A DNA stretch of 64,000 nt. Source: Escherichia coli. GTDB taxonomy: Bacteria > Pseudomonadota > Gammaproteobacteria > Enterobacterales > Enterobacteriaceae. The notes beneath the pieces were generated by a model that was not told where the DNA came from, searched no databases, and saw only the letters and a list, made by a program, of their open reading frames with translations. The DNA lies in the NCBI RefSeq assembly GCF_030384885.1, contig NZ_CP128613.1, one strand, 5' to 3'. Made by a program: the position numbers and the translations under genes. Shown in pieces: positions 1 through 64,000 of the stretch. Numbering within the stretch: position 1 is the stretch's first letter; every line of letters begins with the position of its first letter.

Positions 1-32
1 TAAAAAAGTTATTACAAAAAGGAATAGATAAT

Positions 33-407
33 ATGACTTCAACTGCACGCTCCCTTCGCTACGCGCTGGCAATCCTGACCACTACGTTGGTGACACCTTC
101 CGTCTGGGCACATGCGCATTTAACGCATCAGTATCCTGCGGCAAACGCGCAAGTGACAGCTGCCCCGCAGGCAATCACTTTAAACTTCTCGGAAGGCGTT
201 GAAACAGGATTCAGTGGTGCAAAAATCACGGGGCCAAAAAACGAAAATATTAAAACATTACCGGCGAAGCGGAATGAGCAGGACCAAAAGCAACTGATTG
301 TTCCACTGGCCGATTCGCTGAAACCCGGAACCTACACCGTTGACTGGCATGTTGTTTCGGTGGACGGGCATAAAACGAAAGGACACTACACCTTTAGCGT
401 GAAATAA
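33..407 (+). CDS. yobA: CopC-family periplasmic copper-binding protein YobA
   Basis: ORF 124 aa with signal peptide (MTSTARSLRYALAILTTTLVTPSVWAHAHL...); matches recalled YobA, followed 3 nt later by yebZ. Confidence 0.9.
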   Translation: MTSTARSLRYALAILTTTLVTPSVWAHAHLTHQYPAANAQVTAAPQAITLNFSEGVETGFSGAKITGPKNENIKTLPAKRNEQDQKQLIVPLADSLKPGTYTVDWHVVSVDGHKTKGHYTFSVK

Positions 408-410
408 ATC

Positions 411-1283
411 ATGCTGGCGTTTACCTGGATCGCGCTGCGATTTATCCATTTCACCTCGCTGATGCTGGTTTTTGGCTTCGCAATGTACGGTGCCTGGCTG
501 GCCCCCTTAACGATTCGTCGCTTGCTGACGAAGCGTTTTCTGCGTTTACAACAGCACGCTGCCGTCTGGAGTTTGATCAGTGCCACTGCAATGCTCGCCG
601 TTCAGGGCGGGTTGATGGGAACGGGATGGTCAGATGTATTTTCGCCAAACATTTGGCAGGCTGTTTTGCAAACGCAGTTTGGTGGTGTCTGGTTATGGCA
701 AATTGTTCTCGCCCTCGTAACGTTGATCGTCGCCCTTATGCAACCGCGGAATATGCCACGTTTGCTGTTTATGCTCACTACCGCGCAATTTATTCTGCTG
801 GCGGGAGTCGGGCATGCGACGCTGAATGAAGGGGTAACGGCGAAAATCCATCAGACTAATCACGCGATTCACCTGATCTGTGCGGCGGCGTGGTTTGGAG
901 GATTACTTCCGGTGCTCTGGTGTATGCAACTCATCAAAGGCCGTTGGCGACACCAGGCTATTCAGGCGCTGATGCGTTTTTCCTGGTGCGGGCATTTTGC
1001 GGTGATCGGCGTACTGGCAAGCGGCGTGCTTAATGCATTGTTGATTACCAGATTTCCCCCCACGCTTACGACTTACTGGGGCCAACTCTTATTGCTCAAA
1101 GCCATACTGGTGATGATTATGGTGGTCATCGCGCTGGCTAATCGTTATGTTCTTGTACCGCGCATGAGGCAGGATGAAGATCGTGCGGCTCCCTGGTTTG
1201 TGTGGATGACTAAACTCGAATGGGCGATAGGTGCGGTAGTGCTGGTGATCATCAGCCTGCTTGCGACTCTCGAACCTTTTTGA
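411..1283 (+). CDS. yebZ: CopD-family inner-membrane protein YebZ
   Basis: ORF 290 aa, polytopic hydrophobic product; conserved yobA-yebZ-yebY order. Confidence 0.9.
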   Translation: MLAFTWIALRFIHFTSLMLVFGFAMYGAWLAPLTIRRLLTKRFLRLQQHAAVWSLISATAMLAVQGGLMGTGWSDVFSPNIWQAVLQTQFGGVWLWQIVLALVTLIVALMQPRNMPRLLFMLTTAQFILLAGVGHATLNEGVTAKIHQTNHAIHLICAAAWFGGLLPVLWCMQLIKGRWRHQAIQALMRFSWCGHFAVIGVLASGVLNALLITRFPPTLTTYWGQLLLLKAILVMIMVVIALANRYVLVPRMRQDEDRAAPWFVWMTKLEWAIGAVVLVIISLLATLEPF

Positions 1284-1295
1284 TGGATTACGAAA

Positions 1296-1637
1296 ATGAT
1301 GAAAAAAAGTATTCTGGCGTTTCTGTTACTCACCAGTTCTGCAGCGGCGCTGGCGGCACCGCAGGTGATTACCGTCAGTCGTTTTGAAGTGGGTAAAGAC
1401 AAATGGGCATTTAACCGCGAAGAGGTGATGCTGACATGCCGACCGGGCCATGCGTTGTATGTTATTAATCCGAGTACCCTCGTGCAGTATCCTTTGAACG
1501 ATATCGCACAAAAGGAAGTCGCCAGCGGGAAGACCAATGCCCAGCCCATTTCGGTGATTCAGATTGATGATCCTAACAATCCAGGTGAAAAAATGAGTCT
1601 GGCACCGTTTATAGAGCGAGCTGAAAAACTCTGTTAA
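1296..1637 (+). CDS. yebY: DUF2511 secreted protein YebY
   Basis: ORF 113 aa with signal peptide ([23 protein letters not shown]...); third gene of yobA operon. Confidence 0.9.
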
Positions 1638-1665
1638 TTACCTAAAATAGCCTTTTGATTTCCAA

Positions 1666-1710
1666 TAAAAAACCGCCTCAGTTCTTTCACCAGAACAGGC
1701 GGTTTTTAAC
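1666..1710. terminator. Bidirectional intrinsic terminator (yebY on +, RyeA on -)
   Basis: Stem AACCGCCT...AGGCGGTT (1671..1705) flanked by A-run on the left and T-run on the right. Confidence 0.7.
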
Positions 1711-1794
1711 ATTTAAGCTGATGACCACCACGCTTTTTATTGACCATTTTGCACGCAAACTGGAAAACCTGGCGTCGTCATCTATTCTTAAAGG

Positions 1795-1898
1795 GCAAGG
1801 CAACTAAGCCTGCATTAATGCCAACTTTTAGCGCACGGCTCTCTCCCAAGAGCCATTTCCCTGGACCGAATACAGGAATCGTGTTCGGTCTCTTTTTA
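1795..1898 (+). ncRNA. sdsR: RpoS-dependent small RNA SdsR (RyeB)
   Basis: Sequence GCAAGGCAACTAAGCCTGCATTAATGCCAACTTTTAGCGCACGG...CCGAATACAGGAATCGTGTTCGGTCTCTTTTT matches recalled SdsR (~104 nt); ends in hairpin plus T-run; CTATTCT -10-like element upstream. Confidence 0.85.
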
Positions 1899-2031
1899 TC
1901 TGTTAAAAGCCAGAAGCATTCCCTTCGCTGACTTTATAGTCAACCATAACACACACTCTACTGTCTGAGTCCAGCGTTTTTTAACATTCTTGTTAAGATT
2001 ATGTGATCTTTAGCGCGGGAGGAAAATATTG

Positions 2032-2688
2032 ATGAAACAGCCTGCGCCCGTTTATCAGAGAATTGCGGGTCATCAATGGCGACATATCTGGCTTTCAGGC
2101 GATATACACGGTTGTCTTGAGCAGTTGCGCCGCAAATTATGGCATTGTCGTTTTGAACCGTGGCGAGATTTACTTATCTCAGTGGGAGACGTTATCGATC
2201 GTGGGCCGCAAAGTTTACGTTGCCTGCAGTTACTGGAACAACATTGGGTTCGTGCGGTAAGAGGCAATCATGAACAGATGGCGATGGATGCGCTGGCATC
2301 CCAGCAGATGTCTTTGTGGTTGATGAATGGCGGCGACTGGTTTATTGCGCTGGCAGATAATCAACAGAAACAAGCGAAAACGGCGCTGGAAAAATGTCAG
2401 TATTTGCCCTTTATTCTTGAAGTACACAGTCGCACCGGCAAACATGTTATTGCCCATGCCGATTATCCGGATGATGTTTATGAATGGCAAAAGGACGTCG
2501 ATTTGCATCAGGTCTTGTGGAGCCGCTCACGATTACGTGAAGGCCAAAAAGGGCAGGGAATTACAGGTGCTGATCATTTCTGGTTTGGTCATACACCGTT
2601 GCGCCATCGCGTGGATATTGGCAACCTGCATTATATTGATACCGGTGCTGTCTTTGGGGGAGAACTGACTCTTGTGCAATTGCAATAA
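2032..2688 (+). CDS. pphA: Serine/threonine protein phosphatase 1 (PP1/lambda-phosphatase family)
   Basis: ORF product MKQPAPVYQRIAGHQWRHIWLSGDIHGC...GNHE contains metallophosphatase motifs GDxHG/GDxxDRG/GNHE; 218 aa from second Met. Confidence 0.9.
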   Translation: MKQPAPVYQRIAGHQWRHIWLSGDIHGCLEQLRRKLWHCRFEPWRDLLISVGDVIDRGPQSLRCLQLLEQHWVRAVRGNHEQMAMDALASQQMSLWLMNGGDWFIALADNQQKQAKTALEKCQYLPFILEVHSRTGKHVIAHADYPDDVYEWQKDVDLHQVLWSRSRLREGQKGQGITGADHFWFGHTPLRHRVDIGNLHYIDTGAVFGGELTLVQLQ

Positions 2689-2880
2689 TTAAAAATCACC
2701 GTACTCCTGTGCAGGTCGCCAGAAACCATCTATAAAATCCTCAATCGGAAAACAACCGCCATGGCGGATCCGTTGATCGCTCATAGAATAAAGACACTGT
2801 TGTTCCGTGTTGTAGACATCCACAACAATATCTTCACAACCGCCATCCAGGTAGCAAACAAAAAGTACCAGCGCGAACAT
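2689..2880 (-). CDS. yebW: Small uncharacterized protein YebW (63 aa)
   Basis: Internal Met of ORF 2689..2964 gives the 63-aa product MFALVLFVCYLDGGCEDIVV...; matches recalled YebW. Confidence 0.75.
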   Translation of the reverse strand: MFALVLFVCYLDGGCEDIVVDVYNTEQQCLYSMSDQRIRHGGCFPIEDFIDGFWRPAQEYGDF

Positions 2881-2984
2881 TTCATCCCCGAAGTGTGGTG
2901 CCGTACCGTTAAGTTTAGGAGAGATTTTACAACGGGGGAATAACCAGGACAAATAACCCGCCATGCCGACGGGTTCTTTTTGGA

Positions 2985-3221
2985 TCAGGCAAGACGCATA
3001 ATCCAGGCATCAGATTGTTGATCGTAACGGGTACGGTAAAGGACAGAGTGTTCGCCATTTAGTAGGGCAGGGATACTGGTTTCAGCATCCCAGGCATCCA
3101 GTTGCATACATAAATCGGGGTCTGATTTACAAGGAATGGTTAACGTTCGATCACCCGGCGATTCGCCGTGTAATTCGCCGTCGTCGATTTCAAAAGCGCC
3201 TATGCGCACACTGGTTTTCAT
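2985..3221 (-). CDS. yebV: Small uncharacterized protein YebV (78 aa)
   Basis: Product MKTSVRIGAFEIDDGELHGESPGDRTLTIPCKSDPDLCMQLD... matches recalled YebV; start taken at MKTSV within ORF 2985..3236. Confidence 0.8.
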   Translation of the reverse strand: MKTSVRIGAFEIDDGELHGESPGDRTLTIPCKSDPDLCMQLDAWDAETSIPALLNGEHSVLYRTRYDQQSDAWIMRLA

Positions 3222-3338
3222 CTTCGTGCTCTCCATTTAGCTGCCGGTTGTGGTACGACCAGTCCGATCGCACCATTTTTCAGCCTAGTTGAGGCAGCCG
3301 AATGTGCCAGTCAAAAAGTGCGCTTTTTTTGTGCGCTG

Positions 3339-4778
3339 TCAGGCGTTACCTGTAAAAAGTTTCCCGTCCCGCACCAGTTCACGCGGGTAGCTGTTTTTCA
3401 GTCGCGAACCAATCCGTTTGGCTAAACCAATCGGCTGATGCTGGAAAGTAACCAATACATCATCCGCGACTGGCGCGGCTTGCGGGTAAACATCGCGCCC
3501 GCGATACCACTCTTCCGCTTCCTGCGGTGTCAGTTCAAAAGCGTTCACATTGTCGGGGGAGGCAAGGGCAATAACCGCTTCATGCTGCCAGCGATAACCT
3601 TTGTTATGTGTTTCGGCAAGTTTAATCCCCAACCGAGAAAATCGGACTTTACCGATCAAGGCTTCAATGCCCACCGGGAACAACCACAGTTCTTTGTCGC
3701 GTTGCCAGAGTCGCAGGTTTCCATCCCAGTTTAAGCCAACACTTGCAGCCGCCTGACGAATTTGACCGGCTTCGCGATCTTTCACCGGGCTAAACGGGAA
3801 ATTGCCCACTTTGTATTTTGGGGCGGGTAAGACGGGGATCGCCTGAGTTTTACGCAGACGAGCAACGAAGAAGCCTTCGCAGTCGTAAATTTGTGGGAAA
3901 ACATGCAAAAAGCCTTCTTCGGTCAGCGCCTTATTTGCACCAGGGAAGAGATCGCCAAGCGGTATAAACTCTACTGCGTCGGGGTAAGTCTCTTTCAGCC
4001 ACCGGCAGACGGCTTCATTTTCTTCCTGGTTTAAGGTACAGGTCGAGTAAATCAGCGTACCGCCAGGGCGTAATGCATGAAAGGCGCTGTCGATCAGTTC
4101 CCGTTGGGTAGCTGCGATTTCCTGATTGCTTTCTGGTGACCAGTTTTTTAGCGCATCGGGATCTTTACGCACCACGCCTTCGCCGGAGCAGGGAGCGTCC
4201 AGCAAAATGGCATCGAACATTTCTGGCACTGCCGCACCAAATACACGGCCATCAAAATGCGTGAGCGCAACATTACGGATGCCACAGCGGCTGATATTGG
4301 CATGTAACACTTTTACCCGACTGGCGGAAAACTCATTGGCAAGGATCTCCCCTTCGTTATTCATCCGCGCGGCAATTTGCGTCGTTTTGGAGCCGGGCGC
4401 GGCAGCGACATCCATCACCCGCTGTGGTGCATTACCGTCAGCAAACAAGGCGGCGACGGGCAACATTGAACTGGCTTCCTGAATATAAAACAGGCCACTT
4501 AAATGCTCGGCGGTACTACCCAATGGCAAGGCATCTTCATCGTCGCGTTCAATCCAGAAACCTTCTTCACACCACGGAATTGGCGTAAGCGTCCAGCCAT
4601 AAGGGGCGGTTAATTGCAGGAAATCAGCAACGGAGATTTTCAGCGTATTAACGCGAATACTGCGGCGCAACGGGCGCTGACAGGCGGCAAGAAAATCATC
4701 AAATGAGAGCGTCGAAGGCATTGCTTCGCGCATTTGTGTCAGAAAGGCGTCCGGGAAATAAACGGTGTGTTGGGCCAC
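3339..4778 (-). CDS. rsmF: 16S rRNA m5C1407 methyltransferase RsmF
   Basis: Product (M)[21 protein letters not shown]... with SAM-binding Sun/NOL1 core; 479 aa if initiated at the GTG (4778) rather than the upstream ATG. Confidence 0.9.
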
Positions 4779-4858
4779 GAGCATGTACCACTGGCAAAAA
4801 AAACAGGTGCGCAGTTTAGCATAAACGCTCCGGCGCAGGCACGCCGGAGCAGTGGGCA

Positions 4859-7492
4859 TTATTTGGGAAGCGCTGTTCCCCATTCACGCCACTCTTTCGG
4901 TTCACTTTCCTGCAACAGGAAGTGCTTGCCTTCCTGGGCTTTCGGTGCCAGCGGCGTACCCGGAGGCGTAGCGAAGGCGATGCCGCCACGGATAAACTGG
5001 TTAAAGGTGCCGGTTTTCACGACGCCGCCCGTCAGACCAAAGTCCAGACTGTAACCCGATGCCAACCAGAAGACGGAATTGTTACGCACCAGGTGTTGAT
5101 AGCGTTTACTGATGCGCATCGCAATCATCACGCGATCTGACAATGTCCCCAGCGTCATTCCGGTAACCGTACCGACTTCCAGACCACGGAACAGCACAGG
5201 CGTACCGATGCCTAACGAACCGGCTTCCGGCGCTTCAACAATAATGCTTAAGCCATCCAGGTAACGCGAATCAGTTATGGTGGCCTCTTGTAATTCAAAG
5301 TCGCGGCGAGGATTGCCCCGGCCTGGTTCGACGTTGATATACGGCTGGAGGATAGTATCAAGATGCTCAACGCCAGCTGCCGAAATTTGCGGTGTGACCA
5401 CTGAGAAGCGTGTACCACCGCGTGCAAAGGTCTGGACATATTCCGGATAGAGTACCGCCTTTGCCTGTACTTCATTGCGCGCGGTAATCAGATCCAGCGT
5501 CTGGATTTGCCCGATATCAATACCGAGATAGCGAATTGGCATCCCGACCGCCAGTTTTCCGGCATCGAAAGCGTGAAGCGTAATTTGCCCGCCAACCGCA
5601 CGGGCCGCTGTTTCGGAAGCATACAGAATACGCTTGTCGCCTTTACGCTGACTGGCGCTGGCACCGCTGAGGTTATCGAAGCTAATAGCTCCCTTTAATG
5701 CTCTGGAGAGCGGGGATGCCTGTACAGTCAGACCACTACCATTTAGCTGAACTTTCGCCCCACCTTCTGCCCAGAACACGCTGTTGCTGGTCAGAAGGTT
5801 GCGATACTCCGGCTTAATATGCAGATCGATATCAAACGCGTTAGCTCGCGGACGCACAGTAATAACTTCACCAACTTCAAATTTACGGTACAGCACTACC
5901 GATCCTGCCTGCACATCCGGCAGCGTCTCTGCACTCAAACTCACGGTTGTGGTGGGTAAATCGCTAAGGCTGTTCTCCAGCGCTTTTTCCAGATTGGCAT
6001 ACAGTGGATAGCTGGCTTTCATCTCGCCTTTATCGCCTGGCAGAATACGTATCCCGCCGTTAATCCATTCTGAGGCGCTGGCACCGAGAAACTCAACGCC
6101 ATCCAGCCCCACCTTCACGTCGACACGGCTGTTGACGACAAATTTGCTATCGCCTTTTACCAGTTCGCGATGCTGAGGCTCGATGGCGACGGTAAAGGTG
6201 ACGCCTTTGCTGGTGAGTTTACGATCGATAACCTGGCCTACCTGCACGCCGTGAAGAATGAGCGGCTGACCAGCATCAATACCGTAACTTTCCGGCGCAG
6301 TCAGGGTCAGCGTCAGAACATCTGGCTCATGGAGCAGGGCTTTTTCGCCAGGAACAACAATAAACTCTTTACGTGGCTCACCGTCGCCCGGCACCAACTC
6401 GAAGGTTTTGCCGGTCAGCAAGGTACTGAGATTAGCATCGCTAAGGGATAATTTTGGATTACGTAATTCGATGCGGGTATTTTCCCGTAACAGCGTTACG
6501 ACGCTGGGATCAACGGTCATTTCTCCGGTGACTTTACCGCCAGGATTTAAATCCAGTTTAGTCAGCTGTCCGACTTCCAGCCCCTGATACATTAACGGCG
6601 TAGAGTCGGCGGTTAATCCGGCCCCACTCGGCAGTTCCAGTTTTATTATTACGCCACGCTGGCTGTGGGCGAGATCTTCATACAGACCAAAGGTATCTTC
6701 CGCCTCGGCAGGTTTTGACTCTTCTGGCGAATCGAAGGCAATTGCACCGTTAACCAGTGCCGCCAGACTTTCCAGTTTCACTTTTGCGCCACTGATACTG
6801 ACGTTGGCATCAACGCCGGAAACGTTCCAGAAACGGCTACCTTTTTTCACCAGATCGGTAAAACGTCGCTCGATCAGGACATCAATCACTACGCCTTGCT
6901 TATTGGGATTGATGGCATAGTCGTAGACTTTACCCACCGGGATCTTACGGAAATATACCAATGAACCACTGTTCAGTGAACCGAGATCGGGGGCTTGCAG
7001 GTGGATCATCAGATCGCCGTTATCCAGCCGATATTTCGGTTGGGTATCGAGTGCGACAAAGTGATCCTGCTCTTTACCTTTACCCGGCATCATGCCGATA
7101 TAGTTACCCCCGACGAGGGCGTCCAGCCCGGAGACTCCTGCCAGCGAGGCTTTTGGCGTCACCAGCCAGAACTGTGTCTCCTCGCGCAGCGCATCTTTCA
7201 TATCGGACTTGATGCTGACTTTGACTTCAATCTTACGAAGATCGTCGCTCAGGCTGATATCTTGCACTGTTCCGACCTCAACGCCCTGATAACGAACAGG
7301 TGTGCGGCCCGGGACGATACCGTCCGCCGACATAAAGTCGATGGTGACGGTATTACCCCGATCCTGATAACTGTCCCAAATCAGCCAACCGGCAATCATA
7401 AGCGCGATGAACGGCAGCAGCCAGAAAGGTGAGATACGGCGTTTATTTTTAATCTGCGCTTCAGTCGTCGAAGCGGGCGTTTCCTGACTCAT
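4859..7492 (-). CDS. letB: Multi-MCE-domain periplasm-spanning lipid transport protein LetB (YebT)
   Basis: 877-aa product [36 protein letters not shown]... with repeated MCE domains; start at internal Met of ORF 4859..7534. Confidence 0.9.
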
Positions 7493-8744
7493 GTGCATCC
7501 CAAAGTAAGCGGCTGTCCAGCCATTCCACAGCAAGAATAGTCAAAATTACCGCTGCGCCGAAATAAAACGCAGCCGGTCCCATAGTAAAAGCGAGGATCT
7601 GATCGCGATTAATCAGCGACATGGTTAAAGATATGACAAACAGGTCGAGCATCGACCAGCGACCGATCCAGGTCACCATCCGCAGTAACAGAATCCGTGT
7701 GCGTAAACCTTGCTGGCATTTAAAATGAATGCTCAACAGTAAAGTGAACATGACGATCACTTTGGTAAATGGCACCAGAATACTGGCGATAAACACGATT
7801 CCGGCGACCGCAATGTTGCTACTTGCCAGCGACATAATCCCGGAAAGAATCGTATCTTCCTGCCGGCCACCATTCAGATAAATGATAGAAATAGGTAACA
7901 GGTTGGCAGGTAACAACAACACGATTGATGCTAACAGCGCCGCCCAGCACTTTTGCAGACTATGACGGCGACGCAGGCGTAGCGGGATATGGCAACGCGG
8001 GCAGCGACCACGCTGATCGGGATAGCCGGTAAAATGGCATCCCAGGCAGACACGAAGTTTCTCGTCCCTACGCGTAGCGGGGCGCTGTGGATAAAATCGC
8101 GCCCACAGTTCCTCGACATTAAGATGTGACAACGTCACCGTGGTCAATATCACTAATGCAACAAAAGAGAACAGACCAATACCCGCCTGAATGTGCGCAT
8201 AATCCTGCACCTTTATAGAAGCAACGCCAATACCGACCAGATAGATGTCCAGCATCACCCACTCTTTCAATCGCTCAAGCATCAGCAGTACCGGGCGTAG
8301 ATTCATTCCCAGTCGGTTACCAAACCATAAATAAGCTATGGAGGTCACCAGAATAAGGGGGGCACCAATAACGCAAAAAAAGACCATCGCCCCCGTTATT
8401 GCATCGCCCTGTTTGGTCATTTGCCAGATGCCTTGCATGACATTGGCGTCAATACGAATACCTAACAGCCAGATATGCAACAGCGGTTCGCCCCAGGCAA
8501 ACGGCATCAGCAACAGCATGGTGAATGCCATTGCTGCCAGGCGCGTTAGCGACCAGTCGCGCCCGTCACGAATTTTTGCCTGACAGCGCGGACAATAGGC
8601 ACTTTGATGAGAGTTTATCTCGGGTAGGCTAAACAGCATGTCACATTGCGGGCAACGTTGGTAATCACCACGCGGCAGTTCCTCGCAAATTGCCCTCACT
8701 GTTATCTTTTTTGTCGGCGTAATTTGTGGTGTGTTAAGAGCCAT
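7461..8744 (-). CDS. letA: PqiA-family inner-membrane protein LetA (YebS)
   Basis: 427-aa product with Cys-rich zinc-ribbon-like segments (CPQCD...CPRCQ; CLGCH...CPRCH) and TM helices; 3' end overlaps letB start by 32 nt. Confidence 0.9.
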
Positions 8745-8873
8745 GACGTGCCAAATGTAATAAGAATTAACATTAATCTTAACCCATGATGGGAATGATC
8801 TTGAGCATTAACGCATTTAATGCTTATTTTAATAGGCTGGCAGTTCCAGGTAAGACAACCAAGTGATTATATA

Positions 8874-9371
8874 ATGAACAAAACAGAATTTTACGCGGAT
8901 TTAAACCGTGACTTTAACGCGCTGATGGCAGGAGAAACCAGTTTTCTGGCAACGCTGGCAAACACCAGTGCGTTGTTATATGAGCGTCTCACTGACGTAA
9001 ACTGGGCAGGTTTTTATTTACTTGAGGACGAGACGTTGGTTCTCGGACCGTTTCAGGGCAAAATTGCTTGTGTACGCATCCCCGTCGGGCGAGGTGTGTG
9101 TGGCACTGCAGTTGCCCGTAATGAAGTGCAGCGAATCGAGGATGTTCACGCTTTTGACGGACATATTGCCTGTGATGCAGCAAGTAATTCTGAAATTGTC
9201 CTACCGCTGGTGGTGAAAAATCAGATTATTGGTGTTCTCGATATCGACAGTACCGTCTTCGGTCGCTTTACAGACGAGGACGAGCAGGGCTTACGTCAGC
9301 TTGTGGCACAGCTTGAAAAGGTGCTTGCAATGACGGATTACAAAAAATTCTTTGCGAGCGTCGCAGGATAA
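8874..9371 (+). CDS. msrC: Free methionine-(R)-sulfoxide reductase (GAF domain)
   Basis: Product MNKTEFYADLNRDFNALMAGETSFLATLANTS... 165 aa from internal Met of ORF 8820..9371. Confidence 0.88.
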   Translation: MNKTEFYADLNRDFNALMAGETSFLATLANTSALLYERLTDVNWAGFYLLEDETLVLGPFQGKIACVRIPVGRGVCGTAVARNEVQRIEDVHAFDGHIACDAASNSEIVLPLVVKNQIIGVLDIDSTVFGRFTDEDEQGLRQLVAQLEKVLAMTDYKKFFASVAG

Positions 9372-9467
9372 TCAACGGATAACGTAGCATTTACTGATGG
9401 CGTCATTATAATGACGCCTGTTCATGCCTGCGCTTGTTGGCTACGTCCGTTGTAATCAGGAAATTTC

Positions 9468-10166
9468 ATGGAAAATCAACCTAAGTTGAATAGCAGTAAA
9501 GAAGTAATCGCGTTTCTGGCCGAACGTTTTCCCCACTGTTTCAGTGCGGAAGGTGAAGCGCGTCCGCTGAAAATCGGTATTTTTCAGGATTTGGTCGATC
9601 GTGTTGCCGGGGAAATGAACCTGAGCAAAACGCAATTGCGATCCGCTTTACGTCTCTATACCTCGAGCTGGCGTTACCTTTACGGTGTTAAACCCGGCGC
9701 AACGCGTGTCGATCTTGACGGCAACCCATGCGGTGAGCTGGACGAGCAACATGTAGAGCATGCTCGCAAGCAGCTTGAAGAAGCGAAAGCACGTGTTCAG
9801 GCACAGCGTGCTGAGCAGCAAGCGAAAAAACGCGAAGCTGCCGCAGCTGCTGGTGAGAAAGAAGACGCACCGCGCCGTGAACGCAAGCCACGTCCGACCA
9901 CGCCACGCCGCAAAGAAGGCGCTGAGCGTAAACCACGTGCGCAAAAGCCGGTAGAGAAAGCGCCAAAAACAGCAAAAGCACCTCGCGAAGAACAGCACAC
10001 CCCAGTTTCTGACATTTCAGCTCTGACTGTCGGACAAGCCCTGAAGGTGAAAGCGGGTCAAAACGCGATGGATGCCACCGTATTAGAAATCACCAAAGAC
10101 GGCGTCCGCGTCCAACTGAATTCGGGTATGTCTTTGATTGTGCGCGCAGAACACCTGGTGTTCTGA
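9468..10166 (+). CDS. proQ: RNA chaperone ProQ
   Basis: 232-aa product [25 protein letters not shown]... with FinO-like N-domain, basic Ala/Lys/Pro/Arg-rich linker and C-terminal Tudor-like domain. Confidence 0.93.
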
Positions 10167-10185
10167 AACGGAGGCCGGGCCAGGC

Positions 10186-12234
10186 ATGAACATGTTTTTT
10201 AGGCTTACCGCGTTAGCTGGCCTGCTTGCAATAGCAGGCCAGACCTTCGCTGTAGAAGATATCACGCGTGCTGATCAAATTCCGGTGTTAAAGGAAGAGA
10301 CGCAGCATGCGACGGTGAGTGAGCGCGTAACGTCGCGCTTCACCCGTTCTCATTATCGCCAGTTCGACCTCGATCAGGCATTTTCGGCTAAAATCTTTGA
10401 CCGCTACCTGAATCTGCTCGATTACAGCCACAACGTGCTGCTGGCAAGCGATGTTGAACAGTTCGCAAAAAAGAAAACCGAGTTGGGTGATGAACTGCGT
10501 TCAGGCAAACTCGACGTTTTCTACGGTCTCTACAATCTGGCACAAAAGCGCCGTTTTGAACGTTACCAGTACGCTTTGTCGGTACTGGAAAAGCCGATGG
10601 ATTTCACCGGCAACGACACTTATAACCTTGACCGCAGCAAAGCGCCCTGGCCGAAAAACGAGGCTGAGTTGAACGCGCTGTGGGACAGTAAAGTCAAATT
10701 CGACGAGTTAAGTCTTAAGCTGACAGGAAAAACGGATAAAGAAATTCGTGAAACCCTGACTCGCCGCTATAAATTTGCTATTCGTCGTCTGGCGCAAACC
10801 AACAGCGAAGATGTTTTCTCGCTGGCAATGACGGCGTTTGCACGTGAAATCGACCCGCATACCAACTATCTTTCCCCGCGTAATACCGAACAGTTCAACA
10901 CTGAAATGAGTTTGTCGCTGGAAGGTATTGGCGCAGTGCTGCAAATGGATGATGACTACACCGTTATCAATTCGATGGTGGCAGGTGGCCCGGCAGCGAA
11001 GAGTAAAGCTATCAGCGTTGGTGACAAAATTGTCGGTGTTGGTCAAACAGGCAAGCCGATGGTTGACGTGATTGGCTGGCGTCTTGATGACGTGGTTGCC
11101 TTAATTAAAGGGCCGAAGGGCAGTAAAGTTCGTCTGGAAATTTTACCTGCTGGTAAAGGGACCAAGACCCGTACTGTAACGTTGACCCGTGAACGTATTC
11201 GCCTCGAAGACCGCGCGGTTAAAATGTCGGTGAAGACCGTCGGTAAAGAGAAAGTTGGCGTGCTGGATATTCCTGGCTTCTATGTGGGTTTGACAGATGA
11301 TGTCAAAGTACAACTGCAGAAACTGGAAAAACAGAATGTCAGCAGTGTGATCATCGACCTGCGTAGCAATGGCGGTGGGGCGTTGACCGAGGCAGTATCG
11401 CTTTCAGGCCTGTTTATTCCTGCAGGTCCGATTGTTCAGGTTCGTGATAACAACGGTAAAGTTCGTGAAGACAGCGATACCGACGGTCAGGTCTTCTATA
11501 AAGGCCCGCTGGTGGTGCTGGTTGACCGCTTTAGTGCTTCGGCTTCAGAAATCTTTGCTGCGGCAATGCAGGATTACGGTCGTGCGCTGGTTGTGGGTGA
11601 ACCGACATTTGGTAAAGGCACTGTCCAGCAGTACCGTTCATTGAACCGTATTTACGATCAGATGTTACGTCCTGAATGGCCAGCTTTGGGTTCTGTTCAA
11701 TACACGATCCAGAAATTCTATCGCGTTAACGGCGGCAGTACGCAACGTAAGGGCGTAACGCCAGACATCATCATGCCGACAGGTAATGAAGAAACGGAAA
11801 CGGGAGAGAAATTTGAAGATAACGCGCTGCCGTGGGATAGCATTGATGCTGCAACCTATGTGAAATCAGGCGATTTAACGGCCTTTGAACCGGAGTTGCT
11901 GAAGGCGCATAATGCGCGTATCGCGAAAGATCCTGAGTTCCAGAACATCATGAAGGATATCGCGCGCTTCAACGCCATGAAGGACAAGCGCAATATCGTT
12001 TCTCTAAATTACGCGGTGCGTGAGAAAGAGAATAATGAAGATGATGCGACGCGTCTGGCGCGTTTGAACGAACGCTTTAAACGCGAAGGTAAACCGGAGT
12101 TGAAGAAGCTGGATGATCTACCGAAAGATTACCAGGAACCGGATCCTTATCTGGATGAGACGGTGAATATCGCACTCGATTTGGCGAAGCTTGAAAAAGC
12201 CAGACCCGCGGAACAACCCGCTCCCGTCAAGTAA
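10186..12234 (+). CDS. prc: Tail-specific periplasmic protease Prc (Tsp)
   Basis: 682-aa product MNMFFRLTALAGLLAIAGQTFAVEDITRADQ... (signal peptide, PDZ and S41 peptidase regions); begins 19 nt after proQ stop. Confidence 0.93.
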   Translation: MNMFFRLTALAGLLAIAGQTFAVEDITRADQIPVLKEETQHATVSERVTSRFTRSHYRQFDLDQAFSAKIFDRYLNLLDYSHNVLLASDVEQFAKKKTELGDELRSGKLDVFYGLYNLAQKRRFERYQYALSVLEKPMDFTGNDTYNLDRSKAPWPKNEAELNALWDSKVKFDELSLKLTGKTDKEIRETLTRRYKFAIRRLAQTNSEDVFSLAMTAFAREIDPHTNYLSPRNTEQFNTEMSLSLEGIGAVLQMDDDYTVINSMVAGGPAAKSKAISVGDKIVGVGQTGKPMVDVIGWRLDDVVALIKGPKGSKVRLEILPAGKGTKTRTVTLTRERIRLEDRAVKMSVKTVGKEKVGVLDIPGFYVGLTDDVKVQLQKLEKQNVSSVIIDLRSNGGGALTEAVSLSGLFIPAGPIVQVRDNNGKVREDSDTDGQVFYKGPLVVLVDRFSASASEIFAAAMQDYGRALVVGEPTFGKGTVQQYRSLNRIYDQMLRPEWPALGSVQYTIQKFYRVNGGSTQRKGVTPDIIMPTGNEETETGEKFEDNALPWDSIDAATYVKSGDLTAFEPELLKAHNARIAKDPEFQNIMKDIARFNAMKDKRNIVSLNYAVREKENNEDDATRLARLNERFKREGKPELKKLDDLPKDYQEPDPYLDETVNIALDLAKLEKARPAEQPAPVK

Positions 12235-12238
12235 CATC

Positions 12239-12270
12239 AATCAGGCACAAGAAATTGTGCCTGATTTTTT
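12239..12270 (+). terminator. Intrinsic terminator after prc
   Basis: Hairpin TCAGGCACA-AGAAAT-TGTGCCTGA followed by TTTTTT. Confidence 0.7.
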
Positions 12271-12425
12271 AACAGCGGCAAGATGCCGTAAATCAGATGC
12301 TACAAAATGTAAAGTTGTGTCTTTCTGGTGACTTACGCACTATCCAGACTTGAAAATAGTCGCGTAACCCATACGATGTGGGTATCGCATATTGCGTTTT
12401 GTTAAACTGAGGTAAAAAGAAAATT

Positions 12426-13307
12426 ATGATGCGAATCGCGCTCTTCCTGCTAACGAACCTGGCCGTAATGGTCGTTTTCGGGCTGGTACTGAGCCTGACA
12501 GGGATACAGTCGAGCAGCGTTCAGGGGCTGATGATCATGGCCTTGCTGTTCGGTTTTGGTGGTTCCTTCGTTTCGCTTCTGATGTCCAAATGGATGGCAT
12601 TACGATCTGTTGGCGGGGAAGTGATCGAGCAACCGCGTAACGAAAGGGAACGTTGGCTGGTCAATACTGTAGCAACCCAGGCTCGTCAGGCGGGGATCGC
12701 TATGCCGCAAGTGGCTATCTACCATGCGCCGGACATCAACGCTTTTGCAACCGGTGCGCGCCGTGATGCCTCTCTGGTTGCTGTCAGCACCGGTTTGCTG
12801 CAGAACATGAGCCCGGATGAAGCTGAGGCGGTAATTGCTCACGAAATCAGTCACATCGCCAATGGTGATATGGTCACCATGACGCTGATTCAGGGCGTGG
12901 TGAACACCTTCGTTATCTTTATTTCCCGTATTCTGGCGCAGTTGGCTGCTGGCTTCATGGGCGGTAACCGTGACGAAGGTGAAGAGAGCAACGGCAACCC
13001 ACTGATCTACTTTGCGGTTGCAACGGTTCTGGAACTGGTGTTTGGTATTCTGGCGAGCATTATCACCATGTGGTTCTCGCGTCACCGTGAATTCCACGCC
13101 GATGCGGGTTCAGCAAAACTGGTTGGTCGTGAGAAAATGATTGCCGCGCTGCAACGCCTGAAAACCAGCTATGAACCACAAGAAGCAACCAGCATGATGG
13201 CTTTCTGTATTAACGGGAAGTCGAAATCGCTCAGTGAGTTGTTCATGACTCACCCGCCGCTGGATAAACGTATTGAAGCTCTGCGTACGGGTGAATACCT
13301 GAAGTAA
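12426..13307 (+). CDS. htpX: Membrane zinc metalloprotease HtpX (M48)
   Basis: 293-aa product with HEISH zinc-binding motif ([11 protein letters not shown]) and TM helices. Confidence 0.93.
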
Positions 13308-13322
13308 TATGAAGTAAATACT

Positions 13323-13352
13323 AAAAAGCGCGTCCTGATCGACGCGCTTTTT
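13323..13352. terminator. Bidirectional terminator between convergent htpX and yebQ
   Basis: Palindrome AAGCGCGTC-CTGAT-CGACGCGCTT with A-run upstream and T-run downstream. Confidence 0.7.
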
Positions 13353-14726
13353 TTATGCCCTGGATCGTGGCTGGGTAATACGTAAGCCACTGACACAGGC
13401 AGCAATCACTGCCAGAATAGCCGCAGCCATCAGCGAGACGTGTGTACCATTATCACCAAACTGATTTAGCATCAGCGCCACCAGCGCCGCGCCACTACTC
13501 TGACCCAATAGACGAGCCGTCCCTAACATGCCACTGGCCCCACCGCTACGTTCGCGCGGAGCGGAGGTAATAATGGTGTGGTTATTGGGTGACTGGAATA
13601 AGCCAAATCCAGCGCCACATAAGATCATCGGCCAGATAATATTGATATCCGCAGGTGACGCGGGCAGCAGAACCAGGGAAAAAAGCCCAGCAGCCATGAT
13701 GAGCAACCCTAAAGCACCCAGCAATCCTGCATGTACGCGTTCAATCAAATAGCCTGCCAGCGGAGCCATCACCATTGTTGCTAACGGCCACGGTGTCAGA
13801 AGTAAACCTGTTTCGACTTCACTACGCCCGAGCACGTTTTGCAGGTAAAAGGGCAGGGAAACCATTGCCAGCATTTGTGCGCAGAAAGAGCAAACAGATG
13901 TGCAAATAGAAAGTGAAAACAGCGGGATACGCAGTAAATCCACCGGTAGCAGCGGTACGGGAAGAGAAAGCTGGCGGCGAATAAAGAAAATACCAACGAC
14001 AACCATTACCACCAGTTCCGCGCCAATCAACGTCAGCGATTGCCCCTGAGCGAAACCACTCAATGCAGTAATAAGCAGGCCGAAGGTTAACGCGTTCATC
14101 ACGGCGCTGGGCAGGTCGAAACGGGGTTTACTGGCACGAGAGCCATTGGGTGGCAGAAAACGCATGGCCAGAAGCAGGGCGATAATACCCAACGGTACGT
14201 TGATTAAAAATAACCATTTCCAGGATGCGATGGAGAGGATTGCTGCAGCAATTGTCGGCCCGGCAGCAGAAGAGACGGCAACAATAAACGAGTTTATGCC
14301 CATCCCTCTACCCAGAAAACGTTGTGGATAGATCAGGCGGATAAGTGCGGTATTAACGCTCATCAACGCTGCACCGCCGAAACCTTGTATGACACGCGCA
14401 AGGGTGAGCATTTGTAGCGAATCAGAAAGGGCACAGAACAGTGAAGACAACAGAAAAACGACCAGACCGCATTTATAAATACGTCGATAGCCAAACATAT
14501 CGCCCAGAAACGAAAACGAGAGCAGGGAGATGACAATGGCGATTTGATAGGCGTTCACTACCCAGATGGAACTGGCCGGTGTGGCATGAAGGTCTGTGGC
14601 GATTGTTGGCAAGGCGACGTTGGCGATTGCGCCGTCAAGCACAGCCATCGAAATACCAATCACAATGGTTAATATCGCACCGTATCGCTGGGGCAACGGC
14701 AGGCCGTCGGCCTGAACTTTTGGCAT
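13353..14726 (-). CDS. yebQ: MFS-family transporter YebQ
   Basis: 457-aa 14-TM-like MFS product starting MPKVQADGLPLPQRYGAILTIVIG...; ORF extends upstream to 14837 but recalled protein starts at this Met. Confidence 0.85.
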   Translation of the reverse strand: MPKVQADGLPLPQRYGAILTIVIGISMAVLDGAIANVALPTIATDLHATPASSIWVVNAYQIAIVISLLSFSFLGDMFGYRRIYKCGLVVFLLSSLFCALSDSLQMLTLARVIQGFGGAALMSVNTALIRLIYPQRFLGRGMGINSFIVAVSSAAGPTIAAAILSIASWKWLFLINVPLGIIALLLAMRFLPPNGSRASKPRFDLPSAVMNALTFGLLITALSGFAQGQSLTLIGAELVVMVVVGIFFIRRQLSLPVPLLPVDLLRIPLFSLSICTSVCSFCAQMLAMVSLPFYLQNVLGRSEVETGLLLTPWPLATMVMAPLAGYLIERVHAGLLGALGLLIMAAGLFSLVLLPASPADINIIWPMILCGAGFGLFQSPNNHTIITSAPRERSGGASGMLGTARLLGQSSGAALVALMLNQFGDNGTHVSLMAAAILAVIAACVSGLRITQPRSRA

Positions 14727-14902
14727 AGGAATTTTATATCTTTGGTGAATAATCAACAGGGGTAAGATTCTAGCACTGATATTCACGGTGGATGTCGCAG
14801 AATTGTAACTAACCGGCAAAAGATGGATTGCGACCACCCAGGTGCGAAATTATAATAAAAAACAGTTCTGATTTTTATAAAACACTCGCAACGAGGTGAT
14901 AA

Positions 14903-15694
14903 ATGGCTAACGCAGATCTGGATAAACAGCCTGATTCTGTATCTTCCGTGCTGAAAGTTTTTGGCATTTTGCAGGCGCTGGGTGAAGAGCGCGAAATAGG
15001 GATAACCGAGCTGTCGCAGCGCGTCATGATGTCAAAAAGCACCGTTTATCGCTTTTTACAGACCATGAAAACCCTGGGTTATGTGGCGCAGGAAGGGGAG
15101 TCGGAGAAATATTCGCTGACCTTGAAATTGTTTGAACTGGGCGCTCGCGCGTTACAAAACGTCGATTTAATTCGTAGCGCAGATATCCAGATGCGTGAGA
15201 TCTCCCGCCTGACGAAAGAAACTATCCACCTCGGCGCACTGGACGAAGACAGTATTGTTTACATCCACAAAATTGACTCTATGTACAATTTGCGCATGTA
15301 TTCACGGATTGGTCGTCGTAATCCGCTGTACAGCACCGCGATTGGTAAGGTACTGCTGGCATGGCGCGATCGCGATGAAGTGAAGCAAATTCTCGAGGGC
15401 GTGGAGTATAAACGCAGTACCGAACGGACCATCACCAGTACAGAAGCGTTATTACCCGTTCTGGACCAGGTGCGCGAGCAGGGGTATGGCGAAGATAACG
15501 AAGAGCAGGAAGAAGGACTGCGTTGCATTGCGGTTCCGGTATTTGATCGCTTTGGCGTGGTCATTGCCGGTCTGAGCATCTCCTTCCCGACGTTGCGTTT
15601 CTCTGAAGAGCGTTTACAGGAATATGTCGCAATGTTGCATACCGCGGCGCGCAAAATTTCTGCCCAAATGGGTTATCACGACTATCCGTTCTGA
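14903..15694 (+). CDS. kdgR: IclR-family transcriptional repressor KdgR
   Basis: 263-aa product MANADLDKQPDSVSSVLKVFGILQALGEE... with N-terminal HTH and IclR effector domain. Confidence 0.92.
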   Translation: MANADLDKQPDSVSSVLKVFGILQALGEEREIGITELSQRVMMSKSTVYRFLQTMKTLGYVAQEGESEKYSLTLKLFELGARALQNVDLIRSADIQMREISRLTKETIHLGALDEDSIVYIHKIDSMYNLRMYSRIGRRNPLYSTAIGKVLLAWRDRDEVKQILEGVEYKRSTERTITSTEALLPVLDQVREQGYGEDNEEQEEGLRCIAVPVFDRFGVVIAGLSISFPTLRFSEERLQEYVAMLHTAARKISAQMGYHDYPF

Positions 15695-15837
15695 TGAGAG
15701 TAAGAACCTGTCTGAATATCAAACAGACAGGTTCTTTATTTAGCATGAGAAAAATAAAGTTGAAGGTGGCGTTATATTAAACGCACTTGCGATAAGAATA
15801 TTTTACTTATGAGTGAGAATCTGGTTATTTATTACCC

Positions 15838-16077
15838 TTAACCATTATCGACCACAATATTGCTTTTACGTAACAACGGGCAATCTGTTATCCCCAGAAA
15901 ACCACTTTTAGTGTGCAGGTATTGTACCGTGCTGGTGCCTCTGGCGGTCAGATAGGTACATTGCAAACCTAATCCCGCGGCATTCTCTTTGCTTCCAATC
16001 AAAACGCCATATCCGCTGAGTAATAATCCTATCCATACCAGTGCTATCAGCATAACTGTGCGAATGATGAATCGCAT
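15838..16077 (-). CDS. yobH: Small membrane/secreted protein YobH
   Basis: 79-aa ORF MRFIIRTVMLIALVWIGLLLSGYG... with N-terminal hydrophobic helix. Confidence 0.8.
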   Translation of the reverse strand: MRFIIRTVMLIALVWIGLLLSGYGVLIGSKENAAGLGLQCTYLTARGTSTVQYLHTKSGFLGITDCPLLRKSNIVVDNG

Positions 16078-16235
16078 TACAACCTCTTCTCTTTTTATGT
16101 TCGCTTAATCGTAGCGGCAATATGCGCTGAAGCAAGCGACTCATTCTGAAAAAGCACGAATATCGACATAGTTAGGCGCTGTTTAACTAACACATGCTAG
16201 TTTAATGACATAAGGTAGGTGAAACGGAGATTGGA

Positions 16236-16379
16236 GTGAAAAAGTTTCGATGGGTCGTTCTGGTTGTCGTGGTGTTGGCTTGCTTGCTGCTTTGGGCGCA
16301 GGTATTCAACATGATGTGCGATCAGGATGTACAATTTTTCAGCGGAATTTGTGCCATTAACCAGTTTATCCCGTGGTGA
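16236..16379 (+). CDS. mgrB: PhoQ-inhibiting small membrane protein MgrB (47 aa)
   Basis: GTG-initiated ORF (not in >=60-aa track) translating to (M)[46 protein letters not shown]; GGAG RBS upstream. Confidence 0.88.
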
Positions 16380-16453
16380 TATCATTTTTTCAGCACTAGA
16401 TTTTCTTCCTCTCCAGCAGTGGTAGAATAGCGCCTCTACTCAGAGGTGGTGAA

Positions 16454-16741
16454 ATGAACGAAGTTGTAAATTCAGGCGTGATGAACATTGCGTCTTTGGT
16501 TGTATCGGTGGTGGTTCTTCTTATCGGGCTCATCTTGTGGTTTTTTATCAATCGTGCCAGTTCACGAACTAACGAACAGATTGAACTGCTTGAGGCGTTG
16601 CTGGATCAGCAAAAACGTCAAAATGCACTGTTACGTCGTTTGTGCGAAGCAAACGAACCTGAGAAAGCAGATAAAAAGACCGTTGAGAGTCAAAAATCGG
16701 TTGAAGACGAAGATATTATTCGTCTGGTCGCCGAACGGTAA
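16454..16741 (+). CDS. yebO: Small membrane protein YebO
   Basis: 95-aa ORF MNEVVNSGVMNIASLVVSVVVLLIGLILWFFINR... TM helix plus charged C-terminus. Confidence 0.85.
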   Translation: MNEVVNSGVMNIASLVVSVVVLLIGLILWFFINRASSRTNEQIELLEALLDQQKRQNALLRRLCEANEPEKADKKTVESQKSVEDEDIIRLVAER

Positions 16742-16754
16742 TCCTTCCTCAATC

Positions 16755-16795
16755 TTGAGTAACCCCGTCGTTGAAGGGTTACTCAATTCATCCTG
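16755..16795 (+). terminator. Hairpin terminator after yebO
   Basis: Perfect inverted repeat TTGAGTAACCC...GGGTTACTCAA immediately after the yebO stop; the T-run is weak. Confidence 0.5.
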
Positions 16796-17410
16796 ATTAT
16801 ACGCACTGTCATGGTGCAACTGCTTCAATTTAAAACTCTGGTCTGACTTCAAATAATTATCATATTATTTATTTGCGTAACGGGATATCAGAAAAAGATA
16901 TTTAGCCCATTAATTTATTAGGATGTTTACATCGGATTTGTGATTAAGCGTGTTATTATTTATTAGCGAAACGTTTCTCTCTTGATTTTTTTGCGCATTC
17001 ATCAATTTTTCTTATTTTAAATTTACAATACCTTTGGGGATTGACTTCTCTTTGGGGTGATTGATAGCCGTTAACTGACTGTTTTATGAGAAAAAGTGAT
17101 ATAACTTTTTATTCATTGCATAGCAGAAAATGTGATATTGCACGCACTATGTAATAACTTCTCCCATTGGCCTGGAACAACTGAACTTATTGAACTATGT
17201 TAGAAAATACGTCAGTTTAAGTATCTGCCTGAACTGGCAAGGTTAAGCACAATGATATATCGGCGCGTATTCCGTTGCATAAGTGTGCAAAAAAAGTGGA
17301 AGACGTATCGAGATTTGTGCGTCTGATCGAGACATGTTTAAAAATGGCTTGCCATAATTAACGTTGTATGTGATAACAGATTTCGGGTTAAACGAGGTAC
17401 AGTTCTGTTT

Positions 17411-17554
17411 ATGTGTGGCATTTTCAGTAAAGAAGTCCTGAGTAAACACGTTGACGTTGAATACCGCTTCTCTGCCGAGCCTTATATTGGTGCCTCATGC
17501 AGTAATGTGTCAGTTTTATCTATGTTATGCCTGCGGGCGAAGAAAACAATCTAA
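17411..17554 (+). CDS. yobF: Small protein YobF (47 aa), co-transcribed with cspC
   Basis: ATG ORF (below track threshold) giving [47 protein letters not shown]; ends 12 nt before cspC. Confidence 0.8.
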
Positions 17555-17566
17555 GGAATTTTTCAA

Positions 17567-17776
17567 ATGGCAAAGATTAAAGGTCAGGTTAAGTGGTTCA
17601 ACGAGTCTAAAGGTTTTGGCTTCATTACTCCGGCTGATGGCAGCAAAGACGTGTTCGTACACTTCTCCGCTATCCAGGGTAATGGCTTCAAAACTCTGGC
17701 TGAAGGTCAGAACGTTGAGTTCGAAATTCAGGACGGTCAGAAAGGTCCGGCAGCTGTTAACGTAACAGCTATCTGA
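17567..17776 (+). CDS. cspC: Cold-shock-domain protein CspC
   Basis: 69-aa product [37 protein letters not shown]... with RNP1/RNP2 motifs. Confidence 0.95.
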
Positions 17777-17822
17777 TCGAATCCACTGATCTGAAGTGTG
17801 AAGACACTTCAATCTCGCTATA

Positions 17823-17849
17823 AAGCCTCGTCGAATGCGAGGCTTTTTA
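17823..17849 (+). terminator. Intrinsic terminator after cspC
   Basis: Hairpin AAGCCTCG-TCGAAT-GCGAGGCTT followed by TTTT. Confidence 0.8.
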
Positions 17850-17941
17850 CTTTGTTTTATCTTCGCTCCTGGCGTTCGGATATTTGCCCGCCGCGTGATT
17901 CGCGTTACACTTGCGGCCTTTAGTATCCTGCCGGAGTTGTC

Positions 17942-18751
17942 ATGTCGTTTTCCTGTCCACTTTGCCATCAGCCTCTTTCGCGTGAAAAAAACAGCTATAT
18001 CTGTCCCCAGCGACATCAGTTTGATATGGCGAAAGAAGGGTATGTCAATCTGCTGCCCGTTCAGCATAAACGGTCTCGTGATCCGGGCGACAGCGCGGAA
18101 ATGATGCAAGCACGCCGCGCATTCTTAGATGCCGGACATTATCAGCCGCTGCGTGATGCAATTGTCGCCCAACTGCGGGAACGGCTTGATGAAAAGGCCA
18201 CGGCGGTGCTGGATATTGGCTGTGGTGAAGGGTATTACACACACGCATTTGCCGATGCGCTGCCCGAAATCACCACGTTTGGCCTGGATGTCTCGAAGGT
18301 AGCGATAAAAGCGGCGGCGAAACGCTATCCGCAGGTCACTTTTTGTGTTGCTTCCAGCCACCGTTTGCCGTTTTCCGATACCAGTATGGACGCCATAATA
18401 CGTATTTACGCGCCGTGTAAAGCAGAAGAATTAGCGCGAGTAGTGAAGCCCGGCGGTTGGGTCATTACTGCCACGCCGGGACCGCGACATTTGATGGAGC
18501 TGAAGGGGCTGATTTACAATGAAGTACATCTTCACGCACCTCATGCAGAACAACTGGAAGGTTTTACATTACAGCAGAGTGATGAGTTGTGTTATCCGAT
18601 GCGTCTTCGCGGTGACGAAGCCGTCGCGTTATTGCAGATGACGCCGTTTGCCTGGCGTGCGAAACCAGAAGTCTGGCAAACGCTGGCAGCAAAAGAAGTG
18701 TTCGACTGCCAGACGGACTTTAATATTCACCTCTGGCAGCGTTCTTATTAA
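17942..18751 (+). CDS. rlmA: 23S rRNA m1G745 methyltransferase RlmA (RrmA)
   Basis: 269-aa product with N-terminal Cys4 zinc-binding element (CPLCHQ...CPQRH) and SAM-MTase motif DIGCGEGYY. Confidence 0.92.
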
Positions 18752-19314
18752 CCGTGGAAGTGCGTCCAGAGGATCTGGACGCCGATGCCGATCAGTACCA
18801 GCCCACCGAGAATTTCCGCTTTCTTCCCAATAATTGAGCCGATAAAGCGACCAACCATCATCCCTAATGTCGACATAATCAAGGTTGCACAACCAATGGC
18901 CAATGCGGTCGCGATAATGTTGACCTGCAGGAAGGCGAGACCAACACCTACAGCCATCGCATCCAGGCTGGTGGCAATCGCGGTGGTTACCAGTAGCCAG
19001 AAACCGTGTCGACGGCGCGGTTCTTCATCTTCATCATCTGCGCCACGAAAACCCTCAATAATCATTCGCCCGCCGAGGAATATCAGCAGCACAAACGCAA
19101 TCCAGTGGTTCCATTCAAGGACAAACCGGCTGGCTAACATGCCCATTCCCCAGCCGATCAGCGGCGTCAGGGTTTCGACGGCACCAAAAATAAGGCCAGT
19201 TCGCAAAGCTTCAGAAAATTTCGGTTTATGGAGGGTGGCACCTTTACCGATTGATGCAGCAAATGCATCCATCGACATACCAAACGCAAGAAGAACAGTA
19301 GCAGTGATATTCAT
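18748..19314 (-). CDS. mntP: Manganese efflux pump MntP
   Basis: 188-aa product [25 protein letters not shown]...; start at internal Met of ORF 18748..19368; overlaps rlmA stop by 4 nt (convergent). Confidence 0.9.
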
Positions 19315-19321
19315 GACAACG

Positions 19322-19536
19322 TCCTGACCGGGGTATCCATAAAACACATCATCGCCCCCAGCAAACATGCATACATGAACAACAAACTGCGATGATTTTC
19401 GCGTTCATGCAGGCATAGCGATTGATGTGCATATGGTCTCGCCTGACTGAAAGTGTTCAGTCCGTACGTGCCACGTTTTGCAACGAGTATGTTGACACGT
19501 ACATTTCCGGAATCTGGAAATCGGCTACTCCCCAAA
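19322..19536 (-). promoter_or_regulatory. yybP-ykoY-family Mn(2+) riboswitch in the mntP 5' leader
   Basis: Minus-strand leader contains the conserved GGGGAGUAGCC element (plus-strand GGCTACTCCCC at ~19523..19533) and downstream GGAUACCCCGG-like segment; E. coli mntP is known to carry this riboswitch; exact ends approximate. Confidence 0.65.
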
Positions 19537-19742
19537 TGAGGGCGCAACATTAACATATTTTTAGAATATAAAACAACTGTTGGGATATATTATTTCAGCA
19601 GTTAATTGATAACGATTGTCATTTAGATTTATATATCAATGAAACGTTAAAATAAATAACAAATAAGGGAAGGGGTAATATAGCCTAAGCTATGTCTGAT
19701 TATTAAAAATACACTAAACATAGCTTTGGCTAAATTGATAAC

Positions 19743-20201
19743 TTATTGAGTTGAAACGAGAAGCTTATAAATTTTTTCCAGATCGTCGATATTTCGAACG
19801 CGAATTAACAGCCGGCGCTGTTCTAATTGCATCACCAACACGCCATCTTCCGACAAGTTCATCGCTTTGATTCGGCTATATTCAATCCAGACATTGGCGA
19901 AGAAAAAACCTTTTTGTTTAAAGATGATCTTCGGAACGCGGATCCAGAATATATAAAACCCCATTAGAGCCAGTGCACTTAATAACCATGTCGTTATTTG
20001 CGCGCCATGATTCGTGACGTTGTTATAGATAAGAATGACAATCAGTCCTACGAAGATAACGCTGTCGATGCGGCCACGTCGGAGCAAAGGAATTGCCAGC
20101 AGGGTGGGGCCGTTGCGGCGGGGCATGATGAACTGATCGTAGATCGCGAAGGTCAGGAGTGCGGCGATAAAAAGAATCAGTACCAGGTCCGTGATTGTCA
20201 T
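19743..20201 (-). CDS. yobD: UPF0266 inner-membrane protein YobD
   Basis: 152-aa [34 protein letters not shown]... with three predicted TM helices. Confidence 0.88.
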
Positions 20202-20211
20202 TAATCCTCCA

Positions 20212-20240
20212 GATAAAAAAACGGGGCCAAAAGGCCCCGG
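20212..20240 (-). terminator. Intrinsic terminator after manZ
   Basis: GGGGCC-AAAA-GGCCCC hairpin with T-run on minus strand (A7 on plus) just downstream of manZ stop. Confidence 0.75.
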
Positions 20241-20255
20241 TAGTGTACAACAGTC

Positions 20256-21116
20256 TTACAGTCCCAGCAGGCCGCAAGCGTAACCAGCGATACCGATGAC
20301 GAAGAAGCCAACGATGATCCACAGCGGGTTAACTTTTTTGCGCAGCAGCCACATACAAGCAAAGGTCAGCAGCAGTGGTACCAGGCCCGGCATTAACTGG
20401 TCAAGAATAGTCTGGACAGTGGTAACGTGTTCTTTGCCCGTCTGGTCAGTAATGCGAGAGACAACCAGCGGGATGTTGACATGTGTCCACTTGTTAACCA
20501 ATGCCCCCATGACAAACAGGCCGAGAATAGACGCCCCTTCCGTCAGTTTTTGCAGGAAGCCGCCACCCATATCTTTAACGATATCGATACCTTTGGAGTA
20601 ACCATACGCTACGCCGTAGTAACGGGTTGCCAGACGCACCAGGTTAAACAGGATGAAGAACAGCAGCGGACCTAACAGGCTGCCGCTCATCGCGATACCG
20701 GCACCCAGCGCTGCAAATACCGGACGTACCGTTCCCCAGAAGATCGGGTCGCCCACACCAGCCAGCGGTCCCATCAAACCAACTTTGATACCGTTGATAG
20801 CACCGTCGTCGATCTCTGCGCCATTAGCACGCTGCTCTTCCAGCGCCAGGGTTACGCCGAGAATCGGCGCAGCCACGAACGGCTGGGTATTAAAGAACTC
20901 CAGGTGACGGCGAATAGCTTGTTTACGAGCTTCGTTGTTCTCAGGGTAGAGGCGACGAATTGCCGGTACCATAGAGAAGCAGAAGCCCAGTGCCTGCATA
21001 CGTTCGAAGTTCCATGAACCCTGGAAGAGGTTAGAACGCAGGAAGACGCCACGAATATCACTTTGAGTGAGTTTTTTCTCGGTGGTAGTTTGAGTTGTAT
21101 CAACCATTTCGCTCAC
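20256..21116 (-). CDS. manZ: Mannose PTS EIID component ManZ
   Basis: Product ...MVDTTQTTTEKKLTQSDIRGVFLRSNLFQGSWNFERMQALGF...; ORF gives 286 aa, true start may be the Met three codons in. Confidence 0.92.
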   Translation of the reverse strand: MSEMVDTTQTTTEKKLTQSDIRGVFLRSNLFQGSWNFERMQALGFCFSMVPAIRRLYPENNEARKQAIRRHLEFFNTQPFVAAPILGVTLALEEQRANGAEIDDGAINGIKVGLMGPLAGVGDPIFWGTVRPVFAALGAGIAMSGSLLGPLLFFILFNLVRLATRYYGVAYGYSKGIDIVKDMGGGFLQKLTEGASILGLFVMGALVNKWTHVNIPLVVSRITDQTGKEHVTTVQTILDQLMPGLVPLLLTFACMWLLRKKVNPLWIIVGFFVIGIAGYACGLLGL

Positions 21117-21119
21117 CTG

Positions 21120-21920
21120 TTAGTCCAGTTCGTTATCGAGATCGTTGTTACCAGCTGCCTGAGCAGGCGCACCGGCTACGCGGTTGTATTTCGGGCTAAG
21201 TTGGATGTAGAGCACTGCCATAACAGTACCAATCACACCCAGAGCAACCAGGTTAAAGTTGGTGAATGCTGCGGTTACGAAGCCGAGGTAGAAGAACGGC
21301 ATCAGGTAGCCAGCACGCATCATGTTGATAACCATCGCATAACCAACCACCACGATCATGCCACCGGCGATATTCAGACCATTGGTTACCACTTCCGGAA
21401 TCGCATTCAGCATGTTCTGTACTTCGCTGGTACCAACAGACAGCGCAACGATGACGGCTGGAATAGCCACACGCATTGCTTGCAGGAACAGAGAAGAAAC
21501 GTGGATCCAGGAAATCGCTGTCAGGTTGCCGTTATCTGCAGCCTTATCCGCAGCGTGCTGGAAAGCAACGGTAATAGTACGAACGATGATGGTCAGTACC
21601 TGACCTGCAGCAGCCAGAGGGATTGCCAGTGCGATACCCGCACCAATGCTCTGATGACCTGCGATAACCAGAATAGTAGAAATGATGGAAGCCAGAGCGG
21701 CGTCAGGCGCAACTGCAGCACCGATGTTCATCCAGCCCAGCGCGATCATTTCCAGCGTACCACCGATAATAATACCGGTTTTCATATCGCCAAGAACGAT
21801 ACCCACCAGGGTACACGCGATTAGCGGACGGTGAAACTGAAATTCATCGAGGATTGATCCCATACCTGCGATACAGGCTACGATAAATACCAGCACAATT
21901 TGAAGAGTGGTAATCTCCAT
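21120..21920 (-). CDS. manY: Mannose PTS EIIC component ManY
   Basis: 266-aa polytopic product MEITTLQIVLVFIVACIAGMGSILDEFQFHRPL... Confidence 0.93.
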   Translation of the reverse strand: MEITTLQIVLVFIVACIAGMGSILDEFQFHRPLIACTLVGIVLGDMKTGIIIGGTLEMIALGWMNIGAAVAPDAALASIISTILVIAGHQSIGAGIALAIPLAAAGQVLTIIVRTITVAFQHAADKAADNGNLTAISWIHVSSLFLQAMRVAIPAVIVALSVGTSEVQNMLNAIPEVVTNGLNIAGGMIVVVGYAMVINMMRAGYLMPFFYLGFVTAAFTNFNLVALGVIGTVMAVLYIQLSPKYNRVAGAPAQAAGNNDLDNELD

Positions 21921-21982
21921 TGTACTTCTCCTGTTTACGTAAGACTTAAGTGTGAAAACTGAGTGATAATCAACACAATACG

Positions 21983-22954
21983 TTACTTATCGATTTTGCT
22001 GATCAGATCCATCATTTTCAGTTTCGGATCGGTGGAAACCTTACGGACTTCCAGCTCAATACCGCGCGCATTCAGTTTCTTGAACGCCTCGATATCTTTT
22101 TCATCAACCGAAACCGCGTTATTCACCTGGGTTTTACCCTGACGGAATGCCATACCACCAACGTTAACAGAGGTGATTTTCACGCCGCCTTCAACGAGAC
22201 GCTCTACATCTGTAGGGTTGGTAAATAACAGCATTACGCGTTCGCCAGCATATTTCGGGTTGTTGTAGACGCGAATCATTTTGGCAACATCAACTACGTG
22301 TGCTGTTACGCCCGGAGGTGCAACCTGGGTGAGCAGTGTCTTACGAACGGTATCCGCAGCCACTTCATCACTAACAACAATAATACGGGAGACATTGGTT
22401 TCTTTGGTCCAACGGGTGGCGACCTGACCGTGAATCAGACGGTCGTCGATACGCGCAAGGCCAATAACCATGTAGTCGTTTGGTCCCATTGGTTTTGCCG
22501 GAGTTGGAGCCGCTTTTGGTGCTGCGGCAACGGGTGCTGGCGCGGCTTTTTCAACCGGTTTGGCTTTCAGTGCTTTCACGCCTTCACGGCCTGTTTCTAC
22601 TGCCAGCGCCACCAGTTCATCAAAGCTTGGGTCATCATCACGGGCCATTAACGTTTCCACGAGCATTGGAATGTTAACGCCTGCAATGACTTCATAATGC
22701 TCTTTGTCGACGACAATGCGGCTGGCAGCATTGAACGGGCTGCCTCCCCATGTATCAACGAGAAACAGCACGCCTTTAGTGGTGTCGAGTTTTGCCAACT
22801 GAGCGTTGTACTTTTCAATCAGCGTTTCGGCATTTTCACCTGGAACGAAATCGATCCAGCCGACGTTTTCCTGCTCGCCTAACAGCATTTCTGCCGTTTT
22901 AAGCAACTGCTCTGCAGCCCAACCATGTGTGCCTATAACAATAGCAATGGTCAC
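21983..22954 (-). CDS. manX: Mannose PTS EIIAB component ManX
   Basis: 323-aa product MTIAIVIGTHGWAAEQLLKTAEMLLGEQ... with Ala/Pro-rich hinge (KAKPVEKAAPAPVAAAPKAAPTPAKP) between IIA and IIB domains. Confidence 0.94.
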   Translation of the reverse strand: MTIAIVIGTHGWAAEQLLKTAEMLLGEQENVGWIDFVPGENAETLIEKYNAQLAKLDTTKGVLFLVDTWGGSPFNAASRIVVDKEHYEVIAGVNIPMLVETLMARDDDPSFDELVALAVETGREGVKALKAKPVEKAAPAPVAAAPKAAPTPAKPMGPNDYMVIGLARIDDRLIHGQVATRWTKETNVSRIIVVSDEVAADTVRKTLLTQVAPPGVTAHVVDVAKMIRVYNNPKYAGERVMLLFTNPTDVERLVEGGVKITSVNVGGMAFRQGKTQVNNAVSVDEKDIEAFKKLNARGIELEVRKVSTDPKLKMMDLISKIDK

Positions 22955-23180
22955 TTGCTACCTCCTTTATTATCGTTAACACCTCAACGTGCCAGATGTA
23001 TTTTTGAATCGTCGTCCACAATCGAATCGATTCAGATAAGGGCTACAACCAAAAACCCCTGCGTTTCGCGATTTATTTTAGATATCGAAAAAATTATTTT
23101 ATGTGATGAAGATCCGTAATTTAACTTTCGATTAGCAGAAATTTCGAAAGGTAAAATATCCTTGTCACATTCGTTTGCAA
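22955..23180 (-). promoter_or_regulatory. manXYZ promoter/operator region (CRP- and Mlc-controlled in E. coli); sites not individually resolved
   Basis: AT-rich 5' region upstream of manX containing TGTGA/TCACA-like half sites; assignment is by position and established regulation, not by a scored motif. Confidence 0.4.
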
Positions 23181-23416
23181 AGGAAGGTAAATCTTTGCCA
23201 AATCAGATGTGTCTCTGATATGTTTAACTCCCGTTTAACAACCATGGAGTATAGGGCAGTAGCCCGCAGTATGGATCGTCACCGACGTCATTTCAGCATC
23301 AGGCCTTTTAACGCCTGCCTTTCTGGCACTCTATGCCGCACCTTTCGTTTGCATTTTGTCGTTACGCCTGCATTATTTCTGGCGTCGAATAGCTATTCCT
23401 TAAGCAGGAGCTTGTC

Positions 23417-24973
23417 ATGGAATTCTTAATGGACCCCTCAATTTGGGCGGGGCTACTCACGCTTGTTGTTCTCGAAATTGTGCTGGGTATCGATAACCTG
23501 GTCTTCATCGCCATTCTTGCTGACAAACTGCCGCCAAAACAACGCGATAAAGCGCGTTTGCTGGGGTTATCACTGGCGCTGATTATGCGTCTGGGGCTGC
23601 TGTCGCTGATTTCATGGATGGTCACGCTGACCAAACCGCTATTTACCGTCATGGATTTCTCCTTCTCCGGACGCGACCTGATTATGTTGTTCGGGGGGAT
23701 ATTCTTGCTGTTCAAAGCAACAACCGAACTGCATGAACGGCTGGAAAACCGCGATCATGATTCCGGCCACGGTAAAGGCTACGCCAGTTTCTGGGTGGTC
23801 GTCACACAGATTGTCATCCTTGACGCCGTCTTCTCGTTGGATGCGGTAATTACTGCAGTAGGGATGGTTAACCATCTGCCGGTGATGATGGCGGCGGTAG
23901 TGATTGCGATGGCGGTTATGTTGCTGGCATCCAAACCGCTGACGCGATTCGTTAACCAGCACCCCACGGTGGTGGTGCTCTGTCTGAGCTTCCTGTTAAT
24001 GATTGGTCTGAGTCTGGTGGCAGAAGGTTTCGGTTTCCACATTCCGAAAGGTTACCTGTATGCCGCGATTGGCTTCTCGATCATCATCGAAGTGTTTAAC
24101 CAGATTGCGCGTCGCAACTTTATTCGCCACCAGTCGACTTTGCCGCTGCGAGCGCGTACTGCCGATGCCATCCTGCGTTTGATGGGCGGGAAACGTCAGG
24201 CCAATGTTCAGCACGATGCCGATAACCCGATGCCGATGCCGATCCCGGAAGGTGCATTTGCCGAAGAAGAACGTTACATGATTAACGGCGTACTGACGCT
24301 GGCGTCGCGTTCTCTGCGCGGGATCATGACGCCGCGCGGTGAAATAAGCTGGGTTGACGCTAATCTCGGGGTCGATGAAATCCGCGAGCAACTGCTCTCT
24401 TCACCGCACAGTCTGTTCCCGGTATGTCGCGGTGAACTGGATGAAATCATCGGTATTGTACGTGCTAAAGAACTGCTGGTGGCGCTGGAAGAGGGCGTTG
24501 ATGTGGCGGCGATTGCTTCGGCGTCTCCGGCGATTATCGTCCCGGAAACCCTCGATCCGATCAACCTGTTGGGCGTGCTGCGTCGTGCTCGCGGGAGCTT
24601 TGTTATCGTGACCAACGAGTTTGGTGTGGTACAAGGTCTGGTCACGCCGCTGGATGTGCTGGAAGCCATTGCGGGTGAATTCCCGGACGCTGACGAAACG
24701 CCGGAAATCATTACCGATGGTGACGGCTGGCTGGTAAAAGGCGGTACAGATTTGCATGCCTTGCAGCAGGCGCTTGATGTTGAGCACCTTGCCGATGACG
24801 ATGATATCGCGACGGTCGCGGGCCTCGTGATCTCGGCAAATGGTCACATTCCCCGTGTGGGCGATGTGATTGATGTAGGGCCACTGCATATCACCATCAT
24901 TGAAGCCAATGATTATCGTGTTGATCTGGTTCGCATTGTTAAAGAGCAACCGGCGCACGATGAAGATGAGTAA
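23417..24973 (+). CDS. yoaE: TerC-family membrane protein with CBS pair and CorC/HlyC domain, YoaE
   Basis: 518-aa product [35 protein letters not shown]... with TerC membrane region followed by CBS/CorC-type cytoplasmic domain. Confidence 0.9.
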
Positions 24974-24976
24974 GCG

Positions 24977-26575
24977 TTAACGTAACGGCATAACGGGCGT
25001 GATATGTCCATTATGCCGGGCGGGCGGCGGTTGGCTGCCCGCCAGCCATTTGGGAAAATCACGTAGCGGCATCGGCTGTGCGTACAAATACCCTTGCAAA
25101 ATATGCACGCCATGACGGCGCAAATACTTCGCCTGTTCTTGTGTTTCCACACCCTCCGCCACCAGTTCAATATTCAGTCTTTGCCCCAGTGCGATGATGA
25201 TATCGGTCACCGTCGAGTTAACCGCGTCAGAACCTATAGCTGCGGTAAATGACTTATCAATTTTCAGCACGTCAGGACGTAATGTTTCAAGCCAGGAAAA
25301 TGAACTGTTGCCGGTGCCGAAGTCATCAATCGCCAGTTTGACGTTTTTACGATGCAGCTCGCGGGCAATCCGATAATCAACATCCAGTAAGGCATCGCGT
25401 TCGGTGATTTCGAGGATCAGTTGCTGAATCGGGTGAGCGCTAAACCAGTACTGATTGAGATCTTTTATCAGCACACCACGGCGAAAATGGCTGGGTGCGA
25501 CGTTAATGCCAACATGAAACTGACTACTCATTGGGAAAACATGCCGCTGACGGATGGTTTCTGCCATCACATAGCGGGTCAGTGGCACAATTAAATGATG
25601 TTCTTCCGCGATAGGAATAAACACATCCGGTGAAATCCAGCCCTGACGTGGATTGTTCCAGCGCAGCAAAATCTCTACACCAATACATTGCTGGCTGCGC
25701 GCATTAAGCAAAGGCTGGCAGAACAATTCGAACTCATGTTGCGCCAGGCCCAGATTGATTTCACGGGAAAAACTCATCCGGTAAGCGGTCGCCAGCCAGG
25801 CGATATAGCCCACAAGTAAACTTAGCAGCACCGCCAGCGGTAATTGTGTTGGAAGATAGTGCCATGCCAGCGCCGTAGCCCCCGGACCATTAACGTTAAT
25901 GGTAAAAGGAAAGCGTTGCGAAGAAACATGATAGTTTTCATTGTCTTCAGGTTGCGGAAGGGAATCTACCAGCCCATTACCATAGAGCAAATGCCGATCG
26001 TCCACCGTCAGGCTGGCGCTACTGATTTGCGGCAGTTGTGGCTCAAGCAGCATTGCCGCCAGTAAGTCGATGTTGATCATCTCCATGACCCCAGCATTGC
26101 TACTGCCCGCTGCAGGCGTCCATTGAATCAAAACCGGACTGCCTTTAATCAGGGCATGGTCGGTCGTCAGTCGTAAAAGTGGTTGCGGTGCAGGAAGTTC
26201 AGCCAGAATGTCCACGACGGGCACATTGCGATAACCAAAAATGCTGGAGCAATAAAGTGTGCCGTCTTGCACCAGGCCAATGGATCGCACAGTTTGGAGT
26301 TTTGCCGCCTGTTTACGTAATGGCAAATGGGCGACAGAGCAGGGCAGACCAATTAGCGGAAGTAAGACTTCGCTACCTGCCTGTAGGGGAAGCAGTACTT
26401 TATCTAATTCCTCTACAGCGTGATTGGCGAATTGTACTACCCGTTGTTGATTTAAGTTACGCTGTGAAATAAATCGCACGCTCAGGGTCGAAGCGAGCGT
26501 AACGAGTGCGCAAATCGTACAAACAATCATTCGATTACGGCGATAGGTTTTAATGATCCGTTGTGCTTTTTGCAT
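24977..26575 (-). CDS. pdeD: CSS-domain c-di-GMP phosphodiesterase PdeD (YoaD)
   Basis: 532-aa product MQKAQRIIKTYRRNRMIVCTICALVTL... with periplasmic CSS motif (YCSSIFGY) and C-terminal EAL domain; convergent with yoaE (3-nt gap). Confidence 0.88.
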   Translation of the reverse strand: MQKAQRIIKTYRRNRMIVCTICALVTLASTLSVRFISQRNLNQQRVVQFANHAVEELDKVLLPLQAGSEVLLPLIGLPCSVAHLPLRKQAAKLQTVRSIGLVQDGTLYCSSIFGYRNVPVVDILAELPAPQPLLRLTTDHALIKGSPVLIQWTPAAGSSNAGVMEMINIDLLAAMLLEPQLPQISSASLTVDDRHLLYGNGLVDSLPQPEDNENYHVSSQRFPFTINVNGPGATALAWHYLPTQLPLAVLLSLLVGYIAWLATAYRMSFSREINLGLAQHEFELFCQPLLNARSQQCIGVEILLRWNNPRQGWISPDVFIPIAEEHHLIVPLTRYVMAETIRQRHVFPMSSQFHVGINVAPSHFRRGVLIKDLNQYWFSAHPIQQLILEITERDALLDVDYRIARELHRKNVKLAIDDFGTGNSSFSWLETLRPDVLKIDKSFTAAIGSDAVNSTVTDIIIALGQRLNIELVAEGVETQEQAKYLRRHGVHILQGYLYAQPMPLRDFPKWLAGSQPPPARHNGHITPVMPLR

Positions 26576-26705
26576 GCGGGCCACCCTGTAAGCGTATGGC
26601 GACAAACGCCTGACGCAACAGTGGAAGTGTAGTGGGGAAAATTACAGCAGACGAGAAAGCGGGGATAAATTCGCCCATCCGTTGCAGATGGGCGAGGATA
26701 AAGTA

Positions 26706-28070
26706 TTAGTCACACTGGACTTTAATTGCCAGACCACCACGAGACGTTTCGCGGTACTTGGCGTTCATGTCTTTACCGGTTTCGTACATCGTTTCGATGA
26801 CTTTATCCAGCGAGACGCGCGGCGCACTGGTGCGACGCAGGGCCATCCGCGCGGCGTTAATCGCCTTGACTGACGCAATGGCGTTACGTTCAATGCACGG
26901 CACCTGAACTTGCCCTGCAACAGGGTCACAGGTCAGACCGAGGTTGTGCTCCATGCCAATTTCCGCTGCCACACAAACCTGTTCCGGGCTACCGCCCAAC
27001 AGCTCGGCAAGGCCCGCAGCAGCCATTGAACAGGCAACACCCACTTCGCCCTGGCAACCGACTTCCGCACCGGAAATAGAGGCGTTCATTTTATACAGTG
27101 CACCAATCGCGCCCGCAGCCATAAAGTAACGGGTATAGATGTCCGGGCTAACCGATTCAATAAAGTGGTCATAATAAGCCAGCACTGCCGGAACAATGCC
27201 ACAAGCACCGTTGGTTGGCGCAGTGACCACACGACCACCGGCGGCGTTTTCTTCGTTAACTGCCAGCGCAAACATGTTTACCCAGTCAATGACATTCATC
27301 GGATCGTTAGACAGTTTATCGCTGGAAACCAGCATCCGGCGCAGGGCCGACGCACGACGCGGCACGCGCAGCGGGCCTGGCAGTACGCCTTCGGTGTTCA
27401 TCCCGCGATCGATACATGCCTGCATGGTTTGCCAGACATGCGCGAAATACTCGTCGATCTCTTTCTTGCTGTGCAGCGCCAGTTCGTTCTGCATAGCGAG
27501 ACCAGACAGCGAATAGCCGGTTTCATTACAGTACGCGAGCAGTTCGGTGGCAGATTTGAACGGATACGGCACGCTCACTTCGTTGGCGGCATCCTGACCA
27601 AAGTGTTCTTCATCGACGATAAAACCGCCGCCGATGGAATAATAAGTTTTGCTGTAGACGACTTCATCGCCGTTATAGGCGTGGATTTGCATACCGTTTT
27701 CATGCAGCGGCAGGTTGCCGTTATGAAAACGCATCCCGTTGTCGCGCGGGAAATCCACTTCATGCCGTCCCTGTGCCAGCAGCAGACGTTCGCGCTCTTC
27801 TACGTCGCGAATAAAACCGGGAATACTGTCGATATCCACGGTGGCAGGTTCGTTACCTGCAAGACCCATAATAATGGCGATATCGGTGTGGTGGCCTTTA
27901 CCCGTCAGCGACAGTGAACCATAAACGTCCACGGCAACGCGAGTAACGCTATCCAGTAAGCCTTTTTCGACCAGATCATCGACGAACTGTTTACCCGCCT
28001 TCATAGGCCCTACGGTATGGGAAGATGAGGGACCAATCCCCACCTTAAACATGTCGAATAGACTAATCAC
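26706..28070 (-). CDS. sdaA: L-serine dehydratase 1 (Fe-S)
   Basis: 454-aa product [29 protein letters not shown]... characteristic of Fe-S L-serine deaminases. Confidence 0.94.
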
Positions 28071-28253
28071 GATAATACTCCTGACAAGGTGACTGGACTT
28101 CCAGTAACGAACGAATAACAGCGCATAGTGTAAGAGGGAACGCGGCGACTGGCTTAACTATTCACATGAATTAAACTAATCAAAAACCGCGATTTAACTA
28201 ATATTGCGATGATTGTCTCAAGTAGTGTTTTGTAGATGTAAAGATAAGTATAG

Positions 28254-28832
28254 TCAGGGTTTCACACCAATTTGCAGCGCCAGCTCACGAATTATGCCTG
28301 CGGTCATTCCCCATACAAAATACTGTTCATACCAGGACAGCCATACCCGATGTGAATCGCCACGGCGGTAGATATCTAAAGGGTGATAACGACCCAGATG
28401 TAATGCCTGGGCGAGCGGCATTTCAAACACAGCGGAGACTTCATCTTCACTGGCGCGATACGGTAGATCGGGCGGGATAATGCCGACCACCGGGGTTACC
28501 TGGTAGCCAGTTACGCTATCGACGGGCGGCAGCACGCCGATAACTTCAACGGCGGAAGGCGGTATAGCGACCTCTTCTTCAGCTTCGCGCAGCGCAGCGG
28601 CGATAACTGACGCGTCCGTATCATCGACTGCACCTCCAGGGAATGCCACTTGTCCGGCGTGTTTACGCAGATGAATCGAACGCTGAGTCAGCAACAACCC
28701 CGGTTGCGGTCGGCGGACGATGGGGATTAACACGGCAGCCTGACGATGATTTAGGGTTTCCCGGTTAATTTGCGGGCGCAAAAGTTGAAAACGCGATAAA
28801 AAATCATCAAGCGTCAGGCTACGGTATTCCAC
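28254..28832 (-). CDS. nudL: Nudix hydrolase NudL (CoA pyrophosphatase-like)
   Basis: 192-aa product with Nudix box ([25 protein letters not shown]). Confidence 0.9.
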
Positions 28833-28835
28833 GTC

Positions 28836-30197
28836 TTACTTCTCCAGTTGGCGTAATATCTTATTAACTTTATCAAAAGTTTCCTGATATTCCGCTTCTT
28901 CCTGGCTATCGGCGACAATTCCACCGCCCGCAGAGCAGTATATTTGTCCGTTAATGGCAGTCAGCGTGCGGATAGTAATGCTGGTATCCATGTTGCCGCA
29001 AAAGCTCAAATAGCCAATGCTGCCGCACCAGGCATTGCGTCGCTGCGGTTCCAGTTCGTCGATAATTTCCATAGCCCGTACTTTCGGTGCTCCAGTTATT
29101 GAGCCACCAGGAAAAGCTGCGCGCAGCAGATCGCTGGTGTGTAACTGTTCTGGTAGTTGCGCCGTTATGGTGCTGACCAGATGATGCACGGCAGGGAAGG
29201 GTTCCACCACGAACAGCTCTGGTACTTTTACCGAACCTGCTACGGCAACACGACCGATATCATTACGCATTAAATCGACAATCATCAGATTTTCGGCACG
29301 ATCTTTCGCTGAGTTCGCCAGTTTTTCTGCTTGTTTGCTATCTTCCTGAGGATCGGGCAGGCGTGGTAGCGTGCCTTTAATCGGGCGGGTCTGGATTTCA
29401 CTATTATCACAAAGAATAAACCGCTCTGGCGAAAGGCTTAAAATCGCGCCCTGTTCAAGACGTAAAAAAGCGCTAAATGGCGCGCGGTTGGCCTGATTAA
29501 GCTGAAGGAATGCCTGCCATTCATCGCCAGAATAGGTCGCATGGAAACGCTGGGCGAGATTCACCTGATAGCAATCACCGCTGTGCAGATATTCCTGTAC
29601 CTGGCGAAATTTTTCGCCGTACAGCTCGCGGGTCATATTGGATTGCCAGTCGGAAGTGAGCGTGAAATCTTCCTGCGGCGAGAATTGCTGGCTTTCCAGC
29701 CAGGCCCGACGGGCATTGACATCATTATGACTCAGCAAAGAAACTGTTTGACGCTGGTGGTCGACAATGAGCGCCCAGTCGTAGATACCCACAGCCATAT
29801 CCGGCAGAACGATATCTTGCTGCGCAATTTCTGGCAGTGACTCAAAACGGCGGCCCAGATCGTAGCCAAACAACCCCAGCGCGCCGCCCTGAAATGGCAA
29901 ATCTTCGTTATGCGCTGGGCGAATGTCTGCGCGATCCAGCACCTGCTGGAGCACCTGTAGCGGGTCATCAGTGGTCGTTGTGCGTTTTTCGCTTTCACTA
30001 ACAACGGTTTCTTTACCGAAAGTGGTTAAAGTGCAAATCGGCTCGGCGACCACAATATCAAAGCGGCTATATGGATGATCGGCATAGCCGGAGTGTAAAA
30101 GCATCGCCCACGGCAGGTGACTTAAGCGGGAGAAATAAAATTCAGCGGCGTCCTGACGCCAGGGTAAAGTAATCACAGCGGGAGATAACGTCTTCAT
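28836..30197 (-). CDS. pabB: Aminodeoxychorismate synthase component I PabB
   Basis: 453-aa product MKTLSPAVITLPWRQDAAEFYFSRLSHLPWAMLLHSG... chorismate-binding enzyme fold; stop 3 nt before nudL start. Confidence 0.94.
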   Translation of the reverse strand: MKTLSPAVITLPWRQDAAEFYFSRLSHLPWAMLLHSGYADHPYSRFDIVVAEPICTLTTFGKETVVSESEKRTTTTDDPLQVLQQVLDRADIRPAHNEDLPFQGGALGLFGYDLGRRFESLPEIAQQDIVLPDMAVGIYDWALIVDHQRQTVSLLSHNDVNARRAWLESQQFSPQEDFTLTSDWQSNMTRELYGEKFRQVQEYLHSGDCYQVNLAQRFHATYSGDEWQAFLQLNQANRAPFSAFLRLEQGAILSLSPERFILCDNSEIQTRPIKGTLPRLPDPQEDSKQAEKLANSAKDRAENLMIVDLMRNDIGRVAVAGSVKVPELFVVEPFPAVHHLVSTITAQLPEQLHTSDLLRAAFPGGSITGAPKVRAMEIIDELEPQRRNAWCGSIGYLSFCGNMDTSITIRTLTAINGQIYCSAGGGIVADSQEEAEYQETFDKVNKILRQLEK

Positions 30198-30270
30198 CAG
30201 TCCTGACTCTACTGGCTATGTGCCGGGTAGCATGAAATAATTAGCGCCAACAATTTAGCAGGAGTTAACA

Positions 30271-30450
30271 ATGTTTGCAGGTTTACCTTCACTCACCCAT
30301 GAACAGCAGCAAAAAGCCGTCGAGCGGATCCAGGAACTGATGGCACAAGGGATGAGCAGCGGCCAGGCAATCGCGTTGGTGGCAGAAGAGCTGCGTGCCA
30401 ACCATTCCGGCGAGCGAATCGTGGCGCGTTTTGAGGATGAAGACGAGTAA
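30271..30450 (+). CDS. yoaH: UPF0181 small protein YoaH (59 aa)
   Basis: ATG ORF (below track threshold) giving [59 protein letters not shown]; GGAG RBS upstream; divergent from pabB. Confidence 0.85.
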
Positions 30451-30456
30451 CACAAA

Positions 30457-30909
30457 ATGATCCGTATCGATTTCGTCACGGATGACGCCCTGTATCTTGA
30501 TACGGATAGCCTCATCGGCTGGGATTTTTCCGGCATGAACTTACATCGTGCCATTTTTGACGGTATGTGCCTGGACGGCGCGCGGTTTAATCATGCGCAT
30601 CTGCGTAATATCAGTTTTATCAACGCGTCCCTGATTGGGGCCGACCTCTCGTCCAGCGCACTGATGTGTGCCTGGTTAAACAGCGCCGATCTGACCAATT
30701 GTAATTTTGCTCAGTCACGACCCATTGATGCTGATTTTAGGCATGCACGACTTTGTGGGGCAGATTTTACCGACACCGATTTAAGAGGTGCTAATTTTTC
30801 ATCGACACATCTTCAGAATGTTTGTTTTAACGGGGCGCATTATGACAAACGAACTGTCTGGCCCGCAGAGTTTTATCCAAGGATTAACGGGGCTGTGTTG
30901 GTTGATTGA
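30457..30909 (+). CDS. Pentapeptide-repeat protein (Qnr/MfpA/McbG-like beta-helix), identity not recognised at this locus
   Basis: 150-aa ORF; residues ~22-131 are ~22 tandem 5-residue units (WDFSG MNLHR AIFDG MCLDG ARFNH AHLRN ISFIN ASLIG ADLSS SALMC AWLNS ADLTN CNFAQ ...) with F/L at the central position; ATG lies 6 nt after the yoaH stop and in the same frame; no strong SD. Confidence 0.65.
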   Translation: MIRIDFVTDDALYLDTDSLIGWDFSGMNLHRAIFDGMCLDGARFNHAHLRNISFINASLIGADLSSSALMCAWLNSADLTNCNFAQSRPIDADFRHARLCGADFTDTDLRGANFSSTHLQNVCFNGAHYDKRTVWPAEFYPRINGAVLVD

Positions 30910-30998
30910 ATTTGGCGGGGTTTATGATGGCAAGAAAAAGACGCTTTTATGTGGTCAACAAAAGCGCCCTGGTCAATTTTTGCTGATAGAGAATTAAC

Positions 30999-31298
30999 TC
31001 AAACCAGTGCTTTGAGTTCTTCCTGCATGTACGACGAAAAGTATTCTGGGTTTTTAATCACAATACGTTCACCAGACTCCATTTTTTTTGCCCATCCCAC
31101 CATTTTTTCCGTGAATCCAGGATTCCAGCCTTCCTGATCGGCTCGCGCAGTAATATCGGCGGAACTGGCGGGTACACCCAGGTCATGCAAATATTTAAAT
31201 ATTCCCTTCGCCGTACTTTCATTCATAGAACTTGGTGTTGATGCTGATACATCCATGGCACCAATAAAATCCAGAGCTTTATCTATTACTGCAGGCAT
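30999..31298 (-). CDS. yoaC: DUF1889 protein YoaC
   Basis: 99-aa product MPAVIDKALDFIGAMDVSASTPSSMNESTAKGIFKYLHDLG... from internal Met of ORF 30999..31322. Confidence 0.8.
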   Translation of the reverse strand: MPAVIDKALDFIGAMDVSASTPSSMNESTAKGIFKYLHDLGVPASSADITARADQEGWNPGFTEKMVGWAKKMESGERIVIKNPEYFSSYMQEELKALV

Positions 31299-31738
31299 AT
31301 TCTTTTCCTTAAAATTAACCATGTGAACAATAAGGCTATATATGACCTTAAATTGCGTCCAATATCAAAGGGATTATAACGATATCTCATTAGTTAACCT
31401 ATTGACATTCAGGTGTTTTAAAGGTAGCAGGTCATAGTCTGTTATGTAGTGATGTACCGCAAATTAACTGTAAGTAGAAACGCTTCAGCCCAGGTTTTCA
31501 AGCAAGAAAGATAGCAAGAAGAAAACCAAAGTAGGCTAATCAGGGAGTTAGCATAATAATTTGATTTTGCTGATTAATATCAATTGTGTATAAATAACAA
31601 CGAATCGATAAAAATGAAGAATAAATGACCTGAAGGGGTATTACACATCTAAAACACTGACCGTTTTATTCAAAGTCGGCCAGTGTTTTCGATAAATTAT
31701 TGTGCGACTTTTGCCGTGACAGAATTCTTTTTCTGAAA

Positions 31739-32083
31739 TTAAACCGCCGCGATAATCTTAATTTCAACCTTGTACTTCGGGTTCATCAAACCCGCTTGTA
31801 CCGTGCAGCGCACCGGCGCATGACCCGCGACAACCCAGGCATCCCACGCTTTATTCATCGCCGCGAAGTCGTTTTTATCAGCCAGGAAAATGGTGGCATC
31901 CAGAATGCTCGATTTATTGCTGCCCTGTTTTTCCAGCACGGCGTCAATCTGCGCCAGCGTGTTGGCGGTTTGCTCAAAGGCATTGGCGTCGAGGTTTTCC
32001 GGTACACCAGTGTAGTAGAGCGTGTTGTTGTGGATTACTACATCAGACCAGCGGGCTTCAGCATCGATACGAACGATAGTCAT
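31739..32083 (-). CDS. yoaB: RidA/YjgF-family protein YoaB
   Basis: 114-aa product MTIVRIDAEARWSDVVIHNNTLYYTGVPENLDANAFEQ...; start at internal Met of ORF 31739..32131. Confidence 0.85.
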   Translation of the reverse strand: MTIVRIDAEARWSDVVIHNNTLYYTGVPENLDANAFEQTANTLAQIDAVLEKQGSNKSSILDATIFLADKNDFAAMNKAWDAWVVAGHAPVRCTVQAGLMNPKYKVEIKIIAAV

Positions 32084-32214
32084 CATTTTGTCCTCATTAT
32101 CCTTCCATTTTCGTGCTGCAAAGACTGCCACAATGTGAGGTCGCCGTCACCACTTCAACTGGCGAAAGCGCCCTCATCCTGACATAATCCCTGTTCAAAT
32201 CAACAGGGGGTAGT

Positions 32215-34125
32215 GTGACGGACGATTTTGCACCAGACGGTCAGCTGGCGAAAGCGATACCAGGCTTTAAGCCGCGAGAACCACAGCGTCAGATGGCGGT
32301 AGCCGTCACCCAGGCAATAGAAACAAGCCAGCCGCTGGTGGTGGAGGCCGGAACCGGTACGGGCAAAACCTACGCTTACCTGGCCCCTGCGCTGCGGGCG
32401 AAAAAGAAAGTCATTATCTCGACCGGCTCAAAAGCGTTGCAGGATCAGCTCTACAGCCGCGATTTGCCAACGGTCTCAAAGGCGTTGAAATACACGGGCA
32501 ACGTGGCGTTGCTGAAAGGGCGCTCAAACTATCTCTGCCTCGAACGACTGGAACAGCAGGCGCTGGCGGGCGGCGATTTGCCGGTACAAATCTTAAGCGA
32601 TGTGATCCTGCTGCGCTCCTGGTCTAATCAAACAGTCGATGGTGATATCAGCACCTGCGTCAGCGTGGCGGAAGATTCACAGGCGTGGCCGCTGGTCACC
32701 AGCACCAACGACAACTGCCTTGGCAGCGACTGCCCGATGTATAAAGATTGCTTTGTGGTCAAAGCACGCAAAAAAGCGATGGACGCCGATGTGGTGGTGG
32801 TAAACCATCATCTCTTTCTGGCGGATATGGTGGTGAAAGAGAGTGGATTTGGCGAACTGATCCCGGAAGCTGACGTGATGATCTTCGACGAAGCCCACCA
32901 ACTGCCTGACATTGCCAGCCAGTATTTTGGTCAGTCACTCTCCAGTCGACAACTGCTCGACCTGGCAAAAGACATCACCATCGCCTACCGCACCGAATTA
33001 AAAGACACCCAGCAGTTACAAAAGTGCGCCGACCGCCTTGCCCAGAGCGCGCAGGATTTTCGCCTGCAATTAGGTGAGCCAGGTTATCGTGGCAACCTGC
33101 GCGAACTGTTAGCTAATCCGCAAATTCAGCGAGCATTTTTACTGCTCGATGACACCCTGGAACTTTGTTATGACGTGGCGAAACTGTCGCTGGGGCGTTC
33201 CGCCTTGCTGGATGCGGCATTTGAGCGCGCCACGTTGTATCGTACGCGGCTGAAACGGCTAAAAGAGATCAATCAGCCGGGCTACAGCTACTGGTATGAA
33301 TGCACTTCGCGCCATTTTACTCTGGCGCTCACGCCGCTTAGCGTGGCGGATAAATTCAAAGAATTAATGGCGCAAAAACCAGGTAGCTGGATCTTCACCT
33401 CAGCAACGCTGTCGGTGAACGACGATCTGCATCATTTCACCTCGCGGCTCGGGATAGAACACGCGGAGTCGTTGCTATTGCCAAGCCCCTTTGATTACAG
33501 CCGCCAGGCATTACTCTGTGTGCCGCGCAACCTGCCGCAAACCAATCAACCGGGTTCCGCTCGGCAGCTGGCGGCAATGCTGCGACCGATCATCGAAGCC
33601 AATAATGGTCGTTGTTTCATGCTTTGTACCTCGCACGCCATGATGCGCGATCTGGCCGAGCAGTTCCGCGCTACCATGACGCTTCCCGTGTTGTTGCAGG
33701 GGGAAACCAGCAAAGGCCAACTGCTACAGCAGTTTGTCAGTGCCGGTAATGCGCTGCTTGTGGCGACCAGCAGTTTCTGGGAGGGGGTGGACGTGCGTGG
33801 CGATACATTGTCACTGGTGATTATCGACAAGTTGCCGTTTACCTCCCCGGATGACCCGTTGTTAAAAGCGCGCATGGAAGATTGCCGTTTGCGCGGTGGT
33901 GACCCGTTCGATGAAGTACAACTGCCGGATGCGGTCATTACTCTCAAGCAGGGAGTAGGGCGACTGATTCGCGACGCCGACGATCGAGGGGTTTTGGTGA
34001 TTTGCGACAATCGGCTGGTGATGCGCCCTTACGGCGCGACGTTTCTCGCCAGTCTGCCGCCAGCGCCGCGCACCCGTGACATTGCCCGTGCGGTTCGTTT
34101 CCTTGCGATACCATCCTCCAGGTAA
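32215..34125 (+). CDS. yoaA: DinG-family ATP-dependent DNA helicase YoaA
   Basis: 636-aa product with Walker A (AGTGTGKT), DEAH box (FDEAHQL) and Fe-S Cys cluster; GTG start. Confidence 0.92.
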   Translation: MTDDFAPDGQLAKAIPGFKPREPQRQMAVAVTQAIETSQPLVVEAGTGTGKTYAYLAPALRAKKKVIISTGSKALQDQLYSRDLPTVSKALKYTGNVALLKGRSNYLCLERLEQQALAGGDLPVQILSDVILLRSWSNQTVDGDISTCVSVAEDSQAWPLVTSTNDNCLGSDCPMYKDCFVVKARKKAMDADVVVVNHHLFLADMVVKESGFGELIPEADVMIFDEAHQLPDIASQYFGQSLSSRQLLDLAKDITIAYRTELKDTQQLQKCADRLAQSAQDFRLQLGEPGYRGNLRELLANPQIQRAFLLLDDTLELCYDVAKLSLGRSALLDAAFERATLYRTRLKRLKEINQPGYSYWYECTSRHFTLALTPLSVADKFKELMAQKPGSWIFTSATLSVNDDLHHFTSRLGIEHAESLLLPSPFDYSRQALLCVPRNLPQTNQPGSARQLAAMLRPIIEANNGRCFMLCTSHAMMRDLAEQFRATMTLPVLLQGETSKGQLLQQFVSAGNALLVATSSFWEGVDVRGDTLSLVIIDKLPFTSPDDPLLKARMEDCRLRGGDPFDEVQLPDAVITLKQGVGRLIRDADDRGVLVICDNRLVMRPYGATFLASLPPAPRTRDIARAVRFLAIPSSR

Positions 34126-34182
34126 TTTGTGATGGAGTATGGTATGATGCGCGCCTTTTTATTGATCTAAGCACGAAGACCC

Positions 34183-34878
34183 ATGCGAATTCTGGCTATC
34201 GATACCGCGACAGAGGCCTGCTCTGTCGCCCTGTGGAACGACGGTACTGTCAACGCTCATTTTGAGCTTTGCCCTCGTGAACATACTCAACGAATCTTAC
34301 CGATGGTGCAGGATATCCTGACCACCAGCGGAACTTCCCTGACGGACATAAATGCTCTGGCTTACGGGCGCGGCCCCGGTAGCTTTACCGGCGTGCGCAT
34401 TGGTATTGGCATTGCGCAAGGGCTGGCGCTTGGCGCGGAATTACCGATGATTGGCGTCTCCACGCTAATGACGATGGCTCAAGGGGCGTGGCGCAAAAAC
34501 GGCGCAACCCGCGTGCTGGCAGCCATTGACGCGCGAATGGGCGAAGTTTACTGGGCCGAATATCAGCGCGATGAAAACGGCGTCTGGCACGGTGAAGAAA
34601 CCGAAGCCGTACTCAAACCTGAACTCGTTCATGAACGGATGCAACAGCTTTCCGGCGAATGGGTGACGGTAGGGACGGGCTGGCAAGCCTGGCCGGATCT
34701 CGGTAAAGAGAGCGGTTTGGCCCTGCGCGATGGCGAAGTGTTACTGCCCGCTGCAGAAGATATGCTGCCGATTGCTTGTCAGATGTTTGCCGTGGGTAAA
34801 ACGGTGGCGGTGGAACATGCCGAACCGGTTTATTTACGTAACAACGTCGCATGGAAGAAACTTCCGGGCAAAGAATGA
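34183..34878 (+). CDS. tsaB: tRNA t6A37 synthesis protein TsaB (YeaZ)
   Basis: 231-aa product [42 protein letters not shown]... (ASKHA fold, Kae1/TsaD paralog). Confidence 0.93.
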
Positions 34879-34916
34879 ATCTTAAGAGTATGCCCTGAGA
34901 AAAAAGGAGTCGCATC

Positions 34917-35498
34917 ATGGCGGTTCAAAAGAATGTTATCAAAGGCATACTGGCAGGTACGTTTGCGCTAATGCTGAGCGGTTGTGTCACTGTGCCGGAC
35001 GCCATTAAAGGCAACAGTCCCACGCCGCAACAAGATTTAGTTCGGGTAATGAGTGCGCCGCAGCTGTACGTTGGTCAGGAGGCACGCTTTGGTGGCAAAG
35101 TGGTTGCGGTACAAAACCAGCAAGGGAAAACCCGCCTGGAAATTGCCACCGTACCGCTGGACAGTGGAGCCAGACCGACGCTGGGAGAACCTTCTCGCGG
35201 TCGCATTTATGCCGATGTGAACGGTTTTCTGGATCCGGTAGATTTTCGTGGACAATTGGTCACGGTAGTTGGACCAATCACCGGTGCGGTTGACGGCAAA
35301 ATCGGCAACACGCCCTATAAATTTATGGTGATGCAGGTAACGGGTTACAAACGTTGGCATTTAACCCAGCAGGTGATTATGCCGCCTCAGCCGATTGATC
35401 CATGGTTTTATGGCGGTCGTGGCTGGCCCTATGGCTACGGTGGATGGGGCTGGTATAATCCCGGCCCCGCGAGAGTACAAACTGTTGTAACTGAATAA
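34917..35498 (+). CDS. yeaY: Slp-family outer-membrane lipoprotein YeaY
   Basis: 193-aa product with lipobox (LMLSGCVTV) and Gly/Trp/Tyr-rich C-terminus. Confidence 0.88.
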
Positions 35499-35702
35499 TT
35501 GCTTGTTTTTAAAGAAAAAGAAACAGCGGCTGGTCCGCTGTTTCTGCATTCTTACGGTAAAGATAAAAATAAATAGTGACGCGCTTCGCAACCTTTTCGT
35601 TGGGTAATTATCAAGCTGGTATGATGAGTTAATATTATGTTAACGGCATGTATATCATTTGGGGTTGCGATGACGACGAACACGCATTTTAGAGGTGAAG
35701 AA

Positions 35703-37388
35703 TTGAAGAAGGTTTGGCTTAACCGTTATCCCGCGGACGTTCCGACGGAGATCAACCCTGACCGTTATCAATCTCTGGTAGATATGTTTGAGCAGTCGGT
35801 CGCGCGCTACGCCGATCAACCCGCGTTTGTGAATATGGGGGAGGTGATGACCTTCCGCAAACTGGAAGAACGCAGTCGCGCGTTTGCCGCTTATTTGCAA
35901 CAAGGGTTGGGACTGAAGAAAGGCGATCGCGTTGCGTTGATGATGCCTAATTTATTGCAATATCCGGTGGCGCTGTTTGGCATTTTGCGTGCCGGGATGA
36001 TTGTCGTAAACGTTAACCCGTTGTATACCCCGCGTGAACTTGAGCATCAGCTTAACGATAGCGGCGCATCGGCGATTGTTATCGTGTCTAACTTTGCCCA
36101 CACTCTGGAAAAAGTGGTTGATAAAACCGCCGTTCAGCACGTTATTCTGACCCGTATGGGCGATCAGCTATCCACGGCAAAAGGCACGGTAGTCAATTTC
36201 GTTGTTAAATACATCAAGCGTCTGGTGCCGAAATACCATCTGCCAGATGCCATTTCATTTCGTAGCGCCCTGCACAACGGCTACCGGATGCAGTACGTCA
36301 AACCCGAACTGGTGCCGGAAGATTTAGCTTTCCTGCAATATACCGGCGGTACCACTGGTGTGGCGAAAGGCGCGATGCTGACTCACCGCAATATGCTGGC
36401 GAATCTGGAACAAGTTAACGCGACTTACGGGCCGCTGTTGCATCCGGGCAAAGAGCTGGTGGTGACGGCACTGCCGCTGTATCACATTTTTGCGCTGACC
36501 ATTAACTGCCTGCTGTTTATTGAACTGGGCGGGCAGAACCTGCTTATCACTAACCCGCGCGATATTCCGGGGTTGGTAAAAGAGTTAGCGAAATATCCGT
36601 TTACCGCGATAACCGGCGTTAACACCTTGTTCAATGCGTTGCTGAACAATAAAGAGTTCCAGCAGCTGGATTTCTCCAGTCTGCACCTTTCCGCAGGCGG
36701 TGGGATGCCTGTTCAGCAAGTGGTGGCAGAACGTTGGGTGAAACTGACAGGACAGTATCTGCTGGAAGGTTATGGCCTGACCGAGTGTGCGCCGCTGGTC
36801 AGCGTTAACCCGTATGATATTGATTATCATAGTGGTAGCATCGGTTTGCCGGTGCCGTCGACGGAAGCCAAACTGGTGGATGATGATGATAATGAAGTAC
36901 CACCGGGTCAACCGGGTGAGCTTTGTGTCAAAGGACCGCAGGTGATGCTGGGTTACTGGCAGCGTCCGGATGCTACCGATGAAATCATCAAAAATGGCTG
37001 GTTACACACCGGCGATATCGCGGTGATGGATGAAGAAGGATTCCTGCGCATTGTCGATCGTAAAAAAGACATGATTCTGGTTTCCGGTTTTAACGTCTAT
37101 CCCAACGAGATTGAAGATGTCGTCATGCAGCATCCTGGCGTACAGGAAGTCGCGGCTGTTGGCGTACCTTCCGGCTCCAGTGGTGAAGCGGTGAAAATCT
37201 TCGTTGTGAAAAAAGATCCATCGCTTACCGAAGAGTCACTGGTGACTTTTTGCCGCCGTCAGCTCACGGGCTACAAAGTACCGAAGCTGGTAGAGTTTCG
37301 TGATGAGTTACCGAAATCTAACGTCGGAAAAATTTTGCGACGAGAATTACGTGACGAAGCGCGCGGCAAAGTGGACAATAAAGCCTGA
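35703..37388 (+). CDS. fadD: Long-chain-fatty-acid--CoA ligase FadD
   Basis: 561-aa product (M)[31 protein letters not shown]... with AMP-binding motif ([12 protein letters not shown]); initiates at TTG 35703, not at the upstream in-frame ATG. Confidence 0.92.
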
Positions 37389-37405
37389 GCGTTAAGTCAG
37401 TCGTC

Positions 37406-37433
37406 AGACGCCGGTTAATCCGGCGTTTTTTTT
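37406..37433 (+). terminator. Intrinsic terminator after fadD, immediately upstream of rnd
   Basis: GACGCCGG-TTAAT-CCGGCGT hairpin followed by T8. Confidence 0.8.
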
Positions 37434-37457
37434 GACGCCCACTAAAGAGAATACAAT

Positions 37458-38585
37458 TTGAATTACCAAATGATTACCACGGACGATGCGCTGGCTTCTT
37501 TGTGTGAAGCTGTCCGTGCCTTTCCGGCGATAGCCCTGGATACTGAATTTGTTCGTACGCGCACCTATTACCCGCAGCTGGGTCTAATTCAACTTTTCGA
37601 TGGCGAGCATCTGGCGCTAATTGATCCTCTCGGGATCACCGACTGGTCACCGCTGAAAGCGATCCTGCGCGATCCGTCCATCACAAAATTTCTCCATGCA
37701 GGCAGTGAAGATCTGGAAGTGTTCCTCAATGTCTTTGGCGAATTACCACAACCCCTGATTGACACGCAAATCCTTGCTGCCTTCTGCGGACGCCCGATGT
37801 CATGGGGTTTTGCTTCCATGGTGGAAGAGTATTCCGGCGTTACGCTGGACAAGAGTGAATCGCGCACCGACTGGCTGGCCAGACCGCTGACTGAACGTCA
37901 GTGTGAATACGCAGCGGCGGATGTCTGGTATCTGTTACCGATCACCGCAAAGCTTATGGTAGAAACGGAGGCCTCCGGCTGGCTACCTGCGGCGCTGGAT
38001 GAATGCCGCCTGATGCAAATGCGTCGTCAGGAAGTCGTTGCGCCGGAAGATGCCTGGCGTGATATCACCAATGCCTGGCAGTTACGCACACGCCAACTGG
38101 CCTGTCTGCAACTGTTAGCCGATTGGCGACTGCGTAAGGCGCGGGAGCGCGATCTGGCGGTGAACTTTGTCGTGCGTGAAGAGCATTTGTGGTCGGTAGC
38201 ACGTTATATGCCGGGAAGTCTTGGCGAACTGGATAGCCTGGGCTTATCCGGTAGCGAAATCCGCTTCCACGGTAAAACGCTGCTGGCGCTGGTGGAAAAA
38301 GCGCAGGCATTGCCGGAAGAGGCGTTACCGCAGCCGATGCTTAACCTGATGGATATGCCGGGTTATCGTAAAGCGTTTAAAGCGATTAAGTCGCTGATTA
38401 CTGACGTGAGCGAAACACACAAGATCAGCGCCGAATTGCTGGCATCGCGTCGGCAAATCAACCAGCTGCTGAACTGGCACTGGAAACTGAAACCGCAGAA
38501 CAATTTGCCGGAGCTGATTTCCGGCTGGCGTGGTGAGCTGATGGCGGAAGCATTACACAATTTATTGCAGGAATATCCACAGTAA
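37458..38585 (+). CDS. rnd: Ribonuclease D
   Basis: 375-aa product MNYQMITTDDALASLCEAVRAFPAIALDTEFVRTRTYYPQLGLIQL... (DEDD 3'-5' exonuclease plus HRDC); initiation codon is TTG at 37458, as known for rnd. Confidence 0.93.
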   Translation: MNYQMITTDDALASLCEAVRAFPAIALDTEFVRTRTYYPQLGLIQLFDGEHLALIDPLGITDWSPLKAILRDPSITKFLHAGSEDLEVFLNVFGELPQPLIDTQILAAFCGRPMSWGFASMVEEYSGVTLDKSESRTDWLARPLTERQCEYAAADVWYLLPITAKLMVETEASGWLPAALDECRLMQMRRQEVVAPEDAWRDITNAWQLRTRQLACLQLLADWRLRKARERDLAVNFVVREEHLWSVARYMPGSLGELDSLGLSGSEIRFHGKTLLALVEKAQALPEEALPQPMLNLMDMPGYRKAFKAIKSLITDVSETHKISAELLASRRQINQLLNWHWKLKPQNNLPELISGWRGELMAEALHNLLQEYPQ

Positions 38586-38598
38586 AATCTTCCGAAGC

Positions 38599-38636
38599 CG
38601 GACTGGGCGCGCTCAGCGCCACATCCGGCTTCGGCA
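38599..38636. terminator. Bidirectional hairpin between convergent rnd and yeaX
   Basis: Extended inverted repeat GAAGCCGGA...TCCGGCTTC between the two stop codons. Confidence 0.55.
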
Positions 38637-38638
38637 AA

Positions 38639-39604
38639 CTACAAATCCAACACCAGGCGTTTACCCTTCGCGCGTGAACAACAGATCAACATACTTTGCT
38701 GGCTGGCACGCTCTTCATCGCTAAAATACTGATCCCGATGGTCAGCTTCACCTTCCAGTATTGCCGTTTCGCAGGTTCCGCATACCCCTTCACGACATAA
38801 ACATTCCACTTTCGCTGCTTTACTATTTTCAATAACCTGCAAAATAGTCATCTCTTCCGCCACCACAAACTCTTTTCCGGAACGGGCAAGCACCAGCGTA
38901 AATGCATCGCCGGTTTTGTCTTCGATAGCAAATTGCTCAAAGTGCAGCGTATCGGTGGCGATGTCCAGACGCGCAGCTTCACTTCTTACCGCCTCATTTA
39001 GCGCCTCGGGGCCACAGGTATAAACATGTGTGCCAGGTTCGATATCCGCCAACAATCGCGCTAATTCCAGTCGTGTTCCGGTTGATGAATGATGCAAATG
39101 GACTTTCTCGGCCTGCGGATGCTGGACTAGCTCATCACGAAATGCGCAACTTTCTGGATTTCGCGAGCAGTAATGTAACTGCCAGTCGACGTCGCTGTAT
39201 TGCAACTCTGCCATGTGCGACAGGAAAGGGGTGATACCAATACCGCCCGCGATAAACAGATGCTTTCTGGCCGAGGGAATTAGCGCAAACAGGTTATTCG
39301 GCGTTGAAATCGTTAACCGATCGCCAGCCTTCACTTTCTGATGTAAAAAACGCGAACCGCCGCGCGAATTTTCTTCCAGTCGAACGGCAATCTGATAACG
39401 AGACGTATCGAGTGGCGAACTCAGCAGTGAGTACGCATTGCTGTACTGGTTATCACCATCGGCCATCTGCACAATGATGTGACTTCCGCCGTTGAACGCA
39501 GGCAGCGGTTTGCCATCGGTTGCCACCAGCGTGAAGCGTTTCACCTGTTCGGTAAGCGGTTCAACCTGGCTCACCTGTACTTCAAATATTTGGTAGTTTG
39601 ACAT
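38639..39604 (-). CDS. yeaX: Carnitine monooxygenase reductase subunit YeaX (CntB); FNR-like flavin reductase with 2Fe-2S ferredoxin domain
   Basis: 321-aa product MSNYQIFEVQVSQVEPLTEQVKRFTL... with C-terminal plant-type ferredoxin Cys motif (CREGVCGTCE). Confidence 0.9.
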   Translation of the reverse strand: MSNYQIFEVQVSQVEPLTEQVKRFTLVATDGKPLPAFNGGSHIIVQMADGDNQYSNAYSLLSSPLDTSRYQIAVRLEENSRGGSRFLHQKVKAGDRLTISTPNNLFALIPSARKHLFIAGGIGITPFLSHMAELQYSDVDWQLHYCSRNPESCAFRDELVQHPQAEKVHLHHSSTGTRLELARLLADIEPGTHVYTCGPEALNEAVRSEAARLDIATDTLHFEQFAIEDKTGDAFTLVLARSGKEFVVAEEMTILQVIENSKAAKVECLCREGVCGTCETAILEGEADHRDQYFSDEERASQQSMLICCSRAKGKRLVLDL

Positions 39605-39659
39605 TGCTGTACTCCATCAAAAATCAGCCCGGCGGCGGAAAATACCGCCGCCGATGTCA

Positions 39660-40784
39660 TTAGTCCTTAAACACCTGCGCCAGCAGATTATGGAAATGGG
39701 CGATACCGTGTTCGGAAATTCCGCTACCGCTACTGTCGGCCATGATGCGCCCCTGACCACGATAGCCACGCGATTTCAGCCCTTTCTGTACGCTTTCAAC
39801 CAGACGTAAATCTTCCGGACGGAACACGTCGCGATACCACTCAATCAGTGATTTTTGCTCGTCGGTTAACTCTTCATTGGTGAAGTAAATATCGTAGTTT
39901 TGCAGGGTAGTTTCAGAATCCACCGGGAATTCATAAATGACCGTCATCATGCCTTTGATCGGGGTGACGTTCAGCATCGTGCACGGCCACAGCCAGAAAC
40001 CATGGAATGCCGCATCCGTGCCCTCTTCGAATTTGAAAGACTGTTCGGACGGTTTGGCGAAACCGTACTGCAGCGTCCAGTTACCGTGCATGGTGTGCCA
40101 GTAACGATCAACCTGAACGGAGTCGGAGAAACCTGGATGCGCCGGACCACAGTGATAGCACTCGAGATAGTTATCGACAATGTTCTTCCAGTTGGCAGGC
40201 GTGCGGGTGGTAAAGCGGGCCGCCAGTTTCAGGTCATGGACTTCCGGGCAGGCTTCCAGCACTTTCTCTCCCAGACCGGGTAACTGATCTTCTACGCTGG
40301 TGGCGTTGGGGTCCATGTTGATGAAGACGAATCCGGCATATTCTTCCAGACGTACTGGAACCAGTTGCGCTTTGTCGCTATCGAAATTGGCGACGTTTTC
40401 GCAGTTACGTGCATGGGCCAGGTTGCCATCGAGTTTGAATGCCCAGGCGTGATACGGGCAGGTAATCACATTTTTCGCTTTCCCTTCGCCGCTCAATAAC
40501 TGATGACCACGGTGCGGGCAAACGTTATAGAACGCGCGCAAAACCTTATCACGACCGCGTACCAGCACGATGCTTTCGCCAATGATCTCACGCGTCACAT
40601 AATCATTGGCATTCGCCAGTTCGCTGCTGTGAGCGACGCAAATCCAGCTTTTGGCGAAGACGTTCTCTTTTTCGTGTTCAAACGCGTTCTGATCGGTATA
40701 AAAACGGGCAGGAATGGTCCACGCCTCTTGTGGGTTAGCGCAAAAATTTTCGGGTAGTACAAAGTCAGGGCTCAGATTGCTCAT
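39660..40784 (-). CDS. yeaW: Carnitine monooxygenase Rieske oxygenase subunit YeaW (CntA)
   Basis: 374-aa product MSNLSPDFVLPENFCANPQEAWTIPARFYTDQ... with Rieske motif (CPHRGH...CPYHAW); start at internal Met of ORF 39660..40904. Confidence 0.9.
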   Translation of the reverse strand: MSNLSPDFVLPENFCANPQEAWTIPARFYTDQNAFEHEKENVFAKSWICVAHSSELANANDYVTREIIGESIVLVRGRDKVLRAFYNVCPHRGHQLLSGEGKAKNVITCPYHAWAFKLDGNLAHARNCENVANFDSDKAQLVPVRLEEYAGFVFINMDPNATSVEDQLPGLGEKVLEACPEVHDLKLAARFTTRTPANWKNIVDNYLECYHCGPAHPGFSDSVQVDRYWHTMHGNWTLQYGFAKPSEQSFKFEEGTDAAFHGFWLWPCTMLNVTPIKGMMTVIYEFPVDSETTLQNYDIYFTNEELTDEQKSLIEWYRDVFRPEDLRLVESVQKGLKSRGYRGQGRIMADSSGSGISEHGIAHFHNLLAQVFKD

Positions 40785-40815
40785 AGGGATACCTTTATCG
40801 TTAGGATGATGGCGT

Positions 40816-42426
40816 TCAGTTGTCGCCTTTGAATACGGTTCCAGCAGGAAGCACTGGCGCTTTTCCCGGGGCTTCAACCGGTGTCTGCGGGAGATAATGT
40901 TCAACTTGATGAGCCGGAATGTCGGCGTAATCCTGTTTCAGCCAGCGAATAAATCCGCCGACTTTCACCAGTAAAATGGCGAGGAAGGGAAGGGCAGTGA
41001 GGACGACGGTAGTTTTCATTGTTTCCAGCGAAGCACCGGTAAACAAGATGGAAAGCGGGATCAGAGTGATCACTACGCACCAGAACAGACGCAGCCCACG
41101 GTCAGGATCGTCACCTTCCTGGAGATTACGCGTGCTGGTCGCCGCCATGGTGTAAGCCACCGCATCCATATGCGAGGCGAGGAAGATAATCATCACGCCC
41201 AGATAGGCCGCGAGGAACAATTTACCGGCTGGTAGAGACATCAGAACTTGCTGCACAGCTGTTTCGCCGCCCAGTGTTTCCAGCACCTGTGGGACGTTGA
41301 TTACGCCATTGATAAACTGATGAATGGCATAGCTTTCCATTACGCCGAAGAAGAACCAGCAACCGACGGTGCTGCCGAGGATCAGTCCCCAGATAACTTC
41401 TTTAATCTTACGACCGCGCGAAACTCGGGTGACAAACATTGCTACGCCAGGGGTGTATGAGATCCACCACAGCCAGTAGAAAACGGTCCAGTTGCGGGTA
41501 AATGAACCATCGCCAAGCGGATCGGTGAATAAGCTCATTTGCAGGAAGTTTTGCGTGGTCAGGCCGATGGCATTGATGATGCTGTTGGTAATAAATTCGG
41601 TTGGACCGACAATCAGCACCAGTAATGGCAGCAGGAATGCGCCCCAGCCAACCATTTTGCTTAGACGTTGCAAACCGTTGTTGATACCAATCCACGAGCT
41701 TAGGCAAAAAATGCCGCCGGAAAGCAGGATCACAAATGCCTGTACGGTAAAGTTATCGGGTAAACCGGTCAGCGCGGAAAGCCCACGGGTAAAGGTTGCT
41801 GCGGTGACAACAAGGGAAATGGTCAGTGCGCCGACAGTGGCGATCAGGAACATCAAATCGACCAGTTTCCCCCACGGGCCTTGCGGGCGAACGCCGGTAA
41901 TAGCAGCAATAATGCCGGAAAGGCTCAGCCCTTTATTTTTCCGCACATGAAAGTGATAAGCCATGATTAATGAGGCCAGCGTATAAGTTGCCCAGGCGCT
42001 GATGCCCCAGTGGAAGAAGGAGTAGGGAACGCTAAATTCGAGTGCCTGTTGTGAACGCGGTGCGATATTTAATCCAGGCGTTTGATAATAATAGGCCCAT
42101 TCAGCAACCCCCCAATAAAGCGTAGAAGAACCTAAACCTGCACAAATAAACATAAACAGCCAGGAGAGCGTGCTGTATTCCGGTTTTCCTTCGCCAAGAC
42201 GAATATTGCCGTATTTACTGGTGGCTAAATAAATCACCAGTCCCATTGCCAGCAAAACCAATACCTGTACGGCGGAACCTAACGTACGCGTAACAAAAGT
42301 GTATATTGCGTTGGCCGCGTCGGCCGATTGTTGTGGGAAAAGGCTTAATGCAGCTGCGATGAAAAGAATGGCCACCAGGCTGATGCTTATCAACGGCACA
42401 TCTTTTTTCTTAACATTGCTCATCAT
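40816..42426 (-). CDS. yeaV: BCCT-family transporter YeaV (CaiT-like)
   Basis: 536-aa ORF aligning from its N-terminus with CaiT-type BCCT transporters; overlaps the yeaW start by ~32 nt; exact start/end not certain. Confidence 0.85.
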
Positions 42427-42627
42427 GAGTCATCTCCTGGGCATAAAAGCCCGTCTCTGGCTTTTGCCAGTTGTAATTATTTGCAGGGTATGAGTTGTAT
42501 GTTGTGTTTAACAAATTGATTATTTACATGTTACATAAATTAAACAATTAAGAATACGGAAAGCCATAAAACACGAAACGGAAACAATAAAAGGTGAAAT
42601 GACGCAGGTTATTTACTGCAAAGAACG

Positions 42628-42657
42628 AATAAAAAAACCGCGTCAGTGACGCGGTTC
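42628..42657 (-). terminator. Intrinsic terminator after dmlA
   Basis: AACCGCGTC-AGTG-ACGCGGTT hairpin with T-run on the minus strand. Confidence 0.7.
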
Positions 42658-42675
42658 AAATAAACTGGTTTGACC

Positions 42676-43761
42676 TTAACGCAAAATAATTTTGCAAATC
42701 GCGTCGGCAACCTGTGGCGTGGTGGCATTGCCTTTCATATCAGGTGTTTTCGGCCCGTGAGCAATCACTTCTTCAATCGCGGCCAGAATACCGTTATGCG
42801 CTTGCTGGAAACGCTCATCGCCATTGCCGAGAAAATCGAGCATCATTGCACCGGCCCAAATTGTGGCGATAGGGTTAGCAATATTTTTCCCGTAGATATC
42901 CGGCGCGGAACCGTGGACTGGCTCGAAGAGCGACGGGAAAGTGCGTTCTGGATTCAGGTTGGCGGATGGGGCAATGCCGATGGTGCCGGTGCAGGCCGGG
43001 CCAAGATCGGAAAGAATATCGCCAAACAAATTAGACGCCACCACCACATCGAAGCGTTCCGGCTGCATCACAAAACGTGCGCAGAGAATATCAATATGCT
43101 GCTTGTCCCAGCGGATCTCCGGGTAATTCTCAGCCATTGCTTCCACTCGCTCATCCCAGTACGGCATGCTGATGGCTAAACCGTTCGATTTAGTGGCAGA
43201 AGTTAGCGTCTTACGTGGGCGGCTTTGCGCAAGTTCAAAGGCATAGCGCAAAATACGATCGACACCACGACGAGTAAATACCGATTCCTGAATGACGACT
43301 TCATGCTCTGTACCTTCATTCACTCTACCGCCGAGCGAGGAATATTCGCCTTCGGTGTTTTCCCTGACCACGTAAAAATCGATGTCGCCAGGCTGTTTTC
43401 CCGCCAGCGGGCAGGGAACGCCAGGAAAGAGACGAACCGGGCGCAGGTTGACGTACTGGTCGAACTCACGACGAAATTTCAGCAGCGAACCCCACAACGA
43501 AATATGGTCCGGAACGGTATCCGGCCAGCCGACGGCACCAAAATAGATGGCGTCGAAACGGCTAAGTTGCTCATGCCAGTCGTCCGGCATCATTTTACCG
43601 TGATGGCTGTAATACTCGCAGCTCGCCCACTCCATTTGCTCAAAACTCAAGGCGAAGCCCCAGCGCTCAGCGGCAGCCTGTAACACGCGAATCCCTTCAG
43701 GAAGGACTTCTTTGCCAATCCCGTCTCCCGGGATCGCAGCAATACGCATCGTTTTCATCAT
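42676..43761 (-). CDS. dmlA: D-malate/3-isopropylmalate dehydrogenase DmlA (YeaU)
   Basis: 361-aa product MMKTMRIAAIPGDGIGKEVLPEGIRVLQAAAERWGF... of the isocitrate/isopropylmalate dehydrogenase family. Confidence 0.92.
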   Translation of the reverse strand: MMKTMRIAAIPGDGIGKEVLPEGIRVLQAAAERWGFALSFEQMEWASCEYYSHHGKMMPDDWHEQLSRFDAIYFGAVGWPDTVPDHISLWGSLLKFRREFDQYVNLRPVRLFPGVPCPLAGKQPGDIDFYVVRENTEGEYSSLGGRVNEGTEHEVVIQESVFTRRGVDRILRYAFELAQSRPRKTLTSATKSNGLAISMPYWDERVEAMAENYPEIRWDKQHIDILCARFVMQPERFDVVVASNLFGDILSDLGPACTGTIGIAPSANLNPERTFPSLFEPVHGSAPDIYGKNIANPIATIWAGAMMLDFLGNGDERFQQAHNGILAAIEEVIAHGPKTPDMKGNATTPQVADAICKIILR

Positions 43762-43863
43762 TGGGTTCTCACTTCCTGACCATCAAAATTGACAATACCC
43801 TCATCCTATAATTGACTGAAAAGGAATTAATCCCCGTAACTGGTGAAACATAAAACACGAATC

Positions 43864-44787
43864 ATGAATAATTTACCGCTGCTGAACGATTTGCGCGTCT
43901 TTATGCTGGTGGCTCGCCGGGCTGGTTTTGCCTCCGTGGCAGAAGAATTGGGTGTTTCACCGGCTTTTGTCAGCAAACGCATCGCCTTGCTGGAGCAAAC
44001 GCTAAACGTGGTGTTGTTACACCGCACCACCCGCCGCGTCACCATTACCGAAGAAGGAGAGCGGATTTATGAATGGGCGCAGCGGATTTTGCAGGATGTC
44101 GGTCAAATGATGGACGAACTTTCTGACGTGCGTCAGGTGCCGCAGGGGATGCTGCGTATTATCAGCAGCTTTGGTTTTGGACGACAGGTAGTGGCTCCGG
44201 CGTTATCAGCGCTGGCGAAAGCGTATCCGCAACTGGAATTACGTTTTGATGTGGAAGACCGGTTGGTCGATTTGGTCAATGAAGGCGTCGATCTCGATAT
44301 TCGCATTGGCGATGACATCGCCCCTAATTTAATCGCCCGCAAACTGGCGACCAATTACCGCATTCTCTGCGCTTCGCCGGAATTTATTGCGCAATATGGC
44401 ACGCCGAAACATTTAACCGACCTTTCTGCATTGCCGTGCCTGGTCATTAAAGAGCGCGATCATCCTTTTGGTATCTGGCAATTACGCAATAAAGAAGGCC
44501 ACCATGCGATTAAAGTCACCGGCCCGCTGTCGTCTAATCATGGAGAAATTGTACATCAGTGGTGTCTTGATGGTCAGGGGATTGCGCTACGCTCCTGGTG
44601 GGATGTCAGCGAAAATATTGCCAGTGGTCATTTAGTGCAAGTGCTACCGGAGTATTACCAGCCAGCAAATGTCTGGGCCGTTTATGTTTCAAGGCTGGCG
44701 ACGTCAGCGAAAGTGCGGATAACGGTAGAATTTTTACGCCAGTATTTTGCCGAGCACTACCCGAATTTTTCACTGGACCACGCCTGA
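43864..44787 (+). CDS. dmlR: LysR-type transcriptional activator DmlR (YeaT)
   Basis: 307-aa product MNNLPLLNDLRVFMLVARRAGFASVAEELGVSPAFVSKRIALLE... ; divergent from dmlA. Confidence 0.9.
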   Translation: MNNLPLLNDLRVFMLVARRAGFASVAEELGVSPAFVSKRIALLEQTLNVVLLHRTTRRVTITEEGERIYEWAQRILQDVGQMMDELSDVRQVPQGMLRIISSFGFGRQVVAPALSALAKAYPQLELRFDVEDRLVDLVNEGVDLDIRIGDDIAPNLIARKLATNYRILCASPEFIAQYGTPKHLTDLSALPCLVIKERDHPFGIWQLRNKEGHHAIKVTGPLSSNHGEIVHQWCLDGQGIALRSWWDVSENIASGHLVQVLPEYYQPANVWAVYVSRLATSAKVRITVEFLRQYFAEHYPNFSLDHA

Positions 44788-44895
44788 TTAATGATTCAAT
44801 TATCGGGTTGATATCAGGTTAAACCCTGATTTTCTCCTTTCTAAGCCGCTAGAGATTGGTTAGCATATTCACCTTTAATCGCGCATGATCGATAG

Positions 44896-45552
<657 letters not shown>

Positions 45553-45724
45553 TGCTTTCAGCCCGCGTTATCGCGGGCTTCCTGCCTGTAATCTTTCCTT
45601 ATTCATCGCTGATACGGTGCTAAAGAGTAACCAATAAATGGTATTTAAAATGCAAATTATCAGGCGTACCCTGAAACGGCTGAAATAAACTGTTTTCAGC
45701 ACATTCATCGAAGGAGGGAAAAGG

Positions 45725-46084
45725 ATGCTGCAAATCCCACAGAATTATATTCATACGCGCTCAACGCCTTTCTGGAATAAACAAACTGCGCCTGCCGGAA
45801 TATTCGAACGTCATCTTGATAAAGGAACGCGCCCAGGGGTATACCCACGCCTTTCCGTTATGCATGGGGCGGTCAAATATCTCGGCTACGCTGATGAACA
45901 CAGTGCAGAGCCTGATCAGGTGATCCTTATCGAAGCGGGGCAGTTTGCGGTGTTTCCGCCAGAAAAGTGGCACAACATTGAAACCATGACTGACGATACT
46001 TATTTCAACATTGACTTCTTCGTTGCTCCTGAAGTCCTGATGGAAGGCGCGCAACAACGGAAAGTCATTCATAACGGGAAATGA
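45725..46084 (+). CDS. yeaR: DUF1971 protein YeaR (nitrate/NO-induced)
   Basis: 119-aa product MLQIPQNYIHTRSTPFWNKQTAPAGIFERHLDKGTRPG... Confidence 0.88.
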   Translation: MLQIPQNYIHTRSTPFWNKQTAPAGIFERHLDKGTRPGVYPRLSVMHGAVKYLGYADEHSAEPDQVILIEAGQFAVFPPEKWHNIETMTDDTYFNIDFFVAPEVLMEGAQQRKVIHNGK

Positions 46085-46087
46085 ATC

Positions 46088-46270
46088 ATGGGCAAAGCAA
46101 CGTATACCGTGACCGTCACCAATAACAGCAATGGTGTTTCTGTCGATTATGAAACAGAGACGCCGATGACTTTGCTGGTGCCAGAAGTGGCGGCTGAAGT
46201 GATAAAAGATCTGGTGAATACCGTGCGTTCTTATGACACGGAAAACGAACATGATGTTTGTGGTTGGTAA
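46088..46270 (+). CDS. yoaG: Small protein YoaG (DUF1869)
   Basis: 60-aa product MGKATYTVTVTNNSNGVSVDYETETPMTLLVPEVAAEVIKDL...; 3 nt after yeaR. Confidence 0.88.
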   Translation: MGKATYTVTVTNNSNGVSVDYETETPMTLLVPEVAAEVIKDLVNTVRSYDTENEHDVCGW

Positions 46271-46417
46271 TTATCACTGATCGTAGATGGCGCAATTTCT
46301 GCGCCATCGCAAAAAAATCCTCCGTGATGCTTGTCACAAATCTTGCCCTCCTGATGTTGTGCTATGCTTTTTATCAGCGACTAACCCGCTAATGCAAAAC
46401 AGATAAGTGAGGAAACA

Positions 46418-46666
46418 ATGGGCATTCTGTCATGGATTATTTTTGGGCTTATTGCCGGTATTCTGGCGAAGTGGATCATGCCAGGTAAAGATGGTGGTGG
46501 ATTCTTTATGACTATCCTGCTGGGGATAGTCGGTGCCGTAGTCGGCGGATGGATCAGCACGCTGTTTGGCTTTGGTAAAGTCGATGGCTTCAATTTTGGC
46601 AGCTTCGTGGTTGCCGTTATTGGTGCGATTGTCGTGCTGTTTATCTACAGAAAGATCAAAAGTTAA
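46418..46666 (+). CDS. yeaQ: GlsB/YeaQ/YmgE-family small membrane protein YeaQ
   Basis: 82-aa Gly-rich two-helix membrane product MGILSWIIFGLIAGILAKWIMPGKDGGGFFMTILLGIVGAVVGGWIS... Confidence 0.9.
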   Translation: MGILSWIIFGLIAGILAKWIMPGKDGGGFFMTILLGIVGAVVGGWISTLFGFGKVDGFNFGSFVVAVIGAIVVLFIYRKIKS

Positions 46667-46680
46667 CGCGTAAATTGCAC

Positions 46681-46716
46681 AAAGGCTGCACACAGGCAGC
46701 CTTTGCTATTTTTTAG
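46681..46716. terminator. Terminator hairpin between convergent yeaQ and yoaJ
   Basis: AAAGGCTGC-ACACAG-GCAGCCTTT followed by TTTTTT. Confidence 0.75.
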
Positions 46717-46724
46717 ATGTGACG

Positions 46725-46799
46725 TTACCACCATCCCAACTCAGTGCCGAGAACGACAATAATCGCTACGCCCATCATAATAATCGTTGTTTTTTTCAT
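46725..46799 (-). CDS. yoaJ: Small membrane protein YoaJ (24 aa)
   Basis: Minus-strand ORF MKKTTIIMMGVAIIVVLGTELGWW (below track threshold); matches recalled size of the Hemm-type small protein; assignment by length and position. Confidence 0.65.
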   Translation of the reverse strand: MKKTTIIMMGVAIIVVLGTELGWW

Positions 46800-46801
46800 C
46801 T

Positions 46802-46900
46802 TTACGCTCCCGGGGCAGCATAGCCGCCAATAAAAAACCATGCTAAAAATACGACCGCTGTAATAAAGATTACAACCGGAAAAATAATACCGATTCGCAT
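46802..46900 (-). CDS. yoaK: Small membrane protein YoaK (32 aa)
   Basis: Minus-strand ORF MRIGIIFPVVIFITAVVFLAWFFIGGYAAPGA ending 2 nt before yoaJ start; single TM helix. Confidence 0.65.
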   Translation of the reverse strand: MRIGIIFPVVIFITAVVFLAWFFIGGYAAPGA

Positions 46901-46932
46901 GTTATCACCAATCAAAAGGATGTGAATACGCC

Positions 46933-47958
46933 TCAGGAATGTAGCGCTGAATGCGCGACAAAAGGTGTTTTCTGTTTGTGTTTTTTCTCCTGATACATCG
47001 CGATATCGGCAGCATGCAGGGCGCTGTCTGCATCGGTCGTTTCAGGATCGACTTCTACTATGCCAAGACTGGCACCAGGATAATACAAATCAACATCACC
47101 TAAGTGATATTCTCCGCGTATTTGCTGTTGAATACGTTCTCGCAGCGATGGAATATCCGCATTCTCATTGTTCAGTGAAACAACCAAAAACTCATCACCG
47201 CCGAGACGACCAATAACTTCGCCATTTTGCTGGAGCGTATTAAGGCGCTCGCCAACCTGAATAAGAAACAGATCGCCACTATTATGACCAAAACGATCAT
47301 TGATTAATTTGAAGTTATCCAGATCGATAAATGCGATCATTATCTTATGGTTAAGATGCCTCGCAAGAGAAAACAGCGTCGTCAGGTTTTCAAAAATCGC
47401 CCGCCGATTCGGTAGCCCGGTTAACGAGTCGGTATACGATTGCGCAATCAGTGCGGCATTGGCTTCGCGCAGCTGTTCAACCAGCGCCTCTTTTTGAATA
47501 TATTGTGCAATCAGTCCGGCGAATAGCTGTAAAACCTGTTCCGCGCGTTCACTCCACTGGCGCTTCTCACTGCTGGCGGCGCAAAGTGTGCCATAGAATG
47601 ATCCATCCGGTAAGTGAATTGGCGTGCTCAGAAATGTGGTGATGCCAAGATTTCGTGCCGCAATACAGTCGCCCCAACGGTCGGGGACTTCATCGCTGAA
47701 AAAGCAGTTTTCATCAATGGCACGCTTGCATAATGAGTAATCCCACGAGACGGTAAAATTCTCCGGGATGTGCATTTTCTGGCTATTACGGGCAAACATA
47801 ATATGCTGCAGGCGCGCTTCGACATCCACTTTGGTCAGGTAGGTTGACTCCATATCAGTGACCATTTCCAGCATCTCCAGAAGCTGTCGGACCAGACTTT
47901 CCAGTGACTGTTCTTTGGCAAGGGATTGCGAGACGCGGGCGATAATCTGATCTGACAC
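46933..47958 (-). CDS. dgcP: Diguanylate cyclase DgcP (YeaP), GAF-GGDEF
   Basis: 341-aa product (M)SDQIIARVSQSLAKEQSLESLVRQL... with intact RLGGDEF active site; GTG start with GGAG RBS; ORF extends upstream to 48087 but known protein starts here. Confidence 0.88.
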   Translation of the reverse strand: MSDQIIARVSQSLAKEQSLESLVRQLLEMLEMVTDMESTYLTKVDVEARLQHIMFARNSQKMHIPENFTVSWDYSLCKRAIDENCFFSDEVPDRWGDCIAARNLGITTFLSTPIHLPDGSFYGTLCAASSEKRQWSERAEQVLQLFAGLIAQYIQKEALVEQLREANAALIAQSYTDSLTGLPNRRAIFENLTTLFSLARHLNHKIMIAFIDLDNFKLINDRFGHNSGDLFLIQVGERLNTLQQNGEVIGRLGGDEFLVVSLNNENADIPSLRERIQQQIRGEYHLGDVDLYYPGASLGIVEVDPETTDADSALHAADIAMYQEKKHKQKTPFVAHSALHS

Positions 47959-48140
47959 AAAACAACTCCAGGATACGGCGGGTAAATGCTGATTATTTAA
48001 TCTTTGCAGGCATGATAAAACATCATCAACAAAGATGAAACAAGGCGTAATATGTTTTGAGTGAATGTAATAAAAATAGTGCTGCAAAACAAAACGATAC
48101 CGCGATACTCTAAGCCTGGATAAATATGTGAGATCAATAA

Positions 48141-48395
48141 ATGAAAATTATCAGTTTTGTTCTGCCTTGCTTGCTGGTCCTGGCTGGTTGTTCAACCCCT
48201 TCTCAGCCAGAAGCACCTAAACCGCCGCAGATTGGTATGGCAAATCCGGCGTCGGTCTATTGCCAGCAGAAGGGCGGGGCGCTCATTCCTGTGCAGACAG
48301 CGCAAGGGGTCTGCAACAATTGCAAATTACCGGGCGGTGAAACGATTGATGAATGGGCATTGTGGCGACGGGACCATCCGGCTGGTGAAAAATAA
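48141..48395 (+). CDS. yoaF: Lipoprotein YoaF (DUF333)
   Basis: 84-aa product MKIISFVLPCLLVLAGCSTPSQPEAPKPPQIGMANPASVYC... with lipobox LAGC. Confidence 0.88.
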   Translation: MKIISFVLPCLLVLAGCSTPSQPEAPKPPQIGMANPASVYCQQKGGALIPVQTAQGVCNNCKLPGGETIDEWALWRRDHPAGEK

Positions 48396-48416
48396 CCGCC
48401 GGATGCTGCACTAAAA

Positions 48417-48764
48417 TCACAAGCTACGTAGCCAGTCGGCCAGCACCAGTGCATGGTTCTGCGTGGTGTTTTTTGCTGAGTAGAGCAGGGTTAGCGGCTG
48501 TTTTTTGGCGATGTCCGCCAGCCGCTTTCCTTCTTGCTCGTGTTGCGTCAGTTCTGCAAGATATTGCTCGCGAAAGGTTGCAAAATCGACGACTTCGCCG
48601 TGAAAGGCTTTGCGCAGTTCCGTTGACGGCGTGATTTCTTTATCCCACTCATCAAGGGCTAAATCGGTTTTCTTGATACCGCGCGGCCAGAGGCGGTCGA
48701 CCAGTACGCGATAACCATCGCTCTGTTCAGCCGGATCATAAACGCGTTTGCACTGAATATTCAT
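48417..48764 (-). CDS. yeaO: DUF488 protein YeaO
   Basis: 115-aa product MNIQCKRVYDPAEQSDGYRVLVDRLWPRGIKK...; start at internal Met of ORF 48417..48785. Confidence 0.88.
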   Translation of the reverse strand: MNIQCKRVYDPAEQSDGYRVLVDRLWPRGIKKTDLALDEWDKEITPSTELRKAFHGEVVDFATFREQYLAELTQHEQEGKRLADIAKKQPLTLLYSAKNTTQNHALVLADWLRSL

Positions 48765-48818
48765 CGTATTTGTTCTCCCTTTCACGCATGATTTGTCACG
48801 TCACTATAGCACCGGATA

Positions 48819-50000
48819 TTAGCGAATTTCTTTGTCTCTCCCGGCGCAAAGTCCGAAAATCGCCATCAGTAGTGAAAGTATTGCAACACCCATCAGTGGT
48901 ACGGACCAGTCACCGTTAGCATCGTGTATTTTACCCATCAGCGGCGGCCCACAGGCTGCCAGCAAATACCCGACGGATTGTGCCATCCCCGAGAGTGCCG
49001 CCGCCTGATGCGCAGAACTTGCCCGCAGACCAATGAACGTCAACCCCAGTATCATTGTTGCGCCGGAACCAAAACCGAAAAGCAGAGTCCAGGTGATCGC
49101 GTGTGCTGGCATAAAGCAGAGCCCAACCGCGCCCACTGCGCACATCAAGGCAACGAATGCTGCAATACCACGCTGATCTTTCACATGATGTAAGAAAAGT
49201 GGGATCAGCAAACCGGGAGCTGCTGTGGCTAGTTGCAGCAAACCATGCAGTGAACCCGCCTGTGCTTCGCTATAGCCGTGACTGATGAGGATCGCCGGAA
49301 GCCAGCCAATAATCACGTAATAGACCAGTGAGTTGATCCCAAGAAACAATGTTACCTGCCAGGCAAGCGGCGAACGCCAGATACCCCGAGTATGTAAGGC
49401 GCGTGAGGTACTCAAATTTGCATGTTGTTGACTTCGCCACTGTGGCAGCCATAAAAAAAGAGCCAGCAGAGGAAAACACATCAGCATGAGCAACGCGCCT
49501 TGCCAGCCAAAACCGTTCAAAGCCAGCGGCACGACCATAGCCGATCCCAGTGCCGCAGCAGCTCCCATTGTCAGGGAATATGCGCCGGTAAGTCTGGCGA
49601 CGGAATGAGGGAAATCGCGTTTAATTAATCCTGGCAGTAAGACATTGCCTAATGCAATCCCACCGCCAATGACCGCTGTACCGCCAAATAATAAGTAAGG
49701 CGAAGGGAGAGAGCGAATTGCAATACCAGCACAGATCAAAAGTAACGCGGCAAACAGGCTACGTTCCATACCAAAACGTCGCGCCACCGGGGCAGCCAGA
49801 GGTGAGATTAGCGCAAAGGCTAATAATGGCAGGGTGGTCAATAAGCCGGTTTGCGCCGTCGTCAGCGAGTAAGCGGAACGAATCGTATCCAGTAACGGTG
49901 CTGCGCCGGTAAAGGTGACGCGTAATGTTGTGGCAATCATCAGAATGCCAGCGATAAGGACAATCCTGTTTTTGCCGCTTAATGAAGTTGAACAGGTCAT
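48819..50000 (-). CDS. nimT: MFS transporter NimT (YeaN), nitroimidazole efflux
   Basis: 393-aa 12-TM MFS product MTCSTSLSGKNRIVLIAGILMIATTLRVTFTGAAPLLD... Confidence 0.9.
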   Translation of the reverse strand: MTCSTSLSGKNRIVLIAGILMIATTLRVTFTGAAPLLDTIRSAYSLTTAQTGLLTTLPLLAFALISPLAAPVARRFGMERSLFAALLLICAGIAIRSLPSPYLLFGGTAVIGGGIALGNVLLPGLIKRDFPHSVARLTGAYSLTMGAAAALGSAMVVPLALNGFGWQGALLMLMCFPLLALFLWLPQWRSQQHANLSTSRALHTRGIWRSPLAWQVTLFLGINSLVYYVIIGWLPAILISHGYSEAQAGSLHGLLQLATAAPGLLIPLFLHHVKDQRGIAAFVALMCAVGAVGLCFMPAHAITWTLLFGFGSGATMILGLTFIGLRASSAHQAAALSGMAQSVGYLLAACGPPLMGKIHDANGDWSVPLMGVAILSLLMAIFGLCAGRDKEIR

Positions 50001-50096
50001 ATGCTTCTCATTGTTACAAACGAGGCTGTACCTTACCGTTTTTATTGTTATGTTGAATCAAGCTAAAATGACAAATTATCGCTAAATTCGGACAAA

Positions 50097-50918
50097 ATGA
50101 TGCACAGGTTGAATCTCAATGGCTATGAACCCGACCGACACCATGAAGCCGCGGTCGCATTTTGTATTCACGCCGGAACGGATGAGTTAACCAGTCCTGT
50201 ACATAAGCACCGCAAAGGGCAGTTGATACTGGCACTACATGGTGCAATTACCTGTACGGTGGAAAATGCTTTGTGGATGGTGCCGCCACAATATGCGGTT
50301 TGGATACCGGGCGGGGTGAAACATAGCAATCAAGTGACAGCTAACGCTGAACTCTGTTTTCTGTTTATCGAACCCAGCGCAGTGACAATGCCGACAACAT
50401 GTTGCACATTGAAAATATCGCCCTTATGCCGGGAATTAATTTTAACCCTGGCAAACAGGACGACGACTCAGCGTGCTGAGCCGATGACCCGCAGATTAAT
50501 TCAGGTCCTGTTTGATGAACTCCCTCAGCAGCCACAACAACAGCTGCACCTGCCCGTTTCTTCTCATCCTAAAATCCGCACGATGGTGGAGATGATGGCG
50601 AAAGAGCCCGTCGAGTGGGGCTCATTGGGGCAATGGGCTGGCTTTTTTGCGATGAGTGAACGCAATCTTGCCCGGCTGATAGTGAAAGAGACGGGGTTGA
50701 GTTTTCGCCAGTGGCGTCAGCAGTTACAGCTGATTATGGCGCTTCAGGGATTAGTGAAAGGCGATACTGTACAGAAAGTTGCTCATACGCTGGGGTATGA
50801 TTCAACAACGGCCTTTATTACTATGTTTAAGAAAGGCCTGGGGCAAACGCCAGGCCGATATATTGCGGGATTAACTACTGTTTCCCCACAATCAGCGAAA
50901 CCAGACCCGCGGCAATAA
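50097..50918 (+). CDS. nimR: AraC-family regulator NimR (YeaM)
   Basis: 273-aa product with cupin-like N-domain and C-terminal AraC HTH; divergent from nimT. Confidence 0.9.
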
Positions 50919-51321
50919 GCGGGCCAACCGGTACGCCGCGAAACAGCGCCACGCCCAAAACAGTGCCCACCAGCAGCCCGGCGACCAGTTGCGGCTGGCT
51001 GCCCATTAACGTCACGCCGCGCCCACCTAGCCAGGAGACAATAACGCCTACTGCAATTGCCACCAGCGATTTCCAGTTCAGAAACGAGTGAATCAGGGTT
51101 GAGGGCGGTAGCGTCCCGCTGGCGATGGGGGCCATAACGCCAATCGTCAGAATGATTATCCCGATACTTAGCCCCTGTTTTTCAATCCACGGGAAAAAGG
51201 TGCTTAACGGTGTGACGCGGACAATGATTAACACCAGAATTGAAACGGCGACAGTGGTGTTATGACTGATAAAGCCCAGCGCAGCTAACCCGAGCAGGAT
51301 CAGCAAAGTGACATCAAACAT
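50875..51321 (-). CDS. yeaL: UPF0756 membrane protein YeaL
   Basis: 148-aa four-TM product [36 protein letters not shown]...; 3' end overlaps nimR 3' end (convergent). Confidence 0.88.
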
Positions 51322-51490
51322 CGTGGTTTCCTTGCCAAAAAATAATAAGCCTGCTTACTTTACGCTTGCTGCAGGAAGGAAGTAGAAAATCTTTACGTTT
51401 TTTGCATAAAAAATCAGGCGAACTGTCATCAAACTGCCATTTGTGCACGCTAACAATAACGTGAAAACAGCTATCTCCCCGGGGCATACT

Positions 51491-51595
51491 ATGAACGATC
51501 AAATGTTTGTCGAGACACTGATTATCACGTCATCGTTTTTTGCCATTGCTGTTGTGCTGGTTTTGTCCGTTCTGCTTATTGAACGGACAGGCTAG
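51491..51595 (+). CDS. yoaI: Small membrane protein YoaI (34 aa)
   Basis: ATG ORF (below track threshold) [34 protein letters not shown]; single TM helix; frame verified by codon-by-codon count. Confidence 0.75.
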
Positions 51596-52099
51596 TTACG
51601 CAGTGCGGCGGAAATTGACCAGTTCTGGTTGCGCAATGCGCAAATAATCCGCGGTTTTCAAAATAACGGATTTATCCAGCATGCCTGCATTGAAGGCGAT
51701 TTCATCAAATCGTTCGAAGAGTAGGGGGTCGGCAACCAGTTTGAGTTTTGGATGGAAGCTGAAAGGGGGGATCGCGCCGAAGACACAGCCTGTGAGTTCA
51801 TCGACTTCCGCCGGGCTGGCCAACGAAGCGCGTAATCCGCCTATATGACTGGCGAGTTGGCTCAGATCGGCCTGTTGATCGGCAGCGAGGATCGCCAGAA
51901 CATGTTGATTTACGCCATTGCCTTTGACTTTACATACCAGTGCCTTAGCCCCCTGGCCTAAAGCGGTGCCACGAATTTCTGACACCGCTTCGCATTTACC
52001 TACCGCCTCATGGGTAACGACGCGGAAGTCAGCTCCTTCTTGTGATAATAAAGCGATTAACCGCTGATGCGTCAAGCTTCCTTTAGCCATTTCAGTCAT
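51596..52099 (-). CDS. yeaK: YbaK/ProX-family aminoacyl-tRNA deacylase YeaK
   Basis: 167-aa product MTEMAKGSLTHQRLIALLSQEGADFRVVTHEAVGKCEAVSEIRG... Confidence 0.88.
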   Translation of the reverse strand: MTEMAKGSLTHQRLIALLSQEGADFRVVTHEAVGKCEAVSEIRGTALGQGAKALVCKVKGNGVNQHVLAILAADQQADLSQLASHIGGLRASLASPAEVDELTGCVFGAIPPFSFHPKLKLVADPLLFERFDEIAFNAGMLDKSVILKTADYLRIAQPELVNFRRTA

Positions 52100-52141
52100 T
52101 TCATGCTCCTGAGATTACAAGCAAACAACCACAGAAGATTA

Positions 52142-53632
52142 TCATGAACGGCTGTTTTTGTTCTGCTTATTGACATATAAACGCTCATCGGAAGCTTTAT
52201 ACGCATCATGTAACGTATCGTTTTCTTTCATCGCGTAAATACCGGAAGAGAAGCCGATCTCTTTTTGCGGCGCGATATGTTGCAGACGTTTTTCGATACG
52301 TTCAGGCAGTTGTGCTGCAATTTGCGGCGTCGAATCGACAAGAATGATGCAGAATTCATCGCCACCGAGTCGGATGGCATAATCACTTTTACGAATCGAC
52401 TGTTTAATCGCCTGAGCTAATAACGTAATCGCTAAATCCCCCTCCTGATGACCGAGGGTGTCATTTATTTGCTTTAACTTGTCCATGTCAATTGCAATAA
52501 ACATCACCGAAGAACCGGATTGCACCAGTTTTTGCAACCGCTGCTCCAGTTCAGGGGTTAATATTTTGCGATTATACAGTCCGGTCATCGCATCACTAAT
52601 ATTTTCTCGCGACACATTTTGGTATAAACGGAAGTGCATCCGGACCATATTCAGCAAAATTAACGCCGTCAAAATCCAGAACAGAACGCTTTTCCACGAA
52701 GACGTGATAAAGTAAAGAATATCAATGGATAACGAGACACGAATACCGCCCGGTAAGTCATGGACGTAACTGACATACTGGAACAGATTATCTTCGCTCT
52801 GGTTGATGATAATGTCGCGCCCTGAATCTGTATCAGTTAGCGTGACATTGAGAAAACGCCAGAGGAGAGGGCGGTCATGAGTATAAAAGATATTCCGCAG
52901 ATTGTTTTTGTTAATATCCAGCAGCACAATTCCTTTTAGCTGCCCTGCAACATACACTGGCGTCAGCAAACTCATCACGTTCTGTTTAGTACGCTGATCC
53001 TGGTAAATGCTCGATAATACGGTACGCCCGGTAAATACCTTTTCAATATCTTTGCGATCGATGCCAATACTTCCTGACTGCAGGAAGGACCAGTTATTCA
53101 TCGCAAAGTACTCAACATTAACCGGCTCATAAAAATAGACATAGCGGTCATTGAGATCGAGATAATAGTGAAATTTCTCTTCGGCCATCCCAAGACCTGA
53201 ACCGTAATCATCCTGGTGGCGGTTGCCTTCCACTGCCTGATCAAAAGCGGGTAATAGTGCTGCAGCTTCCACAATGGTGTCGCAGTCAGTGGATGCGGTT
53301 TGTAGTGTGCCGCGTAAGCCCGGGTATTTATGGGCAGTCAGGTTTAAGCCATGGGTATTATTGGCAGACTCAAAAGCCTCGCAGATGGCGCGCCGCTGTT
53401 CTGGCGACACTTCCGACTGCTCAGCAGCGAGAGCGCGCATCACATGCGCGGCAATACTCTGATTTTGATACTTATCATAAAGAAAGGAGGAATCTGCTCT
53501 CTGCACGATATAGCGCAGATAGGCACTCATTGCTCTGTCGCTGGCGACAAGTTCAAAAATAAGGAAGGAAGATGTCAGCACAATGACACTTGCGGCGATA
53601 AAATGCCGGAGCATTCTATGGTGCAATTTCAT
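52142..53632 (-). CDS. dgcJ: Diguanylate cyclase DgcJ (YeaJ)
   Basis: 496-aa product MKLHHRMLRHFIAASVIVLTSSFLIFELV... with periplasmic sensor region, TM and intact RLGGDEF; start at internal Met of ORF 52142..53812. Confidence 0.88.
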   Translation of the reverse strand: MKLHHRMLRHFIAASVIVLTSSFLIFELVASDRAMSAYLRYIVQRADSSFLYDKYQNQSIAAHVMRALAAEQSEVSPEQRRAICEAFESANNTHGLNLTAHKYPGLRGTLQTASTDCDTIVEAAALLPAFDQAVEGNRHQDDYGSGLGMAEEKFHYYLDLNDRYVYFYEPVNVEYFAMNNWSFLQSGSIGIDRKDIEKVFTGRTVLSSIYQDQRTKQNVMSLLTPVYVAGQLKGIVLLDINKNNLRNIFYTHDRPLLWRFLNVTLTDTDSGRDIIINQSEDNLFQYVSYVHDLPGGIRVSLSIDILYFITSSWKSVLFWILTALILLNMVRMHFRLYQNVSRENISDAMTGLYNRKILTPELEQRLQKLVQSGSSVMFIAIDMDKLKQINDTLGHQEGDLAITLLAQAIKQSIRKSDYAIRLGGDEFCIILVDSTPQIAAQLPERIEKRLQHIAPQKEIGFSSGIYAMKENDTLHDAYKASDERLYVNKQNKNSRS

Positions 53633-53812
53633 GATAAATGGCACTCCTTCGGTTAGTGAAACGAGAAAACCAGATAAAGTTCGATTGCGGCCTGGCACAG
53701 GGGCGCTAATTATACTCATCTCTGCGCCGCTGGGGAGGGGAAATTTAGGGGTAATAGTAATAAATTGTATGCAAAAGCCACGCAAAAAGCATGGCTCTGA
53801 ATATTTTTGCAC

Positions 53813-55288
53813 TTAAATATGATGAATAATCACTTTGTTGCCCCCCTCGCTTTTCGCTTCGCGTAAGGCTTTATCTGCTTCCGTCATGACAAGCGAGATA
53901 TTACGCGTGTCACCCGTTGAAAAAACCGTGCCAATACTGATGGTCATTTGTTCAGGAACATCATATCTGTTACTAAAACCGGTCAGGAGTTCGACATTTT
54001 TACGCATACGTTCCGCAATGATTTTTGCCTGGGCACTATTGAGTTCGGTAAATAGCAAGCCAAACACCTCACCCTCCAGTCGCGCTAAAATATCATCGGG
54101 GCGGATGCTTTGCTGGATAATATCGACAATTGAAACCAGCACTTTATCACCCACACGATGTCCCCATTGGGCATTGATGCGCTTGAACTGATTAATATCA
54201 ACCAGCATGACACAAAAGTCCTTAACAACAGGTCGCGACAATAATGACTCTACGCTGTTGAAAAAGTAGCGCCGATTATAAATATTGGTCAGTACATCAT
54301 GAACTGCCAGTTTGCTGGAGAGTTGCAGTTCCTGAAAAATGTTATAAATCAGAAAAGACACAACAAACAGTTTACTGGAAACTTCAATCCCGCGACTGAT
54401 ATACCAAATGGTGTAATTATACTCATCCAGAGTCAGTAGAAGTAAGTTGCAGCATAGCGATGCCAGACATAATAATGCTATTAACGGCCATAGTTCGCTG
54501 GCTAATCGTGTACGCATGATAATAAAGAACAGTAAAAATGCCCACAAACAAACCAATATTTTTGTATAGTTGATTCCCCAGGTCGCAGTATGGTTGTCCG
54601 GACAGTAATCGACGACATACAAAGAATAGTCAGCGTTATAACTGCTCAGATTGTGTGCCAGAAGGGGAAAAACTAAAAAAGGAATCAGCGCCAGCAACAG
54701 AATGCCAGTTTTTTTCTTATTGTTGTCAAGGATGTTGTCTTTCCCATAACAAAAGAGCGCCAGCGAGGTTAAACAAATGAAACTGAGTTGGCGGAAAATA
54801 TAGAAAATAGAAACATCATTCGACTTTGTCTGGATCAGTGTACTGCCGTTGATTGGTTTATGGATAATTACAATGGTTTCAACTAAATAGATAAGGCCAC
54901 TTAAAAATGCAAGGCTTAAAATGAGTGTTGGTAAAATTTGTTTGTTAGTGAAATACTTCATTAACATGAAAAGAAAAATGACGGCGTTAAGGAAAAACAA
55001 AGCCACAACAACCATCAGGTAATTCATCTGTGGGATGAGTTTTACATTCGTGTTTTCGTTATATAAGGTAGTAATGCACAATAAAATTAACGTCAGCAAT
55101 AAGCTGAAAATAAAAAAGCCTTGAGCTTTTAATTTTTGTGTACCCATAGAAGCCATAAAAAGGAGAGCAATGTGAGTGCTGGATTTTATTGATGGCAGAG
55201 ATATATGGTTTTGACCAGGATCAATTTTCGTTGACGATAAAAAATAATTAAAGAATAACCCCAGGGAAATACGTGTTGACCGAATCAT
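53813..55288 (-). CDS. cdgI: Degenerate GGDEF-domain membrane protein CdgI (YeaI)
   Basis: 491-aa product with multi-TM N-terminal region and GGDEF-like domain in which the active-site motif reads EGEVF; markedly AT-rich coding sequence. Confidence 0.88.
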   Translation of the reverse strand: MIRSTRISLGLFFNYFLSSTKIDPGQNHISLPSIKSSTHIALLFMASMGTQKLKAQGFFIFSLLLTLILLCITTLYNENTNVKLIPQMNYLMVVVALFFLNAVIFLFMLMKYFTNKQILPTLILSLAFLSGLIYLVETIVIIHKPINGSTLIQTKSNDVSIFYIFRQLSFICLTSLALFCYGKDNILDNNKKKTGILLLALIPFLVFPLLAHNLSSYNADYSLYVVDYCPDNHTATWGINYTKILVCLWAFLLFFIIMRTRLASELWPLIALLCLASLCCNLLLLTLDEYNYTIWYISRGIEVSSKLFVVSFLIYNIFQELQLSSKLAVHDVLTNIYNRRYFFNSVESLLSRPVVKDFCVMLVDINQFKRINAQWGHRVGDKVLVSIVDIIQQSIRPDDILARLEGEVFGLLFTELNSAQAKIIAERMRKNVELLTGFSNRYDVPEQMTISIGTVFSTGDTRNISLVMTEADKALREAKSEGGNKVIIHHI

Positions 55289-55434
55289 TTTTCCGAATGA
55301 TTGTTTTCTGAAACTAAATTGTGTAAAGGTTATGCTGTCATATTTAAAGCGATTGTAAGCTAATGTATGTAATAAATGAGATAATTTACAGTGAGCTAAA
55401 AATCAGCCAGGCGATAATGACCCGGCTGACAGTT

Positions 55435-56730
<1,296 letters not shown>

Positions 56731-56830
56731 CTACATTTGCCAACTGTTTGCTACGCCTGTGTTGCCGCTTCTCTGGCCCACGGTTCGCTGTCGTTGTAGG
56801 CCCGGTAGCATGCGTACCGGGCCATGGTTG

Positions 56831-58765
56831 TTAAGACGATTTACGTACGCGCAAATACCATTCGCACAGTAAACGCACCTGTTTACGGGTGTAGCCTTTT
56901 TCCATCATACGGTCGACAAAATCGTCGTGTTTCTTCTGCTCGTCGGTTGACGTTTTGGCGTTAAACGAAATAACCGGCAACAGCTCCTCGGTATTAGAGA
57001 ACATTTTCTTCTCAATAACCGTGCGCAGTTTTTCATAGCTGGTCCAGTTCGGATTGCGTCCGCTGTTATTCGCTCTGGCGCGCAGTACGAAGTTGACAAT
57101 CTCGTTGCGGAAATCTTTTGGATTACTGATCCCCGCCGGTTTCTCAATTTTCTCCAGCTCGGCGTTGAGAGATTCGCGGTCAAATAGCTGCCCGGTATCC
57201 GGGTCGCGATACTCCTGATCCTGAATCCAGAAATCTGCATACGTGACATAACGGTCAAAAATGTTTTGTCCATACTCAGAATAGGATTCAAGATACGCAG
57301 TCTGAATCTCTTTACCGATAAACTCGGCATATTTCGGGATCAGATAACCTTTCAGGAACTCCAGATAGCGTTCTGCCTGCTCTTGCGGGAACTGCTCGCG
57401 CTCGATCTGCTGTTCCAGGACGTAGAACAGATGAACAGGGTTTGCTGCCACTTCCACGTGGTCGAAGTTGAACACGCGAGAGAGGATCTTAAACGCAAAA
57501 CGCGTGGACAGACCGTTCATCCCTTCATCAACGCCTGCGTAGTCACGATATTCCTGATACGACTTGGCTTTCGGATCGGTGTCTTTCAGACTTTCGCCAT
57601 CATAAACCCGCATCTTCGAATAAATGCTGGAGTTTTCCGGCTCTTTCAGACGCGAAAGAATGGAAAAACGAGACAGCGTTTCCAGCGTGCCAGGTGCGCA
57701 GGGGGCGTGAGTCAGTTCACTATGATTAAGCAATTTCTCGTAGATTTTGATCTCTTCGGAAATACGCAAGCAATATGGCACCTTCACGATATAAACACGA
57801 TCGAGGAAGGCTTCGTTGTTCTTGTTATTACGGAAAGTGACCCATTCGGATTCGTTCGAATGGGCGAGAATAATCCCGTTAAACGGCAAGGCGGAGATAC
57901 CTTCCGTACCGTTGTAGTTACCTTCCTGAGTGGCGGTTAACAGGGGATGCAGCACTTTAATCGGTGCTTTAAACATCTCGACAAACTCCATGATCCCCTG
58001 GTTGGCGCGGCACAGTGCACCGGAATAGCCGTAGGCGTCCGGGTCATTCTGCGCGTAGTGTTCGAGTTTACGAATATCGACTTTCCCAACCAGCGCGGAG
58101 ATGTCCTGGTTGTTCTCATCACCGGGTTCCGTTTTGGCGATAGCAATTTGTTGCAGAATTGACGGCCAGACCTTCACTACCCGGAACTTAGTGATATCGC
58201 CACCAAATTCATGCAGGCGTTTTGCCGCCCACGGCGACATGATGGTGCCGAGATAACGGCGAGGAATGCCATACTCTTTTTCCAGAATCTGCGCATCTTC
58301 CTGCGGATTGAAAAGACAGAACGGATGATCGTTGACCGGGCTCCGCTCACCGTTAGCGCTTAATACATAGATCGGCACGAGCTGCATTAATGATTTCAGT
58401 CGCTCAGCAAGCGATGATTTACCCCCACCCACAGGCCCCAGCAGATACAGGATTTGTTTCTTCTCCTCCAGCCCCTGAGCCGCGTGTTTCAGATAAGAGA
58501 CAATCTGTTCAATCGCGTCTTCCATGCCGTAAAACTCTTCAAAGGCCGGGTAACGTGCAATGACCCGGTTAGAAAAGAGTCGAGAAAGTCTGGGTTCCTG
58601 GGCTGTATCGACCATGACAGGCTCACCGATAGCCATCAATAGCCGCTCAGCCGCGTTGGCATAAGCACTGCGATCTTGCCGACAAGTGGTAAGAAACTCC
58701 TGCAGTGTGAACTCTTCGTCCTTGGCAGCTTCATATCGCTGGCGATAGTGATCGAATATATTCAT
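56831..58765 (-). CDS. yeaG: PrkA-family serine protein kinase YeaG
   Basis: 644-aa product MNIFDHYRQRYEAAKDEEFTLQEFLTTCRQD... with Walker A (GPVGGGKSS). Confidence 0.93.
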   Translation of the reverse strand: MNIFDHYRQRYEAAKDEEFTLQEFLTTCRQDRSAYANAAERLLMAIGEPVMVDTAQEPRLSRLFSNRVIARYPAFEEFYGMEDAIEQIVSYLKHAAQGLEEKKQILYLLGPVGGGKSSLAERLKSLMQLVPIYVLSANGERSPVNDHPFCLFNPQEDAQILEKEYGIPRRYLGTIMSPWAAKRLHEFGGDITKFRVVKVWPSILQQIAIAKTEPGDENNQDISALVGKVDIRKLEHYAQNDPDAYGYSGALCRANQGIMEFVEMFKAPIKVLHPLLTATQEGNYNGTEGISALPFNGIILAHSNESEWVTFRNNKNNEAFLDRVYIVKVPYCLRISEEIKIYEKLLNHSELTHAPCAPGTLETLSRFSILSRLKEPENSSIYSKMRVYDGESLKDTDPKAKSYQEYRDYAGVDEGMNGLSTRFAFKILSRVFNFDHVEVAANPVHLFYVLEQQIEREQFPQEQAERYLEFLKGYLIPKYAEFIGKEIQTAYLESYSEYGQNIFDRYVTYADFWIQDQEYRDPDTGQLFDRESLNAELEKIEKPAGISNPKDFRNEIVNFVLRARANNSGRNPNWTSYEKLRTVIEKKMFSNTEELLPVISFNAKTSTDEQKKHDDFVDRMMEKGYTRKQVRLLCEWYLRVRKSS

Positions 58766-59200
58766 GGTATGCCGTCCTTTCGTTTTTTAGCACAGGTTAA
58801 GAGCCGTTCATATGAATAGTAGAGGCTCCCGGAAGAGGTAAACTGAACGACGTCTCTTGCTAAAACACAGCAACTCTCATGCCATTTTATCGACGATGAG
58901 AACAACGTGCCCGGTGATACACCTTCAAAATTAAGCGTAGATGGCAAATGGAAAACTTGCCTGCACGGCTTTCTTAATTTCAATGGCATATCAACAACTC
59001 ATCCATAAAATTTGCATAATTAATGTAAAGACCAGGGTCGCCAGTAACGCGTAATTCATTTGGCTGTAAGCGTGGTGTCATCTGCGTCAGGAAAATTAAA
59101 CAGTTACTTTAAAAAATGAAAACGTAAAAAGGTTGGGTTTCGATGTATTGACGGGTAAACTTTGTCGCCCGCTAAACATTTGTTTAAGGAATGATTAATT

Positions 59201-59947
59201 GTGACCAAACTCAAACTTCTGGCACTTGGAGTGCTTATCGCAACGTCTGCAGGCGTAGCGCACGCTGAAGGTAAATTTTCCCTGGGCGCAGGCGTAGGTG
59301 TCGTTGAACACCCATATAAAGATTACGATACCGATGTTTACCCAGTACCGGTAATCAACTATGAAGGCGATAACTTCTGGTTCCGTGGCTTAGGTGGTGG
59401 TTACTACCTGTGGAATGACGCAACGGATAAACTTTCAATTACCGCTTACTGGTCGCCGCTTTACTTCAAAGCTAAAGACAGTGGCGATCACCAAATGCGT
59501 CACCTGGATGACCGTAAGAGCACCATGATGGCTGGTCTGTCTTATGCTCACTTTACCCAGTACGGTTACCTGCGTACCACCCTGGCTGGCGATACCCTGG
59601 ATAACAGCAACGGCATCATCTGGGATATGGCCTGGTTGTATCGTTACACCAACGGTGGCCTGACCGTGACTCCGGGTATTGGTGTGCAGTGGAACAGCGA
59701 AAACCAGAACGAATACTATTATGGCGTATCGCGCAAAGAGTCTGCGCGCAGCGGTCTGCGTGGCTATAACCCGAACGACAGCTGGAGCCCTTACCTGGAG
59801 CTAAGTGCCAGCTACAACTTCCTCGGTGACTGGAGTGTTTACGGTACCGCGCGCTACACCCGTCTGTCTGATGAAGTTACTGACAGCCCAATGGTGGATA
59901 AATCCTGGACTGGCCTGATTTCTACCGGGATCACCTACAAATTCTGA
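59201..59947 (+). CDS. mipA: MltA-interacting outer-membrane protein MipA
   Basis: 248-aa product with signal peptide (MTKLKLLALGVLIATSAGVAHA) and beta-barrel-like alternation ending ...GITYKF. Confidence 0.92.
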   Translation: MTKLKLLALGVLIATSAGVAHAEGKFSLGAGVGVVEHPYKDYDTDVYPVPVINYEGDNFWFRGLGGGYYLWNDATDKLSITAYWSPLYFKAKDSGDHQMRHLDDRKSTMMAGLSYAHFTQYGYLRTTLAGDTLDNSNGIIWDMAWLYRYTNGGLTVTPGIGVQWNSENQNEYYYGVSRKESARSGLRGYNPNDSWSPYLELSASYNFLGDWSVYGTARYTRLSDEVTDSPMVDKSWTGLISTGITYKF

Positions 59948-60036
59948 TAATGCATCTTTCCAGGGCATTTTGTGCATAAAAACAGGGCGTAACGCCCTGT
60001 TTTGCATTACGGTGGTGCAATACCTGGGAGGAAACA

Positions 60037-60891
60037 ATGCAACAAAAAATGATTCAATTTAGTGGCGATGTCTTACTGCCAGCCATAGGGCAGGGAACAT
60101 GGTATATGGGCGAAGATGCCAGTCAGCGTAAAACAGAAGTTGCTGCACTACGCGCGGGCATTGAACTCGGTTTAACCCTCATTGATACCGCCGAAATGTA
60201 TGCCGATGGCGGTGCCGAAAAAGTGGTTGGGGAAGCATTAATCGGTCTGCGTGAGAACGTCTTTCTCGTCTCTAAAGTCTATCCGTGGAATGCTGGCGGG
60301 CAAAAAGCGATAAATGCATGCGAAGCCAGTTTACGCCGTCTCAATACTGATTATCTCGATCTCTACTTATTACACTGGTCTGGCAGTTTCGCTCTCGAAG
60401 AGACTGTCGCAGCGATGGAAAAATTGATCGCCCAGGGAAAAATCCGCCGCTGGGGCGTTTCTAACCTTGATTATGCCGATATGCAGGAACTCTGGCAGCT
60501 GCCGGGGGGAAATCAGTGTGCCACTAATCAGGTGCTTTACCATCTCGGTTCACGAGGGATTGAGTACGATCTACTGCCCTGGTGCCAGAAACAGCAGATG
60601 CCGGTGATGGCTTACAGTCCATTAGCCCAGGCCGGCCGGTTGCGCAATGGACTGTTAAAAAATGCGGTAGTCAACGAAATTGCACATGCTCACAATATCA
60701 GTGCGGCACAAGTATTGTTGGCGTGGGTAATCAGCCATCAGGGTGTGATGGCGATTCCAAAAGCGGCAACTGTCGCACATGTCCAACAAAATGCGGCTGT
60801 GCTTGAGGTTGAACTTTCGTCAGCGGAATTAGTTATGCTGGATAAAGCGTATCCGGCACCAAAAGGAAAAACTGCGTTGGATATGGTGTGA
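60037..60891 (+). CDS. yeaE: Aldo-keto reductase YeaE
   Basis: 284-aa product MQQKMIQFSGDVLLPAIGQGTWYMGEDASQRKTEVAALRAGIELGLTLIDTAEMY... Confidence 0.92.
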   Translation: MQQKMIQFSGDVLLPAIGQGTWYMGEDASQRKTEVAALRAGIELGLTLIDTAEMYADGGAEKVVGEALIGLRENVFLVSKVYPWNAGGQKAINACEASLRRLNTDYLDLYLLHWSGSFALEETVAAMEKLIAQGKIRRWGVSNLDYADMQELWQLPGGNQCATNQVLYHLGSRGIEYDLLPWCQKQQMPVMAYSPLAQAGRLRNGLLKNAVVNEIAHAHNISAAQVLLAWVISHQGVMAIPKAATVAHVQQNAAVLEVELSSAELVMLDKAYPAPKGKTALDMV

Positions 60892-60898
60892 TGTTGAT

Positions 60899-60930
60899 AC
60901 GTGCCGGATGCATCGCACCCGGCACACAAT
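60899..60930. terminator. Bidirectional hairpin between convergent yeaE and yeaD
   Basis: GTGCCGG-ATGCATCGCAC-CCGGCAC inverted repeat between the two stops. Confidence 0.55.
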
Positions 60931-60941
60931 ATTAACGCAAA

Positions 60942-61826
60942 TTAACGTTTCGCAACGCGAATGGATTGCGCCAGATGTGCAGGTTTCTCTTTGGTGACTT
61001 TTTGCGTTTCTGAAGCGTATGCCGTTTCTACACAAACAAAGGTCTTGTAGCCATCATCCGGCATATCGCCCATGCTAACTGAAAGCGCCGGTCCTGGGTT
61101 CCAGCCTACAACGTTCAGATGATGCTGGTGGCCTACGGCGATAATACGATTCAGCGCTTCGTCATTAATTACGCTGCAATCTTGCGGATTCAGATACACG
61201 CGATCGGTACGGTCAGGGAAGGTCTGAATACCGTCGGTCAGTACATCTTCTTTCGCGTCATTTACTTTATCAATGAAGCGATCGCCTAGTCCACTGACGC
61301 TTACCTTAGCGATATCACCCACGTTAAAGTAGGTATGCAGAGCAGAGGTAGTTTCAAATTCGCCGTGTGCTTCAAGATCGATTTCACAGGTTTTACCCAC
61401 GTGGAAATGCGCTAACAGCGTAAAGTCGTGCGGCCAGAATTTTTTCGTCTCTTCGCTTTGTGTCAATTCAAAAGTCAGCGCTACACCATCAGCATCTTCA
61501 CGATGTGATTTCAGCGTCCACGGCAGGTTGCGGGCAAAACCGTGCGCAGGCAGACCTTGTTGTGCAGCCGGACCAAACCACGGCCAGCAAACCGGTATGC
61601 CACCGCGAATGGCGACGCCATTTTTGAACGGTGTGTTGTTACTCAACCACAGAACTTCTTCTTCACCCGCAGGTTTCCACGAGAGAAGGTGTGCGCCCTG
61701 TAATGCAAAAGAGGCTTTTACCTGGGGATGATCGACCACAATGAGGTCCAGTTCATCCAGTTTACGACGGGAGAGAACAGGGGAGATTTGTTCGATGACC
61801 GGAAGGGCAAAAATTTTCTTAAACAT
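60942..61826 (-). CDS. yeaD: Glucose-6-phosphate 1-epimerase YeaD
   Basis: 294-aa aldose-1-epimerase-like product M(F)KKIFALPVIEQISPVLSRRKLDELDLIVVDHPQVKASF...; start at internal Met of ORF 60942..61847. Confidence 0.88.
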   Translation of the reverse strand: MFKKIFALPVIEQISPVLSRRKLDELDLIVVDHPQVKASFALQGAHLLSWKPAGEEEVLWLSNNTPFKNGVAIRGGIPVCWPWFGPAAQQGLPAHGFARNLPWTLKSHREDADGVALTFELTQSEETKKFWPHDFTLLAHFHVGKTCEIDLEAHGEFETTSALHTYFNVGDIAKVSVSGLGDRFIDKVNDAKEDVLTDGIQTFPDRTDRVYLNPQDCSVINDEALNRIIAVGHQHHLNVVGWNPGPALSVSMGDMPDDGYKTFVCVETAYASETQKVTKEKPAHLAQSIRVAKR

Positions 61827-61873
61827 GACGCAGTCCTTTAACTTCATTTTATCAGGTAAAAAAAAGAGCGACC

Positions 61874-61905
61874 GAAGTCGCTCTTTTTAGATCACAGAGT
61901 CATCT
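61874..61905 (-). terminator. Intrinsic terminator after gapA
   Basis: AAGAGCGAC-CGAAG-TCGCTCTT hairpin with T8 on the minus strand. Confidence 0.8.
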
Positions 61906-61909
61906 CAAC

Positions 61910-62917
<1,008 letters not shown>

Positions 62918-63246
62918 CTATTTGTTAGTGAATAAAAGGTTGCCTGTAAAATTACAAAAACCTTACGCAGCGTCAAGCGGAATCGTGTCAATCATTGCGA
63001 CAAATCAATCCTGTGCCTAAGCATTATGCGACTGACTCGCCTCACTCTTCCTTTGGGCTTGAGACCACATGGGGTCGGCGCCCCGAATTTTAAAGGGCAA
63101 TTACGATAAAAATGTGATTTTCATCACGATTTAGGTGCAGCCATTTCGTCGAGATCAAGTTTAGGACAAAATTTTGCCAGTTGGTGTTAATGTTTTGTTA
63201 GAATCAGTCACGTAATGTGAGCACGATTAAAGTGAGATGTAAGCAA

Positions 63247-63660
63247 ATGGCTAATAAACCTTCGGCAGAAGAACTGAAAAAAAATTTGTCCGAGATGCAG
63301 TTCTACGTGACGCAGAATCATGGGACAGAGCCGCCATTTACGGGTCGTTTACTGCATAACAAGCGTGACGGCGTATATCACTGTTTGATCTGCGATGCCC
63401 CGCTGTTTCATTCCCAAACCAAGTATGATTCCGGCTGTGGCTGGCCCAGTTTCTACGAACCGGTGAGTGAAGAATCCATTCGTTATATCAAAGACTTGTC
63501 ACATGGAATGCAGCGCATAGAAATTCGTTGCGGTAACTGTGATGCCCATCTGGGGCATGTCTTCCCCGACGGGCCGCAGCCAACGGGTGAACGTTATTGT
63601 GTTAACTCAGCCTCTTTACGCTTTACCGATGGCGAAAACGGCGAAGAAATCAACGGTTGA
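63247..63660 (+). CDS. msrB: Peptide methionine-(R)-sulfoxide reductase MsrB
   Basis: 137-aa product [33 protein letters not shown]... with CxxC...CxxC zinc site and SelR fold. Confidence 0.93.
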
Positions 63661-63701
63661 AAAAACGATTCAGCAACTTATTCCACAGGAGCGGAAAAAT
63701 T

Positions 63702-63974
63702 ATGAATCTTGATGACATTATCAACAGCATGACGCCTGATGTATACCAGCGTTTGTCGACTGCCGTTGAGCTGGGGAAATGGCCTGATGGCGTTACGTTG
63801 ACCGAGGAACAAAAAGAGAACTGCCTGCAACTGGTGATGCTGTGGCAAGCCCGCCATAATACCGAAGCTCAGCATATGACAATTGACACAAATGGTCAGA
63901 TGGTTATGAAGAGCAAACAACAGTTAAAAGAAGATTTTGGTATCTCAGCAAAGCCTATTGCCATGTTTAAATGA
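63702..63974 (+). CDS. yeaC: DUF1315 protein YeaC
   Basis: 90-aa product MNLDDIINSMTPDVYQRLSTAVELGKWPDGVTLTEEQKENCLQ...; start at internal Met of ORF 63657..63974. Confidence 0.85.
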   Translation: MNLDDIINSMTPDVYQRLSTAVELGKWPDGVTLTEEQKENCLQLVMLWQARHNTEAQHMTIDTNGQMVMKSKQQLKEDFGISAKPIAMFK

Positions 63975-64000
63975 TTGGTTTATCCCCTTTTTGCCGCGGT

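Follow-up and report, generated by a model that had tools for sequence, protein, structure and literature searches.

The 394-bp gap that separates yebY from pphA in this Escherichia coli chromosome is occupied, we conclude with high confidence, by the sdsR/ryeA (ryeB/sraC) bidirectional small RNA (sRNA) locus, in which two convergent promoters form a growth-phase switch. The locus has been described before and is thoroughly characterised, and nothing about it is new. Its features and those of the flanking genes are collected in Table 1, with positions given in the window, that is, the whole stretch of 64,000 nucleotides of contig NZ_CP128613.1 that was analysed.

Table 1 Features of the sdsR/ryeA interval and its flanks, in window coordinates.
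Feature	Position	Strand	Description	Basis
yobA	33-407	+		ORF and annotation
copD/yebZ	411-1283	+		ORF and annotation
yebY	1296-1637	+		ORF and annotation
pphA (PrpA)	2032-2688	+	lambda-NinI-like Ser/Thr phosphatase	ORF and annotation
Bidirectional Rho-independent terminator	1667-1707	both	ends yebY (+) and RyeA (-)	
sdsR promoter	1761-1788	+	sigma-S-selective type	sequence reading; features per Frohlich 2012 (PMC3333887)
SdsR (RyeB) sRNA	1795-1897	+	transcription start site (TSS) G1795	Rfam, MG1655 alignment, published end mapping
SdsR Rho-independent terminator	1863-1897	+		terminator scan, fold, cross-species compensatory changes
Phage attB core	1875-1897	.	final ~23 bp of sdsR	Balbontin 2008, as cited in PMC7380047
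RyeA (SraC) antisense sRNA	1935→1665	-		MG1655 annotation via alignment; published RACE and in vitro transcription
ryeA promoter	1943-1974	-	sigma-70	hexamer mutated in Choi 2019; identity to K-12
K-12 difference	1616		within yebY	pairwise alignment
K-12 difference	1667-1672		A run one base shorter here (RyeA terminator U run 6 versus 7)	
K-12 difference	1697		A versus K-12 G in the terminator stem; A-U pair replaces G.U	
K-12 difference	1715		SNP, within RyeA	
K-12 difference	1921		SNP at RyeA +15, C versus T	

The gene order yobA-copD-yebY-[sdsR/ryeA]-pphA is that of the E. coli core chromosome, in an orientation reversed relative to MG1655, and pairwise alignment identifies the region as the reverse complement of MG1655 1,922,9xx-1,923,4xx. 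The sdsR/ryeA locus was found in 5425 of 5426 complete E. coli genomes, and over the 461 bp at the locus several complete E. coli chromosomes are 100% identical to the window. Aligned with K-12 across 461 bp, the window shows the five differences of Table 1; only four are intergenic, and sdsR and both promoters are unchanged. The PGAP-annotated E. coli genomes that we examined carry no feature under the interval, just yebY and pphA, and among the records examined the sdsR and ryeA ncRNAs are annotated solely in the curated MG1655 record.

Scanning the whole window against Rfam gave four matches at the gathering threshold, two of them at sdsR/ryeA. Elsewhere, a cspA-thermoregulator match at 17391-17851 (+) (135.4 bits, gathering score 78) spans the yobF-cspC operon and corresponds to the 5′ UTR and CDS of a cspA-family gene, labelled cspE by PGAP, and not to cspA. 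The sroD match at 37347-37432 (+) (115.2 bits) lies at the fadD 3′ end, upstream of rnd, and is a known sRNA in its expected position.

The SdsR_RyeB model (RF00111) aligns over its entire length (model positions 1-100 of 100) to 1798-1897 (+), with 114.4 bits and E=1.8e-21 against a gathering score of 38 bits. The sdsR annotation of MG1655, 1923104-1923207 (-), maps by alignment to window 1794-1897, 104 nt that are 100% identical to K-12. A preliminary description of this DNA had claimed an SdsR sequence of ~104 nt, lying between yebY and pphA and closing in a hairpin and T-run, and each element of that claim is borne out: SdsR, starting at 1795, directly follows yebY, whose last position is 1637, with pphA beyond it, and the RNA finishes in an 11-bp stem at 1863-1891 followed by CTTTTT with a U run at 1893-1897 (-15.8 kcal/mol). 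In K-12 the SdsR TSS lies 1 nt downstream of the annotated end and carries a 5′ triphosphate (Choi 2019, PMC6610125), and the 3′ ends fall at +100 to +102 (PMC6610125), equivalent to window 1894-1896. The 103-nt RNA folds at -34.8 kcal/mol (z=-4.4), and its minimum free energy fold contains both an internal GGCUCU/AGAGCC hairpin and the Rho-independent terminator hairpin. The 3′ end of SdsR and that of RyeA are both true Rho-independent termination sites in vitro, and the SdsR terminator is leaky, read-through yielding an sdsR-pphA mRNA (PMC6610125).

Upstream of SdsR, a -35 element TGGAAA at 1761-1766 is separated by a 16-nt spacer, with C1782 at -13, from the -10 element TATTCT at 1783-1788, followed by the A/T-rich discriminator TAAAGG and then G(+1). 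The hallmarks given for sigma-S-selective promoters (Frohlich 2012, PMC3333887) are a 16-nt spacer, a C at -13, a -10 that fits CTAYNCT and a discriminator rich in A/T, and the sdsR promoter of the window has all of them. Sigma-S dependence of the K-12 sdsR promoter has been demonstrated in vitro (PMC6610125).

On the opposite strand, the MG1655 ryeA annotation, 1923066-1923337 (+), maps by alignment to the RyeA interval of Table 1, which gives an RNA of ~268-271 nt (271 for the full interval) as against 272 nt in K-12, where there is one more U. The K-12 RyeA ends were mapped by primer extension, 5′/3′ RACE and in vitro transcription (PMC6610125). Three adjacent starts were found, of which the most downstream is the mature 5′-monophosphate end (PMC6610125), corresponding to window 1935; transfer of the mapping places the minor starts, which are trimmed, at 1936 and 1937. 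The K-12 3′ ends lie at +261 to +270, within the terminator U run, and termination there was demonstrated in vitro (PMC6610125); in the window the corresponding U run, at 1672-1667, would close RyeA. The preliminary description had set RyeA at 1666..1915. Its 3′ end was right, whereas its 5′ end fell ~20 nt short of the true +1 at 1935, so that the interval left out the promoter (1943-1951) and gave a length of 250 nt where ~270 nt is correct; an older size estimate, quoted in Frohlich 2012 (PMC3333887), is likewise ~250 nt. RyeA spans all of sdsR together with the sdsR promoter, so SdsR is wholly nested within it, and the two TSSs are convergent and 140 bp apart. The earlier claim that RyeA crosses SdsR on the opposite strand is supported: both Rfam families match, and the locus is identical or near-identical to the one in K-12 for which both transcripts were mapped.

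The ryeA promoter consists of a -10 hexamer TATGGT at 1948→1943 (-), 7 nt upstream of 1935, with TGT directly before the hexamer, the TG of which (1951-1950) makes it an extended -10. The hexamer is assigned from the mutagenic primer RyeA-p3 (PMC6610125), which reads TGTGTGT[CTCGAG]TGACTATAAAG where the wild type reads TGTGTGT[TATGGT]TGACTATAAAG and thus swaps TATGGT for CTCGAG; in K-12 this mutation abolished RyeA (Choi 2019, PMC6610125). The window is identical to K-12 across 1922-2060, a stretch that takes in the -10 with its TG, the region of the TSS and also 125 bp upstream. A further minus-strand promoter-like sequence, TTGACT-17-AATGCT, would start transcription at ~1912-1915 and so fits the earlier 5′ end, but it is ruled out by the K-12 hexamer mutation, primer extension and RACE, all of which lead to TATGGT and a +1 at 1935. 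Farther upstream lies CTGGAC at 1974→1969 (-), 19 nt from the -10. This element (1968-1974, -) is conserved in several genera with an E. coli-type promoter, and because it lies far from the -10 for a sigma-70 -35 it could be a regulator binding site instead.

RyeA is predicted to end at the bidirectional terminator beside yebY, which is made up of an A6 run at 1667-1672, a CCGCCU..AGGCGG hairpin with a 2-nt bulge, and a T5 run at 1703-1707. The preliminary description had placed such an element at 1671..1705, and indeed 1667-1707 folds on both strands, with -19.8 kcal/mol (z=-7.5) on the plus strand and -20.7 kcal/mol (z=-5.3) on the minus strand; no shuffled sequence folded equally well. The minus-strand stem is intact and, if anything, stronger than that of K-12, given the A-U pair in place of G.U at 1697, and the effects of the shorter RyeA U run and of the SNP at +15 (1921) are probably small. 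A generic sigma-70 and terminator scan reported only the SdsR terminator and, at 1621-1648 (+), a promoter-like site of chance level. Neither promoter was picked up, that of ryeA having a weak -35, a 19-nt spacer and an extended -10 and that of sdsR being sigma-S, and the bulged bidirectional terminator also escaped it, probably owing to the 2-nt bulge in its stem; for this reason we do not take the scan as evidence of absence.

Function at this locus has been worked out in K-12 and Salmonella. In vitro, ryeA is transcribed by the sigma-70 polymerase and sdsR by the sigma-S polymerase, and in K-12 mutating either -10 abolishes that RNA and increases the other (PMC6610125). Frohlich 2012 described Hfq-dependent pairing with ompD, reciprocal expression of SdsR and SraC, and an RpoS-type promoter (PMC3333887). 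That SdsR accumulates in an RpoS-dependent manner and binds Hfq was shown in K-12 and Salmonella; its Hfq-dependent trans targets in E. coli comprise tolC, yhcB and mutS, and in Salmonella ompD (PMC6610125, PMC3333887), although mutS did not act as a primary SdsR target in Choi 2019 (PMC6610125). From the identity of the sequences we infer the same transcripts, sigma dependence, degradation, interference and targets in this strain.

During growth, the sigma-70 polymerase would initiate at the extended -10 ryeA promoter (TSS 1935-1937, -), cross the entire sdsR gene and its promoter, and halt at the bidirectional terminator. Its passage would interfere in cis with polymerases starting from the sdsR promoter, leading to less SdsR and less sdsR-pphA read-through mRNA, and the two RNAs would pair as a perfect ~103-bp duplex for degradation by RNase III. 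As RpoS builds up in stationary phase or under stress, the sdsR promoter would fire at 1795 and SdsR would come to exceed RyeA. SdsR with Hfq would then repress tolC, yhcB and mutS (in Salmonella, ompD), while some sdsR polymerases would pass the SdsR terminator into pphA. An excess of SdsR would be toxic through yhcB repression and rescued by RyeA, which is why the pair bears the label of sRNA toxin and sRNA antitoxin.

How far RyeA acts as an RNA in this scheme must be weighed against a reading in which the RNA is a by-product and antisense transcription itself, by polymerase collision or supercoiling, gates the sdsR promoter and read-through into pphA. In K-12 the pphA mRNA derives mostly from SdsR-terminator read-through from the sdsR promoter, so pphA falls with sdsR promoter activity, and it is ryeA transcription, acting in cis, and not the RyeA RNA that reduces both sdsR promoter output and pphA expression (PMC6610125). 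RyeA supplied in trans did not lower a pphA reporter, whereas mutation of the ryeA promoter raised it, and the transcriptional interference was reproduced in vitro (PMC6610125). Loss of the sraC promoter raised SdsR just ~1.5-fold (Frohlich 2012, PMC3333887), and beyond the SdsR overlap the RyeA sequence and promoter are poorly conserved, both of which point the same way. We nevertheless consider it unlikely that the RNA itself does so little. Co-expression of SdsR and RyeA led to dose-dependent mutual degradation, RyeA was still present in stationary phase once sdsR was silenced, and the toxicity that SdsR overexpression causes through yhcB repression was rescued by RyeA overexpression (PMC6610125). 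The mutual degradation has been ascribed to RNase III cutting the perfect duplex, the processing by RNase III being summarised in PMC8687705, and an sRNA/sRNA toxin-antitoxin arrangement has been proposed (Choi 2018/2019; PMC6610125; PMC8687705). The two mechanisms are compatible, and the published model has both. The earlier statement that RyeA is a sponge or antitoxin-like partner of SdsR is accordingly supported by the RNase III-aided mutual degradation (PMC6610125, and the summary in PMC8687705), with the refinement that RyeA acts partly via transcription itself, through interference and control of pphA read-through, and not by sponging alone. The magnitude of its RNA-level effect on SdsR is debated.

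A second reading, which we hold to be highly improbable, is that SdsR alone is functional in this strain, the Rfam match to RyeA being the SdsR reverse complement and no stable antisense RNA being made. A scan with the SdsR/RyeB and SraC models was the check that the preliminary description had proposed, and both match far above their gathering scores. The SraC_RyeA model (RF00101; 145 nt, gathering score 37 bits) matches 1901-1757 (-) with 175.1 bits and E=2.9e-40. This match covers only the SdsR reverse complement and ~40 nt antisense to the sdsR promoter, beginning near the processed RyeA 5′ ends (+33/+36, PMC6610125), and because 100 of the 145 positions are SdsR reverse complement it is not independent evidence for RyeA. 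The lysogenic E. coli strain R1 illustrates the point: it still reaches 178.9 bits although a prophage lies between the RyeA promoter and the remainder of the gene. A Rfam match to RyeA is therefore by itself no proof of an intact RyeA gene, and the silence of the generic sigma-70 scan at the ryeA promoter could be counted on the same side. The real evidence for RyeA in the window is that the promoter defined in K-12, the TSS region and the minus-strand terminator are all present and essentially K-12-identical, down to the -10 TATGGT with its TG and the 125 bp upstream.

A third possibility, that the interval encodes a small protein instead of or besides the RNAs, has a likelihood close to negligible: ORFs are present (for example, 63 aa at 1740-1931 (+) and 38 aa at 1687-1803 (-)), but every one starts with TTG except a 24-aa ATG ORF at 1638-1712 (-) that runs across the terminator hairpin, the SdsR core is invariant at all positions across species with no codon-like pattern, the 5′ part varies by 1-3 nt and would shift the frame, and K-12 and the PGAP genomes have no annotated CDS here.

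To set the bidirectional sRNA locus in a wider context, we surveyed one genome per species with an SdsR core pattern, which yielded at least 120 loci; flanks were sufficient in 109 of them, or 110 counting the window. Across some 110 species of Enterobacterales among the loci listed, SdsR is virtually invariant from ~+25 to the terminator, while the 5′ stem-loop and the terminator vary. The internal GGCUCU hairpin is fixed by the search pattern, so covariation was read from the terminator stem, in which four pairs show compensatory changes among 24 species. All 108 bona fide species loci listed carry the C-TA motif of the sdsR -10, with its C at -13, which fits C-TA..(Y)T in 107 of the 108 and reads CTACAGT in the remaining one. 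The upstream gene is yebY at 111 of the 120 loci listed, and for five of the other nine the DNA available upstream is too short to tell.

The RyeA side behaves differently: RyeA starts downstream of the SdsR terminator, in DNA that is hypervariable among the loci listed. Of the 110 loci listed, 32, the window among them, have the E. coli-type module CTGGAC-N19-TGnTATGGT and 20 the Salmonella-type module TGTTAA-N-TGnTATAA. The remaining loci listed match neither promoter expression, some of them carrying related sequence; the expressions undercount, as Yersinia, Serratia and Brenneria have related upstream sequence with other -10-like hexamers, and a lack of RyeA outside Enterobacteriaceae can therefore not be claimed from them. 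At the far end of RyeA, an A-run, hairpin and T-run occupy the same position upstream of sdsR in genera of Enterobacteriaceae, with a variable stem interior. Promoter module and terminator occur together in 46 of the loci listed, the promoter alone in 6, the terminator alone in 11 and neither in 47, a co-occurrence that is confounded by phylogeny. Frohlich 2012 (PMC3333887) found sraC poorly conserved and present in about half of the species examined, and the variability of the RyeA promoter and terminator in the loci listed agrees with this.

Two SdsR_RyeB matches above the gathering score are those in an uncultured Paraglaciecola sp. of the Alteromonadales (11011-11110, 62.5 bits) and in an Erwinia metagenome-assembled genome (4861-4955, 90.5 bits). 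Both keep the GGCUCU hairpin and the terminator, with an unrelated 5′ third and no CTA-type sdsR promoter. Unless its contig is mis-binned, the Paraglaciecola match would represent an SdsR-like RNA beyond the Enterobacterales.

The final 23 bp of ryeB have been reported as a phage attachment site and insertion hot spot (Balbontin 2008, as cited in PMC7380047); the window carries this sequence in one copy, as an empty site. In 237 of 5425 complete E. coli genomes (~4%) the locus is split into two places. One such arrangement is seen in E. coli R1 (NZ_CP031706.1), where sequence matching the window runs as far as the equivalent of 1898 and gives way to a lambdoid prophage (2738-5260 of the locus record) with integrase, excisionase, DUF1187, ralR, an exonuclease and a RalA sRNA match of 216.7 bits. 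SdsR is regenerated there at 116.4 bits, with a G to A change in the stem as expected of a phage-borne copy, and the K-12-type RyeA promoter is displaced; the junction is that of a prophage integrated in the last ~23 bp of sdsR with regeneration of the sRNA 3′ end. A different disruption occurs in E. coli FDAARGOS_944 (NZ_CP065613.1), in which an IS1A at 1749-2446 of the locus record lies between yebY and the rest of sdsR, at the window equivalent of ~1804. The insertion is apparently ~10 nt into the SdsR transcript and parts SdsR from its sigma-S promoter; copD is truncated too in this record.

In many species other than E. coli the SdsR 3′ end recurs in part further downstream, 60-100 bp from the SdsR terminator. 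This second, partial copy reads CCGAAT..ATTCGGTCTTTTT on the SdsR strand (survey loci L017, L061, L106, L009, L015 and others) and possibly represents a second terminator or the scar of an att site. Next come two or three ATTTCGG(G) repeats, which would make up the RyeA 5′ leader. Neither the second copy nor the repeats occur in the window, which has a single SdsR 3′ end. PphA itself has ~48-50% identity to phage NinI/phosphatases, with a best match of 63.8%, and the pphA-yebW-yebV flank lies ~0.2 to 6 kb from sdsR among the loci listed. A recent phage origin of pphA and the RyeA promoter, as a prophage remnant at the att site, was weighed and is unsupported, because the pphA-yebW-yebV right flank is conserved in many genera of Enterobacteriaceae and a second att copy is absent from the window.

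It is possible, although we put it forward only tentatively, that RyeA's part of the locus (its promoter, its 5′ leader and the A-run by which the yebY terminator becomes bidirectional) is an evolutionarily labile add-on that is rebuilt whenever foreign DNA uses the att site. If so, the window, with its 46-nt leader, lack of a second att-like copy and adjacent pphA, would be one empty-site variant among several, and RyeA-type control of SdsR and pphA would differ qualitatively between genera, and between E. coli lysogens and non-lysogens.

Set beside known systems, the SdsR/RyeB (RF00111) of the window is the same as that of K-12 in its sequence, its position downstream of yebY, its C(-13) promoter and its terminator; the RNA itself shows no difference, and the window simply adds another E. 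coli strain. RyeA/SraC (RF00101) shares with K-12 the -10 TATGGT and TG, the TSS region and the bidirectional terminator, and differs at +15, at 1715, in the stem pair at 1697 and in the length of the U run. Its promoter is of the E. coli type instead of the Salmonella type (TGTTAA...TGnTATAA). The pair resembles type I toxin-antitoxin systems such as hok/sok and RalR/RalA in that a cis- or near-cis antisense RNA neutralises a toxic partner via a duplex and RNase III. Unlike in those systems, however, the SdsR "toxin" is a non-coding regulatory RNA and not the mRNA of a toxic protein, the overlap is complete and not partial, and toxicity arises on overexpression only, through repression of yhcB. 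Another likeness is to CJnc190/CJnc180 of Campylobacter jejuni, in which a trans-acting sRNA is antagonised from the opposite strand with co-processing by RNase III, and for which PMC8687705 cites SdsR/SraC as an analogous enterobacterial pair. The sequences and organism are unrelated, and RNase III matures the sRNA in C. jejuni, whereas in SdsR/RyeA it mainly degrades the duplex.

SdsR/RyeA is a textbook bidirectional sRNA locus, and RefSeq/PGAP omits both RNAs in the non-K-12 genomes examined. The main value of the present analysis is correct annotation, with the RyeA unit at 1935→1665 and its promoter core at 1943-1951. The useful corrections are to the RyeA 5′ boundary and promoter, to the role of interference and pphA read-through, and to the weight of a Rfam RyeA match that is not independent of SdsR. 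Through this locus, stress signalling by RpoS is joined to the phosphatase PphA and to genes of the envelope and of efflux (tolC, yhcB, ompD).

Follow-up and report, generated by a model that had tools for sequence, protein, structure and literature searches.

The closest known counterpart of the locus studied here is the letA–letB (yebS–yebT) pair of Escherichia coli K-12 (b1833–b1834; PDB 9n8w/9n8x and 6v0c–6v0j). Its products assemble into a LetA1:LetB6 complex (PMC13017536). The mass of the LetAB complex, ~670 kDa, agrees with the 1:6 ratio, and LetA and LetB appear as separate chains on purification (PMC13017536). In the cryo-EM model, six transmembrane (TM) helices anchor the LetB hexamer (PMC13017536), and the six LetB subunits stack as seven rings, giving a hydrophobic tunnel of ~225 Å across the periplasm (PMC13017536; bioRxiv 10.1101/748145). 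One LetA sits under ring 1, where it opens the ring and loads phospholipid into the tunnel (PMC13017536). The phenotypes of let mutants are redundant with pqi (PMC13017536). The paraquat-inducible MCE system PqiA–PqiB–PqiC is paralogous, since there, too, the gene of a two-module PqiA-type membrane protein adjoins that of a periplasm-spanning protein with several MCE domains, and an ABC transporter is likewise absent. On the other hand, PqiB has three MCE domains and a coiled-coil needle whereas LetB has seven MCE domains, pqi includes a third gene, pqiC, and pqiA and pqiB lie 4 nt apart in K-12, in contrast to the 32-nt overlap of letA and letB. LetB and the MlaFEDB system share the MCE/MlaD domain (PF02470), whose hexameric rings serve phospholipid transport. 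MlaD, however, has a single MCE domain and acts together with an ABC transporter, MlaFE, and a shuttle protein, MlaC, whereas letAB has no flanking ABC genes.

The window analysed here is a stretch of 64,000 nucleotides of E. coli DNA. The ORF list and the junction sequence place a letA–letB pair on its minus strand, with letA at 7461..8744 and letB at 4859..7492 (Table 1). The ORFs as called were one of 427 aa beginning with ATG (7461..8744) and one of 891 aa with TTG as its first codon (4859..7534). RefSeq gives the same coordinates for both genes, in an E. coli genome that is 100% identical. The DNA is 100% identical to that of strain 2013C-4282 and 95–99% identical to that of most E. coli, and all but two of the 5426 complete E. 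coli genomes (5424) have letAB; this is a conserved, genuine gene pair and no chance ORF. Its neighbours are msrC, proQ and prc on one side and rsmF and yebV on the other, as in K-12, and ABC transporter genes are absent beside it, the immediate flanks being msrC and rsmF. Genes, overlap, neighbours and domain architecture are the same as in K-12, the differences being strain-level substitutions only. No evidence contradicting the identification was found. Taken as one joint statement, it is highly probable that the region is the E. coli letA–letB operon, that letB starts at 7492 and that letB would be initiated through facilitated coupling. The genes have already been published and correctly annotated, together with their structure, the 32-bp overlap and the letB start codon; what is new here is the conservation of the start in 80 species, the counts of overlap lengths and the collapse of synonymous variation at the 3' end of letA.

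Table 1. Features of the letA–letB locus, with positions in the window.
Feature	Position	Strand	Basis
letB (yebT) CDS, 877 aa, MSQETPAS...	4859..7492	-	ORF, junction sequence, Pfam, K-12 b1834, PDB
LetB single N-terminal TM helix, residues ~20-41	7370..7435	-	Kyte-Doolittle scan
LetB MCE domain 1, residues 45-137	7082..7360	-	Pfam MlaD, 73.9 bits
LetB MCE domain 2, Pfam-matched core, residues 163-223	6824..7006	-	MlaD, 38.9 bits
LetB MCE domain 3, residues 280-353	6434..6655	-	MlaD, 45.1 bits
LetB MCE domain 4, residues 394-455	6128..6313	-	MlaD, 36.0 bits
LetB MCE domain 5, residues 514-589	5726..5953	-	MlaD, 28.2 bits
LetB MCE domain 6, residues 636-724	5321..5587	-	MlaD, 53.5 bits
LetB MCE domain 7, residues 747-808	5069..5254	-	MlaD, 47.3 bits
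letA (yebS) CDS, 427 aa, ATG start, TGA stop	7461..8744	-	ORF, TIGR00155, K-12 b1833, PDB 9n8w_A, RefSeq
LetA N-terminal zinc-ribbon Cys4, C31/C34/C51/C54 (CPQC...CPRC)	8583..8654	-	motif location
LetA C-terminal zinc-ribbon Cys4, C233/C236/C248/C251 (CLGC...CPRC)	7992..8048	-	motif location
PqiA/LetA module 1 (transmembrane domain N), residues 66-217	8094..8549	-	PF04403, 134.5 bits, profile 1-155/156
PqiA/LetA module 2 (transmembrane domain C), residues 263-418	7491..7958	-	PF04403, 149.2 bits
letA/letB overlap, 32 nt	7461..7492	-	junction sequence, RefSeq, K-12 annotation
Nearly invariant nucleotide block, ~-54 to +50 of letB start, ~105 nt	7443..7546	-	synonymous entropy, per-base conservation
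Weak Shine-Dalgarno-like GGGA, 5 nt 5' of letB ATG	7498..7501	-	TTTGGGA invariant in 80/80 species
Upstream in-frame ATG (-6), first ATG of ORF	7496..7498	-	ATG in 53/80, ACG in 25, ATA in 2 species
TTG at -42, first possible start of mechanical 891-aa ORF	7532..7534	-	present in 77/80 species
Divergent intergenic region letA/msrC	8745..8873	.	RefSeq annotation
Terminator-like GC-rich hairpin directly past letB stop, 11 bp, 8 GC	4826..4851	-	consensus scan

The product of letA, the lipid-loading subunit in the inner membrane, is identical to K-12 LetA (b1833) at 423 of 427 residues, with the substitutions G20C, S119A, V189I and E215A, and matches residues 19–445 of PDB 9n8w_A, the LetAB complex being that of 9n8w/9n8x. 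The PqiA/YebS family model TIGR00155 gave 702.3 bits at a cut-off of 260.35. Two tandem PqiA modules, each preceded by a Cys4 ribbon, characterize this family together with a location directly 5' of a multi-MCE gene; LetA contains both modules and both ribbons, and letA lies directly 5' of letB. When the two halves of LetA were aligned to each other, 51 of 174 residues were identical. A weak match to zf-FPG_IleRS covered residues 29–55, and the C-terminal Cys4 cluster corresponds to the segment designated ZnR-C (residues 219–261) in K-12 LetA, for which ICP-MS detected ~2 Zn per LetA (PMC13017536). The PqiA equivalog NF011683 scored 210.7 bits, below its cut-off of 562. On these matches, we assign the 427-aa protein as the LetA orthologue (b1833) and not PqiA (b0950).

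The 877-aa product of letB differs from K-12 LetB (b1834) by S35G, A357T and V378I (874/877 identical). It matches PDB 9n8w_B over residues 1–877 with 1951 bits and 6v0c over residues 46–877, and also 6kz3/6kz4. The N-terminal helix was the only hydrophobic segment in a Kyte-Doolittle scan. With the segments of the protein scanned separately, all seven MCE domains exceeded the MlaD (PF02470) gathering cut-off of 25.1, at 28.2–73.9 bits. LetB-type proteins carry six to eight tandem MCE domains after one N-terminal TM helix, and seven were found here. The PqiB equivalog (477.4 bits; cut-off 525) and the MlaD equivalog (73.1; cut-off 135) both stayed below threshold, and the protein is assigned by these comparisons as the LetB orthologue (b1834). 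The initial annotation had described a PqiA-like protein of 427 aa with two Cys4 clusters and an 877-aa protein with repeated MCE domains, and had taken them for the known, well-described letA–letB system, with LetB as a periplasm-spanning lipid tunnel. PF04403 indeed matched twice and both clusters were located. The domain scan had been named beforehand as the refutation should multiple MCE domains be missing; it gave seven MlaD matches and the claim stands. The identity of the system is borne out by the identity to K-12, the PDB matches, RefSeq and the literature, and the tunnel has been shown for the 99%-identical K-12 protein (PMC13017536; bioRxiv 10.1101/748145). The phospholipid tunnel function, established experimentally in K-12, is carried over from there to the LetAB of this window, which would act in the same way.

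At the junction, the letA stop codon TGA occupies 7461..7463, and letB is read in the +1 frame with respect to letA. The overlap encodes LetA residues 418–427 with the stop and LetB residues 1–11, and the tails concerned (LetA 419–427, LetB 1–13) are not resolved in the cryo-EM model. The end of the second LetA module coincides exactly with the start of the letB ATG. A 32-bp overlap is stated in the 2026 Nature paper on LetA (PMC13017536), and the annotation of K-12 MG1655 likewise has 32 nt. We compared the junction among 80 Enterobacteriaceae species, the relatives returned all having at least 82% identity. Of these species, 76 have an overlap of 32 nt and the other four one of 44 nt. As pqiA and pqiB do not overlap, the overlap is no requirement of the family, and it is ruled out as a family trait.

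Concerning the start codon, letB has in-frame ATGs at 7498 and 7492, the latter giving the product of 877 aa. The ATG at 7492 was invariant in all 80 Enterobacteriaceae species. The ATG at position -6 is near-universal in complete E. coli genomes, and 26 of the 27 species that lack it are not E. coli. The remaining case is the GTDB representative of E. coli, whose ATA does not occur in any complete E. coli genome, so that the evidence against the -6 ATG is mostly between-species. For the ATG at 7492, the best anti-Shine-Dalgarno (SD) duplex at a suitable spacing had an energy of -4.0 kcal/mol, corresponding to an SD of four base pairs, one of them G-U, whereas the alternative starts reached -3.0 kcal/mol, and only at spacings of 13–16 nt. 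The invariance of the ATG at 7492 and the loss of the upstream ATG in 27 species support the annotated start, that is, initiation of letB at the second ATG, the sole start conserved across the Enterobacteriaceae. The initial annotation had pointed out both the 32-nt overlap and an internal letB start that is not the first ATG; the junction sequence and RefSeq agree with the former, and the counts for 7492 (80/80) and 7498 (53/80) with the latter. The practical value lies in a confirmed annotation with the 877-aa LetB start, as mechanical calling results in 891 aa (TTG) or 879 aa (first ATG) while conservation across species favours 877 aa.

We also examined synonymous variation around the junction. 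The normalised synonymous entropy of letA was 0.67 gene-wide and decreased to 0.20, 0.13 and 0.11 in codons 401–410, 411–420 and 421–427, respectively. In letB, it was 0.12 in codons 1–10, 0.37 in codons 11–20 and ~0.7 thereafter. Variation in letA collapses from ~50 nt 5' of the letB ATG, and letB recovers by codon 21. This collapse points to an extended, conserved initiation region inside letA, and the block at 7443..7546 is most likely the extended translation-initiation region of letB embedded in the 3' end of letA.

The initial annotation had taken the overlap to imply that the translation of letA and letB would be tightly coupled, with which the weak SD and the ordinary predicted structure at the letB start agree. 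The calculated energy for opening the letB initiation region was 14.0 kcal/mol (38th percentile; background 15.7±4.0), and that for letA was 8.6 kcal/mol (2nd percentile), a very open region with almost no SD (-1.5 kcal/mol). Because the letB region does not open more readily than average mRNA, ribosomes that complete letA probably assist its unfolding, and letB would be initiated at a conserved weak-SD region within the last ~50 nt of letA. Strict 1:1 termination–reinitiation is hard to reconcile with a LetA:LetB ratio of 1:6. A plasmid with refactored, non-overlapping letA and letB was used in a functional deep mutational scan (PMC13017536), which implies that the system works without the overlap, at least when plasmid-borne. 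The 1:6 stoichiometry and this plasmid argue against an obligatory 1:1 coupling, and the coupling would be of a facilitated kind. The support for facilitated coupling of letB, which probably takes place, consists of computed RNA energies and conservation. Neither YebS nor YebT is named in the supplementary data of Mori 2021 or Burkhardt 2017, and a literature search combining ribosome profiling with yebS/yebT found nothing. The locus raises the question of how a pair overlapping by 32 nt yields a 1:6 subunit ratio, which concerns translation control at the level of the operon and no new kind of system.

Several alternatives were weighed against facilitated coupling from the ATG at 7492. The overlap might have no role in expression at all, with free 30S subunits initiating letB independently and the overlap being a historical accident of the stop position. 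The demand of the LetA1:LetB6 complex for more LetB than LetA would fit such independence, as would the use of the refactored plasmid in published assays, the shifted stop in the four species with a 44-nt overlap that nevertheless keep the gene pair, and the separate pqiA and pqiB. Against this, the SD available to a free subunit is short and weak, the letB region is structured like average internal mRNA in contrast to the letA start, and the 32-nt overlap has been kept in 76 of 80 species; we regard independent initiation as unlikely, though it is the alternative to be taken most seriously. A longer LetB isoform could account for the whole or a part of the protein, starting from ATG 7498 (+2 aa) or TTG 7534 (+14 aa) and making the upstream block dual coding. 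Neither codon has an SD-like sequence at a usable spacing, the -6 ATG has become ACG or ATA in 27 of 80 species, three species lack the TTG, and the extension frame has radical substitutions (L>Q, W>L/S, T>I, M>T). These observations outweigh a letB frame that is open for 48 nt 5' of the ATG in 80/80 species, a TTG retained in 77 of them and a -6 ATG essentially fixed among complete E. coli genomes. The constraint on synonymous sites of letA does begin near -52, close to the TTG, but the conserved block begins 10 nt before this codon and has no purine-rich motif there. A longer isoform is thus very improbable, and as far as the evidence goes the TTG appears not to be used as a start.

The extended initiation region was further set against the possibility that LetB output is set by the ~105-nt block as a distinct regulatory RNA, which would act as a structured switch or be bound by a protein or sRNA (CsrA, for example, given two GGA motifs). 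The constraint does exceed a minimal ribosome-binding site, reaching ~50 nt 5' of the start and ~20 nt past the overlap. The block encodes only disordered protein tails and is yet nearly invariant in 80 species. Uncommon Leu codons (TTA, CTT) are invariant within it, which points to selection on nucleotides, and a small hairpin, GGCU-GGAY-AGCC, has its sole variable base in the loop, with a GGA also at the SD. The predicted folds, however, do not support a structured element. The single-sequence fold was no more stable than shuffled sequences (z = -1.29), its helix is broken by an uncompensated G>A in seven species, and compensatory changes were found in 0 of 26 predicted pairs of a consensus fold from 37 species, although the sequences vary little, which limits the power of this comparison. 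Rfam gave no match at the junction even at E ≤ 1, and a junction RNA structure was rejected as unsupported. A distinct regulatory RNA is accordingly considered improbable, and we likewise have little confidence that the block is a dedicated translational control element that sets the 1:6 LetA:LetB synthesis or responds to an RNA-binding regulator. It is a matter of speculation that CsrA might bind at the GGA of the hairpin loop and at GGGAUG at the SD; no relevant paper connecting yebS or yebT with CsrA turned up in a literature search. A programmed +1 frameshift was also considered, in which tRNA-Leu slips on CUU-U at letA codon 414 to generate a LetA–LetB fusion. The slip site of prfB is CUU U, which the CUU UGG found here resembles, and letB is in the +1 frame and open from 48 nt 5' of its ATG. 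On the other hand, no slow or stop codon follows the CUU and no stimulatory SD is present 3 nt upstream. The purified complex contains LetA and LetB as separate chains, its ~670 kDa fits 1:6, and the PDB chains are of 445 aa (LetA with tag) and 877 aa. The published gels and structures effectively refute a fusion, for which the likelihood is close to nil.

Finally, the flanks of the pair and the conserved block were scanned for transcription signals. The letAB promoter is presumably situated in the letA–msrC intergenic region, where a consensus scan did not find a strong sigma-70 consensus. Within the block, the TTGACT at -52..-47 is similar to a -35 hexamer, but the scan found no -10 element at 16–18 nt, and an internal promoter was rejected. 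The letB–rsmF spacer of 80 nt contains the hairpin at 4826..4851, whose T-run is weak (TTTATGCT). Terminator-like sites in the region are no more numerous than in shuffled sequences, and this hairpin is at most a putative terminator.

Concerning the letA-letB (yebS-yebT) pair, the initial annotation had placed the two genes at 4859-8744 with a 32-nt overlap and a letB start that is not the first ATG. ORF calling and the junction sequence agreed with these coordinates, lengths and overlap. On the minus strand, the junction reads ...CTT TGG GAT GCA CAT GAG TCA GGA AAC GCC CGC TTC GAC GAC TGA in the letA frame and TTG CTG TGG AAT GGC TGG ACA GCC GCT TAC TTT GGG ATG CAC ATG AGT CAG... in the letB frame, which is +1 relative to letA. 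ATG occurs twice in the letB frame, at 7498 and at 7492, and the 877-aa product starts at 7492, indeed not at the first of them. As letA ends at 7461, the overlap spans 7461..7492. The RefSeq coordinates of yebS and yebT, with rsmF, msrC, proQ and prc as neighbours, are exactly those found in the window, and the counterparts in K-12 MG1655, letA (b1833) and letB (b1834), likewise overlap by 32 nt.

Features at and around the letA-letB junction and elsewhere in the window
Feature	Position	Strand	Remarks
letA ORF	7461..8744	-	427 aa, ATG start
letB mechanical ORF	4859..7534	-	891 aa, counted from TTG
Nearly invariant nucleotide block	7443..7546	-	about -54 to +50 around the letB ATG; 80 species
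Predicted 7-bp hairpin	7457..7475	-	CGCUUCG-N5-UGAAGCG; consensus fold; 3' arm contains letA stop UGA
GC-rich palindrome	4826..4851	-	perfect; 11-bp stem, 4-nt loop, then weak T-run; 8 nt past letB stop, ahead of rsmF
Mechanical rsmF ORF	3339..4883	-	514 aa from ATG 4883; extends into letB 3' end
Antisense ORF	6995..7432	+	145 aa; faces 5' part of letB
SraC/RyeA and SdsR/RyeB	1757..1901	- and +	overlapping antisense sRNA pair
cspA-type thermoregulator 5' leader	17391..17851	+	Rfam, 135 bits
sroD sRNA	37347..37432	+	Rfam, 115 bits

The protein sequences bear out the proposed identities. In a Pfam scan the 427-aa protein matched PqiA twice and the 877-aa protein matched MlaD (MCE) seven times; both LetA halves passed PqiA when scanned singly, and all seven segments cut from LetB individually exceeded the MlaD gathering score. 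The two Cys4 clusters claimed for LetA were located as CxxC...CxxC at residues 31/34/51/54 and 233/236/248/251, and LetB has a single hydrophobic segment (approximately residues 20-41). In NCBIfam, LetA belongs to TIGR00155 (PqiA/YebS family, 702 bits). Both proteins score under the PqiA, PqiB and MlaD equivalog cut-offs, which identifies them as Let paralogues rather than members of the Pqi or Mla systems. Identity to the K-12 proteins is 423/427 for LetA and 874/877 for LetB, with end-to-end matches to structures of the LetAB complex (9n8w/9n8x) and of LetB (6v0c-6v0j, 6kz3/6kz4, 6vci). Taken together, the ORFs, domains, K-12 identity and solved structures confirmed the observation and supported its letA-letB interpretation. 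The letAB DNA is 100% identical in E. coli 2013C-4282 and was found in 5424 of 5426 complete E. coli genomes. Among the 5427 matching places, one lies on a plasmid-labelled record and one genome carries two copies, which may reflect an artefact of assembly or labelling, or else a plasmid that carries a large piece of chromosome.

The system, overlap included, is already known in detail. A LetB hexamer is bound by one LetA, and the seven MCE domains of each LetB form seven stacked rings with a hydrophobic tunnel of ~225 A, whose ring 1 is held open by LetA positioned beneath (Santarossa et al., Nature 2026, PMC13017536). The two zinc ribbons of LetA bind about two Zn, with metal-coordinating cysteines intolerant of mutation; in a Delta-pqiAB background, loss of letA or letB leads to sensitivity to cholate and to lauryl sulfobetaine; and a model was proposed in which phospholipid is exported from the inner membrane, with directionality and energy source left open (PMC13017536). 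The overlap singled out in the initial annotation is also on record there. The sole additions made here, both minor, are comparative support for the annotated letB start and a description of an extended conserved initiation block.

The letB start was compared in 80 Enterobacteriaceae species, including Escherichia, Citrobacter, Salmonella, Enterobacter, Kosakonia, Cedecea and Kluyvera, whose LetB N termini are 82-100% identical to the query. The annotated ATG is unchanged in all 80, whereas the ATG six nucleotides upstream (-6) is kept in 53, being ACG in 25 and ATA in 2 through a synonymous GAT>GAC change in letA codon 416 or GCA>ACA in codon 417. The species representative of E. coli, L002, accounts for one of the two ATA cases; across complete E. 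coli genomes the -6 ATG shows essentially no variation, so that the argument is mostly a between-species one. The invariant TTTGGGA upstream of the annotated ATG gives the best anti-Shine-Dalgarno (SD) duplex (-4.0 kcal/mol) at suitable spacing, while the alternative starts reach only -3.0 kcal/mol with spacings of 13-16 nt. An N-terminally extended LetB was rejected, since the alternative starts vary between species and substitutions in the upstream frame are radical. On this sequence comparison, the annotated 877-aa start is the best supported.

Conservation extends well beyond this codon. The overlap is 32 nt long in 76 of the 80 species and 44 nt in the other four, which have lost the TGA and terminate at the next TAA. 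Synonymous variation in letA, calculated from 60 ungapped orthologues as normalised codon entropy, is ~0.67 gene-wide and drops near the 3' end to 0.20 (codons 401-410), 0.13 (411-420) and 0.11 (421-427); for letB it is 0.12 in codons 1-10 and 0.37 in codons 11-20, and reaches ordinary levels from codon 21 on. Dual coding accounts only for letA codons 418-427, but the constraint starts ~50 nt farther upstream, where synonymous sites of codons 401-417 are held fixed, those of the uncommon Leu codons TTA and CTT among them. The overlap encodes LetA 418-427 and LetB 1-11. Because the cryo-EM model resolves neither encoded tail (LetA 419-427 and LetB 1-13; PMC13017536) and the second Pfam PqiA module ends at LetA residue 418, selection on the nucleotide sequence, and probably on the letB translation-initiation region, would explain the conservation most simply.

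As for the claim of tight translational coupling, the computed opening energy of the letB initiation region (14.0 kcal/mol; operon background 15.7±4.0; 38th percentile) indicates that it is not unusually open, and that of the letA start is 8.6 kcal/mol (2nd percentile), exceptionally unstructured, with almost no SD pairing at the start codon (8744; -1.5 kcal/mol). This pattern fits letB initiation aided by ribosomes that translate the last part of letA. Strict 1:1 reinitiation, however, is hard to square with one LetA per six LetB. The published deep mutational scan used a refactored, non-overlapping plasmid (PMC13017536), which shows the overlap to be dispensable, and the paralogous pqiA-pqiB, unlike letA-letB, do not overlap. 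Taking these three points into account, we consider facilitated coupling plausible, although unproven. None of the rival readings was supported. For a conserved RNA structure, the fold was no more stable than shuffled sequence (z = -1.29), with no Rfam hit and 0/26 compensatory pairs; as the block is too invariant for covariation tests, a regulatory element keeps a low probability. An internal promoter lacks a -10 hexamer at proper spacing; no support for a CsrA site at the junction was found in the literature; and a +1 frameshift LetA-LetB fusion lacks stimulatory elements, with separate chains in the published complex. Within the overlap, variation is confined to letA codon 426/letB codon 9, in the loop of the predicted hairpin. 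With zero compensatory changes, the hairpin is indistinguishable from dual-coding constraint.

Outside the junction, the promoter scan gave no strong sigma-70 consensus in the 129-nt spacer between letA and the divergent msrC (8745..8873). The palindrome downstream of letB may act as a partial terminator separating letB from rsmF. A longest-ORF call would be wrong for rsmF too, since its annotated start is a GTG at 4778 (479 aa). Long antisense ORFs such as that facing letB are common opposite coding sequence of such G+C content. The SraC/RyeA-SdsR/RyeB pair gave the high Rfam scores expected for this E. coli region, and the cspA-type leader and sroD are members of known families unrelated to letAB.

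Follow-up and report, generated by a model that had tools for sequence, protein, structure and literature searches.

Two features of the proQ-prc locus of Escherichia coli, a stack of long overlapping reading frames in the middle of proQ and the close spacing of proQ and prc, raise the question of whether the region holds more than an ordinary operon, either as additional genes or as a link between the expression of its two members. The locus was analysed within a 64,000-nt stretch of an E. coli genome (contig NZ_CP128613.1), referred to below as the window, where its genes and their boundaries are as follows.

9468..10166, + strand: proQ coding sequence, RNA chaperone ProQ, 232 aa (Pfam, RefSeq)
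10167..10185, + strand: proQ-prc intergenic spacer, 19 nt, with the prc Shine-Dalgarno (SD) sequence GGAGG at 10170-10174
10186..12234, + strand: prc coding sequence, tail-specific protease, 682 aa (Pfam, RefSeq)
12239..12266, + strand: likely operon terminator, putative in function, a hairpin followed by a T-run 3' of the prc stop

By its sequence, ProQ matches the enterobacterial ProQ/FinO architecture of a FinO domain, a long charged linker and ProQ_C, with an N-terminal FinO/ProQ domain (PF04352, residues 8-115, E=1.6e-40, 137.9 bits against a cut-off of 27) and a C-terminal Tudor-like ProQ_C domain (PF17516, residues 182-232, E=3.9e-24). Prc carries TSP_NTD, PDZ, Peptidase_S41 and a C-terminal DUF3340 in that order, all above Pfam cut-offs, a domain content that identifies it as the tail-specific protease, a peptidase S41. 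The first-pass annotation had placed the prc start 19 nt past the proQ stop, and this is borne out: the gap (AACGGAGGCCGGGCCAGGC) separates the proQ TGA (10164-10166) from the prc ATG (10186-10188), and the coordinates of both genes agree with RefSeq, where an identical E. coli genome is annotated. The span of 9468-10186 given at that stage needs trimming, as proQ itself occupies 9468-10166 and 10186 is the first base of prc. Across 81 loci the spacer is 19 nt long in 69, 20 nt in 10 and 18 nt in one, and ACGGAGG and GGCATGAACA are invariant in the spacer region. The two genes form a co-transcribed operon, being encoded on the same strand across a short gap in which no terminator-like site was found on the + strand, and their co-transcription, the polar effects and the 19-20 nt gap have already been published. 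The stem at 12239..12266 was called on the - strand, but from the ORF translation and sequence context the same palindrome on the + strand is followed by TTTTTT. proQ is present in 5421 of 5426 complete E. coli genomes, and the source strain is 95-99% identical to most E. coli across the proQ-prc stretch. In E. coli K-12 (b1831-b1830) the genes, their order and the 19-nt gap are the same and the leader and junction sequences are identical, with no difference of substance between the two loci; 9648-9998 corresponds to K-12 positions 1915004-1915354. Two protein searches returned close relatives or an orphan lineage only. The region is thus almost certainly the ordinary, previously described proQ-prc operon, with extra frames over the linker that are non-genic.

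The frames in question lie over, or close to, the linker of ProQ.

9780..10000, + strand: T-depleted, charged low-complexity tract (residues 105-178), encoding the last part of the FinO-domain helix plus the disordered ProQ linker
9648..9998, - strand: shadow ORF of 116 aa, not a gene (codon log-likelihood -0.28 bits/codon)
9688..9981, - strand: shadow ORF of 97 aa in antisense frame '-2', GTG start, not a gene (-0.24 bits/codon)
9760..9954, + strand: shadow ORF of 64 aa in the sense +1 frame, not a gene (-0.37 bits/codon)
9797..10015, - strand: antisense shadow ORF of 72 aa, not a gene (-0.22 bits/codon)
10083..10265, - strand: antisense ORF of 60 aa over the proQ 3' end and prc start, outside the linker and not conserved

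The linker, which separates the FinO and Tudor-like domains, is disordered and charged (PMC5393179). It had initially been characterized as rich in Ala, Lys, Arg and Pro and as GC-rich, and the composition of residues 105-178 (A16 R12 E11 K11 P8 Q6 among 74 residues) and the GC content of 9780-10000 (59% vs 49% across the window) uphold this description, to which Glu must be added. The decisive property, though, is not GC but poverty in T, which makes up 7.2% of the tract compared with 24.8% of the window. The codons of a linker rich in Ala, Arg, Glu, Lys and Pro contain almost no T, and since the stop codons TAA, TAG and TGA and their sense-strand reverse complements TTA, CTA and TCA each need one, a shortage of T makes stops scarce in four of the five frames other than that of proQ, and long shadow ORFs arise mechanically. 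The base frequencies of the tract give a per-codon stop probability of about 0.022 on the + strand and 0.016 on the - strand, against 0.047 at even composition. A search for tandem repeats in the linker found none. Four of the five overlapping ORFs of 60-116 aa initially reported over the linker (all of at least 60 aa) do overlap it, whereas the fifth (10083-10265) sits beyond its downstream end and shares no bases with the others. Nowhere else in the 64-kb window do four non-gene ORFs of at least 60 aa overlap as they do in the segment shared by the four, 9797-9954. Such a stack exceeds chance for ordinary sequence, yet it is just what follows from the ProQ protein sequence: nulls in which synonymous codons are reshuffled and the protein is left unchanged contain 3.3±0.7 ORFs of at least 60 aa, against four observed (P(>=4)=0.42), with a longest ORF of 142±37 aa compared with the 116 aa observed.

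Codon-usage scoring of the alternative frames, the check proposed at the outset, gave -0.22 to -0.37 bits/codon for the linker ORFs, the same as in 108 shadow ORFs within the window's other genes (median -0.31), while the frame of proQ itself scores +0.29. None of the alternative-frame ORFs has a Pfam match, and a collection of 15 billion proteins contains none of their exact sequences. Among 50 Enterobacteriaceae species, thinned at 95% identity from a comparative sample that did not extend to Erwiniaceae, Pectobacteriaceae, Morganellaceae or Budviciaceae, the number of ORFs per species is 2.84 observed vs 2.66 under the null, with three frames at or under the null and frame '-2' over it; the ORF at 9760..9954 occurs in 43 of the 50 (43.9 expected) and that at 9797..10015 in 26 (28.4 expected). 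Conservation within proQ is lowest in the linker, which carries indels, and no reduction in synonymous divergence was found over the linker or over the ORF stack in the 50 species (obs/exp 1.12 and 1.14, respectively, vs 0.15 and 0.63 at the two ends of proQ). In number and length, codon usage, synonymous divergence and database matches, these ORFs therefore support the original description of them as composition artefacts rather than genes.

The excess in frame '-2' invites the alternative that one of the ORFs is a real overlapping gene, for which the antisense 97-aa ORF at 9688-9981 would be the best candidate. This frame contains fewer stops than the synonymous nulls (37 vs 56-68 summed over 50 related species; obs/exp 0.57) and an ORF of at least 60 aa in 37 of the 50 species, where 21 are expected. 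Same-size segments of prc from the same species, however, give a stop obs/exp of 0.71-1.01, so the deficit is partly a general codon-context bias; the remainder consists of small counts from species that are phylogenetically dependent. Furthermore, the frame is broken by at least one stop in 25 of the 50 species. Because sense third positions are antisense second positions in frame '-2', a conserved protein encoded there would suppress synonymous change, yet such change is slightly above expectation over the stack. The candidate itself has shadow-type codon usage, neither a family match nor a database record, and a GTG with no SD-like sequence upstream. A genuine gene in this position is accordingly very improbable. 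It would resemble the embedded antisense genes of E. coli (pop, antisense to ompA, asa and ano) in being an antisense ORF of about 100 aa wholly within an annotated gene; those genes rest on RNA-seq, Ribo-seq and phenotype, whereas the linker ORFs are known from their sequence and the comparative tests were negative. proQ is unmentioned in the papers on pop, asa and ano, and one ribosome-profiling supplement has no 'proQ' entry, an absence that carries little weight. The closer likeness is to shadow ORFs generated by compositional bias within a T-poor or GC-rich host gene, which likewise occupy several frames at once, in numbers that match the null and with shadow codon usage, although here the bias is local (about 220 nt) and derives from the amino acids of a disordered linker, not from genome-wide GC content. 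The lesson is one of annotation hygiene: a disordered, T-poor linker can open four frames, and ORFs of this kind should not be called genes.

The second part of the question concerns the junction, for which tight coupling of prc to proQ had been claimed. The layout supports this in the sense of operon adjacency, the 19-nt gap being conserved and the genes co-transcribed, but not in the sense of termination-reinitiation, in which the stop and start overlap or nearly abut, since the gap is 19 nt and prc has a strong SD sequence of its own, GGAGG. Coupling of that kind reportedly requires overlaps or very short distances, as the title of one paper (PMC10666635) has it. The two most conserved blocks of the locus are the proQ leader and the proQ 3' end together with the prc start, and the elements recognized there are listed below.

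9407..9412, + strand: invariant TATAAT, likely -10 element of proQ, at the centre of a 20-bp palindrome (9399-9418)
9419..9451, + strand: stretch of the proQ leader that complements the prc translation-initiation region (TIR), a candidate cis anti-TIR element
10147..10165, + strand: possible hairpin at the proQ stop, CAGAACAC-CUG-GUGUUCUG, with a 6-bp core CAGAAC/GUUCUG (putative structure)
10167..10192, + strand: prc TIR (SD, spacer, AUG and codon 2), paired with the leader in the model

At the 3' end of proQ, synonymous obs/exp falls to 0.56-0.72 over codons 202-231. The CAGAAC/GUUCUG core is present in 81 of 81 loci although it occupies synonymous sites, and it is included in the MFE; 10130-10215 folds with an unremarkable energy (z=-0.27), no covariation beyond shuffles was found for two small junction hairpins, and a search of 9300-10300 against Rfam at gathering and E<=1 thresholds gave nothing relevant, with one chance miRNA match at E=0.49. 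Nor can the 3' constraint be ascribed to an antisense ORF over the junction, whose frame and length differ between genera: the longest such ORF in other species lies in frame 0, 1 or 2 and spans 25-77 aa, and it is shortened to 36 aa in E. whittamii and Salmonella. The low synonymous divergence of the last 32 proQ codons (10068-10163) could instead reflect a prc-specific promoter within proQ rather than RNA structure or initiation signals. Passages in two papers citing Kerr et al. (2014) place a prc promoter inside the proQ coding sequence, in keeping with the depressed values at codons 202-231. No sigma-70-like site was found in proQ, however, and the only -10-like hexamer within 9468-10186 kept in at least 80% of species is GAAAAT at 9471, at the very start of the gene. 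A promoter as the cause of the constraint is thus rather improbable.

At the 5' end, a scan of 9300-10300 for conserved consensus-like -10 hexamers yields TATAAT alone. It occurs in 47 of 47 species, accompanied by a weak -35, and its spacing would put the start of proQ transcription at about 9419-9420. Neither proQ nor its coordinates were matched in the Cappable-seq and SMRT-Cappable-seq TSS supplements. The leader that would begin there is complementary to the prc TIR: a perfect 12-nt inverted repeat (9419-9430 with 10181-10192) lies within an extended duplex of three to four helices with a predicted energy of -39.7 kcal/mol, which 0 of 3000 shuffles match (z=-4.5), and among 42,640 40-mers from both strands of the 64-kb window no non-trivial partner of the TIR surpasses the leader. 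In the MFE structure of 9419-10265, 9420-9451 pairs with all 25 nt of 10167-10191, from the base past the proQ stop to prc codon 2. The pairing probability of the TIR is 0.73-1.0 under four choices of transcript ends, and the pairing is predicted in 49 of 49 species at a median probability of 0.97. The complementarity is kept in 85 loci and in Hafnia, Edwardsiella, Serratia, Yersinia and Enterobacillus, and in Hafniaceae and Yersiniaceae helix 2 is longer (GGUUGGC with GCCAACC) and helix 3 shorter.

These properties raise the possibility, for now a tentative one drawn from folding models, that the proQ leader of the bicistronic mRNA folds back with its first ~33 nt over ~750 nt onto 10167-10192 and masks the SD and AUG of prc. 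Each arm falls in one of the two best-conserved blocks of the locus, the complementarity persists in Hafniaceae and Yersiniaceae, and the leader arm begins where the invariant TATAAT would set the transcript start. Against this, in a matched control that took the best upstream partner of each of 49 gene starts in the window prc ranks first (z=-4.98) but is no outlier, two other genes reaching -4.89 and -4.84 (p ~0.02-0.06), and when the scan is reversed two unrelated sites bind the leader slightly more strongly than the TIR does. Covariation is not measurable, with a score of 0.042 vs 0.040 in shuffles from columns that are nearly invariant and 87.6% paired as in shuffles, and in three divergent lineages (L084/L085, L093 and L096) both arms have changed and complementarity is lost rather than compensated. 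Equilibrium folding is unreliable for a translated 850-nt mRNA, and the model leans on the transcription start deduced from TATAAT. Conservation of the leader also has another documented cause, as a published RIL-seq table records ChiX/Hfq chimeras on 9406-9498. In a crude scan the full-length ChiX-leader duplex was no better than background (937 of 4262 windows equal), so the link of ChiX to the leader comes from that table only.

Were the leader to mask the prc start, Prc would be made from the full-length mRNA only when the helix is opened. Candidates for opening it are a ribosome that finishes proQ, whose UGA lies 1 nt short of the paired stretch, and a leader-binding factor; transcripts from the reported internal prc promoter would lack the leader and escape masking. 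The mRNA 5' end (9419-9451) may then be a built-in antisense element on the prc ribosome binding site, with Prc gated by proQ-terminating ribosomes or by ChiX/Hfq on the leader, although this is less likely than not. Such masking extends the claim of tight coupling and does not conflict with the identification of the region as an ordinary operon. It would amount to a post-transcriptional coupling of proQ and prc that is undescribed in the literature searched, would link the outputs of a periplasmic protease and a global RNA chaperone, and would also offer part of the reason why conservation in the locus peaks at the leader and the junction. Long-range masking of the ribosome binding site of a downstream cistron occurs in the rpmI-rplT operon, at the MS2/Qbeta coat-replicase junction and in the 5'-3' fold-back of hok mRNA, where the SD and AUG of a later cistron are likewise matched by a complementary segment upstream in the same mRNA. 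In the proQ-prc model, unlike those systems, the upstream arm lies in an untranslated leader and not in a translated cistron, and the pairing comes from sequence and folding. For Qbeta, the long-range masking between coat and replicase has been described (PMC2978339). The paired stretch of proQ-prc begins 1 nt after the upstream stop codon.

The alternative-frame open reading frames (ORFs) that overlie the linker of ProQ, a disordered, charged stretch (residues 105-178, 9780-10000) between the FinO (residues 8-115) and ProQ_C (182-232) Pfam domains, are explained by the amino-acid sequence of ProQ alone. The features concerned, within the RefSeq + strand gene order msrC, proQ, prc and htpX, are as follows.

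9468-10166, + strand, proQ (RefSeq), stop codon at 10164-10166
proQ-prc gap, + strand, 19 nt, AACGGAGGCCGGGCCAGGC, with GGAGG, the prc Shine-Dalgarno sequence (SD), at 10170-10174
10186-12234, + strand, prc (RefSeq), ATG from 10186
12239-12266, hairpin and T-run downstream of prc
9648-9998, - strand, shadow ORF of 116 aa over the linker tract
9688-9981, - strand, shadow ORF of 97 aa over the linker tract
9760-9954, + strand, shadow ORF of 64 aa over the linker tract
9797-10015, - strand, shadow ORF of 72 aa over the linker tract
10083-10265, - strand, fifth ORF, of 60 aa, at the proQ/prc junction

The first-pass annotation had described the linker as GC-rich and rich in Ala, Lys, Arg and Pro, and its 74 residues indeed include A16, R12, E11, K11, P8 and Q6, encoded by DNA of 59% GC (49% for the whole window) and just 7.2% T (24.8% for the whole window). 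It had also counted five ORFs of 60-116 aa there; at a cut-off of 60 aa or more, four cross the linker tract and the fifth lies outside it, at the junction, where its frame and length differ from genus to genus. The other sense frame over the linker is shut by 14 stops, and a four-deep stack of non-gene ORFs occurs within the 64 kb only at 9797-9954. Stop codons (TAA, TAG and TGA, read from the opposite strand as TTA, CTA and TCA) all contain T, and since the linker is T-poor, stops become rarer on both strands; the linker base frequencies give a stop chance per triplet of ∼0.022 (+ strand) and ∼0.016 (- strand) as against ∼0.047. When the ProQ protein was held fixed and codons were either redrawn from window usage or permuted among proQ's own synonymous codons, 3.27±0.72 and 3.34±0.65 ORFs of at least 60 aa were obtained over the linker, respectively (observed, four; P for four or more, 0.42 and 0.43), with the longest reaching 142±37 and 153±35 aa versus the 116 observed.

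Codon log-likelihood scores, which set coding against the corresponding shadow frame after training on 49 further long ORFs, placed the four linker ORFs at -0.22 to -0.37 bits/codon, like the 108 shadow ORFs within other genes (median -0.31), while proQ's own frame scored +0.29. None of the four has a Pfam match, nor is the exact sequence of any of them present among ∼15 billion predicted proteins. In a comparative set of proQ loci from 80 species-level Enterobacteriaceae genomes, thinned at 95% nucleotide identity to 50 sequences (75-94% identical to the window), no synonymous constraint was found over the linker ORFs, the FinO domain having an observed/expected synonymous change of 1.08, the linker 1.12, the ORF stack 1.14 and residues 179-200 a value of 1.20; the test is able to detect constraint, because values of 0.15 and 0.63 were obtained at the gene ends (codons 1-12 and 201-232). 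Conservation within proQ is lowest in the distal linker, which contains indels, and the species carry on average 2.84 alternative ORFs (2.66 expected). As to translation data, proQ has no entry in the one usable Ribo-seq supplement and is not named in the text of a retapamulin study. The agreement of nulls, codon scores, Pfam, protein collection and synonymous test supports the earlier reading of these ORFs as composition artefacts rather than genes, with minor corrections to an otherwise real observation; operon and linker were already known, and the finding as given is ordinary.

The sole departure from the nulls concerns the antisense frame that holds 9688-9981 ('-2'), in which the small and phylogenetically dependent stop counts total 37 over the 50 related species versus 56-68 expected (observed/expected 0.57); the ratio is 0.71-1.01 for prc segments of equal size from these species and 0.94 over the window genes. 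A stop still interrupts this frame in 25 of the 50 species. A conserved protein encoded here was rejected, since it would have to curb sense-strand synonymous change and no such reduction is seen; the deficit is regarded as codon-context bias plus shared ancestry, although this does not explain it in detail.

The 19-nt separation of prc from the proQ stop was correctly noted at the outset, and it is shared by 69 of 81 loci; ten others have 20 nt and one has 18 nt, and ACGGAGG and GGCATGAACA are invariant. The two genes, ∼20 nt apart, are published as co-transcribed, with proQ lesions polar on prc, and a terminator scan found no terminator-like site between them. A prc promoter within proQ is credited to Kerr et al. 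(2014) in two papers; within proQ, neither a sigma-70 scan nor a conserved hexamer search revealed a conserved sigma-70-like element. The annotated ATG is the real prc start: an upstream TTG within proQ, to which the mechanical ORF extends by 48 nt (10138-10185), was rejected, as GGAGG lies 11 nt ahead of the ATG and the MN start is conserved. Synonymous change is lowered (0.56-0.72) in the last 32 proQ codons (10068-10166), and a possible CAGAAC-N7-GUUCUG hairpin (10147-10165) abuts the stop codon in 81 of 81 loci, its pairs showing no variation at all, which makes covariation uninformative. Third positions of ATT GTN CGC GCA GAA CAC at the proQ 3' end are almost invariant. In the prc SD-AUG spacer (10174-10185), GCC-N6/7-GGC occurs in nearly all species and could form a mini-hairpin of 3-5 bp, at times lengthened by a fourth A-U or U-A pair from its variable middle, within shuffle expectation.

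A repeat search showed that 12 nt of the proQ leader (the 5' untranslated segment) at 9419-9430 (TGTTCATGCCTG) form a perfect inverted repeat with the prc start at 10181-10192 (CAGGCATGAACA). Duplexes between the 40 nt past TATAAT and the segment from the proQ stop to prc+15 (RNAduplex) reach -25 to -40 kcal/mol in 85 of 85 loci, as co-linear helices over the AUG, spacer and 5' half of the SD. Minimum-energy folding of 9419-10265 pairs all of 10167-10191 with 9420-9451. The helix keeps a probability of 0.73-1.0 when the transcript ends are placed in four other ways, and across 49 species its median probability is 0.97; sequences and pairing are retained in Edwardsiella, Hafnia, Serratia, Yersinia and Enterobacillus. 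That the leader masks the prc translation-initiation region (TIR, 10167-10192) is a testable, if rather doubtful, hypothesis, kept at that level because evidence points both ways. Of 42,640 window 40-mers, the leader ranks first as a non-trivial partner for the TIR, and none of 3000 shuffles matched the energy; however, in the same search for partners 100-900 nt upstream of 49 gene starts, prc ranks first (z=-4.98) with two others close behind (-4.89 and -4.84), and two unrelated sites pair slightly better with the leader than does the TIR. The helices show no covariation, nearly all columns being invariant, and three divergent lineages altered both arms with loss of complementarity. The proQ transcription start is placed from the -10 element only. 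The data show that the two arms are complementary and that this is conserved; from it we infer that the helix could form in vivo and would then hold down prc translation, and that it might be opened by a ribosome halting at the proQ UGA, just 1 nt before the paired bases begin, or alternatively by a leader-binding factor.

Leader conservation also has another documented cause, which counts against the masking hypothesis. Conservation in the 3.7-kb locus (47 species) peaks in two segments, 10068-10187 and 9400-9511; the latter comprises an invariant TATAAT (9407-9412, the likely proQ promoter -10), the entire leader and codons 1-14 of proQ. The nearby yebS-msrC intergenic region is among the least conserved. 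A published RIL-seq table lists 2490 chiX:::proQ chimeras at K-12 1915504-1915596 (window 9406-9498). By eye, ChiX AUGAAAUUCC is complementary to the proQ SD/AUG region GGAAAUUUCAU with one bulge. A perfect 20-bp palindrome (9399-9418, GGCGTCATTATAATGACGCC; first G replaced by A in K-12) is centred on TATAAT between the msrC stop and the leader, with no T-run after it; it may act as an operator or, in read-through transcripts, as an RNA hairpin, if it has either role.

The window is E. coli chromosomal DNA. Its segment 9300-10400 was matched in 5421 of 5426 complete E. coli genomes, being identical (100%) to that of strain 2013C-4282 and sharing 95-99% identity with most other E. coli; because only 18 of the 5421 are at least 99% identical (the remainder, 95-99%), the window derives either from a minority lineage or from a recombinant segment. 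Prc carries the Pfam domains TSP_NTD, PDZ, S41 and DUF3340. Two loci from reduced 1.15-Mb genomes (AP012554.1 and CP010907.1) retain proQ and lack prc, with an htpX-like M48-family peptidase gene ∼650-720 nt beyond proQ and no called gene between. Elsewhere in the window, gathering-level Rfam matches comprise the overlapping sRNA pair SraC/RyeA (-) and SdsR/RyeB (+) at 1757-1901, a cspA-type thermoregulator leader at 17391-17851 (135 bits) and sroD at 37347-37432.

Follow-up and report, generated by a model that had tools for sequence, protein, structure and literature searches.

What fills the long gene-free gap between yebO and yobF on the Escherichia coli chromosome, and does it serve the yobF-cspC operon as a transcribed leader, as the source of a small RNA or as promoter DNA? 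Within the window (the whole stretch of DNA that was analysed, 64,000 nucleotides), the gap extends from 16742 to 17410 and measures 669 bp, with 16741 as the last base of yebO and 17411 as the first of yobF. The genes around it are arranged as follows.

14903-15694, plus strand, kdgR
15838-16077, minus strand, yobH
16236-16379, plus strand, mgrB
16454-16741, plus strand, yebO
17411-17554, plus strand, yobF
17567-17776, plus strand, cspC
from 17942, plus strand, rlmA

The segment 16700-17450 showed 100% identity to E. coli strain 2013C-4282 (query 16700-17450) and was matched in 5,423 of 5,426 complete E. coli genomes. The RefSeq annotations of MG1655 and of strain 2013C-4282 both leave the gap empty. 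A first-pass annotation of this DNA had described an AT-rich region of about 670 bp with poly-A/T tracts and no credible open reading frame (ORF), and this description was upheld by our measurements. The G+C content of the gap was 35.3%, compared with 49.4% for the window, and equally AT-rich windows of 669 bp made up 0.7% of those in the 64 kb. A/T runs of at least 5 nt numbered seven in the gap and 3.4 ± 1.7 in shuffled sequences (fraction 0.048), which is a modest enrichment. The longest stop-free stretch lying wholly within the gap spanned 55 codons. The 68-aa minus-strand ORF that had been called featureless does exist at 17243-17449; a Pfam search with it gave no match, and its counterparts in other genera varied in length (120 aa at locus L009 and 62 aa at locus L029) and kept the first ~22 residues alone, which lie antisense to the invariant 5' region of yobF. 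On these grounds, and with no hydrolase remnant detected (see below), a protein-coding gene in the gap was rejected. An upstream ORF of 24 codons, spanning 17252-17326 and preceded by AAGG 8 nt from its ATG, was rejected as well; this ATG is missing in E. albertii, Salmonella and Citrobacter. We consider it likely, with a probability of roughly 85%, that this DNA is the control region upstream of yobF-cspC, composed of regulatory islands and two tandem promoters.

For comparison across the family, 80 loci of Enterobacteriaceae species were collected via YebO and a 77-sequence alignment was built. The order yebO to yobF-cspC held at these loci wherever the contig reached far enough. The distance between yebO and yobF was ~600-700 bp in Escherichia, Salmonella, Citrobacter and Klebsiella, and ~1,530 bp at 32 of the 80 loci, including those of Lelliottia, many Enterobacter, Kosakonia, Buttiauxella and Phytobacter. 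Loci of this longer class carry a gene for a 331-aa protein with a metallo-beta-lactamase fold directly after yebO, and its presence in so many relatives would be compatible with the gap being the decayed remnant of such a gene, lost from E. coli. However, tblastn of two versions of the 331-aa protein against 16600-17600 returned a best E value of 0.26 with matches in scattered frames and no remnant, and the genomes that bear the gene keep ~520 bp of non-coding DNA before yobF, carrying the same islands. It follows that the long upstream region is ancestral and does not depend on the gene, and an origin by gene decay is extremely improbable.

In the alignment, identity was near 100% from 17313 past the start of cspC. 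Four further islands were conserved, at 16963-17020, 17113-17146, 17172-17208 and 17275-17290, and the remainder was near-random between genera. Within Escherichia (three species), 16786-17285 showed 52-84% identity. The first two segments of the interval are the following.

16757-16790, plus strand, yebO transcript end: hairpin GAGTAACCC...GGGTTACTC at 16757-16785 and 3' end at 16790 (sequence and Term-seq)
16791-16960, no strand assigned, AT-rich spacer in which no constraint was detected (identity and column conservation)

Term-seq placed the primary 3' end of yebO at MG1655 1908212/3, equivalent to 16790/16789 of the window, in all three conditions (Adams et al. 2021, PMC7815308). The hairpin has a 9-bp stem and is followed by AATTCATCC. 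It was missed by a consensus terminator scan because it has no U-tract, and so it differs from an intrinsic terminator, in which a G+C-rich hairpin is joined to a U-tract; a Term-seq 3' end lies there nonetheless. This hairpin is the yebO terminator named in the first-pass annotation. Beyond this end, 16791-16960 showed 56-84% identity within Escherichia, where the flanking genes reached 88-98% in most 50-nt bins (three species in both cases), and ~32-46% identity to Salmonella and Citrobacter, near the level of unrelated AT-rich sequence. Column conservation in the alignment was low. This segment evolves like unconstrained spacer.

The downstream third of the interval holds the proximal promoter, P1, and the elements around it.

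17313-17348, no strand assigned, nearly invariant block upstream of P1, with an A5 tract at 17340-17344 (83-96% column identity, 77 sequences)
17329-17358, plus strand, overlapping alternative promoter GAGACA-18-CATAAT with TG, predicted start ~17363-17365 (consensus scan)
17349-17377, plus strand, P1: -35 TTGCCA at 17349-17354, 17-bp spacer, -10 GATAAC at 17372-17377, start G17385

The P1 start, G17385, is MG1655 1905641(-), supported by 249 reads and giving a 26-nt 5' UTR (Kim et al. 2012, PMC3415461 supplementary table). We took as sigma-70-type those promoters whose -35 and -10 hexamers are 16-18 bp apart and lie 5-9 nt before the start; at P1 the hexamers are 17 bp apart and the start falls 8 nt past the -10. 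The same hexamers were reported for an RpoD site in an RpoD holoenzyme study, and a sigma-S holoenzyme ChIP-seq peak, equivalent to 17242-17479, lies over P1 and was ascribed to the P1 start. These hexamers were found in 76 of the 77 Enterobacteriaceae sequences, and the A5 tract upstream of them may serve P1 as a UP element. The overlapping GAGACA-18-CATAAT promoter ranked fourth in a position weight matrix (PWM) scan. In Salmonella, the cloned 5' UTR of a yobF::sfgfp fusion starts at the base equivalent to 17363 (-48). Because this fusion starts at -48 and not at -26, the exact proximal start may differ from G17385, or there may be three starts. The promoters yobFp1 and yobFp2, together with an internal cspCp8, are cited from databases in a 2026 paper.

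The distal promoter, P2, lies further upstream and is preceded by a site for the cAMP receptor protein (CRP).

17128-17149, no strand assigned, CRP site AAATGTGATATTGCACGCACTA with half-sites at 17131-17135 and 17142-17146 (consensus match and published CRP data)
17173-17201, plus strand, P2: -35 TGGAAC at 17173-17178, 17-bp spacer, -10 TATGTT at 17196-17201 (preceded by C), start A17209

Its start, A17209, is MG1655 1905817(-), with 107 reads and a 202-nt 5' UTR (Kim et al. 2012, PMC3415461). The P1 and P2 starts both rest on this one 5'-end dataset, together with the database names. By the same definition P2 is also of the sigma-70 type, with 17 bp between the hexamers and the start 8 nt past the -10. 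Its pattern TGGM-N19-TAWKKT was present in 64 of the 77 sequences, and P2 came tenth when the two strands were scored roughly with a PWM. In 55 of these 64, the P2 -10 and the P1 -35 are separated by 146-150 bp, although the intervening DNA has turned over. The suggestion that the interval could hold additional promoters was borne out by these data, with two published yobF starts, at -26 and -202, and with the -202 promoter conserved across genera; a single start close to yobF, which had been put forward as the contrary outcome, is not the case. We also note that the island at 17172-17208 had been judged promoter-like from its conservation before the published P2 start came up.

The CRP site belongs to the conserved island at 17113-17146 and is identical to the consensus AAATGTGATCTAGATCACATTT at 15 of 22 positions, with a perfect left half. 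Its centre, between 17138 and 17139, lies at -70.5 from A17209, a class I position (centres near -61.5, -71.5, -82.5 or -92.5). The CRP table of a 2026 Footprint-seq preprint lists for yobF the reverse complement of AAATGTGATATTGCACGCACTA, letter for letter, and the CRP genomic-SELEX target list includes yobF. The centre coordinate given in the preprint is 3 nt off the centre placed here. Beyond Escherichia and Salmonella the site is partly conserved. From its position and these binding data we infer that P2 depends on cAMP-CRP in vivo. The CRP site of malT also lies at -70.5, and yobF P2, with its mapped start and weak -35, is in this respect like the malT-type class I promoters; it differs from them in that its activation by CRP is putative, and in the partial conservation of the site.

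A start upstream of yobF was also sought in other datasets. The Salmonella 4/74 TSS 1893683 was placed approximately from three Tn5 coordinates, which agree with a start between 182 and 390 nt ahead of yobF. Such a start would be P2-like (predicted at about -204), and the fusion made by the same authors begins at -48. The SMRT-Cappable-seq supplements make no mention of yobF, and no TSS rows for the yobF locus were found in the part of the Klebsiella supplement text that was searched.

Other DNA-binding proteins and opposite-strand signals bear on whether the upstream DNA has a specific function at all. AT-rich DNA of this kind could for the most part be spacer covered by H-NS, where spurious promoters arise on either strand and nothing save P1 has a specific function. 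The RpoD holoenzyme study placed at least two peaks in the "670 bp spacer" upstream of yobF and flagged H-NS there. In a sigma-S run-off experiment in vitro, ~2.4-fold enrichment was seen both for an intergenic probe on the strand opposing yobF and for one antisense to cspC. Our scans likewise turned up numerous hexamer pairs resembling promoters on either strand; a minus-strand pair at 17240 had the highest PWM score, and promoter-like sites were no commoner in the interval than in shuffled sequences; the fast divergence of 16791-16960 would fit the same account. However, the islands at 16965-17020, 17113-17146, 17172-17208 and 17275-17290 are kept across genera, P2 combines a mapped start with a CRP site at class I distance, and the spacing of P2 to P1 is constrained. 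We regard a mere coated spacer as possible but rather doubtful, and the tandem-promoter control region as the better description of this DNA. RpoN/NtrC binding has also been reported near 17374, and under nitrogen limitation yobF-cspC mRNA falls in an rpoN-dependent manner. A canonical sigma-54 GG-N10-GC motif was absent near the reported RpoN peak on inspection by eye.

We further explored the RNA made from the two starts, whose leader segments are listed here with the conserved island that the longer one contains.

17209-17384, plus strand, portion of the 202-nt leader unique to P2 transcripts, free to vary between genera over its 5' ~65 nt
17275-17290, no strand assigned, conserved island TTGCATAAGTGTGCAA (family consensus GCATAAnTGTGCA), an inverted repeat TTGCA-N6-TGCAA at -101.5 from P1, containing a 3' end at 17286
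17385-17410, plus strand, 26-nt P1 leader with Shine-Dalgarno sequence GAGG at 17394-17397 and cold-box-like ACGAGGUACAG, the start of a cspA-like leader that continues through yobF

That yobF-cspC is co-transcribed and regulated, as the first-pass annotation stated, agrees with what has been published: post-transcriptional control is known, pairing of OxyS and CyaR has been reported near the yobF Shine-Dalgarno sequence, and YobF is induced by heat post-transcriptionally. The annotation went further and described the ~670 bp as a long leader/promoter region that could hold a thermosensing leader structure. The heat induction of YobF and the regulated leaders of other cspA-family mRNAs speak for a transcribed leader of this length or for such a structure, and RNAalifold adds a pairing between 17277-17288 and 17397-17408, immediately ahead of the yobF AUG, which could occlude the yobF start region in the predicted structure of P2 transcripts only. 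This pairing came without covariation and, because both of its sides are nearly invariant, lies beyond the reach of a covariation test. The minimum-energy fold of the E. coli sequence, by contrast, makes 17275-17290 a local hairpin and not a long-range helix. Over the P2 leader of 20 genera, compensatory change occurred in none of the 33 pairs predicted by RNAalifold (covariation term +0.33). The 202-nt leader folded no better than its shuffles (z -0.60), and the P1 leader through yobF, at z +0.94 in the 37 °C fold, was likewise inside the range of its shuffles. The mapped starts give leaders of 26 or 202 nt only, the yebO transcript ends at 16790, and the 170 bp or so that follow are the unconstrained spacer. 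A ~670-nt leader is thus not what the data indicate, a thermosensing structure within the interval found no backing in the folds, and we consider either of them very unlikely.

The part of the mRNA that does resemble cspA lies almost wholly downstream of the interval. An Rfam search of 15500-19000 at E values up to 1 returned only the cspA model, plus a chance snoRNA match (E 0.42). The match to the cspA thermoregulator model RF01766 spans 17391-17851 and scores 135.4 bits (gathering score 78). It begins 6 nt past the P1 start and has 20 nt only inside the interval; most of its score comes from the CspC coding part, and the leader part was aligned at low posterior probability. From the position of the match it follows that the cspA-like mRNA starts at P1 and that the yobF frame lies within the equivalent of the cspA 5' UTR. 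The cspA gene has a cold box and a UP element, and the P1 mRNA of yobF-cspC shares with it the RF01766 match, the cold-box-like ACGAGGUACAG and an A/T tract upstream of the -35. It differs from cspA in that its leader carries a translated frame of 47 codons (yobF), which cspA lacks, and in that no fold signal was seen; nor is cspC known to be cold-induced.

The island at 17275-17290 was also considered as a CytR site. Its left octamer agrees at 7 of 8 positions with GTTGCATT, the CytR consensus octamer; the TTGCA half-sites are not kept outside Escherichia and Salmonella, and this reading was rejected.

A Term-seq 3' end falls inside the same island. Sense-strand Term-seq 3' ends within the gap lie at 16790 and 17286 only, and the second of these, together with the P2 start, delimits one candidate.

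17209-17286, plus strand, candidate 78-nt short RNA, or an attenuation or processing product (P2 start and stationary-phase 3' end)

The 3' end at MG1655 1907716(-), equivalent to 17286, had 264,852 mean reads in LB at OD 2.0 only, and is missing from the LB 0.4 and M63 lists; the yebO 3' end had 46,490 mean reads in the same sample (Adams et al. 2021, PMC7815308). The end was classed as "orphan", lying 125 nt upstream of yobF and 78 nt after the P2 start, and a further sense-strand 3' end was listed in two conditions at 17523, inside yobF (PMC7815308). An abundant end at this distance from a mapped start, placed within a conserved island, could mark an unannotated stationary-phase small RNA of ~78 nt that acts in trans or titrates a protein such as CspC. 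The features of the RNA itself argue against this. The end lies within a local 5-bp hairpin (UUGCAUAAGUGU up to the end and GCAA after it) followed by A7, which is not an intrinsic terminator with a hairpin and U-tract, and the 78-nt piece folded with z +0.25, inside the range of its shuffles. The body of the candidate, 17210-17275, is not conserved between genera and shows no covariation, and the candidate had no Rfam match at E values up to 1. The P2 start and the 17286 end come from separate datasets and also belong to the mRNA leader. The end could equally be that of a decay intermediate or of a product of Rho-dependent attenuation. The 78-nt candidate is absent from the discussion in the source paper, and a literature search found no other paper on it. 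It is like the 5' UTR-derived RNAs described by Adams et al. (2021), such as ChiZ and FtsO, in having its 3' end in a 5' UTR past a mapped TSS, and unlike them in that it has no terminator, an unconserved body and an end in one condition, and was not followed up by the authors. A functional stationary-phase RNA from P2 to 17286 is the smaller of two speculative possibilities, the other being the RbsR site treated below, and a separate small-RNA gene is unlikely as the explanation of the interval.

The most distal islands lie at the upstream edge of the conserved DNA.

16965-16980, no strand assigned, 16-bp palindrome AGCGAAACGTTTCTCT, predicted LacI-family operator of the RbsR type (rbsD operator match)
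16997-17020, no strand assigned, conserved island adjoining the palindrome, consensus TGTCATCA-N4-TTTCATTATTTTGGTGCA, partly decayed in E. coli

The palindrome AGCGAAACGTTTCTCT differs at a single one of its 16 positions from AGCGAAACGTTTCGCT, which lies a short way ahead of rbsD in MG1655, and both have a central CG; in the rbsD control region of MG1655, TCAGCGAAACGTTTCGCTGA lies 12 nt before the rbsD ATG. The window's only exact copy of CGAAACGTTTC is in the palindrome. The core CGAAACGTTT was present at a similar position in 70 of the 77 Enterobacteriaceae sequences and missing in Klebsiella, Raoultella and Intestinirhabdus. In the palindrome, the left half is CGAAAC throughout, which we take to be of the RbsR type and not PurR's GCAAAC, and the right half is degenerate in most genera (GTTTTT or GTTTTG). 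An RbsR operator would be expected to overlap a promoter or to lie just downstream of one. The palindrome does neither: its centre is at -236.5 from the P2 start and -412.5 from the P1 start, and no convincing conserved -10 was found beside it on either strand in the alignment or by PWM scan. The rbsD operator lies between promoter and start codon, whereas 236.5 bp separate the yobF palindrome from the first mapped start downstream of it. LacI-family repressors do not usually act from such a position. In the adjoining island at 16997-17020, a small conserved ORF was considered and rejected; its reading frame is not the same from genus to genus, and an ATG is lacking in E. coli.

No link of RbsR to the yobF-cspC locus was found in the literature searched, and the palindrome is the one element of the interval that is unreported in those papers. 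In Salmonella, loss of rbsR and loss of cspC alter growth on succinate in the same way, and RbsR acts after transcription, by an unknown route, to raise RpoS; E. coli CspC has been reported to stabilise rpoS mRNA. Judged from the operator match, it is conceivable, and no more than a tentative proposal, that 16965-16980 is a real RbsR site which, through looping or an unmapped promoter, would tie yobF-cspC to the availability of ribose and nucleosides. If so, a direct link from RbsR to cspC could be the missing route from RbsR to RpoS, and we regard this as a lead and not as evidence.

Taken together, the data are best described by a control region with two tandem promoters. Both starts, the CRP site in vitro, the binding of sigma-S, RpoD, RpoN and H-NS and the 3' ends come from published data. 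Past the yebO end at 16790, ~170 bp of apparently unconstrained AT-rich DNA would lead into the islands and then the promoters. P2, with a weak -35 and a CTATGTT-type -10, is most likely assisted by cAMP-CRP and would matter when growth slows. P1 is the stronger core promoter, nearly invariant and bound by the sigma-70 and sigma-S holoenzymes, and transcripts from P2 would read through it; in stationary phase some of these may end or be cut at 17286. Downstream of P1, the mRNA is a cspA-type leader carrying the yobF frame, on which the known control by OxyS, CyaR and heat is exerted. The conserved islands at 16965-17020 and 17275-17290 fall outside this two-promoter model, and we count them against it.

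These results indicate that the interval is an ordinary, largely known complex promoter region and not a new kind of element; every main feature stands in public datasets or databases. What the analysis offers is an integrated map and two leads, the RbsR-like operator and the 3' end at 17286, which are the only parts that may add something. CspC is an RNA chaperone with effects on RpoS, on PhoP-dependent virulence genes and on the use of succinate; in ageing colonies, the yobF-cspC operon is a hot spot of mutation. Knowledge of the two promoters aids the reading of yobF-cspC expression data. It also raises the possibility of an incoherent loop, in which CRP would activate P2 and, at the same time, CyaR, a repressor of yobF.

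We compared the yebO-yobF neighborhood across 80 Enterobacteriaceae loci that had been gathered through YebO. In the region corresponding to yobF (window 17411-17554), nucleotide identity across genera was 87-99%, while the reading frame measured from the common ATG varied from 15 to 56 codons; it was frameshifted in Kosakonia, and in Klebsiella, Yokenella and Trabulsiella it was cut short by premature stop codons. The constraint on the yobF region looks to be at least partly at the level of the RNA, namely the cspA-like leader (Rfam RF01766, 17391-17851), and not at the level of the protein alone. Published transcript ends also fall within this region. A Term-seq 3' end at window 17523 lies within yobF, 44 nt 5' of the cspC start (LB 0.4 and M63; Adams et al. 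2021), and three weak 5' ends assigned to cspC map to ~17438, ~17448 and ~17455 (Kim et al. 2012). Together, these ends may reflect attenuation or processing in the cspC leader.

Upstream of yobF, the distance from the -10 element of the distal promoter P2 to the -35 element of the proximal promoter P1 (window 17201-17349) stayed within 146-150 bp for 55 of the 64 species, despite the largely randomized sequence between them. In four species the distance was 138 bp, a difference of exactly 10 bp. The kept spacing and this exact shift suggest that P2 and P1 are under a spacing or helical-phase constraint relative to each other. The P2 leader also contains an ATG-initiated ORF of 24 codons (17252-17326) with AAGG 8 nt 5' of the ATG; on sequence comparison, this ATG was missing from E. 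albertii, Salmonella and Citrobacter.

An in vitro sigma-S run-off study found enrichment of an intergenic probe on the strand opposite yobF and likewise of a probe antisense to cspC, and the top hexamer pair of our rough promoter scan was likewise a minus-strand one (TTGCCA-15-TAAACT from 17240). Antisense or divergent minus-strand transcription from ~17776 down to 16742 is possible.

The interval itself differs in content among relatives. In 32 of the 80 species it holds a gene of the metallo-beta-lactamase fold (331-335 aa; Pfam Lactamase_B_2), for example at two of the compared loci:

L009, 3308-4303, metallo-beta-lactamase-fold gene
L029, 3310-4317, metallo-beta-lactamase-fold gene

Among the species compared, Escherichia, Salmonella, Citrobacter and Klebsiella were without this gene at yebO-yobF, and no remnant of it was found in the window. 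In another locus (NZ_CP027579.1), the RefSeq tags skip from C6996_RS03210 (yebO) to C6996_RS03220 (yobF), and the gap appears once to have had a numbered feature that has since been dropped. A nucleotide search with 16700-17450 revealed an IS1 within the gap of strain ET300, and in strain 361 only the initial 15% of the query was matched; IS insertions in yobF-cspC have been reported to be adaptive in ageing colonies (2026 paper). Elsewhere in the window, a single stretch equals the gap in AT-richness: 54591-55580, which spans the 5' part and upstream region of a 491-aa membrane protein gene (53813-55288, minus strand), whose C-terminal sequence, by eye, resembles a domain of the GGDEF (diguanylate cyclase) type.

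On the upstream side (16236-16741), mgrB and yebO have separate starts, with a 19-nt yebO leader, according to Kim et al., in contrast to other descriptions in which they form one transcript; a Rho-scored Term-seq 3' end lies within yebO (MG1655 1908371).

Follow-up and report, generated by a model that had tools for sequence, protein, structure and literature searches.

A yybP-ykoY Mn2+ riboswitch upstream of mntP (yebN) in Escherichia coli K-12 was reportedly described by Dambach et al. in 2015. The aptamer of E. coli mntP has been crystallised (PDB 4Y1M; PMC12153347), and work on K-12 has documented that Mn2+ binds selectively where L1 and L3 meet and that gene activation depends on Mn2+ (PMC12153347, PMC9603457, PMC10197570). 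Mn2+ bound between loops L1 and L3 in their docked state lends stability to the P1.1 switch helix and raises translation of mntP (PMC12153347, PMC10197570). The element is a Mn-ON translational switch, in which high Mn2+ disfavours a stem-loop that sequesters the ribosome-binding site (RBS; PMC10197570). Without Mn, strand invasion of P1.1 disrupts P1.1 and L1 once the transcript has reached about 205 nt (PMC12153347). Switching needs native RNA polymerase, and RNA that has been refolded or transcribed by T7 polymerase does not switch; the RNA near the mntP RBS is dynamic, and probing showed no clear Mn-dependent change there (PMC12153347). Rho-dependent termination also takes place within the leader and is partly relieved by Mn (PMC11647493). 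For the route from closure of the aptamer to the mntP RBS, the conserved platform partners described below point to specific mutations.

The locus considered here lies in a 64-kb stretch of E. coli DNA (the window). Its interval 19322..19536, on the minus strand, is almost certainly the mntP 5' leader and holds the known E. coli yybP-ykoY Mn2+ riboswitch. This identity, claimed in an earlier note on the same DNA, is borne out by an aptamer that differs from that of K-12 by one base, by a four-way junction in its MFE fold and by a match to the Rfam family RF00080 with E = 6e-10. The riboswitch itself is already known and well characterised, and the window copy is essentially the reference sequence. 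The gene start that had been placed at 19314 is likewise correct: read from the minus strand, an ATG at 19314..19312 opens an ORF of 188 aa that matches the NCBIfam equivalog NF008546 'manganese efflux pump MntP' over its full length (414.6 bits vs. a cut-off of 214), and RefSeq gives the same ORF. A 1.1-kb stretch around mntP shares 100% identity with E. coli 2013C-4282, in which RefSeq puts mntP between yobD and rlmA. Relative to K-12 MG1655 the leader differs at six positions, a single one of which, C19455 (T in K-12), belongs to the aptamer, where it sits in the apical loop of P4. The remaining five fall in the platform, four of them close to the apex of its hairpin and one between the Shine-Dalgarno sequence (SD) and the AUG. 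Of 5,426 complete E. coli genomes, 5,422 carry the aptamer; among the E. coli RefSeq rows listed there is essentially no annotated feature at the aptamer site, and the RefSeq records of 2013C-4282 and K-12 carry no riboswitch feature at this leader. A small gene 'yobI', which we had presumed to be sited in the mntP leader, is annotated in neither of these two RefSeq records, and a literature search on it was uninformative. Published reporter assays, probing and crystallography used the K-12 sequence (PMC12153347, PMC11647493, PMC10197570). The numbering of PMC12153347 (A11 in L1, A48 in L3) maps exactly onto the window with +1 at 19539, i.e. a leader of 225 nt; the leader has also been quoted as 229 nt (PMC11647493), in which case +1 would be 19543.

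The combined L1 + L3 signature, GGGGAGTAG-N18-48-TCAACATAC, has a single match in the 64-kb window, at minus-strand positions 19533..19487, and no match in any of 100 shuffles. The motif GGGGAGUAGCC (GGGGAGTAGCC as DNA), which had been put at about 19523..19533 on the minus strand, is found exactly at 19533..19523 when read from that strand. Folding, which had been suggested as a check for a four-way junction, does return one: for the isolated aptamer (19541..19425) the MFE and centroid structures are both the four-way junction, at -37.5 kcal/mol (z = -3.2), and all six helices are present. The parts of the aptamer are as follows.

19430..19538 (approximate), minus strand: Mn2+ aptamer, a yybP-ykoY four-way junction with C19538-G19430 as the outer P1.1 pair (MFE fold, RF00080, K-12 comparison)
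19532..19538, minus strand: 5' strand of the P1.1 'switch helix', CAUUUGG, which pairs with CCAUAUG (19436..19430) with one U.U mismatch (MFE and covariation)
19525..19533, minus strand: L1 5' block, GGGGAGUAG, an exact motif match in which 19529 is A11, the extruded adenosine; P1.2 (19525..19523) begins with the last G of the block
19503..19521, minus strand: P2 hairpin, AUUUCC / GGAAAU (MFE fold)
19464..19502, minus strand: P3 leg, with P3.1 (19502..19493 / 19473..19464) and P3.2 (19485..19482 / 19477..19474) (MFE fold)
19486..19492, minus strand: L3 metal-site loop, ACAUACU, with A48 at 19492 (MFE fold)
19445..19462, minus strand: P4 hairpin, GACUGAA / UUCAGUC, with apical loop 19455..19452 (MFE fold)
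19430..19443, minus strand: 3' closing strand GGC-GAGA-CCAUAUG, comprising P1.2 (19443..19441), L1 GAGA (19440..19437) and P1.1 (19436..19430)

The L1 internal loop sets GGAGUA opposite GAGA, between P1.1 and P1.2, and P1.2 is formed by 19525..19523 with 19443..19441. The 3' L1 strand (G)AGA(C) is present as GGC-GAGA-CC at 19443..19435. The conserved L3 loop CAACAUAC is represented by GUCAACAUACU at 19496..19486, which aligns to the RF00080 consensus with high posterior probability. The L1 block GGGGAGUAG is invariant across 28 aligned mntP-linked leaders, relatives that were retrieved by a pattern requiring this block. As drawn in the earlier note, the interval covers most of the 5' leader and spans both the aptamer (about 19538..19430) and the expression platform (19429..19312). 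It leaves out the outermost two 5' bases of P1.1 (19538..19537), merges aptamer and platform into one, and was set down with the 3' half of the aptamer, GGCGAGACC (19443..19435), overlooked.

The RF00080 search proposed for this leader gave a divided answer. In Rfam 15 the gathering score of the family is 45 bits, and a gathering-threshold scan of the whole 64-kb window returned four families, RF00080 not among them. A sensitive scan of 19200..19800 does find RF00080, on the minus strand from 19541 to 19445, with the significant E value given above and a score of 41.9 bits that misses the gathering cut-off. The validated riboswitch of K-12 MG1655 scores 41.6 bits and the E. albertii element 35.5 bits, both under the cut-off; the Citrobacter, Providencia, Xanthomonas and Denitrificimonas relatives exceed it, at 45.4 to 61.4 bits. 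Because the validated K-12 element fails too, the cut-off is conservative, and the sub-threshold score reflects the current model as applied to this subgroup. We did not take the gathering miss as a refutation, given the significance of the local match and the near-equal score of the validated K-12 element. In the RF00080 model the GGGGAGUAG strand is unpaired and the model ends short of the 3' closing strand; as it carries neither P1.1 nor P1.2 pairing, these helices were tested separately. Pipelines run at the gathering threshold overlook the E. coli mntP riboswitch, and a missing gathering-level RF00080 match does not mean that the riboswitch is absent. Matches to microRNA families (mir-282 and others) at 19666..19747 were rejected as artefacts of an inverted repeat of MntR boxes further upstream.

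A pattern in which only L1 and L3 were fixed retrieved at least 120 loci from one-genome-per-species contigs, from Proteobacteria, Cyanobacteria, Firmicutes and others. The [GA]AGAC anchor is present in 110 of 122 segments (121 relatives and the window), and the register of the 110 distinct aptamers was set by the L1, L3, [GA]AGAC and UGG anchors, with no alignment program. Cells of P1.1, P1.2, P3.1 and P3.2 are canonical in 90% of cases; shuffling the partners lowers this to 70%, and sliding the register to 26-45%. Since the UGG and AGAC anchors had been picked to maximise pairing, the percentage is somewhat inflated, but compensatory exchanges cannot be created in this way. Most helix positions show several pair types (e.g. 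GC, AU, CG and UA) and many two-sided exchanges. P1.2 pairs are 96-100% canonical, with CG/UA exchanges, and those of P3.1 and P3.2 are 85-100% canonical, with multiple two-sided exchanges. The U.U mismatch in P1.1 of the window is the commonest state at that position among the 110 aptamers. The P2 and P4 segments, which are unanchored, fold into hairpins of 4 bp or more in 107 and 80 of the 110 relatives, respectively, and are stabler than their own shuffles. On this comparative evidence, all six helices are backed by 110 relatives from other species, with covariation in four of them (P1.1, P1.2, P3.1 and P3.2). For 31 of the 121 sampled aptamers, a MntP homologue lies 159-228 nt downstream on the same strand; the distance in the window is 219 nt.

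With these data, it is scarcely credible that the leader lacks riboswitch function and resembles the family by chance. The sub-threshold Rfam score and the lack of RefSeq annotation at this site could be read that way, but the E value of the local match, the failure of every shuffle to reproduce the L1 + L3 signature, the single aptamer base that separates the window from the validated K-12 element, the near-universal presence of the aptamer in complete E. coli genomes (5,422 of 5,426) and the covariation of its helices across phyla all argue against it.

The earlier note had also pointed to a second element, GGAUACCCCGG (GGATACCCCGG as DNA), about 200 nt downstream of the first, and we find it at 19338..19328, 195 nt downstream of GGGGAGTAGCC. 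The role implied for it, that of a riboswitch signature, does not hold: the predicted structures make it a strand of the expression platform, outside the aptamer. Its resemblance to the complement of the L1 5' strand, and its pairing with GGGG in the full-leader MFE, could suggest that it is a piece of the Mn-sensing aptamer. This is extremely unlikely, because it is GGCGAGACC, some 100 nt before it, that closes the aptamer, which forms a complete four-way junction without GGAUACCCCGG. Moreover, the closing strand in every relative is G[CA][GA]AGACC, and the pairing of GGAUACCCCGG competes with P1.1 and is no part of the ligand-bound fold. As a platform strand, GGAUACCCCGG holds the last two G of an invading UAUGG (19338..19337) together with the pre-RBS strand CCCCGG. 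The platform, about 115 nt following the aptamer (19429..19312), ends in the SD (19325..19322) and the AUG (19314), the distance from the aptamer end to the mntP AUG being 116 nt on the same strand. It comprises the following parts, given here with the regulated gene.

19344..19430, minus strand: platform helix A:A', GCACAUCA (19430..19423) with UGAUGUGU (19351..19344), UCGCU/GGCGA, with an apical hairpin (fold and covariation)
19356..19361, minus strand: local G-rich strand CUGGGG, which resembles the aptamer 5' UUGGGG and is complementary to the pre-RBS strand
19337..19341, minus strand: UAUGG, which can invade P1.1 by pairing with CCAUA (19436..19432) (full-leader MFE)
19328..19333, minus strand: CCCCGG, pre-RBS strand and core of the second element, with UUGGGG (19535..19530) or the local CUGGGG (19361..19356) as partners
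19312..19325, minus strand: RBS, with SD AGGA (19325..19322), a 7-nt spacer and the mntP AUG (19314..19312)
18748..19314, minus strand: mntP CDS, 188 aa and stop, the Mn2+ exporter gene under regulation (NCBIfam NF008546 and RefSeq annotation of identical DNA)

In the MFE structure of the full leader, P1.1 is open. CCAUA and GCACAUCA are paired with UAUGG (19341..19337) and UGAUGUGU (19351..19344), and the GGGG of L1 (19533..19530) is paired with CCCC (19333..19330). The platform strand is complementary to the 3' strand of P1.1, so the aptamer and platform pairings are mutually exclusive. Across the 28 mntP-linked leaders, all eight lower pairs of the A:A' helix change on both sides and 85% are paired, and the average duplex energy is -23.0 kcal/mol for cognate vs. 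-13.7 kcal/mol for non-cognate strands; the apex of this helix carries four of the five platform differences from K-12. This anti-P1.1 helix is the best-supported feature of the platform, and it fits the 'single helix' of PMC12153347.

The pre-RBS strand CCCCGG has two alternative partners, both conserved. With the 5' strand UUGGGG it is paired in 89% of cases across the leaders; as the UUGGGG side is invariant, no covariation is possible for this pairing. With the local CUGGGG strand it is paired in 82%, and five of eight pairs change on both sides in the 28 leaders (cognate -13.7 vs. non-cognate -10.6 kcal/mol). The local hairpin crosses the A:A' helix, and the two are therefore mutually exclusive or form a pseudoknot; the hairpin shows up in predicted folds when the aptamer is held closed. 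The unconstrained ensemble is P1.1-open in 28 of 28 mntP-linked leaders, and the closed state is costlier in 27 of them (by 5 to 20 kcal/mol), with a tie in one; for the window the cost is +6.6 kcal/mol. An open ground state agrees with a default-off switch that stays closed only with ligand.

The same stretch of the platform contains an upstream ORF (AUG 19376, 21 codons) whose UGA stop overlaps the mntP AUG (AUGA), and the G-rich 19359..19355 could be a weak SD for its internal AUGs. Control of mntP translation by termination-reinitiation coupling to this ORF is nevertheless improbable. AUG 19376 has no recognisable SD, and neither length nor frame is kept in close relatives, in which the ORF has 30, 12 or 9 codons or, in the E. 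cloacae group, is absent. In addition, the AUGs sit within strands conserved for base pairing, and the AUGA overlap is trivial because codon 2 of mntP is Asn.

From the fold predictions, and with comparative data indicating which strands are conserved pairing partners, we infer the following route from aptamer to RBS. Without Mn2+, the platform strand UGAUGUGU..UAUGG (19351..19337) would zip up with 19436..19423, the 3' strand of P1.1. UUGGGG (19535..19530), freed in this way, could then pair with CCCCGG (19333..19328), 2 nt upstream of the SD, which would close a domain of about 200 nt with the RBS at its base, and this P1.1-open form would be the thermodynamic ground state. With Mn2+ bound, P1.1 would resist invasion, and the pre-RBS strand would be single-stranded or held in the weaker local hairpin with CUGGGG (19361..19356), allowing ribosomes to load. 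Translation may in turn shield the transcript from Rho, and the switching decision would probably be made co-transcriptionally.

Equilibrium folding of the window and the 28 leaders showed no consistent exposure of the RBS on aptamer closure, which matches the published probing (PMC12153347). In ensembles computed with a bonus or penalty on closure, the mean unpaired probability of the SD is 0.44 closed vs. 0.35 open (p = 0.02), with a higher value in the closed state in only 18 of 28 leaders. For the window, the difference in RBS unfolding cost between the closed and open states reverses sign with the 3' boundary, of which three were tried. Constrained MFE and partition functions run on the window for two candidate transcription starts also gave weak or sign-changing results, and the predicted window structures never pair the SD itself strongly.

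One tentative reading of these pairings is that the mntP platform is a three-partner strand-exchange device rather than the published 'single helix', with CCCCGG having two conserved, mutually exclusive partners. If so, the local CUGGGG would act as a decoy, keeping hold of the pre-RBS strand for as long as the aptamer stays closed. It is also possible, if doubtful, that the main output is transcriptional, the leader being a Rho-dependent attenuator on which Mn2+ acts chiefly by lowering Rho termination and not by directly unmasking the RBS. Bicyclomycin induces mntP about 20-fold, and Rho terminates in vitro within the leader and early ORF in a manner relieved by Mn (PMC11647493). The lack of a robust Mn-state-dependent change in SD accessibility, both in our folding and in published probing, points the same way. 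By contrast, translational fusions with constitutive promoters respond to Mn, and published work counts the element among the translational switches (PMC10197570, PMC12153347); there is also no intrinsic terminator in the leader, and a search of 19250..19800 found no terminator-like site. The Rho and translational outputs are probably coupled and not alternatives, because better ribosome loading is expected to relieve Rho termination. We therefore treat Rho as a co-mechanism beside the translational route proposed above.

Upstream of the leader, we searched for the sites of MntR and Fur, which had been named as co-regulators, and for a promoter.

19678..19695 and 19718..19735, no strand assigned: two MntR-box-like palindromes, about 140-195 bp upstream of +1 (consensus match)
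19547..19576, minus strand: candidate promoter picked by eye (low confidence), with TTGTTT at 19576..19571, an 18-nt spacer containing TG at 19555..19554, and TAATGT at 19552..19547

The palindromes are the only matches in the window to the MntR-box consensus used at two or fewer mismatches, where 0.21 would be expected by chance. They form an inverted repeat within an intergenic stretch of 22-28% GC. At the mntP promoter, MntR and Fur activate by relieving silencing by H-NS (PMC8632737), and the position of the palindromes in an AT-rich stretch fits such activation. Co-regulation by MntR and Fur is consistent with these two sites and with the published work. The best Fur-box match, 14/19 at 19608..19626, does not stand above several unrelated sites in the window and is a weak candidate. 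With low confidence, the candidate promoter would set the transcription start near 19539-19543, and its weak hexamers would suit activator dependence. A sigma-70 consensus scan did not call the 19576..19547 candidate. The sole call of that scan, at 19706..19677, was rejected, as it overlaps a MntR box and is at odds with the mapped leader length.

Among known systems, the K-12 mntP (yebN) riboswitch is the closest, sharing the locus (yobD - mntP - rlmA), leader length, L1, L3, P1.1, SD and start codon, and the differences in the window spare every conserved or switching strand. The E. coli alx (PRE) riboswitch, which responds to Mn2+ and alkaline pH, resembles mntP in belonging to the same family, in being a translational ON switch whose P1.1 strand re-pairs in the platform, and in preceding the gene of a putative Mn exporter (PMC12153347). 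Unlike mntP, alx has a three-way junction, a variant L3, a response to alkaline pH and a dynamic P1.1/L1; its platform consists of several helices including an intrinsic terminator, whereas mntP combines a four-way junction with a single platform helix and no terminator (PMC12153347). The transcriptional yybP-ykoY riboswitches of Firmicutes (B. subtilis yybP and ykoY, L. lactis yoaB) and the X. oryzae aptamer have the same architecture, with an L1/L3 core and a P1.1 switch helix (PMC12153347). The Firmicutes platform is an intrinsic terminator/antiterminator, while the window element has no terminator and ends at the RBS; several of the Firmicute relatives sampled here carry U-tracts, as for intrinsic-terminator platforms.

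The mntP leaders of Providencia, Photorhabdus, Marinobacter, Psychrobacter and Xanthomonas share with the window the aptamer, the A:A' helix, a local hairpin of G-strand and C-strand abutting the SD and the open ground state. The clades appear to differ in how the RBS is sequestered. Outside Escherichia, Citrobacter and Enterobacter, the predicted open state pairs the SD with the P4-3'/P1.2-3' strand of the aptamer (GGUUGG...), at -12 to -20 kcal/mol. In these three genera the SD:P4-3' pairing is weak (-6.4 kcal/mol in the window), and the predicted partner is instead the 5' GGGG, which pairs with the pre-RBS CCCC. If the three-partner reading were true, this clade would have swapped its RBS-sequestering partner from the P4-3' strand of the aptamer to the 5' strand. 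The leaders of Escherichia and Citrobacter are further set apart by an extra apical hairpin insertion.

By sequence identity, the window represents a somewhat divergent E. coli lineage, since a 1.1-kb stretch (18700..19800) that has no differences from E. coli 2013C-4282 (100% identity) shows just 95–99% identity with 5,420 further complete genomes of the species. Taken alone, the aptamer reaches 99% identity or better in 4,590 genomes, and 5,422 of the 5,426 complete genomes for this species carry it; among the E. coli records listed, RefSeq annotation at the aptamer is essentially absent.

Upstream of mntP, three candidate regulatory sites were located:
19678..19695, MntR-box-like palindrome (consensus match, at most two mismatches)
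19718..19735, MntR-box-like palindrome (consensus match, at most two mismatches)
19608..19626, Fur-box-like site (14/19 consensus positions)

The palindromes, spaced 40 bp apart in a stretch of 22–28% GC and lying ~140–195 bp upstream of where mntP transcription begins, are the only such matches in 64 kb at up to two mismatches (chance expectation 0.21). They also account for matches to mir-282 and mir-4662 in a sensitive Rfam scan, which are spurious. The Fur-box-like site has the MntR boxes on one side and the promoter on the other, and its score does not exceed those of several unrelated sites in the window.

Close to the mntP start codon, the leader contains two further features:
19356..19361 and 19328..19333, minus strand, local G-strand/C-strand hairpin (columns 239–246 and 288–295 of alignment A2)
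19311..19376, minus strand, upstream ORF of 21 codons (AUG at 19376, UGA stop)

The hairpin, which adjoins the SD, shows covariation across genera in A2 (GGUUGGGG/CCCCAACC, GGUCGGGC/GCCCGACC) and could form together with the main platform helix only as a pseudoknot; the mntP riboswitch literature covered makes no mention of it. The UGA of the upstream ORF overlaps the mntP AUG (AUGA), and a second ATG at 19368, separate from this ORF, shares the mntP frame. Because neither its length nor its frame is kept in Citrobacter or Enterobacter relatives, the ORF is probably incidental.

Elsewhere in the window, the cspA-type thermoregulator family RF01766 matches strongly (135 bits, 17391..17851, plus strand) across the yobF-cspC unit, whose csp gene is 'cspE' according to PGAP in the identical RefSeq record but cspC in the K-12 annotation. 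SraC/RyeA (minus, 175 bits) and SdsR/RyeB (plus, 114 bits) form an overlapping antisense sRNA pair at 1757..1901, and sroD is matched over its full length at 37347..37432 (plus, 115 bits).

RF00080 matches scored with Rfam 15 were:
window 19445..19541, minus strand
962..1058 of comparison locus L002
1071..1167 of comparison locus L026

The window copy scores 41.9 bits, versus a gathering score of 45 bits for this family in Rfam 15. The experimentally validated K-12 mntP riboswitch (41.6 bits) and that of E. albertii (35.5 bits) also fall under this value, and the gathering score thus leaves out all three mntP riboswitches.
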